The notes beneath the pieces were generated by a model, which worked only from the letters and a program-made list of their open reading frames with translations, was not told where the DNA came from and made no database searches. Below, in pieces: positions 1 through 50,427 of a DNA stretch of 50,427 nt. The position numbers and the translations under genes were made by a program. Source of the stretch: Acidobacteriota bacterium (lineage in GTDB: Bacteria > Acidobacteriota > Thermoanaerobaculia > UBA5066 > Gp7-AA6); assembly GCA_038327245.1 (NCBI GenBank), contig JBBQKV010000003.1, forward strand, positions 1 through 50,427, given 5' to 3'. Within the stretch, counting starts at the first letter, position 1, and each line of letters starts with the position of its first letter.

Positions 1-363
1 TGGGTGGAAGCGAACCCGGACCTGTTCGGGCCGCTCGGCGAAACCGCTCGATTCGCGGTCGCGGAGAGCCCGCACGACTCGACGGCCCTGATCTTCACCC
101 GGACGCGTGACGGGGTCTCCGTCGACAAGACCCACTTCCTCCTGTTCCGCCGGGTCCCCGTGGTTCTCGCCATGAGTCCCGCGACCGCGGAGGAGCTCTT
201 CCTCCTGGATCAGCGGCAAGGAAATCGTTTCTGGGACGCCATGAAGTTCCTCATCCAGAGGCAGAGGATCGTGGCTTACGTGCTGGGTCCCCGCCGCGAG
301 CTCGACCGGGTGGGCCTGACCGGCTTCCTCCAGGTCATCGACGTGATCCCGCCCGAAAAATAG
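1..363 (+). CDS. Hypothetical protein, probably 5'-truncated by the window edge
   Basis: Frame is open from base 1 to TAG at 361-363 with GC3-rich codons; no recognised motif. Confidence 0.55.
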   Translation, partial: WVEANPDLFGPLGETARFAVAESPHDSTALIFTRTRDGVSVDKTHFLLFRRVPVVLAMSPATAEELFLLDQRQGNRFWDAMKFLIQRQRIVAYVLGPRRELDRVGLTGFLQVIDVIPPEK

Positions 364-369
364 GAGGCG

Positions 370-705
370 CTACTCCTTGGGAAACAGGCGGCGCAGAGAG
401 TCGCGAAGCGTCGCCCCCTTTCGGGTCAGCCGATACTCCGTGTGTCCTTCGTCCTCGACCGTCGCGCGCTGGATCAGCCCGACAGCCTCCAACTCCTGGA
501 GGCGAATCGCCAGGGTCGAGGACGACATTCCTCCGAGTTGCTCCTGGATCTCGTTGAAGTGGGCAACCTTTCGGGCGGCGATGACGTTCAAAACCGGCAG
601 GGCGTGTCGCCTGCCAACCGCCTGCACGAGCGGCTCCAGCACGCAGTAACAGGATCCGATCTCCTCGTCAGCGAGGACGCAGCCGCAGTCACCCGTCTCG
701 GTCAT
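370..705 (-). CDS. HxlR/YodB-family winged-helix regulator with Cys-rich N-terminus (111 aa)
   Basis: C-terminal part of ORF 370..1446, start moved to ATG 705. Motifs HFNEIQEQLGGMSSSTLAIRLQELEAVGLIQR and EYRLTRKG are HxlR-like; TAGACT lies 7 nt upstream. Confidence 0.85.
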   Translation of the reverse strand: MTETGDCGCVLADEEIGSCYCVLEPLVQAVGRRHALPVLNVIAARKVAHFNEIQEQLGGMSSSTLAIRLQELEAVGLIQRATVEDEGHTEYRLTRKGATLRDSLRRLFPKE

Positions 706-747
706 TAACGAAAGTCTACGACCGTGTTGTGCGCCTAGACTGAGGGA
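706..747. promoter_or_regulatory. 42-bp divergent promoter with two back-to-back TAGACT -10-like boxes
   Basis: AGTCTA at 713-718 and TAGACT at 736-741, 7 and 6 nt from the two divergent ATGs. Confidence 0.55.
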
Positions 748-1512
748 ATGCCGCCGGCCCGGGTCGTTTCGCTCTGTCCGTCGATCACCGAGACGCTGGT
801 CGCGATAGGCGGACTCTCGCGGCTGGTCGCCGCGACCCGGTACTGCGTGCGGCCCCAGGGCCTCCTCTGGGGCCTGCCGCGAATCGGAGGGACCAAGGAT
901 CCCGACGTGCCCCGCATCCTGGACCTCCGCCCCGACCTCGTTTTCGCCAACGAGGAGGAGAACCGGCTCGAGGACGTGGAGGCCCTTCGCGCGGAGGGCA
1001 TCGACGTCGACGTTTCCTTCCCGCGCCGGGTCGCCGACGTGCCGGCGGCGGTCCGGCAGTGGGGGAGGAGCCTGGGCGCGGAGGAAGCAGCCGGGGATCT
1101 CGCCCGCCGGATCGCCGGGGATCTCGCCGCGCTCGAGGCCGATCCGCGTCCCGGTTCGTTTCGGTACGCGTACTGGATCTGGCGCAATCCCTGGATGAGC
1201 GTGTCCGACGACACCTACGTGGCGGACCTGCTCCGGCTCGCGGGCGGCGTCAACGTCTTCGGCGGCGCGAAGGAGAGATACCCGACCGCGACCCCGGAGG
1301 ACGCGCTCGCGCGGGGGGCATCCGTCCACTTCTTCCCGAGCGAGCCCTATCCCTTCCGGGAAGAGAAGCACGGAGGAGAGGTGGCCGCGGTCTTCGGCGA
1401 GCGCGCCCGGCGCCTCTTCGTGGCCGGAGACGACCTCTGCTGGCACGGCGTGCGGACGCTCGACGGTTTGAAGGCCATACGCCGGCTTCGGGCGTACTGC
1501 GAACCCGGATGA
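748..1512 (+). CDS. BtuF/TroA-like helical-backbone metal or cobalamin binding protein, no signal peptide
   Basis: RVVSLCPSITETL, IGGTKDPD..I..L.PDLVFANEEEN, PSEPYPF and WHGVR motifs. Confidence 0.85.
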   Translation: MPPARVVSLCPSITETLVAIGGLSRLVAATRYCVRPQGLLWGLPRIGGTKDPDVPRILDLRPDLVFANEEENRLEDVEALRAEGIDVDVSFPRRVADVPAAVRQWGRSLGAEEAAGDLARRIAGDLAALEADPRPGSFRYAYWIWRNPWMSVSDDTYVADLLRLAGGVNVFGGAKERYPTATPEDALARGASVHFFPSEPYPFREEKHGGEVAAVFGERARRLFVAGDDLCWHGVRTLDGLKAIRRLRAYCEPG

Positions 1513-1572
1513 GGCCGGGAATCATTCTTGCTTCTCCTTCCGGTCACTCACGAAACGAGGGGAGATCCCTGC

Positions 1573-2736
1573 TTGAACCAATACACGGTCGTCCAGACGG
1601 ACATCGCCGATAGCGCGGAGGCCGGAACTGACCTGGGCGTCCGCATCCGCGAGGAACTTAGGGGTGAGAGCCCCGACGCTCTCATTCTCTTCGCCTCTCC
1701 GAAGTACGAGTTCCCGATCCTTCTCCGGGCGATCGATGCCGCCTGCTCCCCGGCGACCCTCGCCGGTTGCTCTTCGGCCGGCGAATTTACTAGCGATACC
1801 CGGGGCGAGGGATTCGCGTGCGCGCTCGCAATCCGCTCCACCGAGATGCGATTCGCCGTGGGCCTCGGCCGCGGAATCGCGGCGGACCCCGCGGCGGCGG
1901 CCGCGATGCTCTCGTCGTCGTTTCAAGGTCTCTCGTCTTACGACCACGCGTACCGCTCGGCGCTCGTCCTGACCGACGCCCTGGCGGGCCATACCGAGGA
2001 GCTGGTGGATCACCTGACTCTTCTGACGGCCGGCACATACCAGTTCTTCGGGGGCGGAGCCGGAGACAACGCGGAATTTCGGCGGACCGAGGTGTTCAGC
2101 GGGACCGAGTCGGTGGCCGACGCCGTCGTGGCGCTCGAGATCCTGTCCGAGAAGCCTCTGGGGGTCGGCGTGCGGCACGGCTGGGAGCCCGCGAGCGAAG
2201 CCTTTCGCGTGACGGAGTCCGAGGGAATGACGCTGGTCAGCCTGAACGCGACCCCCGCCGTCGAGGTTTTTGAGGCCCACGCCGAGGCCACCGGCCAGCT
2301 ATTCGATCGCACCGACCCGCTGCCCTTCTTTCTCCACAACATCCTGGGGATGCAGTCGGGGGAAGACTTCAAGCTCCGGGTGCCGCTGTCGGTTCAACCC
2401 GACGGCTCGGTGCTCTGCGCCGCCGCCATTCCGTCGGGCGGAACCGTGCGCGTCATGAGACCCTCGGCGTCCGCCTCCGAAGCCGGCGCCATTGCCACGC
2501 GTGCCGCGATCGAGAGACTGAACGGTCACGAGCCTCGGATGGCCATCTTCTTCGATTGCGTGGCGACGCGACTCCGGATGGGTAAGGACTTCGGTTTCGA
2601 ACTCCGCGACGTCGCCCGGGCTCTCGCCCCGGCGACGTATCTCGGCTGCAACACGCATGGCCAGATCGCGCGTGCGGAAGGGCAGTTCGGGGGGTTCCAC
2701 AACTGCACCGCGGTCGTCTGCGTCTTCCCGGAGTAA
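1573..2736 (+). CDS. FIST-domain signal transduction protein
   Basis: GCSSAGEF, FFGGGAGD, HGWEP, FDCVATR and GFHNCTAVV motifs. TTG 1573 chosen because GAGGGGAG lies upstream. Confidence 0.9.
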   Translation: MNQYTVVQTDIADSAEAGTDLGVRIREELRGESPDALILFASPKYEFPILLRAIDAACSPATLAGCSSAGEFTSDTRGEGFACALAIRSTEMRFAVGLGRGIAADPAAAAAMLSSSFQGLSSYDHAYRSALVLTDALAGHTEELVDHLTLLTAGTYQFFGGGAGDNAEFRRTEVFSGTESVADAVVALEILSEKPLGVGVRHGWEPASEAFRVTESEGMTLVSLNATPAVEVFEAHAEATGQLFDRTDPLPFFLHNILGMQSGEDFKLRVPLSVQPDGSVLCAAAIPSGGTVRVMRPSASASEAGAIATRAAIERLNGHEPRMAIFFDCVATRLRMGKDFGFELRDVARALAPATYLGCNTHGQIARAEGQFGGFHNCTAVVCVFPE

Positions 2737-2747
2737 AGGAGTCACGG

Positions 2748-4436
2748 ACGGCGCGGGAGAAGGAGAAAACGACGCTCCCCGAGCTGCCGATCCAGCTCAT
2801 CGCGAGGCTGGCGGACCGGTCTGGGCGGGAGGCTGCGGCGCGGGCCCTCGCGCGCCGGCTTGGTGCGGACGACCTGATCCTGTTCATCGAAGACTCCGAG
2901 CTCGGGGTTTACCTGCCGGCGCCCGGCTTTCCGCAAACTCTTCCGGGCGGGCGCGAGTGGACGGCGCTCGTTCGAAAGGCCCGCAAGCAGGGGCACGCGG
3001 AGTCGGATCTCGCGGTGACCACCGGAGCGGCTCGCGTTGCCGTTCGAGCCCGCGTGTCTTTGGACGGGACGGTCGTGGCGCTCCTGGGCGGGACGCCGGA
3101 TGCCGCCGGGCTAGAGCAGTTGCTCGAGGCGATTCCGTTGCTCGCCACGGCCCTCCAGTTGGAACAGCGGCTCGCCGTGGCGGAAAACCACACCGCTTCG
3201 GCGCAGCAGGCGGCGTCGCACGCCCGGGTCGCCACGGCGGCGCTCGACCGGGTCCGCGGAGAGTTGCAGCGCGCTCTCGGAAAGGTCCAGGAGATGGATC
3301 GGCGCAAGGACGAGTTCCTCGCCCTGCTCGCGCACGAGCTCCGCAATCCGCTCGCGCCGATCCTGACCTCTCTGGAGCTCTTGCGGATCGGCACTCCGGA
3401 GTTGGCGACTCGCGCGAGGGATGTGATCGACCGCAACGTCCGCCACCTCGCTCGACTCATCGACGACCTGCTGGACGTCGCGCGGATCGCGCAGGGACGA
3501 ATCGTTCTGCGAAAGGAATCCGTCGAGCTCGCGCGGGTCGTCGCGTCCGGCATCGAGATCTCCTCGTCCCTCATCGAGGCGCGGGGTCACCGGCTGGCGG
3601 TGTCGCTGCCGGAGGAACCGGTCTGGCTGGACGCCGACCCTCTGCGGCTGGCACAGGTCCTCTCCAATCTCCTCAACAATGCGGCCAAGTTCACGGATCC
3701 CGGCGGACGGATCGGGCTGACGGCGTCGCGGGAGGGTCCCTTCGCCGTCCTCGAAGTGAGCGACACCGGGATGGGGATTTCCCCGCAGCTTCTGCCCCGG
3801 ATCTTCGACCTCTTCGCGCAGGAGCAATCTTCTCTGGAGAGGTCCGAAGGCGGACTCGGGATCGGGTTGACTCTCGCGCGGCGCCTCGTCGAAATGCACG
3901 GGGGGGCGCTGTCTGCGGCGAGCGACGGCGTCGGAAGGGGGAGCCTCTTCCGGGTGAGGGTTCCGGCCGGCGAAAGAAGGGAAGCCGTTTCGGGCGTCAG
4001 CGGTGTCGTCGCGGCTCCCGAGGCACTCTCCCGCAGTTCCTCCGGTCCGAAGAAGCGCCGCGTCCTCCTCGTGGACGACAGCGCGGACACCGTCTCTGGC
4101 CTCGCCGACCTGCTGCAGGAGTGGGGGCACACCGTCCGCACCGCGCACGATGGACTGTCGGGCGTCGAGGCGGCGATGTCGTACCAGCCGGAGGTCGTCC
4201 TGCTCGACATCGGTCTGCCGGGGATGAACGGCTTCGAGGTCGCGCGGCGCTTACGGGCGGAGCCGAGCTTGCGCGACGCGCTCCTGATCGCGGTGACCGG
4301 ATACGGGCAGGACTCGGACCGCCGGCGATCCCGCGAAGCGGGTTTTGATCACCATCTCCTGAAACCGCTGGACTTCGACCGGCTGCGGTCCCTTCTCGAG
4401 AATCCCGGCTCCGACGCGATCAGCCCCGGCGGCTGA
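2748..4436 (+). CDS. Hybrid sensor histidine kinase / receiver protein; start uncertain (ACG 2748 proposed, first canonical start GTG 3015)
   Basis: H-box FLALLAHELRNPL, N-box NLLNNAAKFT, DTGMG and GLGIGL boxes, receiver VLLVDD...LLDIGLPGMNG...KP. Frame is open and protein-like upstream of 3015. Confidence 0.9.
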   Translation, partial: TAREKEKTTLPELPIQLIARLADRSGREAAARALARRLGADDLILFIEDSELGVYLPAPGFPQTLPGGREWTALVRKARKQGHAESDLAVTTGAARVAVRARVSLDGTVVALLGGTPDAAGLEQLLEAIPLLATALQLEQRLAVAENHTASAQQAASHARVATAALDRVRGELQRALGKVQEMDRRKDEFLALLAHELRNPLAPILTSLELLRIGTPELATRARDVIDRNVRHLARLIDDLLDVARIAQGRIVLRKESVELARVVASGIEISSSLIEARGHRLAVSLPEEPVWLDADPLRLAQVLSNLLNNAAKFTDPGGRIGLTASREGPFAVLEVSDTGMGISPQLLPRIFDLFAQEQSSLERSEGGLGIGLTLARRLVEMHGGALSAASDGVGRGSLFRVRVPAGERREAVSGVSGVVAAPEALSRSSSGPKKRRVLLVDDSADTVSGLADLLQEWGHTVRTAHDGLSGVEAAMSYQPEVVLLDIGLPGMNGFEVARRLRAEPSLRDALLIAVTGYGQDSDRRRSREAGFDHHLLKPLDFDRLRSLLENPGSDAISPGG

Positions 4437-5037
4437 GAAGGTCCAGGAACTCTTCGCGGACCGGCCGGTTGAAGAAGATTCCCCGGATCGCGGACGTCAC
4501 CGTGGACGCGCCCGGCTTCTTGACGCCGCGCATCTCGACGCAGAGGTGCCGGGCCTCGATGACCACCATGACTCCCTGCGGCCCCAGCTTCTCCGCCATG
4601 CAACCCGCGACCTGCTCGGTGAGCCTCTCCTGGAGCTGCGGCCGGCTGGCGTAGAACTCCACGATCCGCGGGATCTTCGAGAGGCCCACGATGCGCTCGT
4701 TCGGGATGTACGCGACGTGCGCGTGGCCGTAGAACGGCACGAAGTGGTGCGCGCACATGGAGTAGAACGGGATGTCCTTCTCCATGACCATCGCCGTGTA
4801 GCGCTCCTCGTTGGGAAAAACGGTGATCTTGGGCTCCGCTCCCTCCGCGAGACCGTGAAACATCTCCAGGTACATCTTCGCGACCCGTTCGTCGGTCTCC
4901 TTCAGGTTCGGATCGGAAAGGTCGAGGCCGAGCGCCTCGATGATCGCCCTCATGTGACGGGCGATCACGCGGACTTTCTCCGCGTCCTTTACGGAAGAGG
5001 GAGCGATGTCGGCGTCGTCGACCGGAGGGTGCGGCAC
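4420..5037 (-). CDS. folE: GTP cyclohydrolase I
   Basis: SMCAHHFVPF, GLSKIPRIV, PQLQERLT and HLCVEMRGV motifs. Confidence 0.96.
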   Translation of the reverse strand: MPHPPVDDADIAPSSVKDAEKVRVIARHMRAIIEALGLDLSDPNLKETDERVAKMYLEMFHGLAEGAEPKITVFPNEERYTAMVMEKDIPFYSMCAHHFVPFYGHAHVAYIPNERIVGLSKIPRIVEFYASRPQLQERLTEQVAGCMAEKLGPQGVMVVIEARHLCVEMRGVKKPGASTVTSAIRGIFFNRPVREEFLDLLSRRG

Positions 5038-5063
5038 GGCGCGATCATTCTAGCGAATGGCGA

Positions 5064-6164
5064 TCAGCTGATGGTCTTGCGGAACGCGCGCGTCGATCCG
5101 GCGACGAGCAGAACCGCCAGGACGATCAGGGCCACGACGCTCGGCCACAAATCCCAGAAACCCGCCCCGCGGATGATGATTCCGCGGGAGATCTTGATGA
5201 AGTGGGTGGCGGGCAGGAGTTGCGCGAAAACGCGCAGAGGGGCGGGCAGCGAGGACAGCGGAAAGATGTAGCCGGACAGCATGATCGACGGGAGCAGGAA
5301 CATCTGCGCGATCTGGGTCGCCTCCATCTGCGTCTTCGCCCAGGAGGAGACGAGGAGGCCGAGCGAGACCAGCGAGAAGAGGTACACCGCCGACAGCGCG
5401 AAGAGCAGGAAGACGTTCCCGTGGACCGGCACGCGGAACACCGTCGTCATGAGCACGAGCACGAAGAGGAGCTGCGCGTACGAGAGAACGACGTAGGGGA
5501 GGAGCTTACCGAGCACGACGGCGACGGGCGAGGCGGGGGTCACCATCAGCTGCTCCAGCGTCCCGCGCTCCTTCTCGCGCACGATCGCGAACGCGGCGAG
5601 CAGCGTTCCGGAGAACGTGAGCAGGATGGGGATCAGACCCGGGATGAGGAGGTTCGCGCTCCGCGAGTCCGGGTTGAAGAGGAGCAGGGGATGGACGCGG
5701 ATCGCCAGCCGTTCGAAGCCGACGCCGAGCTCCTGGAGCGACCGCGCGAGCGCGACGCCGTTCGCGGCGCCGAGAGCCTGGGAGGAGATCGAGGAGTCCG
5801 AACCGTCGATCAGGACGAGGACGTCGGCGGGCCGGCCGCCGAGCCGGCGGCGCGCGTAGTCCGGCGGGATCTCGATGCCGACCGAGGCGCGCCCCGAGAC
5901 GATCCTTTCGCGCATGGCCGCGCGCGAGTCGGCGTATCCCGCGACGTCGAAGAGCGACGTGTTGACGAACTCGCTCACGAGCTGCCGGCTCTCGGCCGTG
6001 CGGCTCTGGTCGAAGACGATCGTCGGAACGTGCCGGACGTTCGTGTCGATCAGACCGAAGAGGACGAGCTGAAACGCCGGGACCATCAGCGCGAACCGGA
6101 GAGTCCCCTTGTCGCGCGCCATCTGGACGGCCTCTTTTCGGAGAACCGCCCGGAATCCGCGCAT
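5064..6164 (-). CDS. ABC-2 exporter permease (YbhR/YbhS-like)
   Basis: Start moved to ATG 6164 ([11 protein letters not shown]); IVREKERGTLEQLMVTP and several TM segments. Confidence 0.92.
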   Translation of the reverse strand: MRGFRAVLRKEAVQMARDKGTLRFALMVPAFQLVLFGLIDTNVRHVPTIVFDQSRTAESRQLVSEFVNTSLFDVAGYADSRAAMRERIVSGRASVGIEIPPDYARRRLGGRPADVLVLIDGSDSSISSQALGAANGVALARSLQELGVGFERLAIRVHPLLLFNPDSRSANLLIPGLIPILLTFSGTLLAAFAIVREKERGTLEQLMVTPASPVAVVLGKLLPYVVLSYAQLLFVLVLMTTVFRVPVHGNVFLLFALSAVYLFSLVSLGLLVSSWAKTQMEATQIAQMFLLPSIMLSGYIFPLSSLPAPLRVFAQLLPATHFIKISRGIIIRGAGFWDLWPSVVALIVLAVLLVAGSTRAFRKTIS

Positions 6165-7168
6165 CAGGACGCCGCCCCGGGTCGGGCGGCGGCCTCGACT
6201 CCGACCTCGCCGCGCTTGCCCCTCTCGATCTCGGTCAGGCGGACGAAGACGTCTTCCAGGGATGCGTCGATCGGCCGGACCTTCACGGGAGCGCCCGCGG
6301 CCGCCTCGAGGTCGTGCGCAATACGCTCGTCCGGGATGTCGGCGCGCATGAGGACGTGGAGGGAGTTGCCGAAGATCGTGAGGTCTTCCACGTAGGGAAG
6401 AACCCGGGCGTGCTGCATGACGGCGGCGACGCCCGCCTCGCACTCCGCCTCCACGCGACGGGTGCCGGGAGGCGTGACCTCCGGAATCCGCGTCAGGTCT
6501 TTCGGATCGCCCTCGACGAGCATTCGCGAGAGGTACAGGTATCCGACGCGCCCGCATCGCTCGGCCTCGTCCATGTAGTGGGTGCTGACGAGAAGCGTGA
6601 CTCCGCCGGCGGCCAGCGTGAAGAGCAGGTTCCAGAGCTCGCGCCGCGCGACCGGATCGATGCCCGCGGTCGGCTCGTCGAGGAACAGGACCCGCGGCTC
6701 GTGCATGAGGGCCGCGGCGAGGGCGAGGCGCTGCTTCCAGCCGCCGGAGAGCTGCGCGGCCAGCCGGTCAACGTACGGGCCGATCGACGTGAGCCCGATC
6801 GTCCAGCTCCGCCGCTCCGCCAGCCGGGGTCCCTCGAGGCCATACACCTGCGCGAAGAACGTCAGGTTTTCCATCACCGTCAGGTCCTCGTAGAGGGAAA
6901 ACTTCTGCGGGACGTATCCGATCCGGCGCCGGATCTCCTCCCCCTGCGTCGCGACGTCGAGACCGTCGACGCGGGCGGAGCCCTCCGTCGGAGCGAGGAG
7001 GCCGCAGAGGATCCGGATCATCGTGGACTTGCCGGAGCCATTCGGGCCGAGGAGTCCATAGATCTCGCCCCGCGGCACGGCGAGCGAGACGCGGTCGAGC
7101 GCGCGGATCTTCCCGAAGTCGCGCGACACGCCATGGACCTCGATGCCGAAGGGGGTGGTCTCAGTCAT
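6164..7168 (-). CDS. ABC exporter ATP-binding protein (YbhF-like)
   Basis: Walker A GPNGSGKS, signature [27 protein letters not shown]. Confidence 0.95.
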
Positions 7169-8093
7169 GGAGCTGGACGACCGCCGCCATTCCGGGTTTC
7201 AGCTCGGGAGCCGGGTCGACGGCGACCTTGACCCCGAAGACCTGGTCCATGCGCTGCTTCAGGGTCTGGACGTTGCGCGGGGTGTATTCGCCCTGCTCCC
7301 GGATGTCGACGACTTTCCCGGTGAACTCGCGGCCGGGGTAGCTGTCCACCGTGATCGAAGCCCTCTGTCCGAGGTGGACCTTCCCGAGCAGGGGCTCCGG
7401 AACCCAGACGCGGACCCAGAGCTGGCCGGGCTCCAGGATGCGCGCGACCGGCTGGTTCGGCGCGACGAGGTCGCCCGGCCGGAGGTCCAGGGCCTCGACG
7501 ACGCCGTCGGCCGGCGCCTTCACCACGGCCTCCTGGCTCTGCCGCAGGAGAAAGGCGAGGCGCTGACCGGCTTGGTCGAGCGCGCCTTGGGCGGCGTGGA
7601 CGTCCTCGACCCGGCTGCCCCGGGCGAGCTCGCGCCACGACTCGGCGGCCGTCTTTGCGGCGGTGGCCGCGTCGTCGTACTGCTGACGCGGAATCAGTCC
7701 CTGGCGGAGCAGAGTCTCGAGCCGCCGCCGTTCCCTCTCGGCGTTGTCGGCCTGGGCGCGCGCCCGAGCGGTTTCTTCGCGGCGGGGGCCGGCCTGGACC
7801 TTGGCCAGGTTGGCGCGGGCCTGCTCGACGACCGCGCGCTGCTCGCGGATCTGGAGCGCTCCGAGGTCGATTTCCAGGGTGACGAGCGGCTCGCCCGCTT
7901 TCACGGAGGAGCCTTCGTCGACGAGGACCGATGCGACCCGCCCGCCCACGAGCGAGCCGACCTCCACGTCGCGGGCCTCGATCGAGCCCGAAAACGTGAG
8001 GGGCCTCTCCCGCGTGCGCGCGCGCAGGACCCAGAAGGCGGCGGCGGCCGCGACGACGAGGACCACGAGGATCACGATCGTTCGGCGCTTCAC
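7161..8093 (-). CDS. HlyD/YbhG-family membrane fusion protein
   Basis: Start moved to GTG 8093 ([16 protein letters not shown] anchor); lipoyl-like repeats, coiled coil, [14 protein letters not shown]. Confidence 0.92.
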
Positions 8094-8734
8094 GATGTCG
8101 GCTTCCTCCTCCGGCGCCCGTTCCGGATGGCGCCGCAGTTCCAGACGGCAAGCAGGGTATCCACGTATCGCGTGAGCGGCACCGGCGGCTCCGAGATCCG
8201 TACCACCCGGTGCAGGAACACGTACGCGTGCAGCGAGCCCAGGAACGCGAGCGCCGCGGCCCGCGTGTCGCGGACCTCCAGGCGGCCCGCGGCCCGGGCG
8301 CGGCGGAAGTACGCCTCCAGGAGCGCCAGCGCGCGGGCTGGCGGCGTCGGACGGCGGCGCGGATCGAAGGGGAGGGTAATCGTCCGCGCCGCCTTGGCCG
8401 ACCGCGCGCGGAGCCACCGCGCGATGTTCTCGCCGAGCTTCGCTTCCAGGAAGGGGACGACCGCGAACGCGAGGCGCCGCAGGACTTCGGCCGGGTCGTC
8501 CCGGCCCTGCGCCGCCGCGAGGAACTCGATCGGGGGCAGGTCCTCTGCCCGAGCGGACATCGCCGCGGCGAAGAGGTCTTCCTTCGTGGGCGCGTGGCGC
8601 AGCAGCGCGGCGGGGGAGAGGCCGACCCTCGCTCCGATCGCCGCGAGGGTGGTTCCATCGAAGCCTCTCTCCGAGAAGGCTTCGCGCGCCGCGCGCATCA
8701 CGTCGTCGCGGCTGACCCGCGCCGGACGGCCCAT
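8090..8734 (-). CDS. TetR/AcrR-family regulator, first gene of the exporter operon
   Basis: AAREAFSERGFDGTTLAAIGARVGLSPAALLRHAPTKEDLF helix-turn-helix. Confidence 0.92.
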   Translation of the reverse strand: MGRPARVSRDDVMRAAREAFSERGFDGTTLAAIGARVGLSPAALLRHAPTKEDLFAAAMSARAEDLPPIEFLAAAQGRDDPAEVLRRLAFAVVPFLEAKLGENIARWLRARSAKAARTITLPFDPRRRPTPPARALALLEAYFRRARAAGRLEVRDTRAAALAFLGSLHAYVFLHRVVRISEPPVPLTRYVDTLLAVWNCGAIRNGRRRRKPTS

Positions 8735-8742
8735 GGTAAGTA

Positions 8743-8758
8743 ACTATACGCTCGTTTA
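8743..8758 (-). promoter_or_regulatory. Probable TetR operator overlapping the -10 box
   Basis: Imperfect palindrome TATACG-CT-CGTTTA at 8745-8758; minus-strand TATAGT at 8743-8748 lies 8 nt before the tetR ATG. Confidence 0.6.
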
Positions 8759-8784
8759 CTAAAGACGGGGACACGCGGCACGGA

Positions 8785-10527
8785 TTACGTGGAGAGGGGA
8801 CTCCCTCGGCGCCTCTCCACCCAAGCCGTGAGCTCGTCCGCGGTCATCGCGTTCAACGTCACGTCGGCCGTCACCCAGCCCTTTCGGGCGATGCCCACGC
8901 CGTACGCCGTGTTGCCGAGCTCCGCGACGGAGTGCGCGTCGGGGCCGATCGAGAAGACGACGCCCGCGTCGAGAGCGTGGCGGCAGAACCGCCAGTCGAG
9001 GTCGAGGCGGTGCGGCGAGCCGTTGATCTCGACCGCGCAGCCCGCGCGGCCCGCCGCGGTCAGGACGGCCTCCATATCCGCGTCGATCCCCTTGCGGGTC
9101 AGGAGCAGGCGGCCGGTAGGGTGGCCGAGGACGGTGACGCGCGGATTCTCGACCGCCCGGATGAGCCGCCGCGTCTGCTCGTCGCGGGGGAGGCCGAAGC
9201 GGGAGTGAATGGACGCCACGACGACGTCGAACGTCTCCAGGAAATCGTCCCCGTAATCGATCGAGCCGTCCGCGAGGATGTCGGCCTCGGTTCCGTGAAA
9301 GATGCGGAAGTCCGGCAACTCCGTCTGCAGAGCGCGGATCGCTTCGCGCTGGCGCAGAACGCGGTCGGGGGCGAGCCCCCCGGCGTATCCCGCGATCTGG
9401 CTGTGGTCCGTGATGACCACCCACGAGTAGCCGGCGTCGCGCGCCGCCCCGACCATTTCCGGGAGCGACGCCCGGCCGTCCGACTCCGTGGTGTGGACGT
9501 GGATCAGGCCGCGGATGTCCGAGGCGTCGAGGAGGCGCGGCAGCTCTCCGCGGGCGGCCGCCTCGACTTCCCCGTCGCCCTCGCGCAGCTCCGGCTCGAT
9601 GAAAGGGAGACCCAGGTGTCCGTAGATCTCGGCCTCCGTCGACGCGGGAAGTCTCTTCGTCCGCCCGGTCCCCGCGAAGACGCCGGTCCGGTCGAGCGTC
9701 CGCCGTCGCTTCTTCGCGCGCAGGACGAGCTCCGCGTAGTGCTCCTTCGAGCCCGTGAAATACAGGAGAGCCGCGGCGAACTCGTCTTCCGGAGCCAGGG
9801 CGAGTCTCGCGACGAGGCCCTCGCCGAGCCGAAGCGAAATCTCGCTCTCGTCCGCGTGGACGAGCTCCGAGATCCCGGCCACTTCCCGGAAGGCGCGCGC
9901 GGCGTCGGCTGGCTGGTCGGACGCCGCGACGAGGTCGATGTTGCCCACGACCTCGCGGCGGCGGCGGAGGCTGCCGGCAACCTCCACGCGCGAGGCGACG
10001 CCGGCCGAAAGGAGCGCGGCCGCGAGGTCCTCGGCGCGGCGGCGCACCGCGGAGTAGCGGTGAAGCCCGGTCGTCGTCCGCAGCATCTCGATCCCGCGGA
10101 GAATCCGCTCCTCCGTCTTCGGCCCGAAGCCCCGGACCCCGCCGACCTTGCCCTCCCGGCACGCCTGTTCGAGCGCCGCAAGCGAGTCGATTCCGAGCTC
10201 GGCGTGGAGGAGCTTCGCCTTCCGGGCGCCGAAACCCGGGATCCGCAGGCACTCGCGCAGGCCGGGCGGGAAGGATGCCCGCAGCTCGTCGTAATAGGGC
10301 AGTGTGCCATTTGAAAAAAGGGTCGCTATATTCGAGAACAGGCCCGACCCGATTCCGGGAACCGAGAGGAGTTCGCGCGTGCGGACGGCTTCGGCGAGAT
10401 TTCCGGTGAAGCCGCGGATCGCGCGGGCCCCCGCGTCATAGGCCCGGACCTTGAAGGGGTTCTCTCCCTTGAGCTCCAGCATCGCCGCGATCTCTTCGAG
10501 GACGCGCGCGACCTCGTTCCGGTCCAT
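8785..10527 (-). CDS. polX: Family X DNA polymerase / PHP exonuclease with non-canonical polymerase active site
   Basis: ENPFKVRAY 8-kDa domain, GSLRR, YFTGSKEH, IEPELRE; PHP motifs HVHTTESDG, TDHS, HPTGR, EIN, DAH. Confidence 0.95.
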   Translation of the reverse strand: MDRNEVARVLEEIAAMLELKGENPFKVRAYDAGARAIRGFTGNLAEAVRTRELLSVPGIGSGLFSNIATLFSNGTLPYYDELRASFPPGLRECLRIPGFGARKAKLLHAELGIDSLAALEQACREGKVGGVRGFGPKTEERILRGIEMLRTTTGLHRYSAVRRRAEDLAAALLSAGVASRVEVAGSLRRRREVVGNIDLVAASDQPADAARAFREVAGISELVHADESEISLRLGEGLVARLALAPEDEFAAALLYFTGSKEHYAELVLRAKKRRRTLDRTGVFAGTGRTKRLPASTEAEIYGHLGLPFIEPELREGDGEVEAAARGELPRLLDASDIRGLIHVHTTESDGRASLPEMVGAARDAGYSWVVITDHSQIAGYAGGLAPDRVLRQREAIRALQTELPDFRIFHGTEADILADGSIDYGDDFLETFDVVVASIHSRFGLPRDEQTRRLIRAVENPRVTVLGHPTGRLLLTRKGIDADMEAVLTAAGRAGCAVEINGSPHRLDLDWRFCRHALDAGVVFSIGPDAHSVAELGNTAYGVGIARKGWVTADVTLNAMTADELTAWVERRRGSPLST

Positions 10528-10581
10528 GATGCGATTCTAAGGAATCGGTATTGCACGTTTTCGCTATGCAAGGAGTAAGCA

Positions 10582-10788
10582 ATGTCAGTTGCCAAGATCA
10601 TCGAGCTCGTCGGCTCTTCCGAGAAGAGCTGGGACGACGCCGTCCGGGCCGCCGTGGCGGAAGCCGCGAAGACCGTTCGGGGAATCCGCGGGGTCGACGT
10701 CCAGGACTGGACCGCGCGGGTGAAGGAGGGCCGGATCGTCGAGTACAAGGCGAACGTGAAGATCGCGTTCGGGATCGAGGAAGAGTGA
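10582..10788 (+). CDS. Dodecin-family flavin/nucleotide-binding protein
   Basis: KIIELVGSSEKSWDDAVRAAV...EYKANVKIAF; SD AGGAG upstream. Confidence 0.93.
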   Translation: MSVAKIIELVGSSEKSWDDAVRAAVAEAAKTVRGIRGVDVQDWTARVKEGRIVEYKANVKIAFGIEEE

Positions 10789-10807
10789 CGGCGTAAGATC
10801 CACGCCC

Positions 10808-11632
10808 TTGCGCGTTGATCTCCACAGCCACTCGACGGTCTCCGATGGTCTGGACTCCCCGGGGGAGCTCGTCCGCCGGATGGCGGCCGCCGGCATCGGC
10901 GCGCTCGCGTTGACCGACCACGACACGCTCCAGGGCCTGCCGGAGGCGCGAGAGGAGGCAGAGCGGAGCGGCATCGAGCTCATCCCCGGCGCCGAGATCT
11001 CGGCCAACTTCGCGGGACAGGACGACGTCCACATACTCGCCCTGTTCGTGGACGAGAACAACGTCTCGTTCAACGACAACCTGGCAGAGAGGCAGGAGAA
11101 CCGCCGGAGCCGGGGCGAACGCATGGCGCAGAAGCTCCGCGAGGCGGGGTTCGCCATCGACCTCGACGGGATCCGCGAGGACGTCGGGGACGGAGTCTGG
11201 GGGAGACCCCACATCGCCCGGGCCCTGATCCGCGCGGGCTACGCGACGTCGAACGACGAGGCCTTCGACCGCTTCCTGGGGGACGAGCACCCCTGGTACG
11301 TGCCGACCGAGAAGTGGGCGGCCGCCGAAGTCCTCGCCGCGGTCCACGCGGCCGGGGGAGTCTGCTCGCTCGCGCATTCCGTCTGGTACCGGGACGCCGA
11401 AACGCTGATCGCGGGCCTGGCCGCGCACGGTCTGGACGCCGTCGAGGTCTTCCACCCGGACCACGGGCCGGCCGAAGAGGAGCGCTTCGGGAAGATCGCG
11501 GGCGAGCTCGGCCTCGCCGTGACCGCCGGCAGCGATTTCCACGGATCGGTCGAAGGAAAGAAGGCGCCGGGCGGCGTTTTCGGGAACGCCCGGATGCTCG
11601 ACGTCCTGCGCGCGAGACGCCCACCGCGATGA
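10808..11632 (+). CDS. PHP-domain phosphoesterase (TrpH/YciV-like)
   Basis: DLHSHSTVSDG, LTDHDT, GAEIS, GRPHIA and GSDFHG motifs. Confidence 0.92.
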   Translation: MRVDLHSHSTVSDGLDSPGELVRRMAAAGIGALALTDHDTLQGLPEAREEAERSGIELIPGAEISANFAGQDDVHILALFVDENNVSFNDNLAERQENRRSRGERMAQKLREAGFAIDLDGIREDVGDGVWGRPHIARALIRAGYATSNDEAFDRFLGDEHPWYVPTEKWAAAEVLAAVHAAGGVCSLAHSVWYRDAETLIAGLAAHGLDAVEVFHPDHGPAEEERFGKIAGELGLAVTAGSDFHGSVEGKKAPGGVFGNARMLDVLRARRPPR

Positions 11633-12015
11633 CCGCGATGACCGCGACGCCCGGCGTCCTCCGCGAAAGCTGGGTGGTTCTCCTTCATCGGGACGAGGCG
11701 GTCGGTCTCTACGAGGCCGCGGCGATGGCGGCGGCCGCGGCGTCGCTGGACCTCTCGGTGACGCTCGTGTGGTTCGACGCGGCCTTGGACGCGCTCGTTT
11801 CGGGGAGGCTCGACGACTCCGGCGACGGCGGAGACGTGGCCGGCCTCCTGGCGGATGCGCGCGAGACCGGCCGGGTGCGCCTGCTCGCGTGTTCCGCGTC
11901 GGCGGTGCGATCGGCGGGCGGGGTCGGGGCCGTGCGCGAGAGGGTCGACGAGATCGTGGGCTGGCCGACGGTCGTCGGTCTGATCCGGGCGGCGAGCAAA
12001 GCGTTCGTCTGGTAG
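11629..12015 (+). CDS. DsrE/DsrF-like small protein
   Basis: ATGA overlap with the PHP gene stop; AAAAASLDLSVTLVWF...RLLACSAS...VDEIVG pattern. Alternative ATG at 11638. Confidence 0.65.
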   Translation: MTAMTATPGVLRESWVVLLHRDEAVGLYEAAAMAAAAASLDLSVTLVWFDAALDALVSGRLDDSGDGGDVAGLLADARETGRVRLLACSASAVRSAGGVGAVRERVDEIVGWPTVVGLIRAASKAFVW

Positions 12016-12046
12016 CCGCGCTTCGCGGAGAACCCGGACATCATCT

Positions 12047-12072
12047 GTCCCCCCCGGCGGGGGACTCTGCTT
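12047..12072 (+). terminator. GC hairpin, possible weak terminator
   Basis: GTCCCCC-CCGGC-GGGGGAC stem followed by TCTGCTT (poor U-tract). Confidence 0.35.
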
Positions 12073-12194
12073 GCGGAAAAGAGCGGCTCTGCGGAAAAGA
12101 AATTTTTTCCGCCGCGCCCGCCGCCGGGAGGCCCCCGCCGGATGGATGCGGATTTTCTTCGAGCGTTGACAGCCGCGGAGGCGGCGGGAAGAAT
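12072..12194 (+). promoter_or_regulatory. dnaB sigma70-type promoter with upstream DnaA-box-like repeats
   Basis: TTGACA 12166-12171, 17 nt, AAGAAT 12189-12194; TGCGGAAAA at 12072 and 12090; TTTTCCGCC at 12105. Confidence 0.6.
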
Positions 12195-12210
12195 GCGGCT
12201 CAACTCCTCG

Positions 12211-13566
12211 ATGCTCGAAGAAACGACCACGGAAAAGGGGCTCCCGCAGAACCTCGAAGCGGAGAGGTCCGTGCTGGGCGCGATCCTCCTCGATCCCGCT
12301 TCTCTCGCCGCCGTTTTCCCCATCCTCAAGGAAGACGACTTCTTCCCCGACACGCACCGGCGCATCTACCGGTCGATGACGGAGCTCGCGCAGCGCTCCG
12401 CGGAGATCGACGTCCTGACGCTGCGCGAGGAGCTTTCCCGCGCGGGAGCCGTCGACAAGGCGGGCGGCGCGACGTACCTCTCCTCGCTGCTCGACGGTGT
12501 TCCCGACGTGGCGAACGTCGAGCACTACGCCCGGATCGTCAAGGAAAAGTCGACCCTGCGTCGACTGATCCGCGCTGGACAGCGAATGGTCCGGGAGGGC
12601 CTCGCCCAGGAGAAGGACGCGCAGAACCTGCTCGGGGACGTCACCGGCGAGATCTTCGACATCGCCGAGGACGCGGTTTCCGGCGGCTTCGAGCGGATGG
12701 GAGAGATCACCCGTCACACCCTCGACGTCATCGACGAGGCCAAGGAGCGGAGCGGTGGAGTTTCGGGTCTCGCGACCGGCTTCGGAGATCTCGACCGCCT
12801 GACCTCGGGGCTCCAGACCACCGACCTGATCATCCTCGCCGCCCGGCCCGCGGTCGGAAAGACCTCGCTCGCCCTGAACATCGCGCAACACGTCTCGATT
12901 CGCGAGGGGCGCTCCGTGGGGTTCTTCTCGCTCGAGATGTCCAAGGAGCAGATCGGATTCCGGGTGCTCTGCTCGGAGGGGGACGTGAACGCGAAGAAGG
13001 TCCGGGACGGCTACGCCTCGAGCGAGGCCATCACGCGGCTCGTGATCGCGCAGTCGAAGGTGGCCGGGGCGCGCTTTTTCGTGGACGACGGCTCGGCCCT
13101 ATCGGTCCCCGAGATGCGGGCAAAGGCGCAGCGCCTGAAGCGCGAGCACGGCCTCGACCTCCTCGTCGTCGACTATCTCCAGCTGATGATGGGACACGGG
13201 CGATTCGACAACCGCACGCAGGAGGTTTCCCAGATCTCCCGCGGGCTGAAGCTCCTTGCGAAGGAGCTGCACGTTCCGATCATCGCGCTCTCGCAACTCT
13301 CGCGGCAGCCGGAACGCCGGACCGGGGAGCAGCGCCGGCCGCAACTCGCGGACCTGCGCGAGAGCGGATCCCTGGAACAGGACGCGGACCTCGTCATTTT
13401 CCTCTATCGCGAGGAGCTTTACGACAAGGACACGGAACGGAAGGGCATCGCCGACATCATCGTCGCCAAGCAGCGCAACGGTCCGACCGGCGACTTCCCG
13501 CTCGTGTTCCTCGCCGACCACATGACGTTCGCGGACTACGCGGGACCGGCGCTCGAGCCGTTCTGA
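12211..13566 (+). CDS. dnaB: Replicative DNA helicase
   Basis: PQNLEAERSVLG, AARPAVGKT, FSLEMS, DYLQLM, LSQLSR, DLRESGSLEQDAD, KQRNGPTG; no intein. ATG 12211 chosen as downstream of the promoter. Confidence 0.97.
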   Translation: MLEETTTEKGLPQNLEAERSVLGAILLDPASLAAVFPILKEDDFFPDTHRRIYRSMTELAQRSAEIDVLTLREELSRAGAVDKAGGATYLSSLLDGVPDVANVEHYARIVKEKSTLRRLIRAGQRMVREGLAQEKDAQNLLGDVTGEIFDIAEDAVSGGFERMGEITRHTLDVIDEAKERSGGVSGLATGFGDLDRLTSGLQTTDLIILAARPAVGKTSLALNIAQHVSIREGRSVGFFSLEMSKEQIGFRVLCSEGDVNAKKVRDGYASSEAITRLVIAQSKVAGARFFVDDGSALSVPEMRAKAQRLKREHGLDLLVVDYLQLMMGHGRFDNRTQEVSQISRGLKLLAKELHVPIIALSQLSRQPERRTGEQRRPQLADLRESGSLEQDADLVIFLYREELYDKDTERKGIADIIVAKQRNGPTGDFPLVFLADHMTFADYAGPALEPF

Positions 13567-13653
13567 TCGGGGAGCCGGGAGCCGCCTTCTCGCGAGCTTC
13601 TGTCTCTGACATCCTTTGCCCGTGGCGGGAGAGATCTTCGACGGGCGGCTCGC

Positions 13654-14754
13654 GTGAGGCCGACCGTCGCCGCGGTCGACCTCGGGGCGATCGCGCGAAA
13701 CTACCGGTTGCTTCGAGACCGCGTCGGCGAGGGCCGCTCGGTCATCCCGGTTCTCAAGGCGGACGCCTACGGACACGGCGCGGGACCCGTCGCGCGCCGT
13801 CTGGAGACCGAGGGAGCCCGCCGGTTCGCGGTCGCGGTGGCGGAGGAGGGGGTCGCGCTGCGCCGGGCCGGCGTCGCCGGCGAGATCCTTCTCCTGAATT
13901 TCTCGGACCCCGCCGATGCCGGGAAGCTTCGCGCCTACGGTCTGTCTCCCGCGCTCTACGACCTGGAGCAGGCAAGGGCGTTCGCCCGCGCGGCCGCCGG
14001 GTTTGCCGTCCCGCTCCCCGTGCAGATCAAGCTCGACACCGGCATGGGCCGGATCGGCTTTCGCCCCGCGGAGGTCGGCGAGCTCGCCGGCGTCCTCCGC
14101 GACGCCCGCGGACTCCGGGTCGCCGGGACGTTCAGCAACCTCGCGGCGGCGGAGGATCCCGGGTCTCCGCGAACGGCGGAGCAGGTCGAGCGCCTGCGCG
14201 CCGGTACCGACGCTCTCGCCGCCGCCGGGATTTCTCCCGGCCTCGTGCACCTCGCGAACTCCGCGGGCGCCCTGCTGCATCCCCCTTCGTGGCTGGACGC
14301 CGTGCGGCCGGGCCTCGCTCTCTACGGCGTCCCGCCCTCCGGCAAGGCGGACCCGCTCGAACCGGCGATGAGCGTGGAGACGCGAGTGATGTCCGTCCGG
14401 GAGGTTCCGGCGGGAGTCGCTCTCGGCTACGGCGGTCGCTTCGTGACGTCGCATCCCTCCGAGATCGCAGTGCTGCCCATCGGCTATCATGACGGCTTCC
14501 GGCGGTCCTTTTCGGGGCGGGTACACGTCTTGTTGCGGGGGAACGAAGCGCCTGTCGTGGGCGCGGTGAGCATGGACCTGACTCTCGTGGACGCGACCGG
14601 CCTCGGCGCCCGGAACGGAGAACCGGTGATCTGCCTCGGCTCCGACGGCGCGCGGCGCGTCACCGCATGGGATCTCGCGCGCGCCGCCGACACGCTGCCC
14701 TACGAAATCCTCTGCGGGATCGGCCCCCGGGTTCCCCGCGTGTACCGGCCGTGA
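13654..14754 (+). CDS. alr: Alanine racemase
   Basis: VLKADAYGHG, KLDTGMGRIG, HLANS, VRPGLALYG, GYGG, GYHDG, YEILC. Confidence 0.96.
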   Translation: MRPTVAAVDLGAIARNYRLLRDRVGEGRSVIPVLKADAYGHGAGPVARRLETEGARRFAVAVAEEGVALRRAGVAGEILLLNFSDPADAGKLRAYGLSPALYDLEQARAFARAAAGFAVPLPVQIKLDTGMGRIGFRPAEVGELAGVLRDARGLRVAGTFSNLAAAEDPGSPRTAEQVERLRAGTDALAAAGISPGLVHLANSAGALLHPPSWLDAVRPGLALYGVPPSGKADPLEPAMSVETRVMSVREVPAGVALGYGGRFVTSHPSEIAVLPIGYHDGFRRSFSGRVHVLLRGNEAPVVGAVSMDLTLVDATGLGARNGEPVICLGSDGARRVTAWDLARAADTLPYEILCGIGPRVPRVYRP

Positions 14755-15518
14755 GGCTGCTCGAAGCGATCGGGCGCGCGCTCCTCCACTTGCTCGAGGA
14801 GCTCGGCCGCTTCTTCCAGATGTTGGGCCAGACCGTCGCCTGGGCGATCCGCCCGCCCTACGACGTCCCCGAGCTCTTCCGACAGATGGTCCGGGTCGGC
14901 GTGGACTCGATCCCGGTCGTCTTCCTGACGACGCTCTTCACCGGAATGGTGATGGCGCTCCAGACCTTTCACGGATTCGCGCGATTCCACGCCGAGGGGT
15001 TCGTCGGGAGCGTCGTTGCCCTGTCGCTGACGCGGGAGCTTGCTCCGGTCCTGACGGCGCTCATGGTCACGGGCCGGGTCGGCAGCGCCATGGCGGCGGA
15101 GCTCGGCACGATGCGGGTGACCGAACAGATCGACGCGCTGACGGCGCTCGGCACCGAGCCGATCCAGTACCTCGTGGTTCCCCGGGTCGCGTCTTCGATC
15201 CTGATGATGCCGCTCCTCGTGATCCTGGGCGACGCCATCGGCATGTACGGGGGTTACCTCGTCGCGGTGCAGCTCCTCGGGGCGAACCCGAACACGTACA
15301 TCGACAACTCCTTCCAGTTCCTGGAGCTCTCCGACGTGACTTCCGGGATCATCAAGGCGGCCGTGTTCGGTCTCATCTTTTCTCTCGTCGCGTGCGTGCG
15401 CGGCTATTACACCGAGGGGGGAGCGGAGGGAGTGGGACGCTCGACGACCCGGGCGGTCGTCGGCGGGAGCCTCTCGATCCTCTTCGCCGACTTCTTCCTC
15501 ACGAAGCTGCTGTTCTGA
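14751..15518 (+). CDS. mlaE: MlaE-family ABC permease
   Basis: RELAPVLTALMVTGRVGSAMAAELGTMRVTEQIDAL and GGAEGVGRSTT; GTG 14751 overlaps the alr stop. Confidence 0.95.
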   Translation: MRLLEAIGRALLHLLEELGRFFQMLGQTVAWAIRPPYDVPELFRQMVRVGVDSIPVVFLTTLFTGMVMALQTFHGFARFHAEGFVGSVVALSLTRELAPVLTALMVTGRVGSAMAAELGTMRVTEQIDALTALGTEPIQYLVVPRVASSILMMPLLVILGDAIGMYGGYLVAVQLLGANPNTYIDNSFQFLELSDVTSGIIKAAVFGLIFSLVACVRGYYTEGGAEGVGRSTTRAVVGGSLSILFADFFLTKLLF

Positions 15519-16336
15519 TGATCGAACGCCGGACGCCGCCGGACGCGACGGCCAAGATCCGGGTCGAGGACCTCCACAAGTCCTTCTCCGGGAAGACGGT
15601 GCTGGACGGCATCGATTTCTCGCTCGCGGCGGGCGAATCTCTCGTCATCGTGGGTCCGTCCGGAACCGGCAAGAGCGTGCTCCTGAAACACCTGATCGGG
15701 CTGGTCCGGCCCGACTCCGGCCGGGTCTTCGTGGACGGACAGGACTTCTGGACGCTCTCGGACCGCGAACGCACCGGCGTCCGCAAGAAGTTCGGCATGT
15801 CGTTTCAGGAGGGCGCGCTGTTCGACTCGATGTCCGTCTTCGAGAACGTCGCATTTCCGCTTCGAAGGTCCGGCCGGCCCCCCGCCAAGGTCCGCGACCG
15901 GGTGCGGGAGTGTCTCTCGATCGTGCGGCTCCCGAACGTCGAGGGGAAGCGCCCCTCCGAGCTCTCCGGGGGAATGCGGCGCCGCGTCGGTTTCGCGCGG
16001 GCGATCGCCCACCAGCCCCAGATCCTTCTCTTCGACGAGCCGAACACGGGCCTCGACCCGATCATGACCGACGTCATCGACGAGGTGATCCTGGAGATGA
16101 AGGAAAAGCTGGACGTCTCGATCGTCACGATCACGCACCACATGGAGAGCGCCCGGAAGATCGGCGACCGGATCGCGCTCCTGTTCGGCGGCCGGATCCT
16201 GTTCGAAGCGCCCCCGGAGGAGTTCCTGAAGTCGGATAACCCGGCGGTCCGGCAGTTCGTGCAGGGCAGCGCCAAGGGACCGCTCACGGTAGAGTTCGAG
16301 CGGGAAGAGCAGACCGCGGTTTCGGAGGTCCCATGA
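15518..16336 (+). CDS. mlaF: MlaF-family ABC ATPase
   Basis: GPSGTGKS, FQEGALFDS, PSELSGGMRRRV, DEPNTGLDP. Confidence 0.95.
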   Translation: MIERRTPPDATAKIRVEDLHKSFSGKTVLDGIDFSLAAGESLVIVGPSGTGKSVLLKHLIGLVRPDSGRVFVDGQDFWTLSDRERTGVRKKFGMSFQEGALFDSMSVFENVAFPLRRSGRPPAKVRDRVRECLSIVRLPNVEGKRPSELSGGMRRRVGFARAIAHQPQILLFDEPNTGLDPIMTDVIDEVILEMKEKLDVSIVTITHHMESARKIGDRIALLFGGRILFEAPPEEFLKSDNPAVRQFVQGSAKGPLTVEFEREEQTAVSEVP

Positions 16337-17778
16337 ACACAGCGGCGAAGGTCGGAGCGTTTTTCCTGGTGGTTCTCGCGATCACGGGTCTCCTCATCTG
16401 GAAGATCGAGGATCTGCGCATCGGGCGGGGTCGTCCCAAAAAGGTCACCGTGCAGTTCCAGAACGTCGCGGGTCTGGACGAGAAGACGGCGGTTCGGGTC
16501 GCCGGCGTCGGCGTCGGCAAGGTGTCGAAGATCCGACTGGTGGAGGGAAAGGCTCTCGTGGACGTCGACCTCGATCCGAACGTGGCCCTGCGGCAGGGAG
16601 CGTCCGCTTCCATCGAGAGCCGCGGCCTGCTGGGCGAAAAATACGTGGAGCTGGTCCCCGGTCCGTTTGGCGCGGCGCCCCTTCCGGACAACGCCGTCAT
16701 CGTCGGAGGGGTTCCGGTCTCCTTCGACCAGATCACGAAGCTCGCCCGCGACATCGAGATCGACATCAAGTCGATCACGAAGAGCCTGAAGGACTCGATC
16801 GGCGGGCCTCAGGGGGAGGAACGGCTGTCGGACATCGTCGAGAACATGCGGCTCATCAGCCAGGAAGTCCGCGCGATGGTGGAGACGAACCGCGTGGGCG
16901 TGGACGCGACGATCGCGAACTTCCGGGCGTTCTCGTCGGCCATGAAAGACCTGGTTGCACGCGTGGACTCCGTGGTCGCGTCGAACCAGGGCAACGTCTC
17001 CGGCAGTATCGCGAACATCCGCGAGATCTCGGAGAAGCTGGAGACGACCACGGACAACCTCAACCAGATCACGGGCCGGATCCGCGAGGGCGAGGGCACC
17101 GTCGGAAAACTGGTTCAGAGCGACGAGACACACAAGAACCTGAACGACGCGCTGGTCGCCGTCAAGGAGGGGGTCGCGGGCCTCAACAAGGCGATGGGCG
17201 CCGTCGGGAAAATGAAGATCGACCTCGGGATGCGGTCGGAGTACCTCCCGAGCCTGTCGAAGGGTAAGTCCTACTTCACGCTCGACCTCGACCCCACCAC
17301 GTCGCCGCGCTTCTACCGGGTGGAGCTCGTCAGCCAGCCCTTCGGCAAGCGCAAGAACACGACTACGATCGAGACGACGACCTTTCCCGACGGACACACC
17401 GAGCGGACGGTCACGGACACCGAAGAGCGCAAGGACGAGTTTGCGATCTCCGCCCTGTTCGGTTACCGCTGGCGCGACTGGGTGATTCGCGCGGGCCTGC
17501 TCGAGTCGCGGGGCGGCGCCGGCGTGGATTACGTCGCGCTGAAGGACCGGTTGCGCGTCTCGGGAGACCTCTGGGACTTCAACCGCCCCGACAACTTCGC
17601 GGCCCACGCGAAGCTGGCCGGCCAGTATTACCTCACGCCGTCGGTGTTCGTGACCGCCGGGTGGGACGACTTCCTGAACCGGAAGCGCCAGTCGGACTCG
17701 GTTTTCTTCGGCGCCGGCCTGCGCTGGAACGACGACGACATCAAGTACCTGCTGGGATCGTTGCCGCTGAAACGGTAG
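16333..17778 (+). CDS. mlaD: Long MCE/MlaD protein: TM, MCE domain, helical stalk, beta-rich C-terminus
   Basis: AGL...VRVAGVGVGKV and GLLGEKYVELVPG (MCE); GEGTVGKLV; alternating aromatic strands at the C-terminus. Confidence 0.92.
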   Translation: MNTAAKVGAFFLVVLAITGLLIWKIEDLRIGRGRPKKVTVQFQNVAGLDEKTAVRVAGVGVGKVSKIRLVEGKALVDVDLDPNVALRQGASASIESRGLLGEKYVELVPGPFGAAPLPDNAVIVGGVPVSFDQITKLARDIEIDIKSITKSLKDSIGGPQGEERLSDIVENMRLISQEVRAMVETNRVGVDATIANFRAFSSAMKDLVARVDSVVASNQGNVSGSIANIREISEKLETTTDNLNQITGRIREGEGTVGKLVQSDETHKNLNDALVAVKEGVAGLNKAMGAVGKMKIDLGMRSEYLPSLSKGKSYFTLDLDPTTSPRFYRVELVSQPFGKRKNTTTIETTTFPDGHTERTVTDTEERKDEFAISALFGYRWRDWVIRAGLLESRGGAGVDYVALKDRLRVSGDLWDFNRPDNFAAHAKLAGQYYLTPSVFVTAGWDDFLNRKRQSDSVFFGAGLRWNDDDIKYLLGSLPLKR

Positions 17779-17780
17779 CC

Positions 17781-17880
17781 GGAACACGGAACACGGGACG
17801 CGGGACACGGGAGGGCTCGAGAGCCGCGACAAGATACTGATGCGTCTTCGTCGTGTTCCGTGTTCCCTGTCCCGCGTCCC
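17781..17880. repeat. Two inverted arrays of four heptamers (GG[A/G]AC[A/G]C)
   Basis: GGAACAC GGAACAC GGGACGC GGGACAC at 17781-17808; GTGTTCC GTGTTCC CTGTCCC GCGTCCC at 17853-17880. Confidence 0.85.
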
Positions 17881-17887
17881 GAGCTGA

Positions 17888-19306
17888 ATGTCCCCCAAAT
17901 CGACCGCCGTCTTCGCCTGCCAGTCCTGCGGGACCTCCTCGCCCAAGTGGCTCGGCCGCTGTCCGGAGTGCGGGGAGTGGAACTCTTTCGTCGAGGAAGT
18001 CCGGGCGTCTTCGCCGCCGTCGCTGCGGGCCCCGGGCGGGACGGCGCGTCCGCTCTCCGAGGTCGCGGCGCGACCCGACTCCCGGCTCACGACCGGTCTT
18101 CCGGGCCTCGACCGGGTCCTGGGCGGCGGCCTCGTGTCGGGCTCGGTCGTCCTTCTCGGAGGCGAGCCGGGGATCGGGAAGTCGACGCTTCTCCTCCAGG
18201 CTTCCCGCGGAATCGCTGAGACCTCGCGGGAGGTCCTTTATGCCACGGGAGAGGAGTCGGCGGAGCAGGTCCGGCTTCGCGCGGACCGCCTCGGGGTCTC
18301 GACGGAAATGCTCCTCGTGCTGGCGGAGACCGACGTCGATCGGGTCGTGGCGGAAGCGAAGGGCCGGAAGCCGGCCGTCCTGGTCGTGGACTCGATCCAG
18401 GCGGTGCGCCAGGGCTCGCTCGCATCCGCCCCGGGCACGGTGTCGCAGGTGCGCGAGTGTGCCGCGGCTCTGGCCGCGTACGCAAAGGACCACGACGTGC
18501 CGGTCCTCCTCGTCGGTCACGTCACCAAGGACGGGAGCCTCGCCGGCCCCAAGTCCCTCGAGCACCTCGTCGACGCCGTGGTCTCGGTAGACGGGGAGCG
18601 CGGCTCCTCACGGCGGATCCTCCGCGCCGTCAAGAACCGATTTGGTCCGGTCGACGAGATCGCGCTCTACGAGATGACTGCCGCGGGGCTCGAGGAGATC
18701 GCGAACGCTTCGGCGGCGCTCCTGTCGGAACGTCGGGCGAACGTGCCGGGGAGCGCCGTCACGGCGACGCGCGAGGGGACCCGCTCGCTCCTGATCGAGG
18801 TCCAGGCGCTCGTTGGCGGACTCATTGCGGGCTCGCCCCGGCGCGTGGCGATCGGAGTCGACTCCGGACGGCTCGCCTTGCTCCTCGCGGTGCTCGAGCG
18901 CGCGGGAGTGCCGCTCTCCGGCCGCGAGGTCTTCGTTTCGTGCGCGGGGGGCCTGGAGGTGACCGAACCCGCCGCGGACCTCGCGATCGTGGCCGCCCTC
19001 GTTTCGTCGGCCCGGGGCGAGCCCCTTCCCGCCTCTTCCGTCTTTTTCGGGGAGATCGGTCTCCTGGGCGAGGTTCGGAGAGTGTCCGCCGCCCCTTCCC
19101 GGATCCGCGAGGCCGCGGCGCTCGGCTTCGAGAAGGTCTATCTGCCCGCGGGCAACGCGGTCGAAGCGCCGGGCGTTGCCAGCGTCGAGATCCATCCGAT
19201 CGAGCGCGTCGCCGAGCTGGTGCGCGCGTTCGCCAACAGCGGCTCGAACGGCTCGGCGCGCACGGCGAGTCGGAGCGGCGCGGGTCCCGCCGAATCGGGC
19301 GGGTAA
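17888..19306 (+). CDS. radA: DNA repair protein RadA/Sms
   Basis: C4 zinc finger, GGEPGIGKSTLLLQ, KNRFG, Lon-like C-terminal domain GEIGLLGEVR. Confidence 0.97.
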   Translation: MSPKSTAVFACQSCGTSSPKWLGRCPECGEWNSFVEEVRASSPPSLRAPGGTARPLSEVAARPDSRLTTGLPGLDRVLGGGLVSGSVVLLGGEPGIGKSTLLLQASRGIAETSREVLYATGEESAEQVRLRADRLGVSTEMLLVLAETDVDRVVAEAKGRKPAVLVVDSIQAVRQGSLASAPGTVSQVRECAAALAAYAKDHDVPVLLVGHVTKDGSLAGPKSLEHLVDAVVSVDGERGSSRRILRAVKNRFGPVDEIALYEMTAAGLEEIANASAALLSERRANVPGSAVTATREGTRSLLIEVQALVGGLIAGSPRRVAIGVDSGRLALLLAVLERAGVPLSGREVFVSCAGGLEVTEPAADLAIVAALVSSARGEPLPASSVFFGEIGLLGEVRRVSAAPSRIREAAALGFEKVYLPAGNAVEAPGVASVEIHPIERVAELVRAFANSGSNGSARTASRSGAGPAESGG

Positions 19307-19818
19307 GCGGAGAGCAGGGTCAGCGAAGGCTCCTCGGTGGGACGGATCGAGACGTCCTCGATCCGGAGGATCCGTCGCTCGACGACCTGATAGCGCCGCA
19401 GGCCGAAGGGAGTCGTGAGCTCCAGGACGTCCCCGGGCTGCAGGGCCGACGCGAAAGGGGTCCCGACGTCGCGCGCCACCGCAATGACGCAGTTCTTGCC
19501 GTGGCTCTCGTCACCGGGCAGCGCGGTTCCGGGCACATGTGCCGGTCCGAAGGAGAGCGTGTCCGCATCCACCCCTTCGCGCACCGCCGCCTCGAAACCG
19601 AGACGGGGAATCGAGAGGCGGGCGACCGTGTCTCCGGGGCTGAGCCGGCCGAGCGCCGGCGATCCGGCGGGTCTCGCCTCGGCCTGACCGGGGTGGATCG
19701 ATTCCACCGCGCCGGCCACGGCGAAGAGTGCTCCGGCCCCCAGGATCGTGCCGGCGACCGTCACGGCCCGCCGCAGGAAACGAGTGATCAGGAACGGTCC
19801 GCGCGAGAGCAGTCTCAT
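19138..19818 (-). CDS. Class D-like sortase homologue lacking catalytic His and Cys
   Basis: ARLSIPRLG...VREGVDADTLSFGPAHVPGTALPG...NCVIAVARD...LQPGD...YQV...LTLLSAYP...RLAVRA follows the class D sortase pattern; hydrophobic N-terminus. Exact start uncertain. Confidence 0.85.
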   Translation of the reverse strand: MRLLSRGPFLITRFLRRAVTVAGTILGAGALFAVAGAVESIHPGQAEARPAGSPALGRLSPGDTVARLSIPRLGFEAAVREGVDADTLSFGPAHVPGTALPGDESHGKNCVIAVARDVGTPFASALQPGDVLELTTPFGLRRYQVVERRILRIEDVSIRPTEEPSLTLLSAYPPDSAGPAPLRLAVRAEPFEPLLANARTSSATRSIGWISTLATPGASTALPAGR

Positions 19819-19821
19819 ATC

Positions 19822-19863
19822 AAAAGAAAAACGCCCGGCCCGCCGGCGTGGCGGGACCGGGCG
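19822..19863 (-). terminator. Intrinsic terminator between the LPXTG gene and the sortase-like gene
   Basis: CGCCCGG-CCCGCC / GGCGGG-A-CCGGGCG stem followed on the minus strand by TTTTTCTTTT. Confidence 0.85.
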
Positions 19864-19875
19864 AGCGGGAAGACC

Positions 19876-20526
19876 TTACCGGCCCTTGCGGGCGAGAGCG
19901 AGGCCCGCGATCGCGAGGGCAAGACCCGCTGCGGCAACCCGGGGATAGGCCGAGCCGGTCTTCGGAAGAGTCGTGTGCTCCATCTCCATGGCCGGAGCGG
20001 GCGGCGGCGGCGGTGCCTCGACGGCAACCGGAGCCGGGGCCGGCGGCGGCGGGGGCGGCGCGGCCGCATAGGTGGTCGGCGCGGGCGCGATCTCGGCCGC
20101 GACGACCGGGGCGACCGTGATGTTGACCTGCTTGCGGTCGATGACTTCGCCGCTGACGTTCTTGGCCATCACGACGACCTTGTGGGAACCGGCCGGAACG
20201 TTGTCGATGAAGACCACGTTGCTCTCGGATCCCTTGACCGTCTGCTTCAGGTCGTTGTCGAGGAACACGTCGAACGTCGGCTGCGGAAAGTCCTTCTCGC
20301 CGAACTTCGTGCCCTTGCCCTCGCCGAAGTTGCTGGTGTTGTAGGCGATCCCGACGCGGATCTGCGTGCCGGTGATCGTGGCGCCCTCGGCGGGCTCGGT
20401 CAGTTTGAGCTGGAGCGTGTTCGCGGTCGGCCCACCCGTGTTGTATTGCGCGTTCTGCGCCAAAGCGACGCCGGCGAAGGTGCCAACGGCGAGAATGAGG
20501 ATTGCGATTCTGATCGGCTTCGGCAT
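19876..20526 (-). CDS. Secreted Ig-like protein with Pro/Ala linker and C-terminal LPXTG sorting signal
   Basis: Signal peptide ending VALA-Q; beta-sandwich-like core; LPKTG (19954-19968), hydrophobic helix, RKGR tail; SD AAGGAGGG. Confidence 0.88.
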   Translation of the reverse strand: MPKPIRIAILILAVGTFAGVALAQNAQYNTGGPTANTLQLKLTEPAEGATITGTQIRVGIAYNTSNFGEGKGTKFGEKDFPQPTFDVFLDNDLKQTVKGSESNVVFIDNVPAGSHKVVVMAKNVSGEVIDRKQVNITVAPVVAAEIAPAPTTYAAAPPPPPPAPAPVAVEAPPPPPAPAMEMEHTTLPKTGSAYPRVAAAGLALAIAGLALARKGR

Positions 20527-20574
20527 ATTTCCCTCCTTGTCGAGCCCCAGAGGCAGGGCATCACGGGGTGTACC

Positions 20575-20590
20575 ATCAAGGGCCGTGCCA
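20575..20590 (-). promoter_or_regulatory. Sigma54-like -24/-12 promoter of the LPXTG gene
   Basis: Minus strand reads TGGCACG-GCCC-TTGAT against consensus TGGCACG-N4-TTGC[A/T]. Confidence 0.55.
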
Positions 20591-20634
20591 AGAGGGGACG
20601 GATTCCGGGTTCGGGAGGACGGCCGGAGGGCCCG

Positions 20635-21537
20635 TCAGGCCGAAAGGTAGGCCGGGAGAGTCTCTGTCAGGGACTTGTAGGCCTCGAGATATTTCTCCCG
20701 GGTCGTACGGACCACGCCCTCCGGGAGCCGCGGAGCCGGGGGGCGGTGGTCCCAGCCGGTCGAATCCAGCCAGTCCCGGACGAACTGCTTGTCGAAGGAG
20801 ACCGGCGTGCGGCCCGGCGTCCAGGCGCGAGCGTCCCAGTAGCGGGAGGAGTCCGGCGTGAAGGCCTCGTCGATCCAGAGCAGGCGGCCGTCGAGACGCC
20901 CGAACTCGAGCTTCGTGTCGGCGAGCAGCAGGCCGCGCGATTCGGCGAACTGGCGCGCCCGCTCGTACAGGGCGAGAGTCGTGTCCCGGAGGCTCGCGGC
21001 GTCGGCGTCGCCGATCTCGTCGGCCATGCGGGAAAACGGAATGTTCTCGTCATGTCCCCGCTCGCTCTTGGTGGCCGGCGTGAAGATCGGCTCGGGCAGC
21101 CGGTCCGCCTCGACGAGTCCCGGCGGCAGGTGGACCCCGCATATCGCCCCGGTCTTCCGGTACTCCGCCCACCCGGATCCCGCCAGATAGCCGCGCGCGA
21201 CGCATTCGAACGGAATCACCTCGGCCTTGCGCACCACGACCGACCGGCCCTCCAGGAGCGGCGCGTCGGCCTCGAGCGACTCCGGGAACTTCGACACGTC
21301 CGTTTCGATCAGGTGGTTCTCCACGTCCGAGAACTTCTGGAACCAGAAGTTCGAGAGCTGCGTGAGGACCTTCCCCTTGTCGGGCACGCCCGGGGAGAGC
21401 ACGCAGTCATAGGCCGAGATGCGGTCGCTGGCGACGAGGAGCAGGGAGTCGCCCAGGTCGTAGAGCTCCCGGACCTTGCCGCGGCGCAATAGCCGCGCGC
21501 CGGACAGGTGTGTCTCGACGATCGCCGCGGGCGACAT
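20635..21537 (-). CDS. purC: SAICAR synthetase
   Basis: RGKVRELY, SDRISAYD, ECVARGYLAGSGW, DTKLEFG, DEAFTPDSSRYW, DKQFVRDWL. Confidence 0.97.
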   Translation of the reverse strand: MSPAAIVETHLSGARLLRRGKVRELYDLGDSLLLVASDRISAYDCVLSPGVPDKGKVLTQLSNFWFQKFSDVENHLIETDVSKFPESLEADAPLLEGRSVVVRKAEVIPFECVARGYLAGSGWAEYRKTGAICGVHLPPGLVEADRLPEPIFTPATKSERGHDENIPFSRMADEIGDADAASLRDTTLALYERARQFAESRGLLLADTKLEFGRLDGRLLWIDEAFTPDSSRYWDARAWTPGRTPVSFDKQFVRDWLDSTGWDHRPPAPRLPEGVVRTTREKYLEAYKSLTETLPAYLSA

Positions 21538-21619
21538 GGCCCGGGAGACTAGCACAGCCTCCGGCGGCGGGCGTGCGACTGCGCCGGGGGCGGTGCCCGC
21601 TCTGCTATCTTGTCTTTCG

Positions 21620-23137
21620 GTGCGCCTTCAGATCGCAAAATCGGTCCCGCGCGGCGCTTCGCTCTGGCGCGTCGCGTTCCTGCACGAGGGGGGCGATCCG
21701 GGCCGCGGAGTCCCCGGACCCCTCGCGGACTCGATCCGGGACGCGGCGCGTCGCTCTGGCTTCCGCGGCAAGGATCGCGAGACGGCCGCGACCGCCGGCC
21801 GGGACGGCGCGTGGCTGCTCGTGGGGCTCGGCCGCGCGCCGTCGTCTCTCGCCCGGCTGCGTCGGGCGCTGCGCCGCGCGCTGGGGGAAAGCTCCTCGCG
21901 CTCCCGCTCCCGCCTGCTCCTGGTCTTCGGCGCCGGAACGTCGGAGGCGACGTTGCGAGCGATGCTCCCGCACCTGGCGCTCGCGGATTACGCGTTCGAT
22001 CGGTACAAGTCGGCTCCGAAGAAAGGCAGAACCGGCGGGGAAACGACCGCGGTCGTCGTCACCCCCGAAAACGTGGACTCCGCCTCGCTCGCGGCGGCGG
22101 CCCGGGAGGCAACCGTGGTGGCCGAGGCGGTCTCGTGGGCGCGGGACCTCGGAAACACTCCCGGAAACGACCTCGGCCCGGCCGAGCTGGCGCGCGCGGC
22201 CCTCGAAGCCGGCCGGCGCGACGGCCTGAAGGTGCGCGTTCTCGGCCGGCGCCAGATCGAGGCCGAGAAGATGGCGGGATTGCTCGCGGTCAACGCCGGG
22301 AGCGTGCGGCCTCCGGCGTTCGTGATCGCGGAGTACCGTCCGGCGGCTTCCCGCGGAACCGCCGTGCTCGTCGGAAAGGGGATCACGTTCGACTCGGGCG
22401 GAATCTCGATCAAGCCCTCCGCGTCGATGGGCGAGATGAAGTACGACATGATGGGAGCCGCGACCGTGCTCGCCTGCGTTCGCGCCGCGAAGGCGCTGAA
22501 GCTGCCGGTGCGCGTGGTCGCTCTCACCCCCACGACCGAGAACCTCCCGAGCGGCTCGGCGACCCGGCCGGGCGACATCCTCCGGTTCCGCAACGGCAAG
22601 ACGGTGGAGGTGGATAACACGGATGCGGAGGGGCGGCTCGTTCTCGCAGATGCGCTCACATACGCCGAGAGGTTCCGCGCCGACGTCATCCTCGACTTCG
22701 CGACGCTGACCGGCGCGGTGCTGATCGCCCTGGGCCACGAGTGCGCCGCCCTCTTCACCGCCGACGAGGCGCTCGCTGCGGAGCTTCTCGCGGCGGGAGA
22801 CGTCACGGGAGAGCGCCTCTGGCGGCTCCCGCTCTGGGACGACTACCGGGAGAACCTGCGCTCCGAGTGGGCGGACATGAAGAACACGGGAGGCCGCCAG
22901 GGCGGCACGATCAACGCCGCCGTCTTCCTGAAGGAGTTCGCGCCCGAAGGCGTGCCCTGGGCGCACCTCGACGTGGCGGGAGTCGCGCACTTCGAGAAAG
23001 AGCACGCCGGGTACGCGGCCGGCGCGACCGGCTTCGGCGTGGCGCTGACGATGGAGTTCCTGAAGAGTCGGTTCGGGCGCGCTGGCGTCGGCGGGAAACG
23101 GCGGGCGAAGTCGCGCCCCCGCGCGCCCCGGCGATAG
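21620..23137 (+). CDS. pepA: Leucyl aminopeptidase (M17)
   Basis: VGKGITFDSGG, MKYDMMG, NTDAEGRL, ATLTGA, WAHLD. Start GTG 21620 inferred from an upstream -10-like box. Confidence 0.95.
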   Translation: MRLQIAKSVPRGASLWRVAFLHEGGDPGRGVPGPLADSIRDAARRSGFRGKDRETAATAGRDGAWLLVGLGRAPSSLARLRRALRRALGESSSRSRSRLLLVFGAGTSEATLRAMLPHLALADYAFDRYKSAPKKGRTGGETTAVVVTPENVDSASLAAAAREATVVAEAVSWARDLGNTPGNDLGPAELARAALEAGRRDGLKVRVLGRRQIEAEKMAGLLAVNAGSVRPPAFVIAEYRPAASRGTAVLVGKGITFDSGGISIKPSASMGEMKYDMMGAATVLACVRAAKALKLPVRVVALTPTTENLPSGSATRPGDILRFRNGKTVEVDNTDAEGRLVLADALTYAERFRADVILDFATLTGAVLIALGHECAALFTADEALAAELLAAGDVTGERLWRLPLWDDYRENLRSEWADMKNTGGRQGGTINAAVFLKEFAPEGVPWAHLDVAGVAHFEKEHAGYAAGATGFGVALTMEFLKSRFGRAGVGGKRRAKSRPRAPRR

Positions 23138-23151
23138 GATCCCCGCGAAAC

Positions 23152-23943
23152 ATGCCCCTCCGCAGGTTCTCGATCGGCCCCGCCGGCGAAGAGGTCTATC
23201 CCCGGTTCGTCGCCGAGCTCGCGGAGAAGTTCGACGACCGCGCTCTCGACCGCAACGTGGTGGCCCGGGAGGCGCTGACGGAGCTCTACCTCGGCCGCAC
23301 CGTCTCCTGGGACGAGGCGGTCGCGGACCCCGCTTCGCCGCTCGGGGTCCGGACGATGCTCGCCTCGTTCGATCCCCGGAACGCAACCCTCGAGGCGGAG
23401 TACTACCGGGAGATCGACCTCGAGAAGTGGGCGCGGGTCAAACCCCTGCTCTGGTTCTGGCAGATGTTCGACCACTCTCCGGTGGGGCGGAACGTCCGGC
23501 TGGGAACGCAGGTCCGGGCCATGCTCTCGCCGCGGGTCTTCCGGCGGTGCGGGCGGGACATCCGGATCTTCCACGGCGTCGAGTTCTCGTTCGGGTACAA
23601 CCTCTCCGTGGGCGACGGCGTCACGATCCACCGGAACGTCCTCATCGACGACCGCGGCGAGGTCGTCATCGGCAACGAGGTCTCCATTTCTGACTACGCA
23701 AACATCTACTCGCACGGGCACGCCATCGAGGACATCCACGACGTCTCTCTCGGGCGGACCGTCATCGGCGACCGGGCGCGACTCACCTATCACGCAGTCG
23801 TCCTCTCCGGGGTGGAGATCGGCGCGGACGCGCTGGTCGGTTCGATGGGGGTGGCTTCCAAGCCGGTCGGTCCGGGCGTGATCGCGGCCGGGATCCCGGC
23901 GAAGCCGATCGGTCAGAAGAAGGTCCTGAGCCCTAAGTCTTAG
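23152..23943 (+). CDS. Hexapeptide-repeat (left-handed beta-helix) acyltransferase with N-terminal helical extension
   Basis: LSVGDGVTIH, VVIGNEVSI, TVIGDRA, VEIGADALVG, AGIPAK. Confidence 0.88.
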   Translation: MPLRRFSIGPAGEEVYPRFVAELAEKFDDRALDRNVVAREALTELYLGRTVSWDEAVADPASPLGVRTMLASFDPRNATLEAEYYREIDLEKWARVKPLLWFWQMFDHSPVGRNVRLGTQVRAMLSPRVFRRCGRDIRIFHGVEFSFGYNLSVGDGVTIHRNVLIDDRGEVVIGNEVSISDYANIYSHGHAIEDIHDVSLGRTVIGDRARLTYHAVVLSGVEIGADALVGSMGVASKPVGPGVIAAGIPAKPIGQKKVLSPKS

Positions 23944-23992
23944 GTCCCAGGCCGTTAACTTCCGGGCCACTTCCGACTGCGCACTTGGGACT
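23922..23992. repeat. Degenerate inverted heptamer arrays (AGTCCYR-like)
   Basis: GGTCCTG AGCCCTA AGTCTTA GGTCCCA at 23922-23949; GGCCACT TCCGACT GCGCACT TGGGACT at 23965-23992. Confidence 0.6.
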
Positions 23993-24004
23993 ATTCTTCG
24001 GGGC

Positions 24005-25675
24005 GTGCTCCGCCGTTTGACGGTCCGGAACCTCGCGATCGTCGAGGACCTCGAGCTCGACCTCGGTCCGGGTCTGACCGTTCTGACCGGCGAGACGGGA
24101 GCGGGGAAGTCGATCCTGGTGGACGCGCTTGCCCTGCTCGCGGGGGGCCGCGGCTCCGCCGACCTCGTCCGGCAGGGCAGCGACCGCCTCGTCGTCGCGG
24201 GCGAGTTCGAGTCGGACCGGCCGGTGCGCGACATCCTGGAGGAGGCGGGGCTGCCGTCCGACGACGTTCTCCTGGTGCGGCGCGAGCTTTCCGCCGACGG
24301 ACGCGGCCGCGCTTTCATCGACGACCAGCCCGCCGCGGTGCGAACGCTCGCGCGGATCGGCGAAAGGCTGGTTTCGATCCAGGGACAGAACTCGGAGCGC
24401 GAGCTCGTCGACGCCGACGCGCCCCTGGAGCTCCTCGACGCGTTCGCGGGCGCCGGCGGCGAACGGGACGCCGTGGCAGCCGCCGCGGCCGCATGGGCCG
24501 AAGCGCGGGAAGCCCGGGAAAAGCTGGAGGCATCGCGGCGCGACCGCTCCGCGCGACTCGAGACGATCGCCTTCCAGATCGGCGAAATCGAGGCGGTCTC
24601 CCTGGACGATCGGGAAGAGGAGGATCTGACGATCGAGCGCGAGCGGCTCCTGCACGCGGACCGGATCCGGCTCGCCGGCGAGACGGCGCTGGCGGCTCTG
24701 TCGGAGGGGGAGGCATCGGCCGCCGACCGGCTGGGCGAAGCGGCGCGCGCGTTCGCGGATCTTGCGGCCATCGATCCCCGGGAAGCGATTCGCGTGGAGG
24801 AGCTCGAGGAAGTGAAGCGTCGCGTGTCCGACCTCGCCGCCGCCGCGCGCGACGCGGCCTCCGGCATCGAGTCGGATCCGGATCGTCTGACCGCGGTGGA
24901 ATCCCGACTGGAAAAGCTCTCGCGGGTGAAGCGCAAGTACGGACCGACCCTGGCCGAGGCGCGGTCGCTTCTCGAGAAGCTCTCGAGCGAGCGGGACGAT
25001 CTCGCCAACGTCGAGGACGCGCTCGAACGCCGGGAGCGCGCGGAGAACGCGGCGCGCGGGACGTACCGGAAGGCGGCCGCGGCGCTCACGCAGAAACGGG
25101 AGGGCGCGGCGCCGCGCTTTTCCGCCGCGGTCGAGAAGGCGCTCTCCGGCCTCGCGCTGGAGAAAGCGCGGTTTCGTCTCGCGCTCACCCCACAGGAAGA
25201 CGACGCCCCACGCCGCGCGGGGATGGAGCGCGCGGCCCTGATGTTTCAGCCGAACCCGGGAGAGGCGGAGCGTCCGATCGACCGGATCGCGTCGGGCGGA
25301 GAGCTCTCCCGTCTCCAGCTCGCGGTGCACTCCGTGGCGGCCGCGCGCGGCGGACGACGCCGGACGCTCATCTTCGACGAGGTCGACGCGGGGATCGGCG
25401 GCCGCGTCGCGGAGTCCGTGGGAAAGCGGCTTCGCGCTCTCGCGGAGCACGACCAGGTCCTCTGCGTCACGCACGTCCCGCAGATCGCGGCGCTGGCGGA
25501 CCGCCACTTTCTCGTCGAGAAGATGCAGTCGCGCGGCCGGACCACGGCGGCCATTCGGCTTTTGGACGACCGGGAACGAATTGCCGAGATCGCCCGAATG
25601 CTCGCGGGAGAGACGGTGCCCGAGACCGCGGTCCGTCACGCGCGCGAGCTGCTCGCGCAGGCGGCGCACCGGTGA
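24005..25675 (+). CDS. recN: DNA repair protein RecN
   Basis: LTGETGAGKSILVDAL, coiled coil, ASGGELSR, IFDEVDAGIGG, CVTHVPQIA. Confidence 0.97.
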   Translation: MLRRLTVRNLAIVEDLELDLGPGLTVLTGETGAGKSILVDALALLAGGRGSADLVRQGSDRLVVAGEFESDRPVRDILEEAGLPSDDVLLVRRELSADGRGRAFIDDQPAAVRTLARIGERLVSIQGQNSERELVDADAPLELLDAFAGAGGERDAVAAAAAAWAEAREAREKLEASRRDRSARLETIAFQIGEIEAVSLDDREEEDLTIERERLLHADRIRLAGETALAALSEGEASAADRLGEAARAFADLAAIDPREAIRVEELEEVKRRVSDLAAAARDAASGIESDPDRLTAVESRLEKLSRVKRKYGPTLAEARSLLEKLSSERDDLANVEDALERRERAENAARGTYRKAAAALTQKREGAAPRFSAAVEKALSGLALEKARFRLALTPQEDDAPRRAGMERAALMFQPNPGEAERPIDRIASGGELSRLQLAVHSVAAARGGRRRTLIFDEVDAGIGGRVAESVGKRLRALAEHDQVLCVTHVPQIAALADRHFLVEKMQSRGRTTAAIRLLDDRERIAEIARMLAGETVPETAVRHARELLAQAAHR

Positions 25676-26703
25676 GCGAAGACGGCGGCCGCCACTCGCG
25701 GTCGGTCCTCTTTCCGGGGATCGGTGCGGAGGGACAGCGGCGGATCGCCGATTCTTCCGTCGCGATCGTCGGGGTCGGCGCCGTGGGCGCGGCGGCGGCG
25801 GAGCTGGCGGCCCGGGCGGGCGTCGGCCGGCTGACCCTCGTCGACCGCGACGTCGTCGAGGAGTCGAACCTGTCCCGGCAGCTCCTCTTCGACGCGGAGG
25901 ATGCCGAGCGCGTCGCGCCCAAGGCCGGGGCGGCGGAGGCGCGCCTCCGGCAAATCGCGCCGGACGTGGATTCCCGCGGTGTGGTCGCGGACCTCGACTC
26001 GGCAAACGCGCGGGAGATCCTGGCCGGTCACGACCTCGTCCTCGACGGTTCGGACAACTTCGAGACCCGGCTCCTCGTCTCGGACGCCTCCCGCGCCCTC
26101 GGCCTCCCGTCGATCTACGCCGCGTGCGTCGGCGAAATTGGGCTCGTGGCCGTGTCCCTCCCGGGCACGACGCCCTGCCTCCGCTGCTACCTCGAGGGGT
26201 TGCCGCCGGCCGGTTCCGGCCCGACGTGCGACACCGCCGGGATCGTGCCGACCCTTCCCCCGATCGTCGCGGCGATCGCGGTCACGGAAGCCCTGCGGAT
26301 TGCGACCGGCGCCGCGCCCTCGCGGGGAGTTCTCTCTCTCACCGTCTGGGACGGCGGTTTCCGATCGAGCCGCTCGTTCGAGGCAGCCGCGCCCGGCGCG
26401 TCGTGCCCGGTCTGCTCCGGGGAACGGTTCCCGGCGCTCGAGGCGCAGGGCGCCGCGGAAGTCGTCAAGCTCTGCGGGCGTCGCTCCGTCCAGGTCGCGT
26501 CGTCGGGCCGGGAACGCCCCGACCTCGCGCTGCTGGAAGAACGCCTGGCGCGCGTGGGCCGCGTCCGGCGTTCTCCGGAGCTCCTGAATGCGGACGTCGA
26601 GGACGTCGCGCTGACGATCTTCTCCGACGGCCGCTGCGTCGTGCGGGGAACGGAGGACCCGGTCCGGGCGCGCCGTCTCTACGACCGTTACGTCGGTCGG
26701 TGA
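25672..26703 (+). CDS. ThiF/MoeB-family adenylyltransferase
   Basis: GVGAVG, DRDVVEESNLSRQ, DNFETR, CLRC, TCDTAG, CPVC, LCGR; GTG overlaps the recN stop. Confidence 0.92.
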   Translation: MSEDGGRHSRSVLFPGIGAEGQRRIADSSVAIVGVGAVGAAAAELAARAGVGRLTLVDRDVVEESNLSRQLLFDAEDAERVAPKAGAAEARLRQIAPDVDSRGVVADLDSANAREILAGHDLVLDGSDNFETRLLVSDASRALGLPSIYAACVGEIGLVAVSLPGTTPCLRCYLEGLPPAGSGPTCDTAGIVPTLPPIVAAIAVTEALRIATGAAPSRGVLSLTVWDGGFRSSRSFEAAAPGASCPVCSGERFPALEAQGAAEVVKLCGRRSVQVASSGRERPDLALLEERLARVGRVRRSPELLNADVEDVALTIFSDGRCVVRGTEDPVRARRLYDRYVGR

Positions 26704-26704
26704 C

Positions 26705-27316
26705 GTGCGGCGCCTGCGACTCGCCGAGCTGCTGGCTTCGCCCGGGGAGCTGTCCGGTTTGCGCCAGCTCCTTCTCGACGGCGGCGTCGCGGCCATTCCG
26801 ACCGAGACCTTCTACGCGCTCGCGGCGGATCCCCGGAGCGCCGCGGGCGTCGCCCGGATCTTCCGGATCAAGGGGCGCGACGACGGCAAGCCGCTCTTGA
26901 CGCTGTTCTGGGATCGCACGCAGCTCGCGGCGCTCGGGATCGCCTCGGATTCCGCCACGCTCGACCGCTTCCTCCGGATCTGGCCGTCGCCTCTGACGGT
27001 CGTCCTTCCGCTTTCCGAGGAGATCGCCGCGTCCCGCGGCTCACCCACGCTGGCGGTGCGCATGCCGGACCACCCGGACGTCCTCCGGCTCCTCTCCGCG
27101 GTCGGGCCCCTGACCGGCACGAGCGCGAACCGTTCCGGCGCTCCGGCTCTCTCGGATCCCGGCGAAGTGGCGGCCGCCGTCGGCGACGATCTGGACGTTC
27201 TCGTGGACGGCGGCCGGACTCCCGGGGGAGAGCCGTCGACGGTGCTCGACGCGACGCGGATTCCGCCGGTCGTGCTGCGGGCGGGGGCGTTTCCGTGGCC
27301 TCCGGCCGGGGAATGA
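26705..27316 (+). CDS. tsaC: Threonylcarbamoyl-AMP synthase (YrdC/Sua5)
   Basis: PTETFYAL, IKGR..KPL, VRMP, TSANRSG, PSTVLD. Confidence 0.93.
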   Translation: MRRLRLAELLASPGELSGLRQLLLDGGVAAIPTETFYALAADPRSAAGVARIFRIKGRDDGKPLLTLFWDRTQLAALGIASDSATLDRFLRIWPSPLTVVLPLSEEIAASRGSPTLAVRMPDHPDVLRLLSAVGPLTGTSANRSGAPALSDPGEVAAAVGDDLDVLVDGGRTPGGEPSTVLDATRIPPVVLRAGAFPWPPAGE

Positions 27317-27349
27317 CGGGGGAAGCGCCGTGCTAGATTGCCCGTTTTC

Positions 27350-27889
27350 ATGGGCTTCGTTCGAGAGTACGCCGGAAAGACGCCGCGCCTCGGCGAGAGG
27401 GTGTATCTCGCGGAGACCGCGGCGGTGATCGGGGACGTCGTCCTCGGGGACGACGTGTCGGTCTGGTACAACTCGGTCGTCCGCGGCGACTGCCACTTCA
27501 TCCGCGTGGGCGCCCGCACGAACATCCAGGACAACTGCGCGATCCACGTGACGCAGGAGAAGTACCCCACGGTCCTCGAGGAAGAAGTGACGCTCGGGCA
27601 CGGAGCGATCGTTCACGGCGCGACGGTCCGGCGGGGTGCGCTCATCGGAATCCGCGCGACGGTCCTCGACGGAGCGGACGTCGGCGAGTCGGCCTTCGTG
27701 GGCGCCGGCGCGCTCGTCACGCCGCGAACCGTGGTGCCGCCGCGAACGCTGTGGCTCGGAGCGCCCGCGCGCCGGGTGCGCGACCTCTCCGATGCCGAGG
27801 TCGAGGACCTGACCCACTTCCATCTCAACTACCTGGGTTACAAGGAGGAGTACTTCCGGATCGACGGCCGGTGGGCTTCGACCCGATGA
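27350..27889 (+). CDS. Gamma carbonic anhydrase family protein (YrdA-like)
   Basis: VIGDVVLG, VVRGD, TNIQDNCAIH, GHGAIVHG. Confidence 0.93.
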   Translation: MGFVREYAGKTPRLGERVYLAETAAVIGDVVLGDDVSVWYNSVVRGDCHFIRVGARTNIQDNCAIHVTQEKYPTVLEEEVTLGHGAIVHGATVRRGALIGIRATVLDGADVGESAFVGAGALVTPRTVVPPRTLWLGAPARRVRDLSDAEVEDLTHFHLNYLGYKEEYFRIDGRWASTR

Positions 27890-29181
27890 ATCCGCGTTAC
27901 CGGTCGGTCAAGGGCACGCGCGATCTTCTCCCCCCCGAGAGCGAGCGCTGGAACGAGGCGGAGAGAATCGCGCGCGAGACTTTCCGGTCGCGTGGATACG
28001 GAGAGATCCGCACGCCGATCCTGGAGGACACCGCGCTCTTCGCCCGGTCGGTCGGCGAGACCACGGACATCGTCCACAAGGAGATGTACACGTTCGCGGA
28101 CCGCAAGGGCCGTTCCGTGACGATGCGCCCCGAAAACACGGCGGGGGTGGTGCGGGCGGTGATCGAGCAGGGTCTCGCCGCCGGGCCGATGCCGCTGCGC
28201 CTCTACTACGTCGGGCCGCAGTTCCGCTACGAGCGACCGCAGGCCGGCCGGTACCGCGAGTTCTCCCAGATCGGTGTGGAGCTCTTCGGAGTCGCCGGAC
28301 CCGCGGCGGAGGCCGAAGTCCTGGAAATGCTGTTCGACTTTCTGCGGGCCCTGGGATTCCGCTCGCTCACGGCGTCCCTGAACTCCGTCGGAACGGGCGA
28401 GACCCGCGCGAAGTTCGGCGAGGCTCTGCGGGCGCACCTGGAGCCCCGCTCGGAAGCTTTCGGCGAAGACGATCGCCGGAAGCTTGCGGACAACCCGCTG
28501 CGTCTGTTCGACTCGAAGGACCCGGACGTTCGGAGTGCGCTCGAGGGCGCGCCGAGGACTCTGGATTTCCTGGACGACGACTCCCGGCGCCACCACGACG
28601 AGGTCCGCCGCCTCCTCGAAGAGGCCGCGATCCCGTACCGCGACGATCCTTCTCTCGTGCGCGGCCTCGACTACTACACGCGCACGGTGTTCGAGGTGGT
28701 CTCGGGAGACCTCGGCGCGCAGGACGCGATCCTGGGTGGAGGCCGGTACGACGGTCTCGTCGAATCCCTGGGCGGACCGCTACTTGCCGGAATCGGCTTC
28801 GCGATCGGGGAGGACCGCCTGCTGCAGGTCGCTCCGCTCCCCCTGCCGCGGCGGCCCTGCGTCGTCGTCCTGCCGCAGAGGCCGGACGACCTCCCGGAGG
28901 CGACCCGGATCGCGCGGGAGATCCGCGCGGTATTTCCGGGCGGCTGCGTCGAGGTAGATCTCGCGGCCCGCGGCCTCAAAAAGGGCATGGCGCGGGCGAG
29001 CGCTCTCTTCGAGGAGGCGGACGCGCGCGGCTTCGACCGCGAGGGAATGCTCGCGGTGCTGGTGGGAGAGCGCGAGCGAGCGGAAGGCGCCGTGACCGTC
29101 AAGCGTCTCGCGACCGGGGAGCAGGAGACTTTTCCCCGCGCCGATCTCGCCGAGAAGCTCGGCGCCGCGAGGGAGCGATGA
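27886..29181 (+). CDS. hisS: Histidyl-tRNA synthetase
   Basis: KGTRDLLP, KEMYTF, RPENTA, FRYERPQAGRYREF, VRGLDYY, GGGRYDGL. Confidence 0.97.
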   Translation: MNPRYRSVKGTRDLLPPESERWNEAERIARETFRSRGYGEIRTPILEDTALFARSVGETTDIVHKEMYTFADRKGRSVTMRPENTAGVVRAVIEQGLAAGPMPLRLYYVGPQFRYERPQAGRYREFSQIGVELFGVAGPAAEAEVLEMLFDFLRALGFRSLTASLNSVGTGETRAKFGEALRAHLEPRSEAFGEDDRRKLADNPLRLFDSKDPDVRSALEGAPRTLDFLDDDSRRHHDEVRRLLEEAAIPYRDDPSLVRGLDYYTRTVFEVVSGDLGAQDAILGGGRYDGLVESLGGPLLAGIGFAIGEDRLLQVAPLPLPRRPCVVVLPQRPDDLPEATRIAREIRAVFPGGCVEVDLAARGLKKGMARASALFEEADARGFDREGMLAVLVGERERAEGAVTVKRLATGEQETFPRADLAEKLGAARER

Positions 29182-30968
29182 ACGGGACGCGACAGCCCGC
29201 CGGAGAGCTGAGCGCCGCCGACGCAGGGCGCCGCGTTCTGCTTCGCGGGTGGGTGGGCCGGCGGCGCGACCTCGGTGAGCTCATCTTCCTGACCGTGCGC
29301 GACCGGAGCGGCGTCGTGCAGGTGCTCTTCGACCGGGCCCGGTCCGGCGAGGAGGCCGCGGTCCGCGCGGGGGACGCCCGGCCCGAGGACGTCGTCGAGA
29401 TCGAGGGAGAGGTGGTGCGGCGGGCCGACGCCCAGGTGAACCGGGATACGCCGACCGGCGAGATCGAGGTCGTCGCCACCCGGCTGGAGTTTCTCGCGCG
29501 GGCGGAGACGCCGCCGTTTCTGCCGGAGGACCGCACGAACGCGACGGAGGAGCTGCGGCTGGAGTACCGCTACATCGACCTCCGCCGCCCCGCGATGCTC
29601 AAGAACTTCGTCCTGCGCGACGAGATCGCGTTCCGCGTCCGGCGGACCCTCCACGAGCTCGGGTTCCTCGAGGTCGAGACGCCCATGCTGACGAAGTCGA
29701 CGCCGGAAGGGGCGCGCGACTATCTGGTTCCGTCCCGCGTCCATCCCGGGAAGTTCTACGCGCTCCCGCAGTCTCCGCAGCTCTTCAAGCAGATCCTCAT
29801 GGTCTCCGGGTTCGAGCGGTACTTCCAGATCGCGCGCTGCTTTCGCGACGAGGATCTCCGCGCCGACCGGCAGCCGGAGTTCACTCAGATCGACCTCGAG
29901 ATGTCCTTTGGAACCGAGGAAGACGTGTTCGGGGTCGTCGAGGCCGTGCTCGCCGCGGCTTTCGGAGCCGCCGGGATCGACGCGCCCCGCCCGTTTCCGC
30001 GGCTGACCTACGCCGAGTCGATGCGGCTCTATGGAACCGACCGACCGGACCTCCGGTACGCGATGCCGCTGTCGGACCTCTCGGCCGCGGCGCAGGGCTC
30101 GGGGTTCGTCCCGTTCGACAAGGCGTTGGCGTCCGGCGGAACGGTCCGGGGGCTGCGGGTGCAGGGCGGCGCCGCGCTGTCGCGGAAGAAGCTGGACGAC
30201 TGGACCGAGGTCGCACGAGCCCACGGCGCGTCCGGTCTCGTCTGGGCGAAGCGATCGGAGGGGGAGACGTCGTCGCCGGCGAAGAAAGCGATGGGGGATG
30301 GCGCCCTGGAGAGGGTTCTCGCGGCCGCGGAGATCAGGGACGGGGACCTGCTCCTGGCGGTGGCGGACAGACCTCCGATCGCGGCGGCCTCGCTCGCCGC
30401 GCTCCGCGTCGCGGCCGCGAAGGAGATCGGCGCGGTGGACTCTTCGAAGCACGCGTTCTGCTGGGTGACGGAGTTCCCGCTCTTCGGACTGGACGAGAAG
30501 AGCAGGACCTGGTTTCCGATGAACCATCCGTTCACGTCGCCACGCGAGGAGGACCTCGAGCTCCTGGAGAGCGAACCGGGCGCCGCCCGGGCCCGCGCGT
30601 ACGACGTCGTTCTGAACGGAGAAGAGCTCGGGAGCGGATCGATCCGCATCCACCGGGCGGACGTGCAGGAGCGGGTCTTCCGCGCGCTGGGGATCTCGGA
30701 AATGGAGGGCCGCGAGCGTTTCGGGTTCCTCCTCGACGCGCTGCGATACGGCGCGCCTCCCCACGGCGGGATCGCCCTCGGCCTCGACCGGATCTGCATG
30801 ATCGCCGCGGGCGCGAGCTCGCTGCGCGACGTCATCGCGTTTCCCAAGACGACGTCGGGTAGCGACCTCATGACCGGGTCGCCGTCCACGGTCGAGCCCG
30901 CGCAGTTGGACGAGCTCGCGATCGCTCTCGTGCGGCCTACCTCCTCGGACCGTCCGACCGACTCGTGA
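29178..30968 (+). CDS. aspS: Aspartyl-tRNA synthetase
   Basis: RRDLG, STPEGARDY, LPQSPQLFKQ, CFRDEDLRADRQPEFTQ, GAPPHGGIALGLDR. Confidence 0.98.
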   Translation: MNGTRQPAGELSAADAGRRVLLRGWVGRRRDLGELIFLTVRDRSGVVQVLFDRARSGEEAAVRAGDARPEDVVEIEGEVVRRADAQVNRDTPTGEIEVVATRLEFLARAETPPFLPEDRTNATEELRLEYRYIDLRRPAMLKNFVLRDEIAFRVRRTLHELGFLEVETPMLTKSTPEGARDYLVPSRVHPGKFYALPQSPQLFKQILMVSGFERYFQIARCFRDEDLRADRQPEFTQIDLEMSFGTEEDVFGVVEAVLAAAFGAAGIDAPRPFPRLTYAESMRLYGTDRPDLRYAMPLSDLSAAAQGSGFVPFDKALASGGTVRGLRVQGGAALSRKKLDDWTEVARAHGASGLVWAKRSEGETSSPAKKAMGDGALERVLAAAEIRDGDLLLAVADRPPIAAASLAALRVAAAKEIGAVDSSKHAFCWVTEFPLFGLDEKSRTWFPMNHPFTSPREEDLELLESEPGAARARAYDVVLNGEELGSGSIRIHRADVQERVFRALGISEMEGRERFGFLLDALRYGAPPHGGIALGLDRICMIAAGASSLRDVIAFPKTTSGSDLMTGSPSTVEPAQLDELAIALVRPTSSDRPTDS

Positions 30969-32041
30969 CCGCCGAGCGGATCGTCATCCGCACCGGAGAG
31001 ACCGAAAGCGTCGTCTGGCTGGGGCAGGGACTGCTCGGGTCCGCCGCTTCCCGCCTGGTCTCGCCTTCCGGGCGCTTCCTCCTCGTCTCGGCGAAGGCGG
31101 CCCGCGAGCCGGTCGCCGTCGTGCGCGCGGCGCTCTCGGGTCGCCTCCTTCTGGACGTCGAAATCGAGGACTCCGAGGAAAACAAGACGCTCGACTCGCT
31201 GCGCGCGATCACGGACCACGCGCTCGCTGCCGGAGTCCGCCGCGACGACGCCTTCGTGGCCGCCGGCGGGGGAGTCGTTACGGACCTGGTCGGTTTCGCC
31301 GCGGCGATCGTCCTGCGCGGCGTGACGTGGAACGCGGTTCCGACGACCGTCGCCGGCATGGCCGACGCGGCGATCGGAGGCAAGACCGGAGTCGATCACC
31401 CGCTCGGCAAGAACCTCCTCGGAGCGTTCCATCCGCCGCGATCGGTCCTCGTAGATCCCGCGGCGGCGGCGACCCTTTCGGACCGCGACTACAAGAGCGG
31501 CCTGGTGGAAGCGTGCAAGGCTGCCTGGATCCGCGACTCGAAGCTGTCCGGTCGGGTGGAGCAGCTCCTCGACAAGGTCCTGGCGCGGGACGAGGCGGCC
31601 CTCCTGGAGTTCATCTCGGGCGCCGTCCGGATCAAGGCCGACATCGTGTCGGGCGATCTCCGCGAAACGGGAGATCGGCGCCTCCTGAACTTCGGGCACA
31701 CTCTCGGGCACGCGTTCGAGGCGGCCGGGGGATACCGGTCGCTTCGCCATGGCGAGGCCGTGGCGTGGGGCATCGCCGCGGCGCTTTCGATCTCCCGGAG
31801 CCGGGCGCAGCTGACCGAGTCGGACTCGTCGCGGGTCCTCGCGGTCCTCGGGCGTCTCGGTCCGTTCGCCGAGCCGGTGCGCTCGCCGGACGCGCTCTCG
31901 CCGGTCCTGGCGCGCGACAAGAAGGCGACGGCGCGCGGGATCGCGGGAGTCCTCCTCGAAAGGATCGGCCATGCCCGAGTGGAGGAGTCCATACCGGAGG
32001 AGGAGTGGCTCGCCGCCGCCGCGGAGGCCACCATCCCGTGA
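30965..32041 (+). CDS. aroB: 3-dehydroquinate synthase
   Basis: GGGVVTD, VPTT, DAAIGGKTG, KNLLGAFH, LNFGHTLGHA, HGEAV. Confidence 0.95.
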   Translation: MTAERIVIRTGETESVVWLGQGLLGSAASRLVSPSGRFLLVSAKAAREPVAVVRAALSGRLLLDVEIEDSEENKTLDSLRAITDHALAAGVRRDDAFVAAGGGVVTDLVGFAAAIVLRGVTWNAVPTTVAGMADAAIGGKTGVDHPLGKNLLGAFHPPRSVLVDPAAAATLSDRDYKSGLVEACKAAWIRDSKLSGRVEQLLDKVLARDEAALLEFISGAVRIKADIVSGDLRETGDRRLLNFGHTLGHAFEAAGGYRSLRHGEAVAWGIAAALSISRSRAQLTESDSSRVLAVLGRLGPFAEPVRSPDALSPVLARDKKATARGIAGVLLERIGHARVEESIPEEEWLAAAAEATIP

Positions 32042-32105
32042 TCGGAGTCACCTTTTGGGGACCGTGCCGCCCCGCGAGACCCCCTGGCCCCCCGGGGTCG
32101 GGGCC

Positions 32106-32131
32106 GACTTCGGTCGAAGTCCCTCTATAAT
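32106..32131 (+). promoter_or_regulatory. Perfect palindrome next to a consensus -10 box upstream of the HD-GYP gene
   Basis: GACTTCG-GT-CGAAGTC at 32106-32121; TATAAT at 32126-32131. Confidence 0.6.
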
Positions 32132-32147
32132 GAGGCCACTCTTGAAG

Positions 32148-33887
32148 ATGAATCCCCGCCGCCGGCGGCTCCGCCTGTTCGTCGTGCTCTCGGGAGCGTT
32201 CGTTCTCGCGTCGCTCGTGCCGCTGCTCGTCTCGGACGCGGCGCTCATCCGGCGCAATCGACGCGCCCTCGAGGTGCTCGAGGAAAAGTACCTGACCCGC
32301 TCGTCGTCCGCCCTCGCGGATCGGATCGCCGCGTACCATGCGTCTGCGCGCGAGGAGCTCAATAACGCCGCCAACTCCGTACGCCTCTCCCGTCAGCTCA
32401 CGGGCGAGAACCCCTTCACCTCCGAGAACGGCCCCGAGATCCTTCGCGCCGCGCTCAAGGGGGAGACGCCGCTTCTCGCTCTCCGCGGCGTGAACCGCAA
32501 GGGCGTCGGCAGCTTTGCGGGTCTGCCCTCCCTTCCTTCGGTCGTCCAGTTCGAGTTCCGGCGAGCCTTCGAGTCGGCCCGGGACGGCGCGTCCTACTCG
32601 GGCGACCCCTTCGAGGCGCCCTCCATCGGCCCGGTCTCGGTTCTCGCGGAGCCCGTGACGGACGAGGACGGATTGATCGGCGTCGTCGAGGCGCTCGTTT
32701 CCTGGGAGCCCATCCGCCGCGAGTTCGCCGATGAGGCGCGGCGGGACGTTCGCGCGACGCTCGTCGACCGTCATGGCCGGGTCCTTTTCCCGGTCCGCCC
32801 GCTCGGTGGAGAGCGCCGTCACGCGTCCTCGCTCGTTTCGGACTTCGAGCGCTTTCCGGCGCGGGTGACGCGCTCCGAGGCGCAGCCGGGCTTGAGGGTC
32901 CTCGCCTCGATCGCGCCGGTGGGGCGTCCCGAGTGGGGCGTGCTGCTCGAGCGGGACCTGGCGGCGGCGTTCGCTTCCGTGGACCGGATGGTCGACGACA
33001 CCCTGCTCTGGAGCGCGGCCGCGCTCGCCGGGGCACTCCTGCTCGGTCTCTTCTCCGCTCGCCGGCTCTCGCGCCCGATCACGCAACTCGCCGAATCCAC
33101 CCGCGCGGTCAGCGAGGGACAGTACGGCGTGAGCGTGAAGGTGACGGGTACCGCGGAACTCGCCGATCTTTCCGAAAACTTCAACCGGATGAGCGAGTCC
33201 ATCCGAGACGCGATCGAGAACCTCAAGCGGGCGGCGCGAGAGAACCACGAGCTCTTCATCAACTCCATCCGCGCCCTGGCGGCCGCGATCGACGCGAAAG
33301 ATCCCTACACCCGCGGCCACTCCGAGCGGGTGGCGCGTTATGCGTCGCAGGTCGCACGGGAGATGGGACTCACGCCCGAAGACGTGCGCCGCGTGCGCCT
33401 GTCCGCTCTGCTCCACGACGTCGGGAAGATCGGCATCGACGACCGGATCCTGCGAAAGCCGACGGCGCTGACGGAAGAAGAGTTCGAGGTCATGAAGAGC
33501 CACCCCACCAAGGGCGCGGCTATCATGGAGACCATTCCCCAGCTTCGCGACGTCATTCCGGGGATGAAGCACCACCACGAGCGGTGGGAGGGGGGCGGCT
33601 ACCCCGACGGGCTGAGCGGAGAGAACATCCCTCTCCAGGCGCGGATCGTTTCGGTGGCAGATACGTTCGACGCGATGACGACCACCCGTCCGTACCAGCG
33701 AGCAATGGACATCCGGTTCGTCTTCCAGCGCCTGAGAGACCTCGCGGGCAATCGGTTCGATCCGACGATCGTGGAAGCCCTGATCAATTCCTACGAGAAG
33801 GGGGAGCTCGTGCCGATCGCGAGGGAAGAGGCGCCCCCCGAGGTCGCCGTCGCCGCCACCCCGTTGCGGCGCGTGGAAGCGAGTTGA
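32148..33887 (+). CDS. Membrane HD-GYP phosphodiesterase (TM, Cache-like sensor, TM, HAMP, HD-GYP)
   Basis: DAKDPYTRGHSERV, LLHDVGKIG, HHERWEGGGYPDGL, VADTFDAMT. Start could be at 32142 or 32148. Confidence 0.93.
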   Translation: MNPRRRRLRLFVVLSGAFVLASLVPLLVSDAALIRRNRRALEVLEEKYLTRSSSALADRIAAYHASAREELNNAANSVRLSRQLTGENPFTSENGPEILRAALKGETPLLALRGVNRKGVGSFAGLPSLPSVVQFEFRRAFESARDGASYSGDPFEAPSIGPVSVLAEPVTDEDGLIGVVEALVSWEPIRREFADEARRDVRATLVDRHGRVLFPVRPLGGERRHASSLVSDFERFPARVTRSEAQPGLRVLASIAPVGRPEWGVLLERDLAAAFASVDRMVDDTLLWSAAALAGALLLGLFSARRLSRPITQLAESTRAVSEGQYGVSVKVTGTAELADLSENFNRMSESIRDAIENLKRAARENHELFINSIRALAAAIDAKDPYTRGHSERVARYASQVAREMGLTPEDVRRVRLSALLHDVGKIGIDDRILRKPTALTEEEFEVMKSHPTKGAAIMETIPQLRDVIPGMKHHHERWEGGGYPDGLSGENIPLQARIVSVADTFDAMTTTRPYQRAMDIRFVFQRLRDLAGNRFDPTIVEALINSYEKGELVPIAREEAPPEVAVAATPLRRVEAS

Positions 33888-34678
33888 AGGTTCCCCGGCG
33901 CAGCTCCGCCGGACTGCTGGCTCTCTCGCTTCTCGTCACGCTCCCGTCGGCCTGCGCGTCCCAGGCGAAGAAAACGAGCTCCGCCGAGCTCCTGTTGAAC
34001 GAGCGCATGGCGGCAGTTCTTCTACGCGAGGGCCGCGCGGCCGAGGCGGAGCGGACCTACCGGGACGTCCTTCCGAGCGACGCGAAGAACCCGGAGGTTC
34101 ACGACGGGCTGGGCGTCGCGCTCCTCATGCAGGCTCGCTACAAGGAGGCCTTTGCCTCCTTCGACCGCGCGGTGGACCTGGACCACGAAAAACCGCTCTT
34201 TCGAATTCATCGCGGCATGGCGAGCCTCGAGCTGGGCCGTTTCGCCGACGCCGAGGGAGACTTCCAGGTCGCCGAAAATTCTTCCGAAGCGGACGACCGG
34301 CTGGACGCCGCGATCAACCGCGGACGGCTCAAGCAGCGGCAGAAGGACTTCGTCGCCGCTGAGGAGGCGTTTTCGGTGGCGCTCTCCCGGGACCCCAGGT
34401 CCTCGGCGGCGCTGGTCGGCCGCGGGATCGCGCGCGAGTCCCGCGGGGCCCTCGAGCCGGCCGCGCAGGACTACCTCGAGGCAATCCGGCTCGAGCCCAA
34501 GAACGCGGACGCGCACCTGCGCCTCGGCCTGGCGCTCCTGACCCTGAAGAAACCGGCTCTCGGCCGCCGTTACCTCGAGCGCACGATCGAGCTCGATCCG
34601 ACGGGTGAGACCGGCGCCAAGGCCCGTTTGATCCTGGAGGAGACCCAGCTGTCCGGAGCCAACTCGCCGCGGTCCTAG
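33884..34678 (+). CDS. TPR-repeat lipoprotein
   Basis: TTG overlaps the upstream stop; lipobox-like PSA-C; tandem TPR helices. Confidence 0.82.
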   Translation: MKVPRRSSAGLLALSLLVTLPSACASQAKKTSSAELLLNERMAAVLLREGRAAEAERTYRDVLPSDAKNPEVHDGLGVALLMQARYKEAFASFDRAVDLDHEKPLFRIHRGMASLELGRFADAEGDFQVAENSSEADDRLDAAINRGRLKQRQKDFVAAEEAFSVALSRDPRSSAALVGRGIARESRGALEPAAQDYLEAIRLEPKNADAHLRLGLALLTLKKPALGRRYLERTIELDPTGETGAKARLILEETQLSGANSPRS

Positions 34679-34712
34679 CCCGGTCCCGCCGACGAGGAAT
34701 AATCTCGACCCG

Positions 34713-35678
34713 ATGACCGAGCGCCCGGGCGGCCTGCTGGCGAAAGTTCGTCGTGGGCTCTTCATGACCCACACGGAAATCCTCGAGAAGCTCGGGGACG
34801 CCGTCAAGAAAGGTCTGGGCTTCGACGAGTCGGTCCTGGAGTCGCTCGAGGAAGTCCTGCTGGCCGCGGACGTGGGGGCGCCAACGGCGGCCGCGCTGAC
34901 CGAGGGGGTGCGCCGGCGCCGTGCGTCCGCGTCACGCAGCGACCTCGCGGCGCTGAAGGCCGCGCTGGTCGAGGAGATCGAGGACCTGATCGCCAAAGCG
35001 CCGCGGCCGCCGATTGCCGCACTCGTTCCGCTCGAGGTGATCTTTCTCGTCGGCGTCAACGGCTCCGGGAAGACCACGACGACCGCGAAGCTCGCGGCTC
35101 GGGAGGTCGCTGCCGGTCGGAGCGTCTTGCTGGCAGCGGCGGACACATTCCGCGCCGGCGCGATCGAGCAGCTCGAGGTCTGGGCCGGACGTCTCGGCGT
35201 CGCGGTGGTCCGCCACCAGGAGGGCGCCGATCCTTCCGCCGTGCTCTTCGATGCGCTCGCGGCAGCGAAGGCGAGGGGCACGGAGAAGCTCTTCGTCGAC
35301 ACGGCGGGACGCCTGCACACCAAGAAGAACCTGATGGAGGAGCTGGCGAAGCTGCGCCGGATCGCGGCGCGCGAAGTGCCCGGTTCCCCGCACCAGGTCC
35401 TGCTGGTGCTCGACGCGACCACCGGCATGAACGGCCTCGCCCAGGCGCGGCGCTTCGTCGAGGCGGCCGGAGCGACCGGAGTCGTTCTCACGAAGCTCGA
35501 CGGCAGCGCGCGCGGCGGGATCGTCCTCGCGATCTACCGGGAGCTCGGCCTGCCGGTCCTGTTCGTGGGGGTCGGCGAAGCGATCGACGACCTCGTTCCC
35601 TTCGATCCCGCGGATTACGCGCGGGCGCTTCTGGAGGATGCTCCCGAGGACGCGGTGCGTCGCGACGCGGCGTTTTGA
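34713..35678 (+). CDS. ftsY: SRP receptor GTPase (NG domain only)
   Basis: GVNGSGKTTT, DTFRAGA, DTAGR, TKLDG, GVGE. Confidence 0.97.
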   Translation: MTERPGGLLAKVRRGLFMTHTEILEKLGDAVKKGLGFDESVLESLEEVLLAADVGAPTAAALTEGVRRRRASASRSDLAALKAALVEEIEDLIAKAPRPPIAALVPLEVIFLVGVNGSGKTTTTAKLAAREVAAGRSVLLAAADTFRAGAIEQLEVWAGRLGVAVVRHQEGADPSAVLFDALAAAKARGTEKLFVDTAGRLHTKKNLMEELAKLRRIAAREVPGSPHQVLLVLDATTGMNGLAQARRFVEAAGATGVVLTKLDGSARGGIVLAIYRELGLPVLFVGVGEAIDDLVPFDPADYARALLEDAPEDAVRRDAAF

Positions 35679-36784
35679 ACCCGCCCAATCCGGACCTCCT
35701 CCTGGCCCGGACTCTCGACCTCGCGGAGCGGGGCCGTTACACGGTGCCCCCGAATCCGATGGTCGGCGCGCTCGTCGCCCGGCGCGGCCGGATCGTTACG
35801 GAGGCCTGGCACCGCCGGGCGGGAGGACCGCACGCCGAGGTCGCGGCCCTCGACGCCGCCGGTGCGCGGGCGCGGGGCGCGGACCTCTACGTCTCCCTGG
35901 AGCCCTGCGTGCACGTGGGCCGCACGCCGCCGTGCGCGCCCCGGATCATGGAATCCGGAATCGCCCGGGTCTTCGTCGCGGCGAGGGATCCGAATCCTCT
36001 CGTGGCGGGGAGCGGGATCCGGGCGCTCCGGCGGAGCGGAATCGAGGTGCTGGAAGCGGACTCCTCGCTCCGTCTCGCGGCCGAGCGGCAGAACGAGAAG
36101 TTCCGGACGTGGATCACCCGGCGGCGCCCTTTCGTTCTGGCCAAGTGGGCCGCCACGCTCGATGGAAAGATCGCCGCGGCCTCGGGGGAGAGCCGCTGGA
36201 TCACGGGCCCGGCATCCCGGCGCCGTGCGCTCCTCCTCCGGGAGGAATACGACGCGGTTCTCGTGGGCGCCCGCACGGTCGAAGCGGACGACCCGATGCT
36301 CACGCGGCGCCTCGGAAAGGCGGGACGCCGCACGTTTCGCCGCGTCGTCCTCGACGGAAGGCTGCGCGTGCCGGCGTCGGCGCAGCTCTTCCGGAATCCG
36401 GAAGACGTCCGGGTGGCGACGGCGCTGCCTCCGGATCACGCGAAGGTCCGGCGGCTCGCGTCGCGGGGGGTCGCGGTCTGGAGCCTCCCGGGAAAGAGCG
36501 GCGGCGTCGACCTTCCCCGCCTGCTTGCGCGGCTGGCCGCGGAGGAAGTCACGGGCCTGCTGGTCGAGGGGGGCTCGGAAACCCTGTTCGGCTTCTTCCG
36601 CGCCGGCCTGGTGGACCGGGTCGCGGTCTTCTTCGCGCCCCGCGTTCTGGGGGGCCGGGCCGCGCCCGGCGGCGTGGGGGGCGCGGGATTCCCGCTCGAC
36701 CGCGCCCGGCGCGTGATCGACGTGGAGCACGAACGCCTCGGCGCCGACTGGCTCGTGACGGGCCGGGTCGCGCCTCGCCGCTAG
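35675..36784 (+). CDS. ribD: Bifunctional riboflavin deaminase/reductase
   Basis: PNPMVG, HAE, LEPC.H.GRTPPC, TLDGKI, VEGG. Confidence 0.97.
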   Translation: MNPPNPDLLLARTLDLAERGRYTVPPNPMVGALVARRGRIVTEAWHRRAGGPHAEVAALDAAGARARGADLYVSLEPCVHVGRTPPCAPRIMESGIARVFVAARDPNPLVAGSGIRALRRSGIEVLEADSSLRLAAERQNEKFRTWITRRRPFVLAKWAATLDGKIAAASGESRWITGPASRRRALLLREEYDAVLVGARTVEADDPMLTRRLGKAGRRTFRRVVLDGRLRVPASAQLFRNPEDVRVATALPPDHAKVRRLASRGVAVWSLPGKSGGVDLPRLLARLAAEEVTGLLVEGGSETLFGFFRAGLVDRVAVFFAPRVLGGRAAPGGVGGAGFPLDRARRVIDVEHERLGADWLVTGRVAPRR

Positions 36785-36820
36785 CCTCGGGATCGCGCGG
36801 GGGCCGATACACTTCGCCGG

Positions 36821-37414
36821 ATGTTCACCGGCATCGTCACGGGCATCGGGCGCGTGGCCTCGGTCGAGCGCCGGCGTGGGAGGCCAGCCCGCGTCGTCGT
36901 CGTCCCGCCCCGGGGTTACGGCGCATTCCGGCGCGGCGAGAGCATTTCCCTCTCCGGCGTGTGCGTCACCGCGACGGAGAGCGGTCGCCGGCTGGTCGCC
37001 GATCTGTCCCCGGAGACTCTCGCGGTGACGACGCTCGGCGCGCTCCGGGCCGACGAGACCGTGAACCTCGAGCGGGCGCTCGAGTGGCGGGGCCGGGTCT
37101 CCGGGCACTTCGTTCTGGGCCACGTGGACGCGGTTTCGCAGGTCCTCGCGGTCGAGGAGGCCGGCGGCTCGTGGACGTTTCGCTTTTCGGTTCCTCCGGG
37201 GTTCTCCCGCCATGTCGTGCGAAAGGGCTCGGTGGCGCTGGACGGCGTGAGCCTGACGGTCGCGAGCCGCAGCGCCGGACGCTTCGATGTCGCGGTGATC
37301 CCCGAAACGCATCGCCGGACGACGCTCGGCTCGCGGCGGGCGGGGGACCGGGTCAACTTCGAAGTGGACCCGCTGTCGCGTTATGGGGCGGCGGCGCGGA
37401 GAGCGACGCGGTGA
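36821..37414 (+). CDS. ribE: Riboflavin synthase (alpha chain)
   Basis: MFTGIV, GVCVT, VNLERAL, GHFVLGHVD, KGSVALDGVSLT. Confidence 0.97.
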   Translation: MFTGIVTGIGRVASVERRRGRPARVVVVPPRGYGAFRRGESISLSGVCVTATESGRRLVADLSPETLAVTTLGALRADETVNLERALEWRGRVSGHFVLGHVDAVSQVLAVEEAGGSWTFRFSVPPGFSRHVVRKGSVALDGVSLTVASRSAGRFDVAVIPETHRRTTLGSRRAGDRVNFEVDPLSRYGAAARRATR

Positions 37415-38409
37415 TCGAGTACGACAACGCTCTCACCCCTTCGGTCAAGCCGCGCGAGTCCGAGATCGGCGGGCGGAGGATCGCGGTCCAGGCGATCCCC
37501 TATTCTGGAGAGATCGGTTCGCCGCCGTTTCGGTTCGATCCGGTCGAACGCCGGTTCTTCGAGAGGCGCGCGGCCGGCCGGGTCGCTGTGGGCCCCGCCG
37601 ACCCCGAGGCGTGGGCGCGGGCCCTCGCGCGGTGCCCCGGGGGGCCCGTCGTCGTGGGCCCGGGTTCGGCGCGAGAGGTCGAAGAGATCCGGGGAGCCTA
37701 CGCGGCCGCTGCCGAGGGCGCGGCGAAGGCCGGCCGGCCGGTCTACCTCCTCGACCCGACGGCGTTGCCCGCCCCCGCCGGGCGGGCGATCGTCGTTCTC
37801 CTGGCGTGGTCGCCGTCTCCCCGCCGCGGCGACGGAGTGTCCATTGCGGCGGCGCGCGCCGCGGGGCTGGAGGCCGGTGGTCTTCTCCCGATCGTGCCGG
37901 GGTGGACCGACGCGCCCGAATTTCTGGCCGCGTATCTCGACGACCTGGCCGCCGCCGGAGCGACGTTCGCGGCCCCGATTCCGGCGTCCGGCGACGGCGA
38001 AGGGCGCCGCATCCTCGTCGAGGCCCGCGCGGCGTTCGACCCCGCGTCGGCGGACTCGTTTTTCGAAAAAGCTCACCACACCGACTGGGCGGCCGGCCAG
38101 GAAGCGATAATCGGGCGCTTCCGTGCGGAGGCCGCGCGCCGGGGCCTGGCGACTTTTCCGACGCGCCCGCTCGGCCGGGGAGAGCCGCCCGGCAACTCGG
38201 CCGCTGCGGCCCGCCTGGAGGAAAGCGCGCAGGATGCGGGCGCCGACGAGCACCGGGCCTCGCTTCTCTACGCCGCGGCGCGCTGGATCGACGAGTCCGG
38301 GCGCGACCTGGCTGCCGTGGTGAGCGAGGGGAACTTCCGGAAGGTCTTCCCGTTCGGATCTCTCGCCCGGGAAGCGGAGGCCGCCTTCCGGGAGTCGGGG
38401 GCGGCATGA
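37411..38409 (+). CDS. Hypothetical protein: degenerate SplB/Rv2578c-like radical-SAM remnant plus PolX 8-kDa HhH-like C-terminus
   Basis: GTGA and ATGA overlaps with ribE and hemW; PYSG, PIVPGWTD and LAAAGA segments; C-terminus aligns by eye with the PolX N-terminus. Confidence 0.65.
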   Translation: MIEYDNALTPSVKPRESEIGGRRIAVQAIPYSGEIGSPPFRFDPVERRFFERRAAGRVAVGPADPEAWARALARCPGGPVVVGPGSAREVEEIRGAYAAAAEGAAKAGRPVYLLDPTALPAPAGRAIVVLLAWSPSPRRGDGVSIAAARAAGLEAGGLLPIVPGWTDAPEFLAAYLDDLAAAGATFAAPIPASGDGEGRRILVEARAAFDPASADSFFEKAHHTDWAAGQEAIIGRFRAEAARRGLATFPTRPLGRGEPPGNSAAAARLEESAQDAGADEHRASLLYAAARWIDESGRDLAAVVSEGNFRKVFPFGSLAREAEAAFRESGAA

Positions 38410-39539
38410 CGGAAGCCGCAGGCATCTACGTCCACCTGCCCTACTGCCGGTCGCGCTGCGGGTACTGCGCCTTCGTCGTTTCGACGGACGATTCGAGCCG
38501 CAGTGAGTATCTCGAGGCGCTGGCGCGCGAAGCGGCAACCCTGTCGGAGGAAGCGGCCGGCCGCGACTTCGACTCGATCTATCTCGGCGGCGGTACGCCG
38601 TCTCTCGTCCCGCCGGCCGACCTGCGGCGGCTGCTCGAGGACCTGCGTCGAAATTTTGCCGTGGACGAAGCCCACTCCGAAGTCACGCTCGAGGCGAACC
38701 CCGAAGACCTGACGGGGAAGCTCGTCGGAGAGTGGAGGGACGCCGGTGTCAACCGGGTTTCGGTCGGCGTTCAGTCGTTCCACGACTCCGAGCTCTCCGC
38801 GGTCGGGCGGCGGCACGACGCCAACGGCGCCCGGCGGGCGCTTGCCATCCTGTCGCAGGCGGACGTCTCGATCTCGGCCGACCTCATCCTCGGGCTTCCG
38901 ACCCAGACGTCGGAGACGTTTCGGCAGAGCGTGGACGAAGTCGGCGACGCGGGCGTCGGGCACCTGTCGATCTACCTTCTCGAGACCGAAAAGTCCCGCA
39001 CCATCGAGGAGGATCGGCGCAACCATCCCGACCGGTACCTCTCCGACGAGGCTCAGGCGGAGGCCTGGCTGGAAGCGGGGGAGACCCTTGCCTCGCGGGG
39101 CTTCTCGCACTACGAAATCTCGAACTGGGCGCGTCCCGGCCGGCAGGCGTCCCACAACCTCAAGTACTGGACCCGGACCCCGACCCTCGGACTGGGCGTG
39201 TCGGCGCACGAGCTCTGGGACGGGCGGCGGCGCGCCAACGTCTCGGGGCTTCCGGCGTACCTGGCGGCGCTTCGCGATTCGCGCCGACCGACCGCCCTCG
39301 ACGAGCCGGTGGCGCCGGACGCCGTCGCGCGGGAGCGGATCTTCCTGGGCCTGCGACTTTCCACCGGCGTGCCGGCCGCGGAGATCGAAGGTTGGATCGG
39401 CGACGCCGGCGACCCGCTCCTCGCCGAGGACTATGCGGCGTGGCTCGAAGCCGGCCTGCTCGCGAGAGAAAACGGCCGCGTCGGGTTTACCGAGCGCGGC
39501 TTTCTCGTTTCGAACGAGGTGCTCTGCCGCTTCGTTTAG
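38406..39539 (+). CDS. hemW: Radical-SAM heme chaperone HemW (HemN-like)
   Basis: YVHLPYCRSRCGYCAF, GGGTPS, EANP, YEISN, HNLKYW. Confidence 0.92.
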   Translation: MTEAAGIYVHLPYCRSRCGYCAFVVSTDDSSRSEYLEALAREAATLSEEAAGRDFDSIYLGGGTPSLVPPADLRRLLEDLRRNFAVDEAHSEVTLEANPEDLTGKLVGEWRDAGVNRVSVGVQSFHDSELSAVGRRHDANGARRALAILSQADVSISADLILGLPTQTSETFRQSVDEVGDAGVGHLSIYLLETEKSRTIEEDRRNHPDRYLSDEAQAEAWLEAGETLASRGFSHYEISNWARPGRQASHNLKYWTRTPTLGLGVSAHELWDGRRRANVSGLPAYLAALRDSRRPTALDEPVAPDAVARERIFLGLRLSTGVPAAEIEGWIGDAGDPLLAEDYAAWLEAGLLARENGRVGFTERGFLVSNEVLCRFV

Positions 39540-41692
39540 ATGAAAAGTGGCGCGAGCACGAGGGTGATCGTCGCGAGGAGCTTGATCAGGACGTGCAGGG
39601 ACGGCCCGGCCGTGTCTTTGAAGGGGTCGCCGACCGTGTCGCCCACGACCGCGGCCTTGTGCGTCGCCGAGCCCTTGCCGCCGAGGGCGCCGGTCTCGAT
39701 GTACTTCTTGGCGTTGTCCCACGCGCCACCGGCGTTGTTCAGCATCGTCGCGACGACGATGCCGGTGATGGTCCCGACCATGAGGAGAGCCGCCACCGCT
39801 TCCGCGCCGACGTGGAAGAGCTTGAACACGAGCCCGACCGCGATCGGAGTTCCGACAGCGACGAGGCCCGGCGCGATCATCTGCCTCAACGCGCCCCGCG
39901 TGACGATGTCGACCGTCCGGCCGTAGTCCGGCTTCTCGGTCCCCTGCATGATCCCGGGATGCTCGCGGAACTGATCCCGCACGTCCTGGATCACGACGCC
40001 GGCGGCCTTGCCGACCGCGCGGATTGCGAGGCCCGAAAAGAAGAAGACGAGCATCGCGCCGAGGAGGGCGCCCACGAAGACCTCGGGCTTGGCGATGTTG
40101 ACCGACAGGAGTTCGGCCCCGTAGTTCTTGAGCTCGTCGAGGTACGCCGAGAAAAGAAGGAAAGCCGCGAGCGCCGCGGACCCGATCGCGTACCCCTTCG
40201 TCAGGGCCTTCGTGGTGTTGCCCACGGAGTCCAGGCGGTCCGTCATCCGGCGGATCTCCTCGGGCTGCCGTGACATCTCGACGATTCCGCCGGCGTTGTC
40301 CGTGATGGGACCGAACGTGTCCATCGCGAGGATGTAGGCGGCGGTGCCCAGCATCCCCATCGTCGCGACCGCGGTGCCGAAGAGTCCGGCCCCGGGCAGT
40401 GCCGAGGCTCCGATCTTGAACGACGTGAGGATGGCGAGCGAGATCGTCAGAACGGGCAGGAGCGTGCACTCGAAGCCGATAGAAATGCCGGCGATGATGT
40501 TGGTGGCCGGGCCGGTCTGGGACGCTTCGGCGATCTCGCGGACCGGCCGGTAACGATACTCGGTGTAGTACTGAGTGATATAGACGAAGGCGACCGAGGT
40601 GAGGACGCCGATGATTCCGCAGATGAAGAACTTCCACCAGGCGTCGGGCGCGGACGGGTTGTAGAGGAGCCAGCGGGTCGCGACGAAGAAGCCCGCGATC
40701 GCGAGCGTCGCGGCCACGTAGTAGCCGCGGTTCAAGGCCTGCATGGGATCCCGATCCTCGCGCGTGTGCACGAAGAAGATCCCCACGATGGAGGCGAGGA
40801 GCCCGAAGGCGCGGGCCACCAGGGGGAACAGCATGACGCCCACGACTCCCGCCGAGAAGGCCATCCCGGCGCGCTCGGAGGCGGCCGCCAGCGTGGCGCC
40901 GAGAATCATTGCGCCGATGTTCTCGGCGGCCGTCGACTCGAAGAGATCCGCGCCGCGGCCGGCGCAGTCGCCGACGTTGTCTCCCACCAGGTCGGCGATG
41001 ACCGCCGGGTTCCGGGGATCGTCCTCCGGGATTCCGGCTTCCACCTTTCCGACGAGGTCCGCGCCGACGTCCGCGGCCTTGGTGTAGATTCCGCCGCCCA
41101 GCTGGGCGAACAGGGCGACGAACGAAGCGCCGAACCCGTAGCCCACGATCAGCAGCGGGATCTGAGCCTGCGGCACTTCCGTGAAGTGGCTGACGAGCCA
41201 GTACAGCCCGCCGACTCCGAAGAGCGACATCGCCACGACGAAGAGTCCCGAGACCGCGCCGCCGCGGAGCGCGATCCGCAGGGCGTCGTTCAAGGAGCTC
41301 CGGGCGGCCGACGCGGTTCGGATGTTGGAACGGATCGCGATCCACATCCCGATGTATCCGGCGATGACCGAGCAGCCGGCGCCGAGGACGAAGGAAAGGG
41401 TGGTCCAGAAGGCGAGCCGGAAGGCGGTCGGGACCGGATCGAAGTCATGATGGGTCCGAACGAAGGCGTAGAGGACGAAGATCAGGGCCGCGAGGAGGCT
41501 CGCGAGCAGGAGGATGGTCCGGTTCTGGCGCCGCAGGAACGCCTCGGCGCCTTCCTTGATCGCATTCGAGATCTCCCGCATCGCCGGAGTCCCGGTGTCC
41601 TTTTTGAGAACCCAGGAGATGAGATAACCCGCGACGAAGAGCGAGCCGATCGAGAAGACGAAGATCAGGGGCAGAGCCAGATCGTGTGACAT
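39536..41692 (-). CDS. hppA: Membrane-bound H+-translocating pyrophosphatase, K+-independent signature
   Basis: GGGIYTKAADVGADLVGKVE, EDDPRNP, DNAGG, GNTTKA, GDTVGDPFKD. Confidence 0.96.
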   Translation of the reverse strand: MSHDLALPLIFVFSIGSLFVAGYLISWVLKKDTGTPAMREISNAIKEGAEAFLRRQNRTILLLASLLAALIFVLYAFVRTHHDFDPVPTAFRLAFWTTLSFVLGAGCSVIAGYIGMWIAIRSNIRTASAARSSLNDALRIALRGGAVSGLFVVAMSLFGVGGLYWLVSHFTEVPQAQIPLLIVGYGFGASFVALFAQLGGGIYTKAADVGADLVGKVEAGIPEDDPRNPAVIADLVGDNVGDCAGRGADLFESTAAENIGAMILGATLAAASERAGMAFSAGVVGVMLFPLVARAFGLLASIVGIFFVHTREDRDPMQALNRGYYVAATLAIAGFFVATRWLLYNPSAPDAWWKFFICGIIGVLTSVAFVYITQYYTEYRYRPVREIAEASQTGPATNIIAGISIGFECTLLPVLTISLAILTSFKIGASALPGAGLFGTAVATMGMLGTAAYILAMDTFGPITDNAGGIVEMSRQPEEIRRMTDRLDSVGNTTKALTKGYAIGSAALAAFLLFSAYLDELKNYGAELLSVNIAKPEVFVGALLGAMLVFFFSGLAIRAVGKAAGVVIQDVRDQFREHPGIMQGTEKPDYGRTVDIVTRGALRQMIAPGLVAVGTPIAVGLVFKLFHVGAEAVAALLMVGTITGIVVATMLNNAGGAWDNAKKYIETGALGGKGSATHKAAVVGDTVGDPFKDTAGPSLHVLIKLLATITLVLAPLFI

Positions 41693-41841
41693 TCCAACTC
41701 CTCTATTCCGTCTGGATCCCGGAGAACTCGCGAAAGTGAGCGCGCGACCTGCCCGTCCGGGGCGCGCAAGGATATATCAACTTCGTGGCGGGCTCTGATC
41801 GGAAGGGTCAGATCCCCGAAGCGGTCATCCCGACTCCGAGA

Positions 41842-42330
41842 CTATTGCGCGGGAGCGGCCGCCGGGGCGGCAGCGGGAGCGGCCGGCGTGGCCAGGACGC
41901 CTTCGATCGGCACGGTCTCGAGCACGATACCGATGGTTGTTTGCGGGCCACCCGCCGTGCGGACAATGTCCATGACCGACGCGACCTCGCCGTACGTCGC
42001 GACGTCGTCGGCGGAAAGGAACACCGTCTTGTCCCGCCGGTTCTTGAGAATCTCGGAGAGACGCAGCGCGAGCGACTGCTTGTCGAGCGGCTCCTTGTTG
42101 AGGTAGATCCGGTTCTGCGCGGTCACGGAGACGATCAGCTGATCCAGTGAAGGCGGCGACGACTCGACCGTCGCCTTCGGCGGGACCTTGACGTCGTAGC
42201 CCATCTGGAGGAGAGGAGTGATCACCATGAAGATGATGAGGAGAACGAGCACGACGTCCACCAGCGGCGTGATGTTGATGTCGCTCTTGTAAGCTCCGGG
42301 CGAACCGCCGACCCCCGCCCCCATTGCCAT
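41842..42330 (-). CDS. ExbD/TolR-family protein
   Basis: DINITPLVDVVLVLLIIFMV with the conserved Asp; AD...YG.V..VMD. Confidence 0.93.
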   Translation of the reverse strand: MAMGAGVGGSPGAYKSDINITPLVDVVLVLLIIFMVITPLLQMGYDVKVPPKATVESSPPSLDQLIVSVTAQNRIYLNKEPLDKQSLALRLSEILKNRRDKTVFLSADDVATYGEVASVMDIVRTAGGPQTTIGIVLETVPIEGVLATPAAPAAAPAAAPAQ

Positions 42331-42361
42331 TAAGGAATCTCCTCGCTTTTCTTGCCCGGGA

Positions 42362-42811
42362 TCAGCTCGCGGGCGGTTTGGCCGCGCCCACTGTTCTCTT
42401 GTCAGTGATGAGCCCGACGTCCTGGAAGCCGGCTTCCTTCGTCATCTTCATGACTGCCTTGACGTCCCCGTACTTCAGCCGCTGGTCCGCCTTGATGATG
42501 AGCTCGGTGGTCGGCGACCGCTGGAACAGCTCGTCGAGCTCCTTCTGGAAGTCCTCTTTCGCGAACCACTTCGGGCCGATGTAGTACCTCGGCGGAGTCT
42601 GCCACTCGACCGTGATCAGCTTCTGCTTCTCGTTCTCCGGCTTCTTCCCGGGGTTGTCGGTGGTGGGGAGCTGGATGGGGATCCCCTTCTGAAGGAGCGG
42701 GGTGACGACCATGAAGATGATCAGAAGCACCAGGCACACGTCGACGAGGGGCGTGACGTTGATGTCGCTCTGAAGCGTGTGCTTGTTGCCGCCGCCGCCC
42801 CCCATGCCCAT
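42362..42811 (-). CDS. ExbD/TolR-family protein
   Basis: DINVTPLVDVCLVLLIIFMV; IKADQRLKYGDV. Confidence 0.93.
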   Translation of the reverse strand: MGMGGGGGNKHTLQSDINVTPLVDVCLVLLIIFMVVTPLLQKGIPIQLPTTDNPGKKPENEKQKLITVEWQTPPRYYIGPKWFAKEDFQKELDELFQRSPTTELIIKADQRLKYGDVKAVMKMTKEAGFQDVGLITDKRTVGAAKPPAS

Positions 42812-42838
42812 GGCAATTCCTCCCGACGTCTCGAAAAA

Positions 42839-43543
42839 CTAGGACGCTTTCACGGAGAGGTTCACGCCCGCTCCGCGCCGCTTGATGAAGTAGTCGATCA
42901 GCTCCGAGGAGGAGTTGGACATCTCGACCTGGAAGCGCTCGATCTTGTTCGTGAAGATGTTGAAGAGCCAGACCGCCGGAATGGCTACGAAGAGGCCGAG
43001 CGCGGTCGTGACGAGCGCCTCGGCGATACCGCTCGAAACTGCCGCGATACCCCCGGAGCCGGACATCGCCATTCCCCGGAACGCGTTGATGATCCCGATG
43101 ACCGTTCCGAAGAGGCCGATGAAAGGCGCGGTCGTGCCGATCGTCGCGAGGCCCGAGAGGCCCTTCCGCATGTCCGCGGTGGTCATGAGCGCCTCCCGCT
43201 CGATCGCCCGCTCCGCCGCCTCGATCGGGTCGTGGCCGACGATGTTGGCGCTGCCGGTCGTGACGTCGTGCTGGAACTCGTACAGGCCGGCCGAGACGAC
43301 CCGCGCCAGGTGGCTCTGCTTGTACTTCTTGGAGGAATCGATCGCTTCCTGGAGCTTGTCCTGCTTGAGGTGCAGCGTCACGAGCTTGGCGAAAGCGAGA
43401 GACTGCTTTTTCGCCTTCTGGAAGAAGATCCACCGCTCGATCGCAACGGTCAGGGAATAGATCGACATGATGATGAGGAGCACCGAGACCCCCTTGGCGA
43501 GGCCCGTCATGGTGTGCCAGAGATCTACTGGGTCGAAACTCAT
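42839..43543 (-). CDS. ExbB/TolQ/MotA-family proton channel
   Basis: LATIGTTAPFIGLFGTVIGII and GIAEALVTTALGLFVAIPAV. Confidence 0.95.
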   Translation of the reverse strand: MSFDPVDLWHTMTGLAKGVSVLLIIMSIYSLTVAIERWIFFQKAKKQSLAFAKLVTLHLKQDKLQEAIDSSKKYKQSHLARVVSAGLYEFQHDVTTGSANIVGHDPIEAAERAIEREALMTTADMRKGLSGLATIGTTAPFIGLFGTVIGIINAFRGMAMSGSGGIAAVSSGIAEALVTTALGLFVAIPAVWLFNIFTNKIERFQVEMSNSSSELIDYFIKRRGAGVNLSVKAS

Positions 43544-43592
43544 GGAAACGCTCCTTCTCTAATTCGTTCTGCGTCCAGCGTCCGGCGTCATC

Positions 43593-44330
43593 CTAGTGCA
43601 GGTTGAAGGTTACGGTTACGGTGAGATACACGCGGACCGCGCGCCCGTTCAAAGTCGCCGGTCGATATCGCCACTGCTGAACGGCTCGCGAAGCCGCCGC
43701 ATCGAGAAGCGGGTTCACGGATTTCAGGACCTTCACGTCCTCCACGCTCCCGGTCGCCGTGATGATCGCCTCCAGGATCACGACGCCTTCCATCCGCGCC
43801 TTGCGGGCGGCTTCCGGATATTGCGGCTCGACCCGGTTCGTGAGCTGGGGCGCCTTGACGTCACCCCCGACCCGGAGCGGCTCGTCGGACAGGCCGGGGC
43901 CCGTCCCTCCCACAACCCCGCCGATCACACCCCCGGGGACGCCTCCCGGGACGCCGCCCTCGACTCCGCCTTCCACGCCCTCCCCGGCCGGTGCTTCGGG
44001 CTCCGGCGCTGCCACAGGCTCCGGAACCTTCTCGGGAATGATGGTGGGGGCCGTCATCTCGGTCGATCGGACCGGAACCGGCTTGACGGTTTCGGGCTTG
44101 GGTGCGACGGGCTTGGGCGCCGCTGCCGGAGGGGGCGGCGGCGGGGGTGGGGCGGCCGCGTAGAAAGTGACGGGAATGGGCGGCTCCGGCACGTCATCGA
44201 CGAACCAGATCGAGGCCCCGACCACGACACCGATGACGACCACGTGCAGGAGCAGAGCCAAGGGAAACGAGATGATTTTTCGTCCCTTTGACTTCTGAGT
44301 GCCCGACTCGATCAGAACGTCTTCGAACAT
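43593..44330 (-). CDS. tonB: TonB-family energy transducer
   Basis: TM helix with His (LALLLH), Pro-rich linker, GGV repeats, YPEAAR..RMEG.V, QWRYRPA..NG. Confidence 0.92.
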   Translation of the reverse strand: MFEDVLIESGTQKSKGRKIISFPLALLLHVVVIGVVVGASIWFVDDVPEPPIPVTFYAAAPPPPPPPPAAAPKPVAPKPETVKPVPVRSTEMTAPTIIPEKVPEPVAAPEPEAPAGEGVEGGVEGGVPGGVPGGVIGGVVGGTGPGLSDEPLRVGGDVKAPQLTNRVEPQYPEAARKARMEGVVILEAIITATGSVEDVKVLKSVNPLLDAAASRAVQQWRYRPATLNGRAVRVYLTVTVTFNLH

Positions 44331-44357
44331 TGCCTTCTCCCGCCTGACTAGACCCCG

Positions 44358-45221
44358 CTACGACTTGAGCGGTTCCGGCGTCGGCGTTTTCGCCAGGGCC
44401 TTCTTTCGCAATTCCAATGCCTGCTGGAGGTACTTGTTGGCGGTGTCGACGTACTCCTGCTTCTTCACCGGGTCGGTCTCGATCTTCGCCTTCTCGCGGT
44501 AAAGGAGGTTGATGTACGAAAGAGCCTCGAAATAGTCGGGTTTGATCTGGAGGGCCTTGTTCAGGGCGTCCAGGCCCTCGTCCACGATGTGCGTGCGCTG
44601 GACCGGGTCGATGTCCGGGAAGTTGTAGGACCGATCCCAGGCCTGGACCCCGATGAAGTAATAGACCTCGGCCTTCGCCTCGGGCGTGGTTTCGGCGGCC
44701 AGCCTCTTCTTCAGCCACGCGACCGCGTTGTCGACGTCCCCCTTCTTGAAGTACATCTGGGCGAGCGACTGCATCGCCTTGGTGTCCTTCGGGTTCTCCT
44801 CGACCATCTTCTGGTAGAAGGCGATCGCGTCGTCGAACCGCTCGGTGGTCAAGTAGAGCGAAACCAGGAACTCCCGGGCCTTCCGGTCGTTCGGGTACGC
44901 CTTGCCGTACTCCGTCAGGTGCTCCATCGCTTTCGAAGCGTACTCGAGGTCTTTCGGATGCTTGGACCCCGGCTGATAGAGGCCCATGTAGGCGAGCCCG
45001 ATGTTCTTGTGGAGCTTCTTTTCGCCCGGGTCGAGGCGCAGTGCCTCCTGGTAGGCCGCGAGCGCCGTCTGGTACTGGGCCGCCTTGAAGAAGTCGTTGC
45101 CCTTCTTGATCTCCTGCTTCGACTTGATCTTGTTGCACCCGGACGTGAGTGCGACCGAGAAGAGAATGAGGGTGACAGCCGCGGAGCTGCGCAGAAACGA
45201 ACGTCTCCGGTGCGTCACCAT
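44358..45221 (-). CDS. TPR-repeat lipoprotein, first gene of the tonB-exbB-exbD-exbD cluster
   Basis: ATG 45221 with AAGGAG upstream; lipobox LTSG-C; TPR helices. Confidence 0.85.
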   Translation of the reverse strand: MVTHRRRSFLRSSAAVTLILFSVALTSGCNKIKSKQEIKKGNDFFKAAQYQTALAAYQEALRLDPGEKKLHKNIGLAYMGLYQPGSKHPKDLEYASKAMEHLTEYGKAYPNDRKAREFLVSLYLTTERFDDAIAFYQKMVEENPKDTKAMQSLAQMYFKKGDVDNAVAWLKKRLAAETTPEAKAEVYYFIGVQAWDRSYNFPDIDPVQRTHIVDEGLDALNKALQIKPDYFEALSYINLLYREKAKIETDPVKKQEYVDTANKYLQQALELRKKALAKTPTPEPLKS

Positions 45222-45278
45222 GCTGAACCTGCTCCTTTTACTCTCTCGCTCAATCCGGGCGGGGGGGTCCGCCCGGAG

Positions 45279-45312
45279 CCGGAATTCTGTTGAATTCCGG
45301 AGGGCAAAGCAA
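45279..45312 (-). promoter_or_regulatory. Sigma70-like promoter overlapped by a perfect inverted repeat
   Basis: Minus strand TTGCTT (45312-45307), 17 nt, CAGAAT (45289-45284); CCGGAATTC-TGTT-GAATTCCGG at 45279-45300. Confidence 0.55.
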
Positions 45313-45517
45313 CTGGCTATTTTTTCGGGTGGAAAGGCGGACCGTTCGGCGCCGGAGCGATGCCGTTCCCGTCTCCGTCCAACGTCGAGGGTCGCCTCGC
45401 GATTTCCTTCCCGGACCTCCGTAACGCAGTCGTTCGCGCCGCGCCCGCGGCGTTCGCGCCGCCGGCCCGGGGAATAATCAACGTGTCGGTGCGCTTGGCT
45501 CGACAGGAGGAAACCCC

Positions 45518-47248
45518 TTGAAAAAGGCGATTCTGTTGCTTGCACTGCTGTCGGCCTCGACTCTTCTCGGGCAAGGCTCGCCTCCTCCTGCGACGCCGGC
45601 TCCCGGGGCCGCGAAGCCCGCGCCCGAGGCTCCGAAGCCCGACGCCGCTCGATCCATGGGGCCGGTCACGGAGCGGGTCGAAGTCTCGGTGACGAACATC
45701 GACGTGATCGTGACCGACTCGAAGGGCAACCGGGTGCCTGACCTGACGAAGAACGACTTCGAAGTGTTCCAGGACGGCGTGCCGCAGGTGATCTCGAACT
45801 TCTACGCGGTGTCGGGCGGCAAGGTCCTTCTCGAAGACGGCAAGACGGTTCCCCTGGACTCGCCGGCCGCCGCCTCGGAGATCCCGACCCAGTTGAAGGC
45901 GCGCTACATCGTGTTCATCGACAACCTGAACATCCAGCCGCAGAACCGCAATCGGATGTTCAAACGCCTGAAGGAGTTCCTGTCCGCGAACGTGGGCCCC
46001 CAGGCGGAGGCCATGGTCGTGACGTACAACCGCTCGCTCAAGGTCAGGCAGAAGTTCACGTCCGAGAAGGGCGACGTGCTCTCGGCGGTCGAACAGACCG
46101 AGATGGAGACGGGAGGCGGCACGACTCTCGCGGGCGAGCGGCGCGACGCTCTCGCCCGGATCAACGACTCCAAGAGTGAGCAGGAGGCGATCCATGCGGC
46201 GCGCTCCCACGCCCAGTCGCTCCGCAACGACCTTCAGTTCGCGGTGGACTCACTGAAGACGACCTTGAACGGACTGGCGGGAGTCGAGGGGCGCAAGGTC
46301 TTCATCTACGTGTCGGAGGGGCTGCCGGCCTCGGCGGGCGCCGAGCTGTTCGACACCATCCGCCAGAAATTTCCGGGCGGATCGAGCAGCCTGGAGTCGC
46401 TCGAGTTCGACATGAACTCCCGCTACGCGACGATCGCACAGACCGCGAACTCCAACGGCGTGACGATCTGGGCGCTCGACGCTTCCGGGCTGGCGGGCGA
46501 CGAGATGGTCTCCGCCGAAAACCGCTACATGGAAAACCGACCCTCCAGCTTTCTCATGCGCCAGAACACGCAGGCTCCTCTCCAGATGCTGGCAGAGCAG
46601 ACCGGCGGCCTCGCCGCCGTGAACACCAACGACTGGAAGGACAGCCTGAACGAGCTGTCCAAGGACTTTTCCAACTTCTACTCGATCGGCTACCGAACGA
46701 CCCGCGCGGCGGCCGACCGCCCGCACTCCGTCGAGGTGCGGGCGAAGCGCAAGGGGCTCCGGGTGCGGGCGCGCAAAGGCCTACTCGAGAAGTCGACCGA
46801 AACGCGGACCGCCGAGGCGGTCGTGGCGAGCCTCTTCTATCCGCGGAGCGACAATCCGCTGGGAGTCAGCCTGAGCATCGGAGATCCGAAGCCGTACGAT
46901 CAGGACAACTACCTTCTTCCGGTCCGCGTCGCCGTGCCGGTCGGGAAGCTCGGCCTCGTGCCGTCCGGGGATCGCTACGAGGGGCAGTTCTTCGTTTACT
47001 TCGTGGTTTTGGACGCGCTCGGCAAGCAGTCGGACCTCCAGGTTCAGAGGCAGGCGGTCAGCGTGCCCGCCCGGGACCTGACGGGGGCGCAGAAAAAGGA
47101 CTTCTACTACGACGTTCAGCTGATCGTGGTGCCGGGCGGCCAGAAGCTCGCGATCGCGCTGCGGGACGGGATCTCGAACGTCACCTCCTACGTGCAGAAA
47201 AACGTGTTCGTCTCGGTGCTCCCCAAGGAAACCAAGAAGACGGGCTGA
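45518..47248 (+). CDS. Secreted VWA-domain protein of the acidobacterial VWFA-related type
   Basis: Signal peptide; DVIVTDSKGNRVPDLTKNDFEVFQDG..Q.I, GRKVFIYVSEG, LAEQTGG, YSIGY; SD AGGAGG. Confidence 0.88.
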   Translation: MKKAILLLALLSASTLLGQGSPPPATPAPGAAKPAPEAPKPDAARSMGPVTERVEVSVTNIDVIVTDSKGNRVPDLTKNDFEVFQDGVPQVISNFYAVSGGKVLLEDGKTVPLDSPAAASEIPTQLKARYIVFIDNLNIQPQNRNRMFKRLKEFLSANVGPQAEAMVVTYNRSLKVRQKFTSEKGDVLSAVEQTEMETGGGTTLAGERRDALARINDSKSEQEAIHAARSHAQSLRNDLQFAVDSLKTTLNGLAGVEGRKVFIYVSEGLPASAGAELFDTIRQKFPGGSSSLESLEFDMNSRYATIAQTANSNGVTIWALDASGLAGDEMVSAENRYMENRPSSFLMRQNTQAPLQMLAEQTGGLAAVNTNDWKDSLNELSKDFSNFYSIGYRTTRAAADRPHSVEVRAKRKGLRVRARKGLLEKSTETRTAEAVVASLFYPRSDNPLGVSLSIGDPKPYDQDNYLLPVRVAVPVGKLGLVPSGDRYEGQFFVYFVVLDALGKQSDLQVQRQAVSVPARDLTGAQKKDFYYDVQLIVVPGGQKLAIALRDGISNVTSYVQKNVFVSVLPKETKKTG

Positions 47249-47277
47249 GCGGGCGCCCGGCGCGACATAATCCGGGC

Positions 47278-47976
47278 GTGCCGGAGTCTCCCCGGACGCT
47301 CATTCTCTTTGCCCGGGCTCCGCTTCCCGGAAGCGTCAAGACCCGGCTCGCGGGCGTGCTTTCGCCGGAGGGGGCCGCCCGGCTCTACCGCGCCTTCCTC
47401 GAGGACGCCGCCCGGGTCTATGCCGTGTCCGCGTGGACGGCGGTCGTTTACGCGGACCCGGATCCGCACGAGGCGAACCTGGCCGCGATCTTCGGCCCTC
47501 CGTGGCGGCGGGAGGCCCAGACCTCCGGCGACCTGGGATCCCGGCTCACCGCCGCGTTCGAAGCGGAGAGGTTCCACGGCGCCTCCGTGGTCCTCGCGGT
47601 CGGTTCGGATCACCCGGCTCTGCCGCGGAGGGCGGTCGAGGAGCTTTTCGAAGCCGTGGAACGCGGGGAGGAGGTCGCCTTGATTCCGGCGCAGGACGGC
47701 GGTTACTGCGCGATCGCCCTGGCGCCCGGCGCCGCGCCGACGATCGTCTTCCGCGACGTCCCGTGGTCCTCCGACCGGACCCTGGCGGTTACGGTCGCCC
47801 GGGCACGGCAGGAGGGTCTCCGTGTCGCGCTGCAGCAGCCGGCATACGACGTGGACCGGCCGGAGGACCTCCAGACGCTCGCGCGGGATCTCGCACGGCG
47901 GGATCCGGACGACGACGATTATCCCCACGCGACCGCGAGGGCGCTCGCGGGCTTCGCGGTGCCGCTCTCCCCGTGA
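47278..47976 (+). CDS. DUF2064 / TIGR04282-type GT-A-like transferase
   Basis: FARAPLPGSVKTRL, Q..GDLG.RL, GSDHP, PAQDGGY, VPWSS, DVDRPEDL. Confidence 0.88.
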   Translation: MPESPRTLILFARAPLPGSVKTRLAGVLSPEGAARLYRAFLEDAARVYAVSAWTAVVYADPDPHEANLAAIFGPPWRREAQTSGDLGSRLTAAFEAERFHGASVVLAVGSDHPALPRRAVEELFEAVERGEEVALIPAQDGGYCAIALAPGAAPTIVFRDVPWSSDRTLAVTVARARQEGLRVALQQPAYDVDRPEDLQTLARDLARRDPDDDDYPHATARALAGFAVPLSP

Positions 47977-49544
47977 TCCCGGTCCTCGACGCGCGTCAGA
48001 TGCGGGCGGCGGACGCGGCTGCCATCCGGCGCGGCGTGCCGTCCGCGGTGCTCATGGAGAACGCGGCGCGGGGGGTCGCGGACCTCGTCGGCCGCGAGTT
48101 CTCGGGCTGGCGCCGGATCGTGGTGGCCTGCGGACCCGGGAACAACGGGGGGGACGGTCTCGCGGCGGCGCGGATCCTGGACGGGATGGGCTTCGTGGTG
48201 CAGGTGTTCACGCTCGGCAGCCCGGATTCCTACCGGGGGGACGCGCAGTCGAACGCGCTCCGCGCGCGGGCGGCCGGAATCGCTCTGGAGCCCCTCTCCG
48301 GGGCGAGGGGGGCGTCTTCGTTCTCTCGCGCGCTAAGAGAGGCTGACGGGGTCATCGACGCGCTCTTCGGGACGGGGCTCGATCGGCCGCTCACAGGGCC
48401 GGCCGCCCGCGCGGTCGGGGCGATCAACGCGGCGGGCCGACCGGTGGTGGCCGCCGACGTCCCATCGGGACTCTCCTCGGACAGTGGGGAGATCCGCGGC
48501 GCCGCTGTCCGGGCGACCGCGACCGTCGCGTTCGGCGCCCCGAAGGTCTGCCACGCGCTCGCGCCGGCGCGGCGCCTGTGCGGAAGGGTCGTCGTCGCCG
48601 ACATCGGAATTCCGCCGTCCCTCTTTCCGGTCCAACGGAAGGGGATCTTTCTCGCGACCGCGGACGACGTTCGAGCGCTTCTCCCGCCGCGAGACCCCGG
48701 GGCTCACAAGCGCGACTTCGGGAGCGTCGCCGTCATCGCCGGATCGCGCGGAAAGATCGGCGCGGCCGTCCTCGCCGCCCGGGGGGCGTTGCGCGCCGGG
48801 GCCGGGCTCGTCACGGTGTTCTGTCCGAGAACGCTGGAGACCGTGGTCGTCGCGGCGCTTCCCGAGGCGATGACCGCCGGCCTCGCGGACGAAGACGGCT
48901 CGCTCGCCGCTGCCGCGGGACGAGATCTGGTGGAGCGCCTCGAGGACTTCGACGCGGCGGTGCTCGGGCCCGGCCTGGGAACCTCGGCCGGTACCGTCGC
49001 GGCGATTCGCACGGTGGTCCGGAAGACGAGCCTGCCCCTCGTTCTCGACGCCGACGGGCTGAACGCGTTCTCCGGCACGGCGCGGAGGCTCTCGAAGCGC
49101 CGGGGCCCGACCGTCCTGACGCCTCACCCCGGGGAGGCGGGTCGGCTCCTCGGCCGATCCGCGCGCGAGGTCCAGTCCGACCGCCTCGCCGCGGCCCGCT
49201 CGCTCGCAAAGGCGACCCGGTGCTGCGTGCTTCTGAAGGGGGAGGCGTCGCTCACGGCCACGCCGGACGGCCGCGTGGTCGTCAACCCGACCGGCACGCC
49301 CCTGCTCGCGACCGCGGGTTCGGGAGACGTCCTTGCGGGAGTCCTCGGCGCGCTCGTCGCGGGAGGGTTGCGGGTCGAGGACGCCGCCCCGGCGGCGGCC
49401 TGGCTTCACGGAGCTGCCGGCGAGAGGCTCGCGCGCACCCTCGGCGATGCGGGACTCCTGGCGGCCGAGCTCGCCGACGCGGTTCCGCGGGTCCGGCGGG
49501 GGCTCCGGGACCGGGACACGGAACACGGGACATGGGACACGTGA
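47973..49544 (+). CDS. nnr: Bifunctional NAD(P)HX epimerase/dehydratase (YjeF)
   Basis: LMENAA, CGPGNNGGDG, DALFGTG, DVPSG, GPGLG, LDADGL, TPHPGEA, ATAGSGDVLAG. Confidence 0.96.
   Translation: MIPVLDARQMRAADAAAIRRGVPSAVLMENAARGVADLVGREFSGWRRIVVACGPGNNGGDGLAAARILDGMGFVVQVFTLGSPDSYRGDAQSNALRARAAGIALEPLSGARGASSFSRALREADGVIDALFGTGLDRPLTGPAARAVGAINAAGRPVVAADVPSGLSSDSGEIRGAAVRATATVAFGAPKVCHALAPARRLCGRVVVADIGIPPSLFPVQRKGIFLATADDVRALLPPRDPGAHKRDFGSVAVIAGSRGKIGAAVLAARGALRAGAGLVTVFCPRTLETVVVAALPEAMTAGLADEDGSLAAAAGRDLVERLEDFDAAVLGPGLGTSAGTVAAIRTVVRKTSLPLVLDADGLNAFSGTARRLSKRRGPTVLTPHPGEAGRLLGRSAREVQSDRLAAARSLAKATRCCVLLKGEASLTATPDGRVVVNPTGTPLLATAGSGDVLAGVLGALVAGGLRVEDAAPAAAWLHGAAGERLARTLGDAGLLAAELADAVPRVRRGLRDRDTEHGTWDT
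49513..49540 (+). repeat. Heptamer array, same unit as 17781-17808
   Basis: GGGACAC GGAACAC GGGACAT GGGACAC at the nnr/tsaE junction. Confidence 0.8.
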
Positions 49545-49978
49545 TCGCGCGGAGCGAGGAGGAGACCGAAGAGATCGCCCGGGTGCTGGCGAGAGGTCTT
49601 TCCGCCAGCGACGTCGTCTATCTGGTTGGCGATCTGGGAGCCGGGAAGACGACGTTCGCCCGCGGACTCGCCGCGGGCCTGGGCGCCGTGGCGAGAGAAG
49701 TCGCCTCGCCGACGTTTGCGATCCTCCACGAGTACGCGGCGCCCGGAGGGGCGGTCGTCCTGCGGCATCTCGATCTCTACCGGCTGGCCGACCGCGCGAG
49801 CGAGCTCGACATTCTGGGATTGCCCGACGCCGTCGCCGGGGCTCCGGTCGCGGTGGAGTGGCCGGGAGAGGCCATTCGGGCGGCCCTCCCCCCGACCGTC
49901 CAGGTCTCCCTGGTCGCCGAGTCGGAGGACGCCCGGCGGATCTCGATCCACCGGGCGCCCCGAGAAACACGCGGTTAG
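49541..49978 (+). CDS. tsaE: tRNA threonylcarbamoyladenosine biosynthesis ATPase
   Basis: GDLGAGKTTF, SPTF, HLDLYRL, VEW. Start GTG 49541 or ATG 49532. Confidence 0.95.
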   Translation: MIARSEEETEEIARVLARGLSASDVVYLVGDLGAGKTTFARGLAAGLGAVAREVASPTFAILHEYAAPGGAVVLRHLDLYRLADRASELDILGLPDAVAGAPVAVEWPGEAIRAALPPTVQVSLVAESEDARRISIHRAPRETRG

Positions 49979-50427
49979 AACGCGAAGATCAGCCCGCCCG
50001 AAACCTCTCCGTTGGTCAGCCACTCGTTCCGGTTGCTGTTGCAGTCCCGGAAGAAATCGCTACACCCGAAGTCGTCGTTGTCGTTGTTGTTCCCGAGCGA
50101 GGTGGCGTATCCGCGGCCGTCGAAGCGAAGTCCGAAGTGCGGGTTCAAGAAGGCCTTCACGCCGATGCCCAGGCTTCCCGTGAACCGGGTGTCGCTTCGC
50201 GCCCGGACGCCCGGGACGTTGGGATCCAGTCGGGCAACGCCCCCGCCGATCGTGATGTAAGGCACCGCGCGGCTGTGTCCGAAGTTGAAGACGCCGTAAC
50301 CCATGTAGTAGTCGATCGTCAGGTCCCCGAACGTGTCGCCGTTGGAGCCGAAGAGATCGTGGCTGTTGTTGGACACGAATGCGGACTTCGTTCGGGACCC
50401 CTGGAATTCCAGCTCGAAGTTGTCGGT
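49975..50427 (-). CDS. Outer-membrane beta-barrel protein (OmpA-like), 5' part outside the window
   Basis: PYITIGGG, GIGVKAF, FGLRFDGR and C-terminal Phe beta-signal GGLIFAF; frame open to the window end. Confidence 0.85.
   Translation of the reverse strand, partial: TDNFELEFQGSRTKSAFVSNNSHDLFGSNGDTFGDLTIDYYMGYGVFNFGHSRAVPYITIGGGVARLDPNVPGVRARSDTRFTGSLGIGVKAFLNPHFGLRFDGRGYATSLGNNNDNDDFGCSDFFRDCNSNRNEWLTNGEVSGGLIFAF

What the first reader, a model, noticed from the sequence alone, without database searches (positions are those of the whole stretch)
19138..20590. Catalytically dead sortase paired with an intact LPKTG substrate in a diderm bacterium
Seen: 19876-20526 encodes a signal peptide, an Ig-like domain, a Pro/Ala linker and a complete sorting signal (LPKTG, hydrophobic helix, RKGR). 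The next gene on the same strand follows the class D sortase pattern along its length. However, it reads NCVIAVARD where N.VIAGHRD is expected (Ala codon 19474-19476) and LTLLSAYP where LTLITCYP is expected (Ala codon 19306-19308); the Arg (PLRLAVRA) is kept. Both changes need several base substitutions and the frame is intact, so sequencing error is unlikely. Established: sortases need the His-Cys-Arg triad, and sortase/LPXTG pairs occur in some diderms but are poorly understood. Inference: a pseudo-sortase that binds LPXTG tails as a chaperone, adaptor, inhibitor or partner of an active sortase encoded elsewhere. This is my best candidate for an undescribed system.
Basis: partly seen in the sequence, partly recalled or inferred. 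Interest (0 to 1): 0.85.

Follow-up and report, generated by a model that had tools for sequence, protein, structure and literature searches.

The report
Conserved catalytically dead sortase family
A soil/sediment acidobacterium carries a well-conserved sortase look-alike that has lost the two residues needed for catalysis, sits next to the one LPXTG-tagged surface protein of the genome, and coexists with an intact sortase elsewhere, which points to a so far undescribed non-catalytic helper in protein sorting.

Summary
ORF 19138-19818 (-) has a sortase domain (Pfam 45.2 bits, cut-off 26.6) and a sortase fold, with Ala at the His position and Ala at the Cys position. The Arg is kept. ORF 19876-20526 (-) is a signal peptide, an Ig/FN3-like sandwich, a Pro/Ala linker and LPKTG, a helix and RKGR.

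This is not a decaying gene:
- 95 of 111 homologues lack both His and Cys, and all keep Arg.
- The dead copies form one clade (support 100/99).
- dN/dS is about 0.07-0.27, similar to active relatives.
- Synteny pepA-purC-substrate-dead sortase-radA is conserved, with the substrate adjacent in 27 of 29 distinct loci.

In a sample of 151 genomes of the class, 10 carry the dead copy. All 10 belong to one family, and each also has a high-scoring sortase match. In the 8 fetched, this is an intact "orphan" sortase, usually beside an L,D-transpeptidase and an M23 peptidase. In the window's own genome that orphan is cut by a contig end. A sister genus pairs the same substrate family with an active sortase.

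Best reading: a membrane-anchored pseudo-sortase that no longer cleaves and serves as a receptor or adaptor for the LPXTG protein, while the orphan sortase does the chemistry. Binding was not shown. I found no description of this in print.

The parts
19138..19818 (-). Pseudo-sortase ORF (226 aa): N-terminal membrane helix (aa 8-39), linker, sortase barrel (aa 60-190), unstructured tail (aa 191-226)
   Evidence: ORF. Pfam PF04203 scores 45.2 bits. AF2 gives pLDDT 90-96 over residues 60-190, a helix at 8-39 and a tail below 50. Foldseek matches sortases at probability 1.00.
19474..19476 (-). Ala115 codon (GCG) at the catalytic His position
   Evidence: In the 95 dead homologues this position reads A 89, V 2, P 2, S 1, G 1. 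In the 16 active homologues it reads H 16.
19306..19308 (-). Ala171 codon (GCT) at the catalytic Cys position of TLxTC. The radA stop TAA lies antisense across codons 171-172.
   Evidence: In the 95 dead homologues this position reads P 71, A 17, S 3, T 2, F 2. In the 16 active homologues it reads C 16.
19270..19272 (-). Arg183 codon, the conserved sortase Arg, kept
   Evidence: Arg is present in 95 of 95 dead and 16 of 16 active homologues, and in 81 of 81 loci.
19138..19248 (-). Tail of the sortase ORF that runs antisense through the conserved 3' part of radA. Probably an open frame without function.
   Evidence: pLDDT is below 50. Relative L130 has a stop at codon 194, and homologues of 189-194 aa exist. 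The RadA model ends at aa 444 of 472.
19821..19862 (-). GC-rich hairpin (19833-19862, 12 pairs with one bulge) followed by the run GUUUUUCUUUUG, ending 2 nt before the sortase ATG. Terminator- or attenuator-like, between the substrate and pseudo-sortase genes.
   Evidence: RNA fold. A 9-13 bp GC hairpin follows the substrate stop in all 26 dead loci folded, and the U-run is clear only in the window's own subclade. The simple terminator scan did not report it.
19876..20526 (-). Substrate gene (216 aa): signal peptide, Ig/FN3-like sandwich, Pro/Ala linker, LPKTG sorting signal
   Evidence: In the 29-sequence family alignment, P188 and T190 of the motif are invariant.
20110..20409 (-). Ig/FN3-like beta-sandwich domain (aa 40-139); no Pfam family
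   Evidence: AF2 strands run from 40 to 139 at pLDDT about 90-97. Foldseek matches 9kvu and 3pe9. Pfam gives nothing above cut-off.
19879..19968 (-). Sorting signal: LPKTG (19954-19968), helix aa 195-215, RKGR (19879-19890)
   Evidence: Gram_pos_anchor scores 18.4 bits (cut-off 20).
17888..19306 (+). radA, convergent, overlapping the sortase ORF by 169 bp (context, conserved neighbour)
   Evidence: TIGR00416 scores 527.7 bits. radA is present in 33 of 35 dead-locus rows.
20635..21555 (-). purC (SAICAR synthetase), conserved upstream neighbour (context)
   Evidence: PF01259 scores 241.6 bits. purC is present in 32 of 35 dead-locus rows.

Best explanation
ORF 19138-19818 encodes a membrane-anchored, periplasm-facing protein with a sortase fold that cannot do sortase chemistry. 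The His that activates the nucleophile and the Cys that forms the thioacyl intermediate are both replaced.

Shown: it belongs to one old, diversified clade of such proteins in one family of Thermoanaerobaculia (Acidobacteriota).

Inferred origin: the clade arose from a sortase dedicated to a neighbouring LPXTG protein. That arrangement still exists, with an active enzyme, in a sister genus. Every dead-copy genome I fetched also carries an intact 'orphan' sortase with no substrate gene beside it, usually next to an L,D-transpeptidase and an M23 peptidase.

Inferred mechanism: the pseudo-sortase keeps the membrane anchor, the barrel and the groove motifs (LT.., YP.D, GPAP.R with invariant Arg). 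It acts as a non-catalytic receptor or adaptor for the sorting signal of the co-encoded Ig-like protein in the inner membrane. It holds or presents that protein, and the orphan sortase does the cleavage and transfer, probably to peptidoglycan. A hairpin between the two genes would keep the pseudo-sortase at a much lower level than the substrate.

Shown: fold, loss of the catalytic residues, one clade, selection, synteny, and co-occurrence with an active paralogue. Inferred: binding of the signal, hand-over to the orphan sortase, and the acceptor.
For: 1. Sortase domain and fold.
- Pfam 45.2 bits against a cut-off of 26.6.
- A profile of the family hits B. anthracis SrtD 2ln7 at 3.9e-26.
- AF2 pLDDT is 90-96 over residues 60-190.
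- Foldseek matches sortases at probability 1.00.

2. Loss of the catalytic residues is a family trait.
- 95 of 111 homologues lack both His and Cys, and all 111 keep Arg.
- 26 of the 80 fetched genome loci are dead.
- 19 of the best 150 cluster representatives are dead, including 16 of the top 17.

3. One origin.
- With the two catalytic columns left out, the dead rows form one side of a branch: 29 of 29 at SH-aLRT 97, and 15 of 15 at 100/99 with a stem of 0.71.

4. Purifying selection.
- Close dead pairs give omega 0.00-0.25.
- The window's own copy against its three nearest DNA relatives gives 0.25-0.27 over codons 60-170.
- Close active pairs give 0.04-0.37.

5. Synteny.
- The substrate homologue is adjacent in 27 of 29 distinct dead loci (33 of 35 rows). 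radA is present in 33 of 35 rows and purC in 32 of 35.
- The substrate's P and T of [LM]PxT[GA] are invariant in 29 of 29 sequences.

6. Active partner.
- In a sample of 151 genomes of the class, 10 carry a dead copy (at least 213 bits; the next best match is 144.7). Each of the 10 also has at least one high-scoring sortase match.
- The 8 fetched genomes each have an H/C/R-intact paralogue with no LPXTG ORF within about 5 kb.
- Across the 14 orphan-clade loci, Bax1-I/YccA is a neighbour in 14, TPR in 13, M23 in 13 and YkuD in 12.
- The own genome holds residues 23-77 of this orphan at the end of contig C91. Its flanks lie on C117 and C99.

7. Ancestral-like state.
- In 6 of 6 loci of genus g3, the substrate family sits directly upstream of an active sortase.

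8. Single client.
- A motif scan of the own genome (84.6% complete) finds only this one clean LPXTG signal.
Against: - No test of binding succeeded. The complex prediction gave no verdict, so binding rests on inference.
- Two dead loci (L018, L020) lack the adjacent substrate gene yet remain under selection (omega 0.12). Their genomes hold only a paralogous substrate elsewhere. The tie to the neighbouring gene is therefore not obligatory.
- The hairpin and the lack of a Shine-Dalgarno sequence before the pseudo-sortase argue against a one-to-one chaperone.
- All dead-copy genomes in the sample belong to one family. Co-occurrence with the orphan sortase may therefore be a single historical event and not repeated evidence.
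- The own genome's orphan sortase is seen only as a 55-residue fragment. Its catalytic domain was not read.
- One of the 10 sampled dead-copy genomes (G004) is unpublished and its DNA was not fetched.
Confidence: 0.5

Rival explanations
1. Regulatory partner of the enzyme ('prozyme' type). The pseudo-sortase binds the orphan active sortase, not the substrate, and switches it on or off or positions it. This would resemble dead paralogues that activate trypanosome enzymes, or degenerate LytM factors that activate amidases. Both analogies are recalled or taken from abstracts listed.
For: - A dead copy and a further high-scoring sortase match co-occur in 10 of 10 sampled genomes, and the orphan was verified in the 8 fetched.
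- Dead and orphan clades group together with weak support (81/79), as expected for duplicates.
- The hairpin suggests low expression relative to the substrate.
- Dead copies persist under selection without an adjacent substrate in L018 and L020.
Against: - Sortases are not known to need partners (recalled).
- The genes are not linked.
- The conserved surface in the dead clade includes the groove motifs and the Arg that contact the sorting signal in active sortases (the contact itself is recalled from the structural literature).
- No interaction was tested here.
Confidence: 0.15
2. Retention factor or anti-sortase. It occupies the LPXTG signal so that the Ig-like protein stays anchored in the inner membrane by its C-terminal helix, or is released only under some condition. 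This would resemble iRhom pseudoproteases that hold clients of rhomboids (abstract of PMC3149277, listed).
For: - The substrate's C-terminal helix and basic tail are unusually conserved. G201, L204 and G208 are invariant in 29 of 29 sequences. That is more than a throw-away anchor would need.
- The Arg and the groove motifs are kept.
Against: - A blocker would have to be about as abundant as its client. The hairpin and the missing ribosome site suggest the opposite.
- The invariant P and T of the motif are equally expected if the signal is cleaved.
Confidence: 0.12
3. It binds the second substrate of the sortase reaction, or something new, and not the sorting signal. Candidates are the acceptor (a peptidoglycan stem peptide or lipid II) or another envelope ligand. 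The fold would then be reused as a binding module.
For: - The long stem branch (0.59-0.71) at the origin of the clade fits a change of function.
- New clade-specific features are present. Asp175 occurs in 93 of 95, and a 3-residue insertion is seen in the PGEESxxK loop.
- The clade survives without the adjacent substrate in two loci.
Against: - Synteny with the LPXTG gene holds in 27 of 29 loci.
- There is no direct evidence for any ligand.
Confidence: 0.1
4. It is still an enzyme, using a non-canonical nucleophile.
For: - Some residues could in principle serve. His94 is invariant, Thr167 occurs in 91 of 95, and position 60 is Ser or Cys in 84 of 95.
Against: - The nucleophile position is Pro in 71 of 95.
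- Cys110 occurs in 2 of 95.
- Ser/Cys60 is confined to one subclade, 19 of 29 loci.
- His94 and Thr167 are equally conserved in active relatives, so they are not replacements.
- No Cys column is conserved across the clade.
Confidence: 0.05
5. A decaying relic: a dead gene not yet lost.
For: - The window's own copy has a long end branch (0.42-0.50).
- It carries Ala at the nearly invariant Gly93.
Against: - Frames are intact in all 29 distinct loci.
- The clade spans at least four genera.
- Omega is 0.07-0.27, including the window's own lineage.
- 17 residues are invariant across 41 diverse members.
Confidence: 0.03

Closest known systems
Class D sortases (e.g. B. anthracis SrtD, PDB 2ln7; C. 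perfringens SrtD, 4d70)
   Same: Best sequence match among solved structures (2ln7 at 3.9e-26, 4d70 at 5.8e-24). Same barrel. N-terminal membrane anchor. The motif frame xxVIAxHRD / LTLxTCYP / R is recognisable.
   Different: His and Cys are replaced. The NCBIfam class D score is 56.5 against a cut-off of 165. The host is a diderm.
Class GN ('marine') sortase with a single dedicated substrate in Gram-negative bacteria (TIGR03784; Comfort and Clubb 2004 as cited in PMC8225981, passages read)
   Same: A diderm host, one sortase-like gene beside one LPXTG-type substrate gene, and the best NCBIfam hit (58.8 bits).
   Different: The score is far below the cut-off of 158.25. The catalytic residues are absent here. 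The substrate is a small Ig-like protein. That the class GN substrate has a different domain is recalled, not tested.
Active acidobacterial sortases paired with an LPxT[GA] protein
   Same: Nearest relatives (35-47% identity). Same gene order with the substrate upstream. In genus g3 the same substrate family is present.
   Different: They keep His, Cys and Arg. None of them appears to be characterised: one search found no paper on acidobacterial sortases beyond one general essay.
Pseudoenzymes that partner an active paralogue or hold its clients (iRhoms, trypanosome prozymes)
   Same: Conserved loss of catalytic residues, retained fold, and coexistence with an active paralogue (abstracts listed).
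   Different: Unrelated folds and organisms. This is an analogy of logic only.

Membership tests
Sortase superfamily (Pfam PF04203, peptidase C60 fold) | Sequence match to the sortase domain above the curated cut-off | tested here: met
   45.2 bits against 26.6, residues 68-190, model positions 1-124 of 125.
Sortase superfamily (Pfam PF04203, peptidase C60 fold) | Eight-stranded sortase barrel | tested here: met
   AF2 pLDDT 90-96 over residues 60-190. Foldseek probability 1.00 to sortases A, C, D and E, TM by target 0.55-0.79.
Sortase enzymes (cysteine transpeptidases) | Catalytic His at the end of beta-4 (xHRD) | tested here: not met
   Ala115 in the window. In the 95 dead homologues the position reads A 89, V 2, P 2, S 1, G 1.
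Sortase enzymes (cysteine transpeptidases) | Catalytic Cys in TLxTC | tested here: not met
   Ala171 in the window. In the 95 dead homologues the position reads P 71, A 17, S 3, T 2, F 2.
Sortase enzymes (cysteine transpeptidases) | Conserved Arg on beta-8 | tested here: met
   Arg183, present in 95 of 95.
Sortase enzymes (cysteine transpeptidases) | Cleavage of the LPXTG motif and transpeptidation | not testable with these tools
   This needs an enzyme assay.
Class D sortase (NCBIfam NF033746) and class GN sortase (TIGR03784) | Score above the curated class cut-off | tested here: not met
   Class D 56.5 against 165. Class GN 58.8 against 158.25. SrtD LPxTATN-specific 56.3 against 140.
LPXTG sorting signal (substrate 19876-20526) | LPXTG-type pentapeptide, hydrophobic stretch and basic tail at the C-terminus | tested here: met
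   LPKTG, then a helix at 195-215, then RKGR. P and T are invariant in 29 of 29 relatives.
LPXTG sorting signal (substrate 19876-20526) | Match to the curated anchor models above cut-off | tested here: inconclusive
   PF00746 scores 18.4 against 20, and TIGR01167 scores 13.6 against 15.9. 24 of 29 family members match PF00746 at E up to 1, with a best value of 7.6e-5.
Pseudoenzyme (working definition: conserved homologue of an enzyme lacking catalytic residues, under selection) | Loss shared by a clade, intact frames, dN/dS well below 1 | tested here: met
   One clade at 100/99. Omega 0.00-0.27 for close pairs.
Pseudoenzyme (working definition) | A demonstrated non-catalytic function | not testable with these tools
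   The complex job gave no verdict. This needs a binding or genetic test.

The most novel reading that the evidence does not exclude
A three-part sorting pathway in a diderm. A pseudo-sortase encoded next to the client acts as the specific receptor for its LPXTG tail in the inner membrane. It hands the client to a separately encoded, substrate-less sortase that sits with peptidoglycan cross-linking and trimming enzymes. Recognition and catalysis, normally united in one sortase, would then be split between two paralogues.
Probability: 0.3. Interest if true: 0.85.

Novelty: new variant of a known kind. Interest (0 to 1): 0.7.

Why it matters
Sortases are textbook single-enzyme sorting machines and widely used protein-ligation tools. 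Their role in bacteria with an outer membrane is essentially unexplored. Here there is a naturally occurring, long-conserved sortase without His and Cys, tied to one LPXTG client and to an intact paralogue.

If the reading holds, it would be the first pseudoenzyme of this family that I could find any trace of. Five literature searches found none.

It gives a concrete, small and expressible system: three proteins of about 190-240 residues. That system could answer three questions:
- how sorting signals are recognised apart from catalysis;
- what diderm sortases attach their clients to;
- whether recognition and chemistry can be split between paralogues.

A natural, non-cleaving LPXTG binder would also be of practical interest.

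Tried and rejected
- **Complex prediction of the pseudo-sortase (aa 1-195, alignment A1) with the substrate tail (aa 170-216, alignment A2).** No verdict: ipSAE was 0.00 in two runs and the controls were not run. This counts neither for nor against binding.

- **RNA evidence.**
  - 6 RNA-labelled runs hold 6-8% of the sampled words.
  - 4 of them (3 studies) were laid. Contigs 88-100% alike cover only the substrate gene (19817-20526).
  - Contigs end at 19817 (X17) and 19833 (X15; X15 has a loose end there).
  - No contig covers the sortase ORF or purC.
  - These are contigs of relatives in RNA libraries that may contain DNA, and the runs were found through this stretch. I therefore treat the missing cover of the sortase gene as no evidence. 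The ends at the hairpin are at most a weak hint.

- **Simple terminator scan.** It found nothing (0 sites). The hairpin has a bulge and was seen only by folding.

- **Alternative nucleophiles.** Cys110 occurs in 2 of 95, and Ser/Cys60 is confined to one subclade. Both were rejected as clade-wide catalytic residues.

- **'The genome has only the dead sortase'.** One search shows one Pfam hit. I rejected this reading after searches showed the orphan sortase cut by a contig end. The genome is 84.6% complete in 236 contigs.

- **Automated neighbour rule.** It missed the substrate in L016, L024 and L090 because of overlapping stop-to-stop frames. BLAST finds it there.

- **Correction to my notebook.** It once says 27 of 80 genome loci are dead. 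The correct count is 26 of 80.

- **Duplicate rows.** Six of the 35 dead-locus rows are the same contigs reached by two routes, and one row is the window itself. Counting the window, 29 distinct loci remain.

- **dS saturation.** dS saturates for distant pairs, so only close pairs are quoted. The medians over all pairs (0.42 dead, 0.48 active) are not meaningful.

- **Sister group of the dead clade.** Whether it is the orphan sortases or the g3 substrate-adjacent sortases is unresolved (81/79).

- **No family for the substrate domain.** Pfam has none for the substrate's N-terminal domain. Foldseek gives only generic FN3/Ig-like matches.

- **The search of earlier findings was closed.** No earlier findings were seen.

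- **Supplementary files of papers were not opened.** Of the papers:
  - I read passages of PMC8225981.
  - All other papers are known to me only from search listings and the starts of their abstracts.
  - Comfort and Clubb 2004 is known only as cited in PMC8225981.

Full report
**What is in the sequence.**
Two ORFs lie head to tail on the minus strand.

The substrate gene is at 19876-20526 and encodes 216 aa.
- It starts after a strong AAGGAGG ribosome site.
- It encodes a signal peptide and a beta-sandwich at aa 40-139. AF2 gives pLDDT about 90-97 there, and the nearest folds are FN3/Ig-like modules such as 3pe9.
- It continues with a disordered Pro/Ala linker, LPKTG, a C-terminal helix and RKGR.

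The sortase-like ORF follows 57 bases downstream, at 19138-19818, and encodes 226 aa.
- It passes Pfam's sortase model at 45.2 bits against a cut-off of 26.6.
- It folds as a sortase barrel behind an N-terminal membrane helix.
- It reads Ala at the His position (codon 19474-19476) and Ala at the Cys position (19306-19308). The Arg is kept (19270-19272).
- All class-level NCBIfam models fall far below their cut-offs. Class GN scores 58.8 and class D 56.5.
- The closest solved relative by sequence is B. anthracis SrtD.

The genome has BamA and LptD. The nearest named relatives are Thermoanaerobaculia MAGs of the Acidobacteriota, so the host is a diderm.

**It is a family, not an accident.**
- Of 111 homologues found among 5.8 billion proteins, the 95 closest lack both His and Cys. 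These range from 37% to 100% identity by the alignment. The remaining 16, at 27-36% identity, have both.
- Arg is present in all 111.
- In the dead set, the His position reads A 89, V 2, P 2, S 1, G 1. The Cys position reads P 71, A 17, S 3, T 2, F 2.
- Around these positions the sequence is strongly conserved. Seventeen residues are invariant across 41 diverse members, including GPAP.R. R116, T167, Y172 and D175 are nearly invariant.
- A profile of the dead set was run against 1.84 billion cluster representatives. Sixteen of the top 17 hits (150 bits or more) are dead and one is partial. Below that the hits turn into active sortases. Among the best 150 there are 19 dead, 130 active and 1 partial.
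- In trees built without the two catalytic columns, the dead sequences form one clade. The quick tree gives 29 of 29 rows at SH-aLRT 97. The careful tree gives 15 of 15 rows at 100/99.
- The clade sits on a long stem of 0.59-0.71 changes per site.
- It lies inside a well-supported group (100/98) of sortases from the same bacterial family.

**It is under selection.**
- Nei-Gojobori estimates were made over codons 60-170, which avoids the part that overlaps radA.
- Close dead pairs give omega 0.00, 0.07, 0.09, 0.12, 0.12, 0.15, 0.16, 0.17, 0.17, 0.20 and 0.25.
- Close active pairs give 0.04-0.37.
- The window's own copy has a long terminal branch. Against its three nearest DNA relatives (71-77% identity) it still gives 0.25-0.27.
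- More distant pairs are saturated and are not used.

**The neighbourhood is fixed.**
- The order pepA, purC, substrate, dead sortase, then convergent radA recurs across the clade.
- The substrate homologue is present in 33 of 35 rows, which is 27 of 29 distinct loci. radA is present in 33 of 35 rows and purC in 32 of 35.
- The substrate's sandwich domain is 57-92% identical across these loci. That is more conserved than the pseudo-sortase itself.
- Its sorting signal is retained everywhere. P and T of [LM]PxT[GA] are invariant in 29 of 29 sequences. Three helix positions, G201, L204 and G208, are also invariant.
- Two related loci (L018, L020) have lost the substrate gene between purC and the dead sortase.
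  - Their genomes carry a paralogous substrate with LPKTA elsewhere, and two to three high-scoring sortases.
  - The two dead copies still give omega 0.12.

**An active partner exists.**
- 151 genomes of the class were sampled, and 10 carry a dead copy. Their profile scores are 213 bits or more, and the next best match is 144.7.
- All 10 belong to one family (genera g1, g2, g4 and g5). Each also has at least one high-scoring Pfam sortase match.
- I fetched 8 of these genomes. Each has a paralogue with His, Cys and Arg intact, reading NCVIT[AG]HRD ... PRLTLITCYPF. None has an LPXTG-type ORF within about 5 kb.
- This 'orphan' clade has its own fixed neighbourhood. Of 14 loci:
  - Bax1-I/YccA is present in 14;
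  - a TPR protein in 13;
  - an M23 peptidase in 13;
  - an L,D-transpeptidase (YkuD plus a peptidoglycan-binding domain) in 12.
- The window's own genome shows only one Pfam sortase hit, the dead one. This is an assembly effect.
  - The orphan's neighbourhood is split over three contig ends.
  - Residues 23-77 of the orphan are encoded at the very end of contig C91.
  - The catalytic domain lies in the gap and was not read.
- A motif scan of the own genome finds a single clean LPXTG signal, the neighbour of the dead sortase. In this genome, as far as it is assembled (84.6% complete), the orphan's only visible client is that protein.

**Where it came from.**
- In a sister genus of the same family (g3), none of 7 sampled genomes scores above 145 bits with the dead profile.
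- In 6 of 6 fetched g3 loci, the same substrate family (38-48% identity) sits directly upstream of an active sortase. Those loci are not next to purC or radA.
- One dead-copy genome (G064) has all three arrangements: dead copy plus substrate, active copy plus a paralogous substrate, and the orphan.
- Across other Acidobacteriota, active sortases with an upstream LPxT[GA] protein are common. In one search, 32 of 66 active rows meet this by an automated rule.
- The simplest history is as follows. A dedicated sortase-substrate pair existed. A duplication followed. The copy beside the substrate lost its catalytic residues, and a copy elsewhere kept them.
- The tree cannot say whether the dead clade is closer to the orphan or to the g3 type (81/79).

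**How it most likely works.**
- Without Cys there can be no thioacyl intermediate. No alternative nucleophile is conserved.
  - Cys110 occurs in 2 of 95.
  - Ser/Cys60 occurs in one subclade only.
  - His94 and Thr167 are equally conserved in active relatives.
- What is kept is the membrane anchor, the barrel, and the strands and loop that carry Thr167, Tyr172-Pro173 and Gly178-Pro-Ala-Pro-x-Arg183.
- In solved sortases these elements line the groove for the sorting signal, and the Arg contacts it. This is recalled from the structural literature and was not tested here.
- I therefore take the protein to be a non-catalytic receptor or adaptor for the sorting signal of its neighbour, working with the orphan sortase.
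- The orphan's neighbours suggest peptidoglycan as the acceptor.
- A GC-rich hairpin follows the substrate stop in all 26 dead loci folded. In the window's subclade it carries a U-run that ends 2 nt before the sortase ATG. The sortase gene has no ribosome site. The pseudo-sortase should therefore be made in much smaller amounts than its client. This fits a turnover role better than a one-to-one chaperone or blocker.
- These last steps are inference. The rivals are a partner of the enzyme, a retention factor, a binder of the acceptor, a cryptic enzyme and a relic. They are listed separately with their odds.

**What failed or does not count.**
- The complex prediction gave no verdict.
- Contigs from four RNA libraries cover the substrate gene only. 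By the tool's own rules, this cannot be used as evidence about the sortase gene.

**Known or new.**
- Five full-text searches found no natural, conserved, catalytically dead sortase. They also found no work on acidobacterial sortases.
- A 2021 review states only that some Gram-negative bacteria carry one sortase-like gene with one potential substrate, and that these are not well characterised (passages of PMC8225981).
- The library does not hold most subscription journals, so 'not in print' is limited to what was searched.
- I rate this as a new variant of a known kind: the sortase fold and LPXTG sorting are known, and the conserved pseudoenzyme with a split of roles is not.
- Interest is 0.7. 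The finding is surprising to a specialist and directly testable with three small proteins, but the function is still inferred and the host is uncultured.

Noticed in passing
window 19138-19306: The pseudo-sortase ORF and radA converge and overlap by 169 bp. Each ORF's unconserved tail runs antisense through the other's conserved end, and the radA stop (TAA) is antisense to sortase codons 171-172. The apparent conservation of the sortase tail (aa 191-226) is probably imposed by radA. The tail has low dS (0.18-0.41), relative L130 has a stop at codon 194, and forms of 189-194 aa exist.
   Followed up: partly
window 19821-19862; loci L002-L031, L084-L091: A GC hairpin directly after the substrate stop is present in all 26 dead loci folded. 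The stem sequence varies while pairing is kept. A U-run is clear only in the window's own subclade.
   Followed up: partly
proteins P0242 and P0220: Two other representatives depart from the triad outside the dead clade. P0242 has His to Leu and Cys to Pro in an otherwise active-type sequence (YPFDHVGSAPKRF). P0220 has His to Asn with Cys kept. These may be independent losses.
   Followed up: no
L030:5125-5754 and L030:6528-7151: One Thermoanaerobaculia locus has two paralogous copies of the substrate gene, one on each side of the dead sortase. One carries LPTTA and the other LPKTA.
   Followed up: no
L008:1044-2489, L009:2010-2495: Further ORFs with LPGSA or LPKTA sorting signals lie a few kb upstream of the dead-sortase locus in two relatives. 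Some genomes therefore have more than one client.
   Followed up: no
window 19876-20526 (runs X15, X16, X17, X19): Contigs from four soil RNA libraries of three studies, 88-100% alike, cover the substrate gene of this lineage or close relatives. This suggests the gene is well represented in such libraries, although DNA carry-over cannot be excluded.
   Followed up: partly
window 20110-20409 and alignment A2: The substrate's sandwich domain belongs to no Pfam family. It has a set of invariant polar residues (E44, D90, N103, H115, E127, D130, R131 in 29 of 29 sequences) that might form a ligand or metal site.
   Followed up: no
L093:2399-4870 and L101:1847-4870: A third sortase type in the same bacterial family (GPGHLDGSARPG ... 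TCYPF) lies directly after large proteins of 823 and 1007 aa that end in MPSTA or MPQTA.
   Followed up: no
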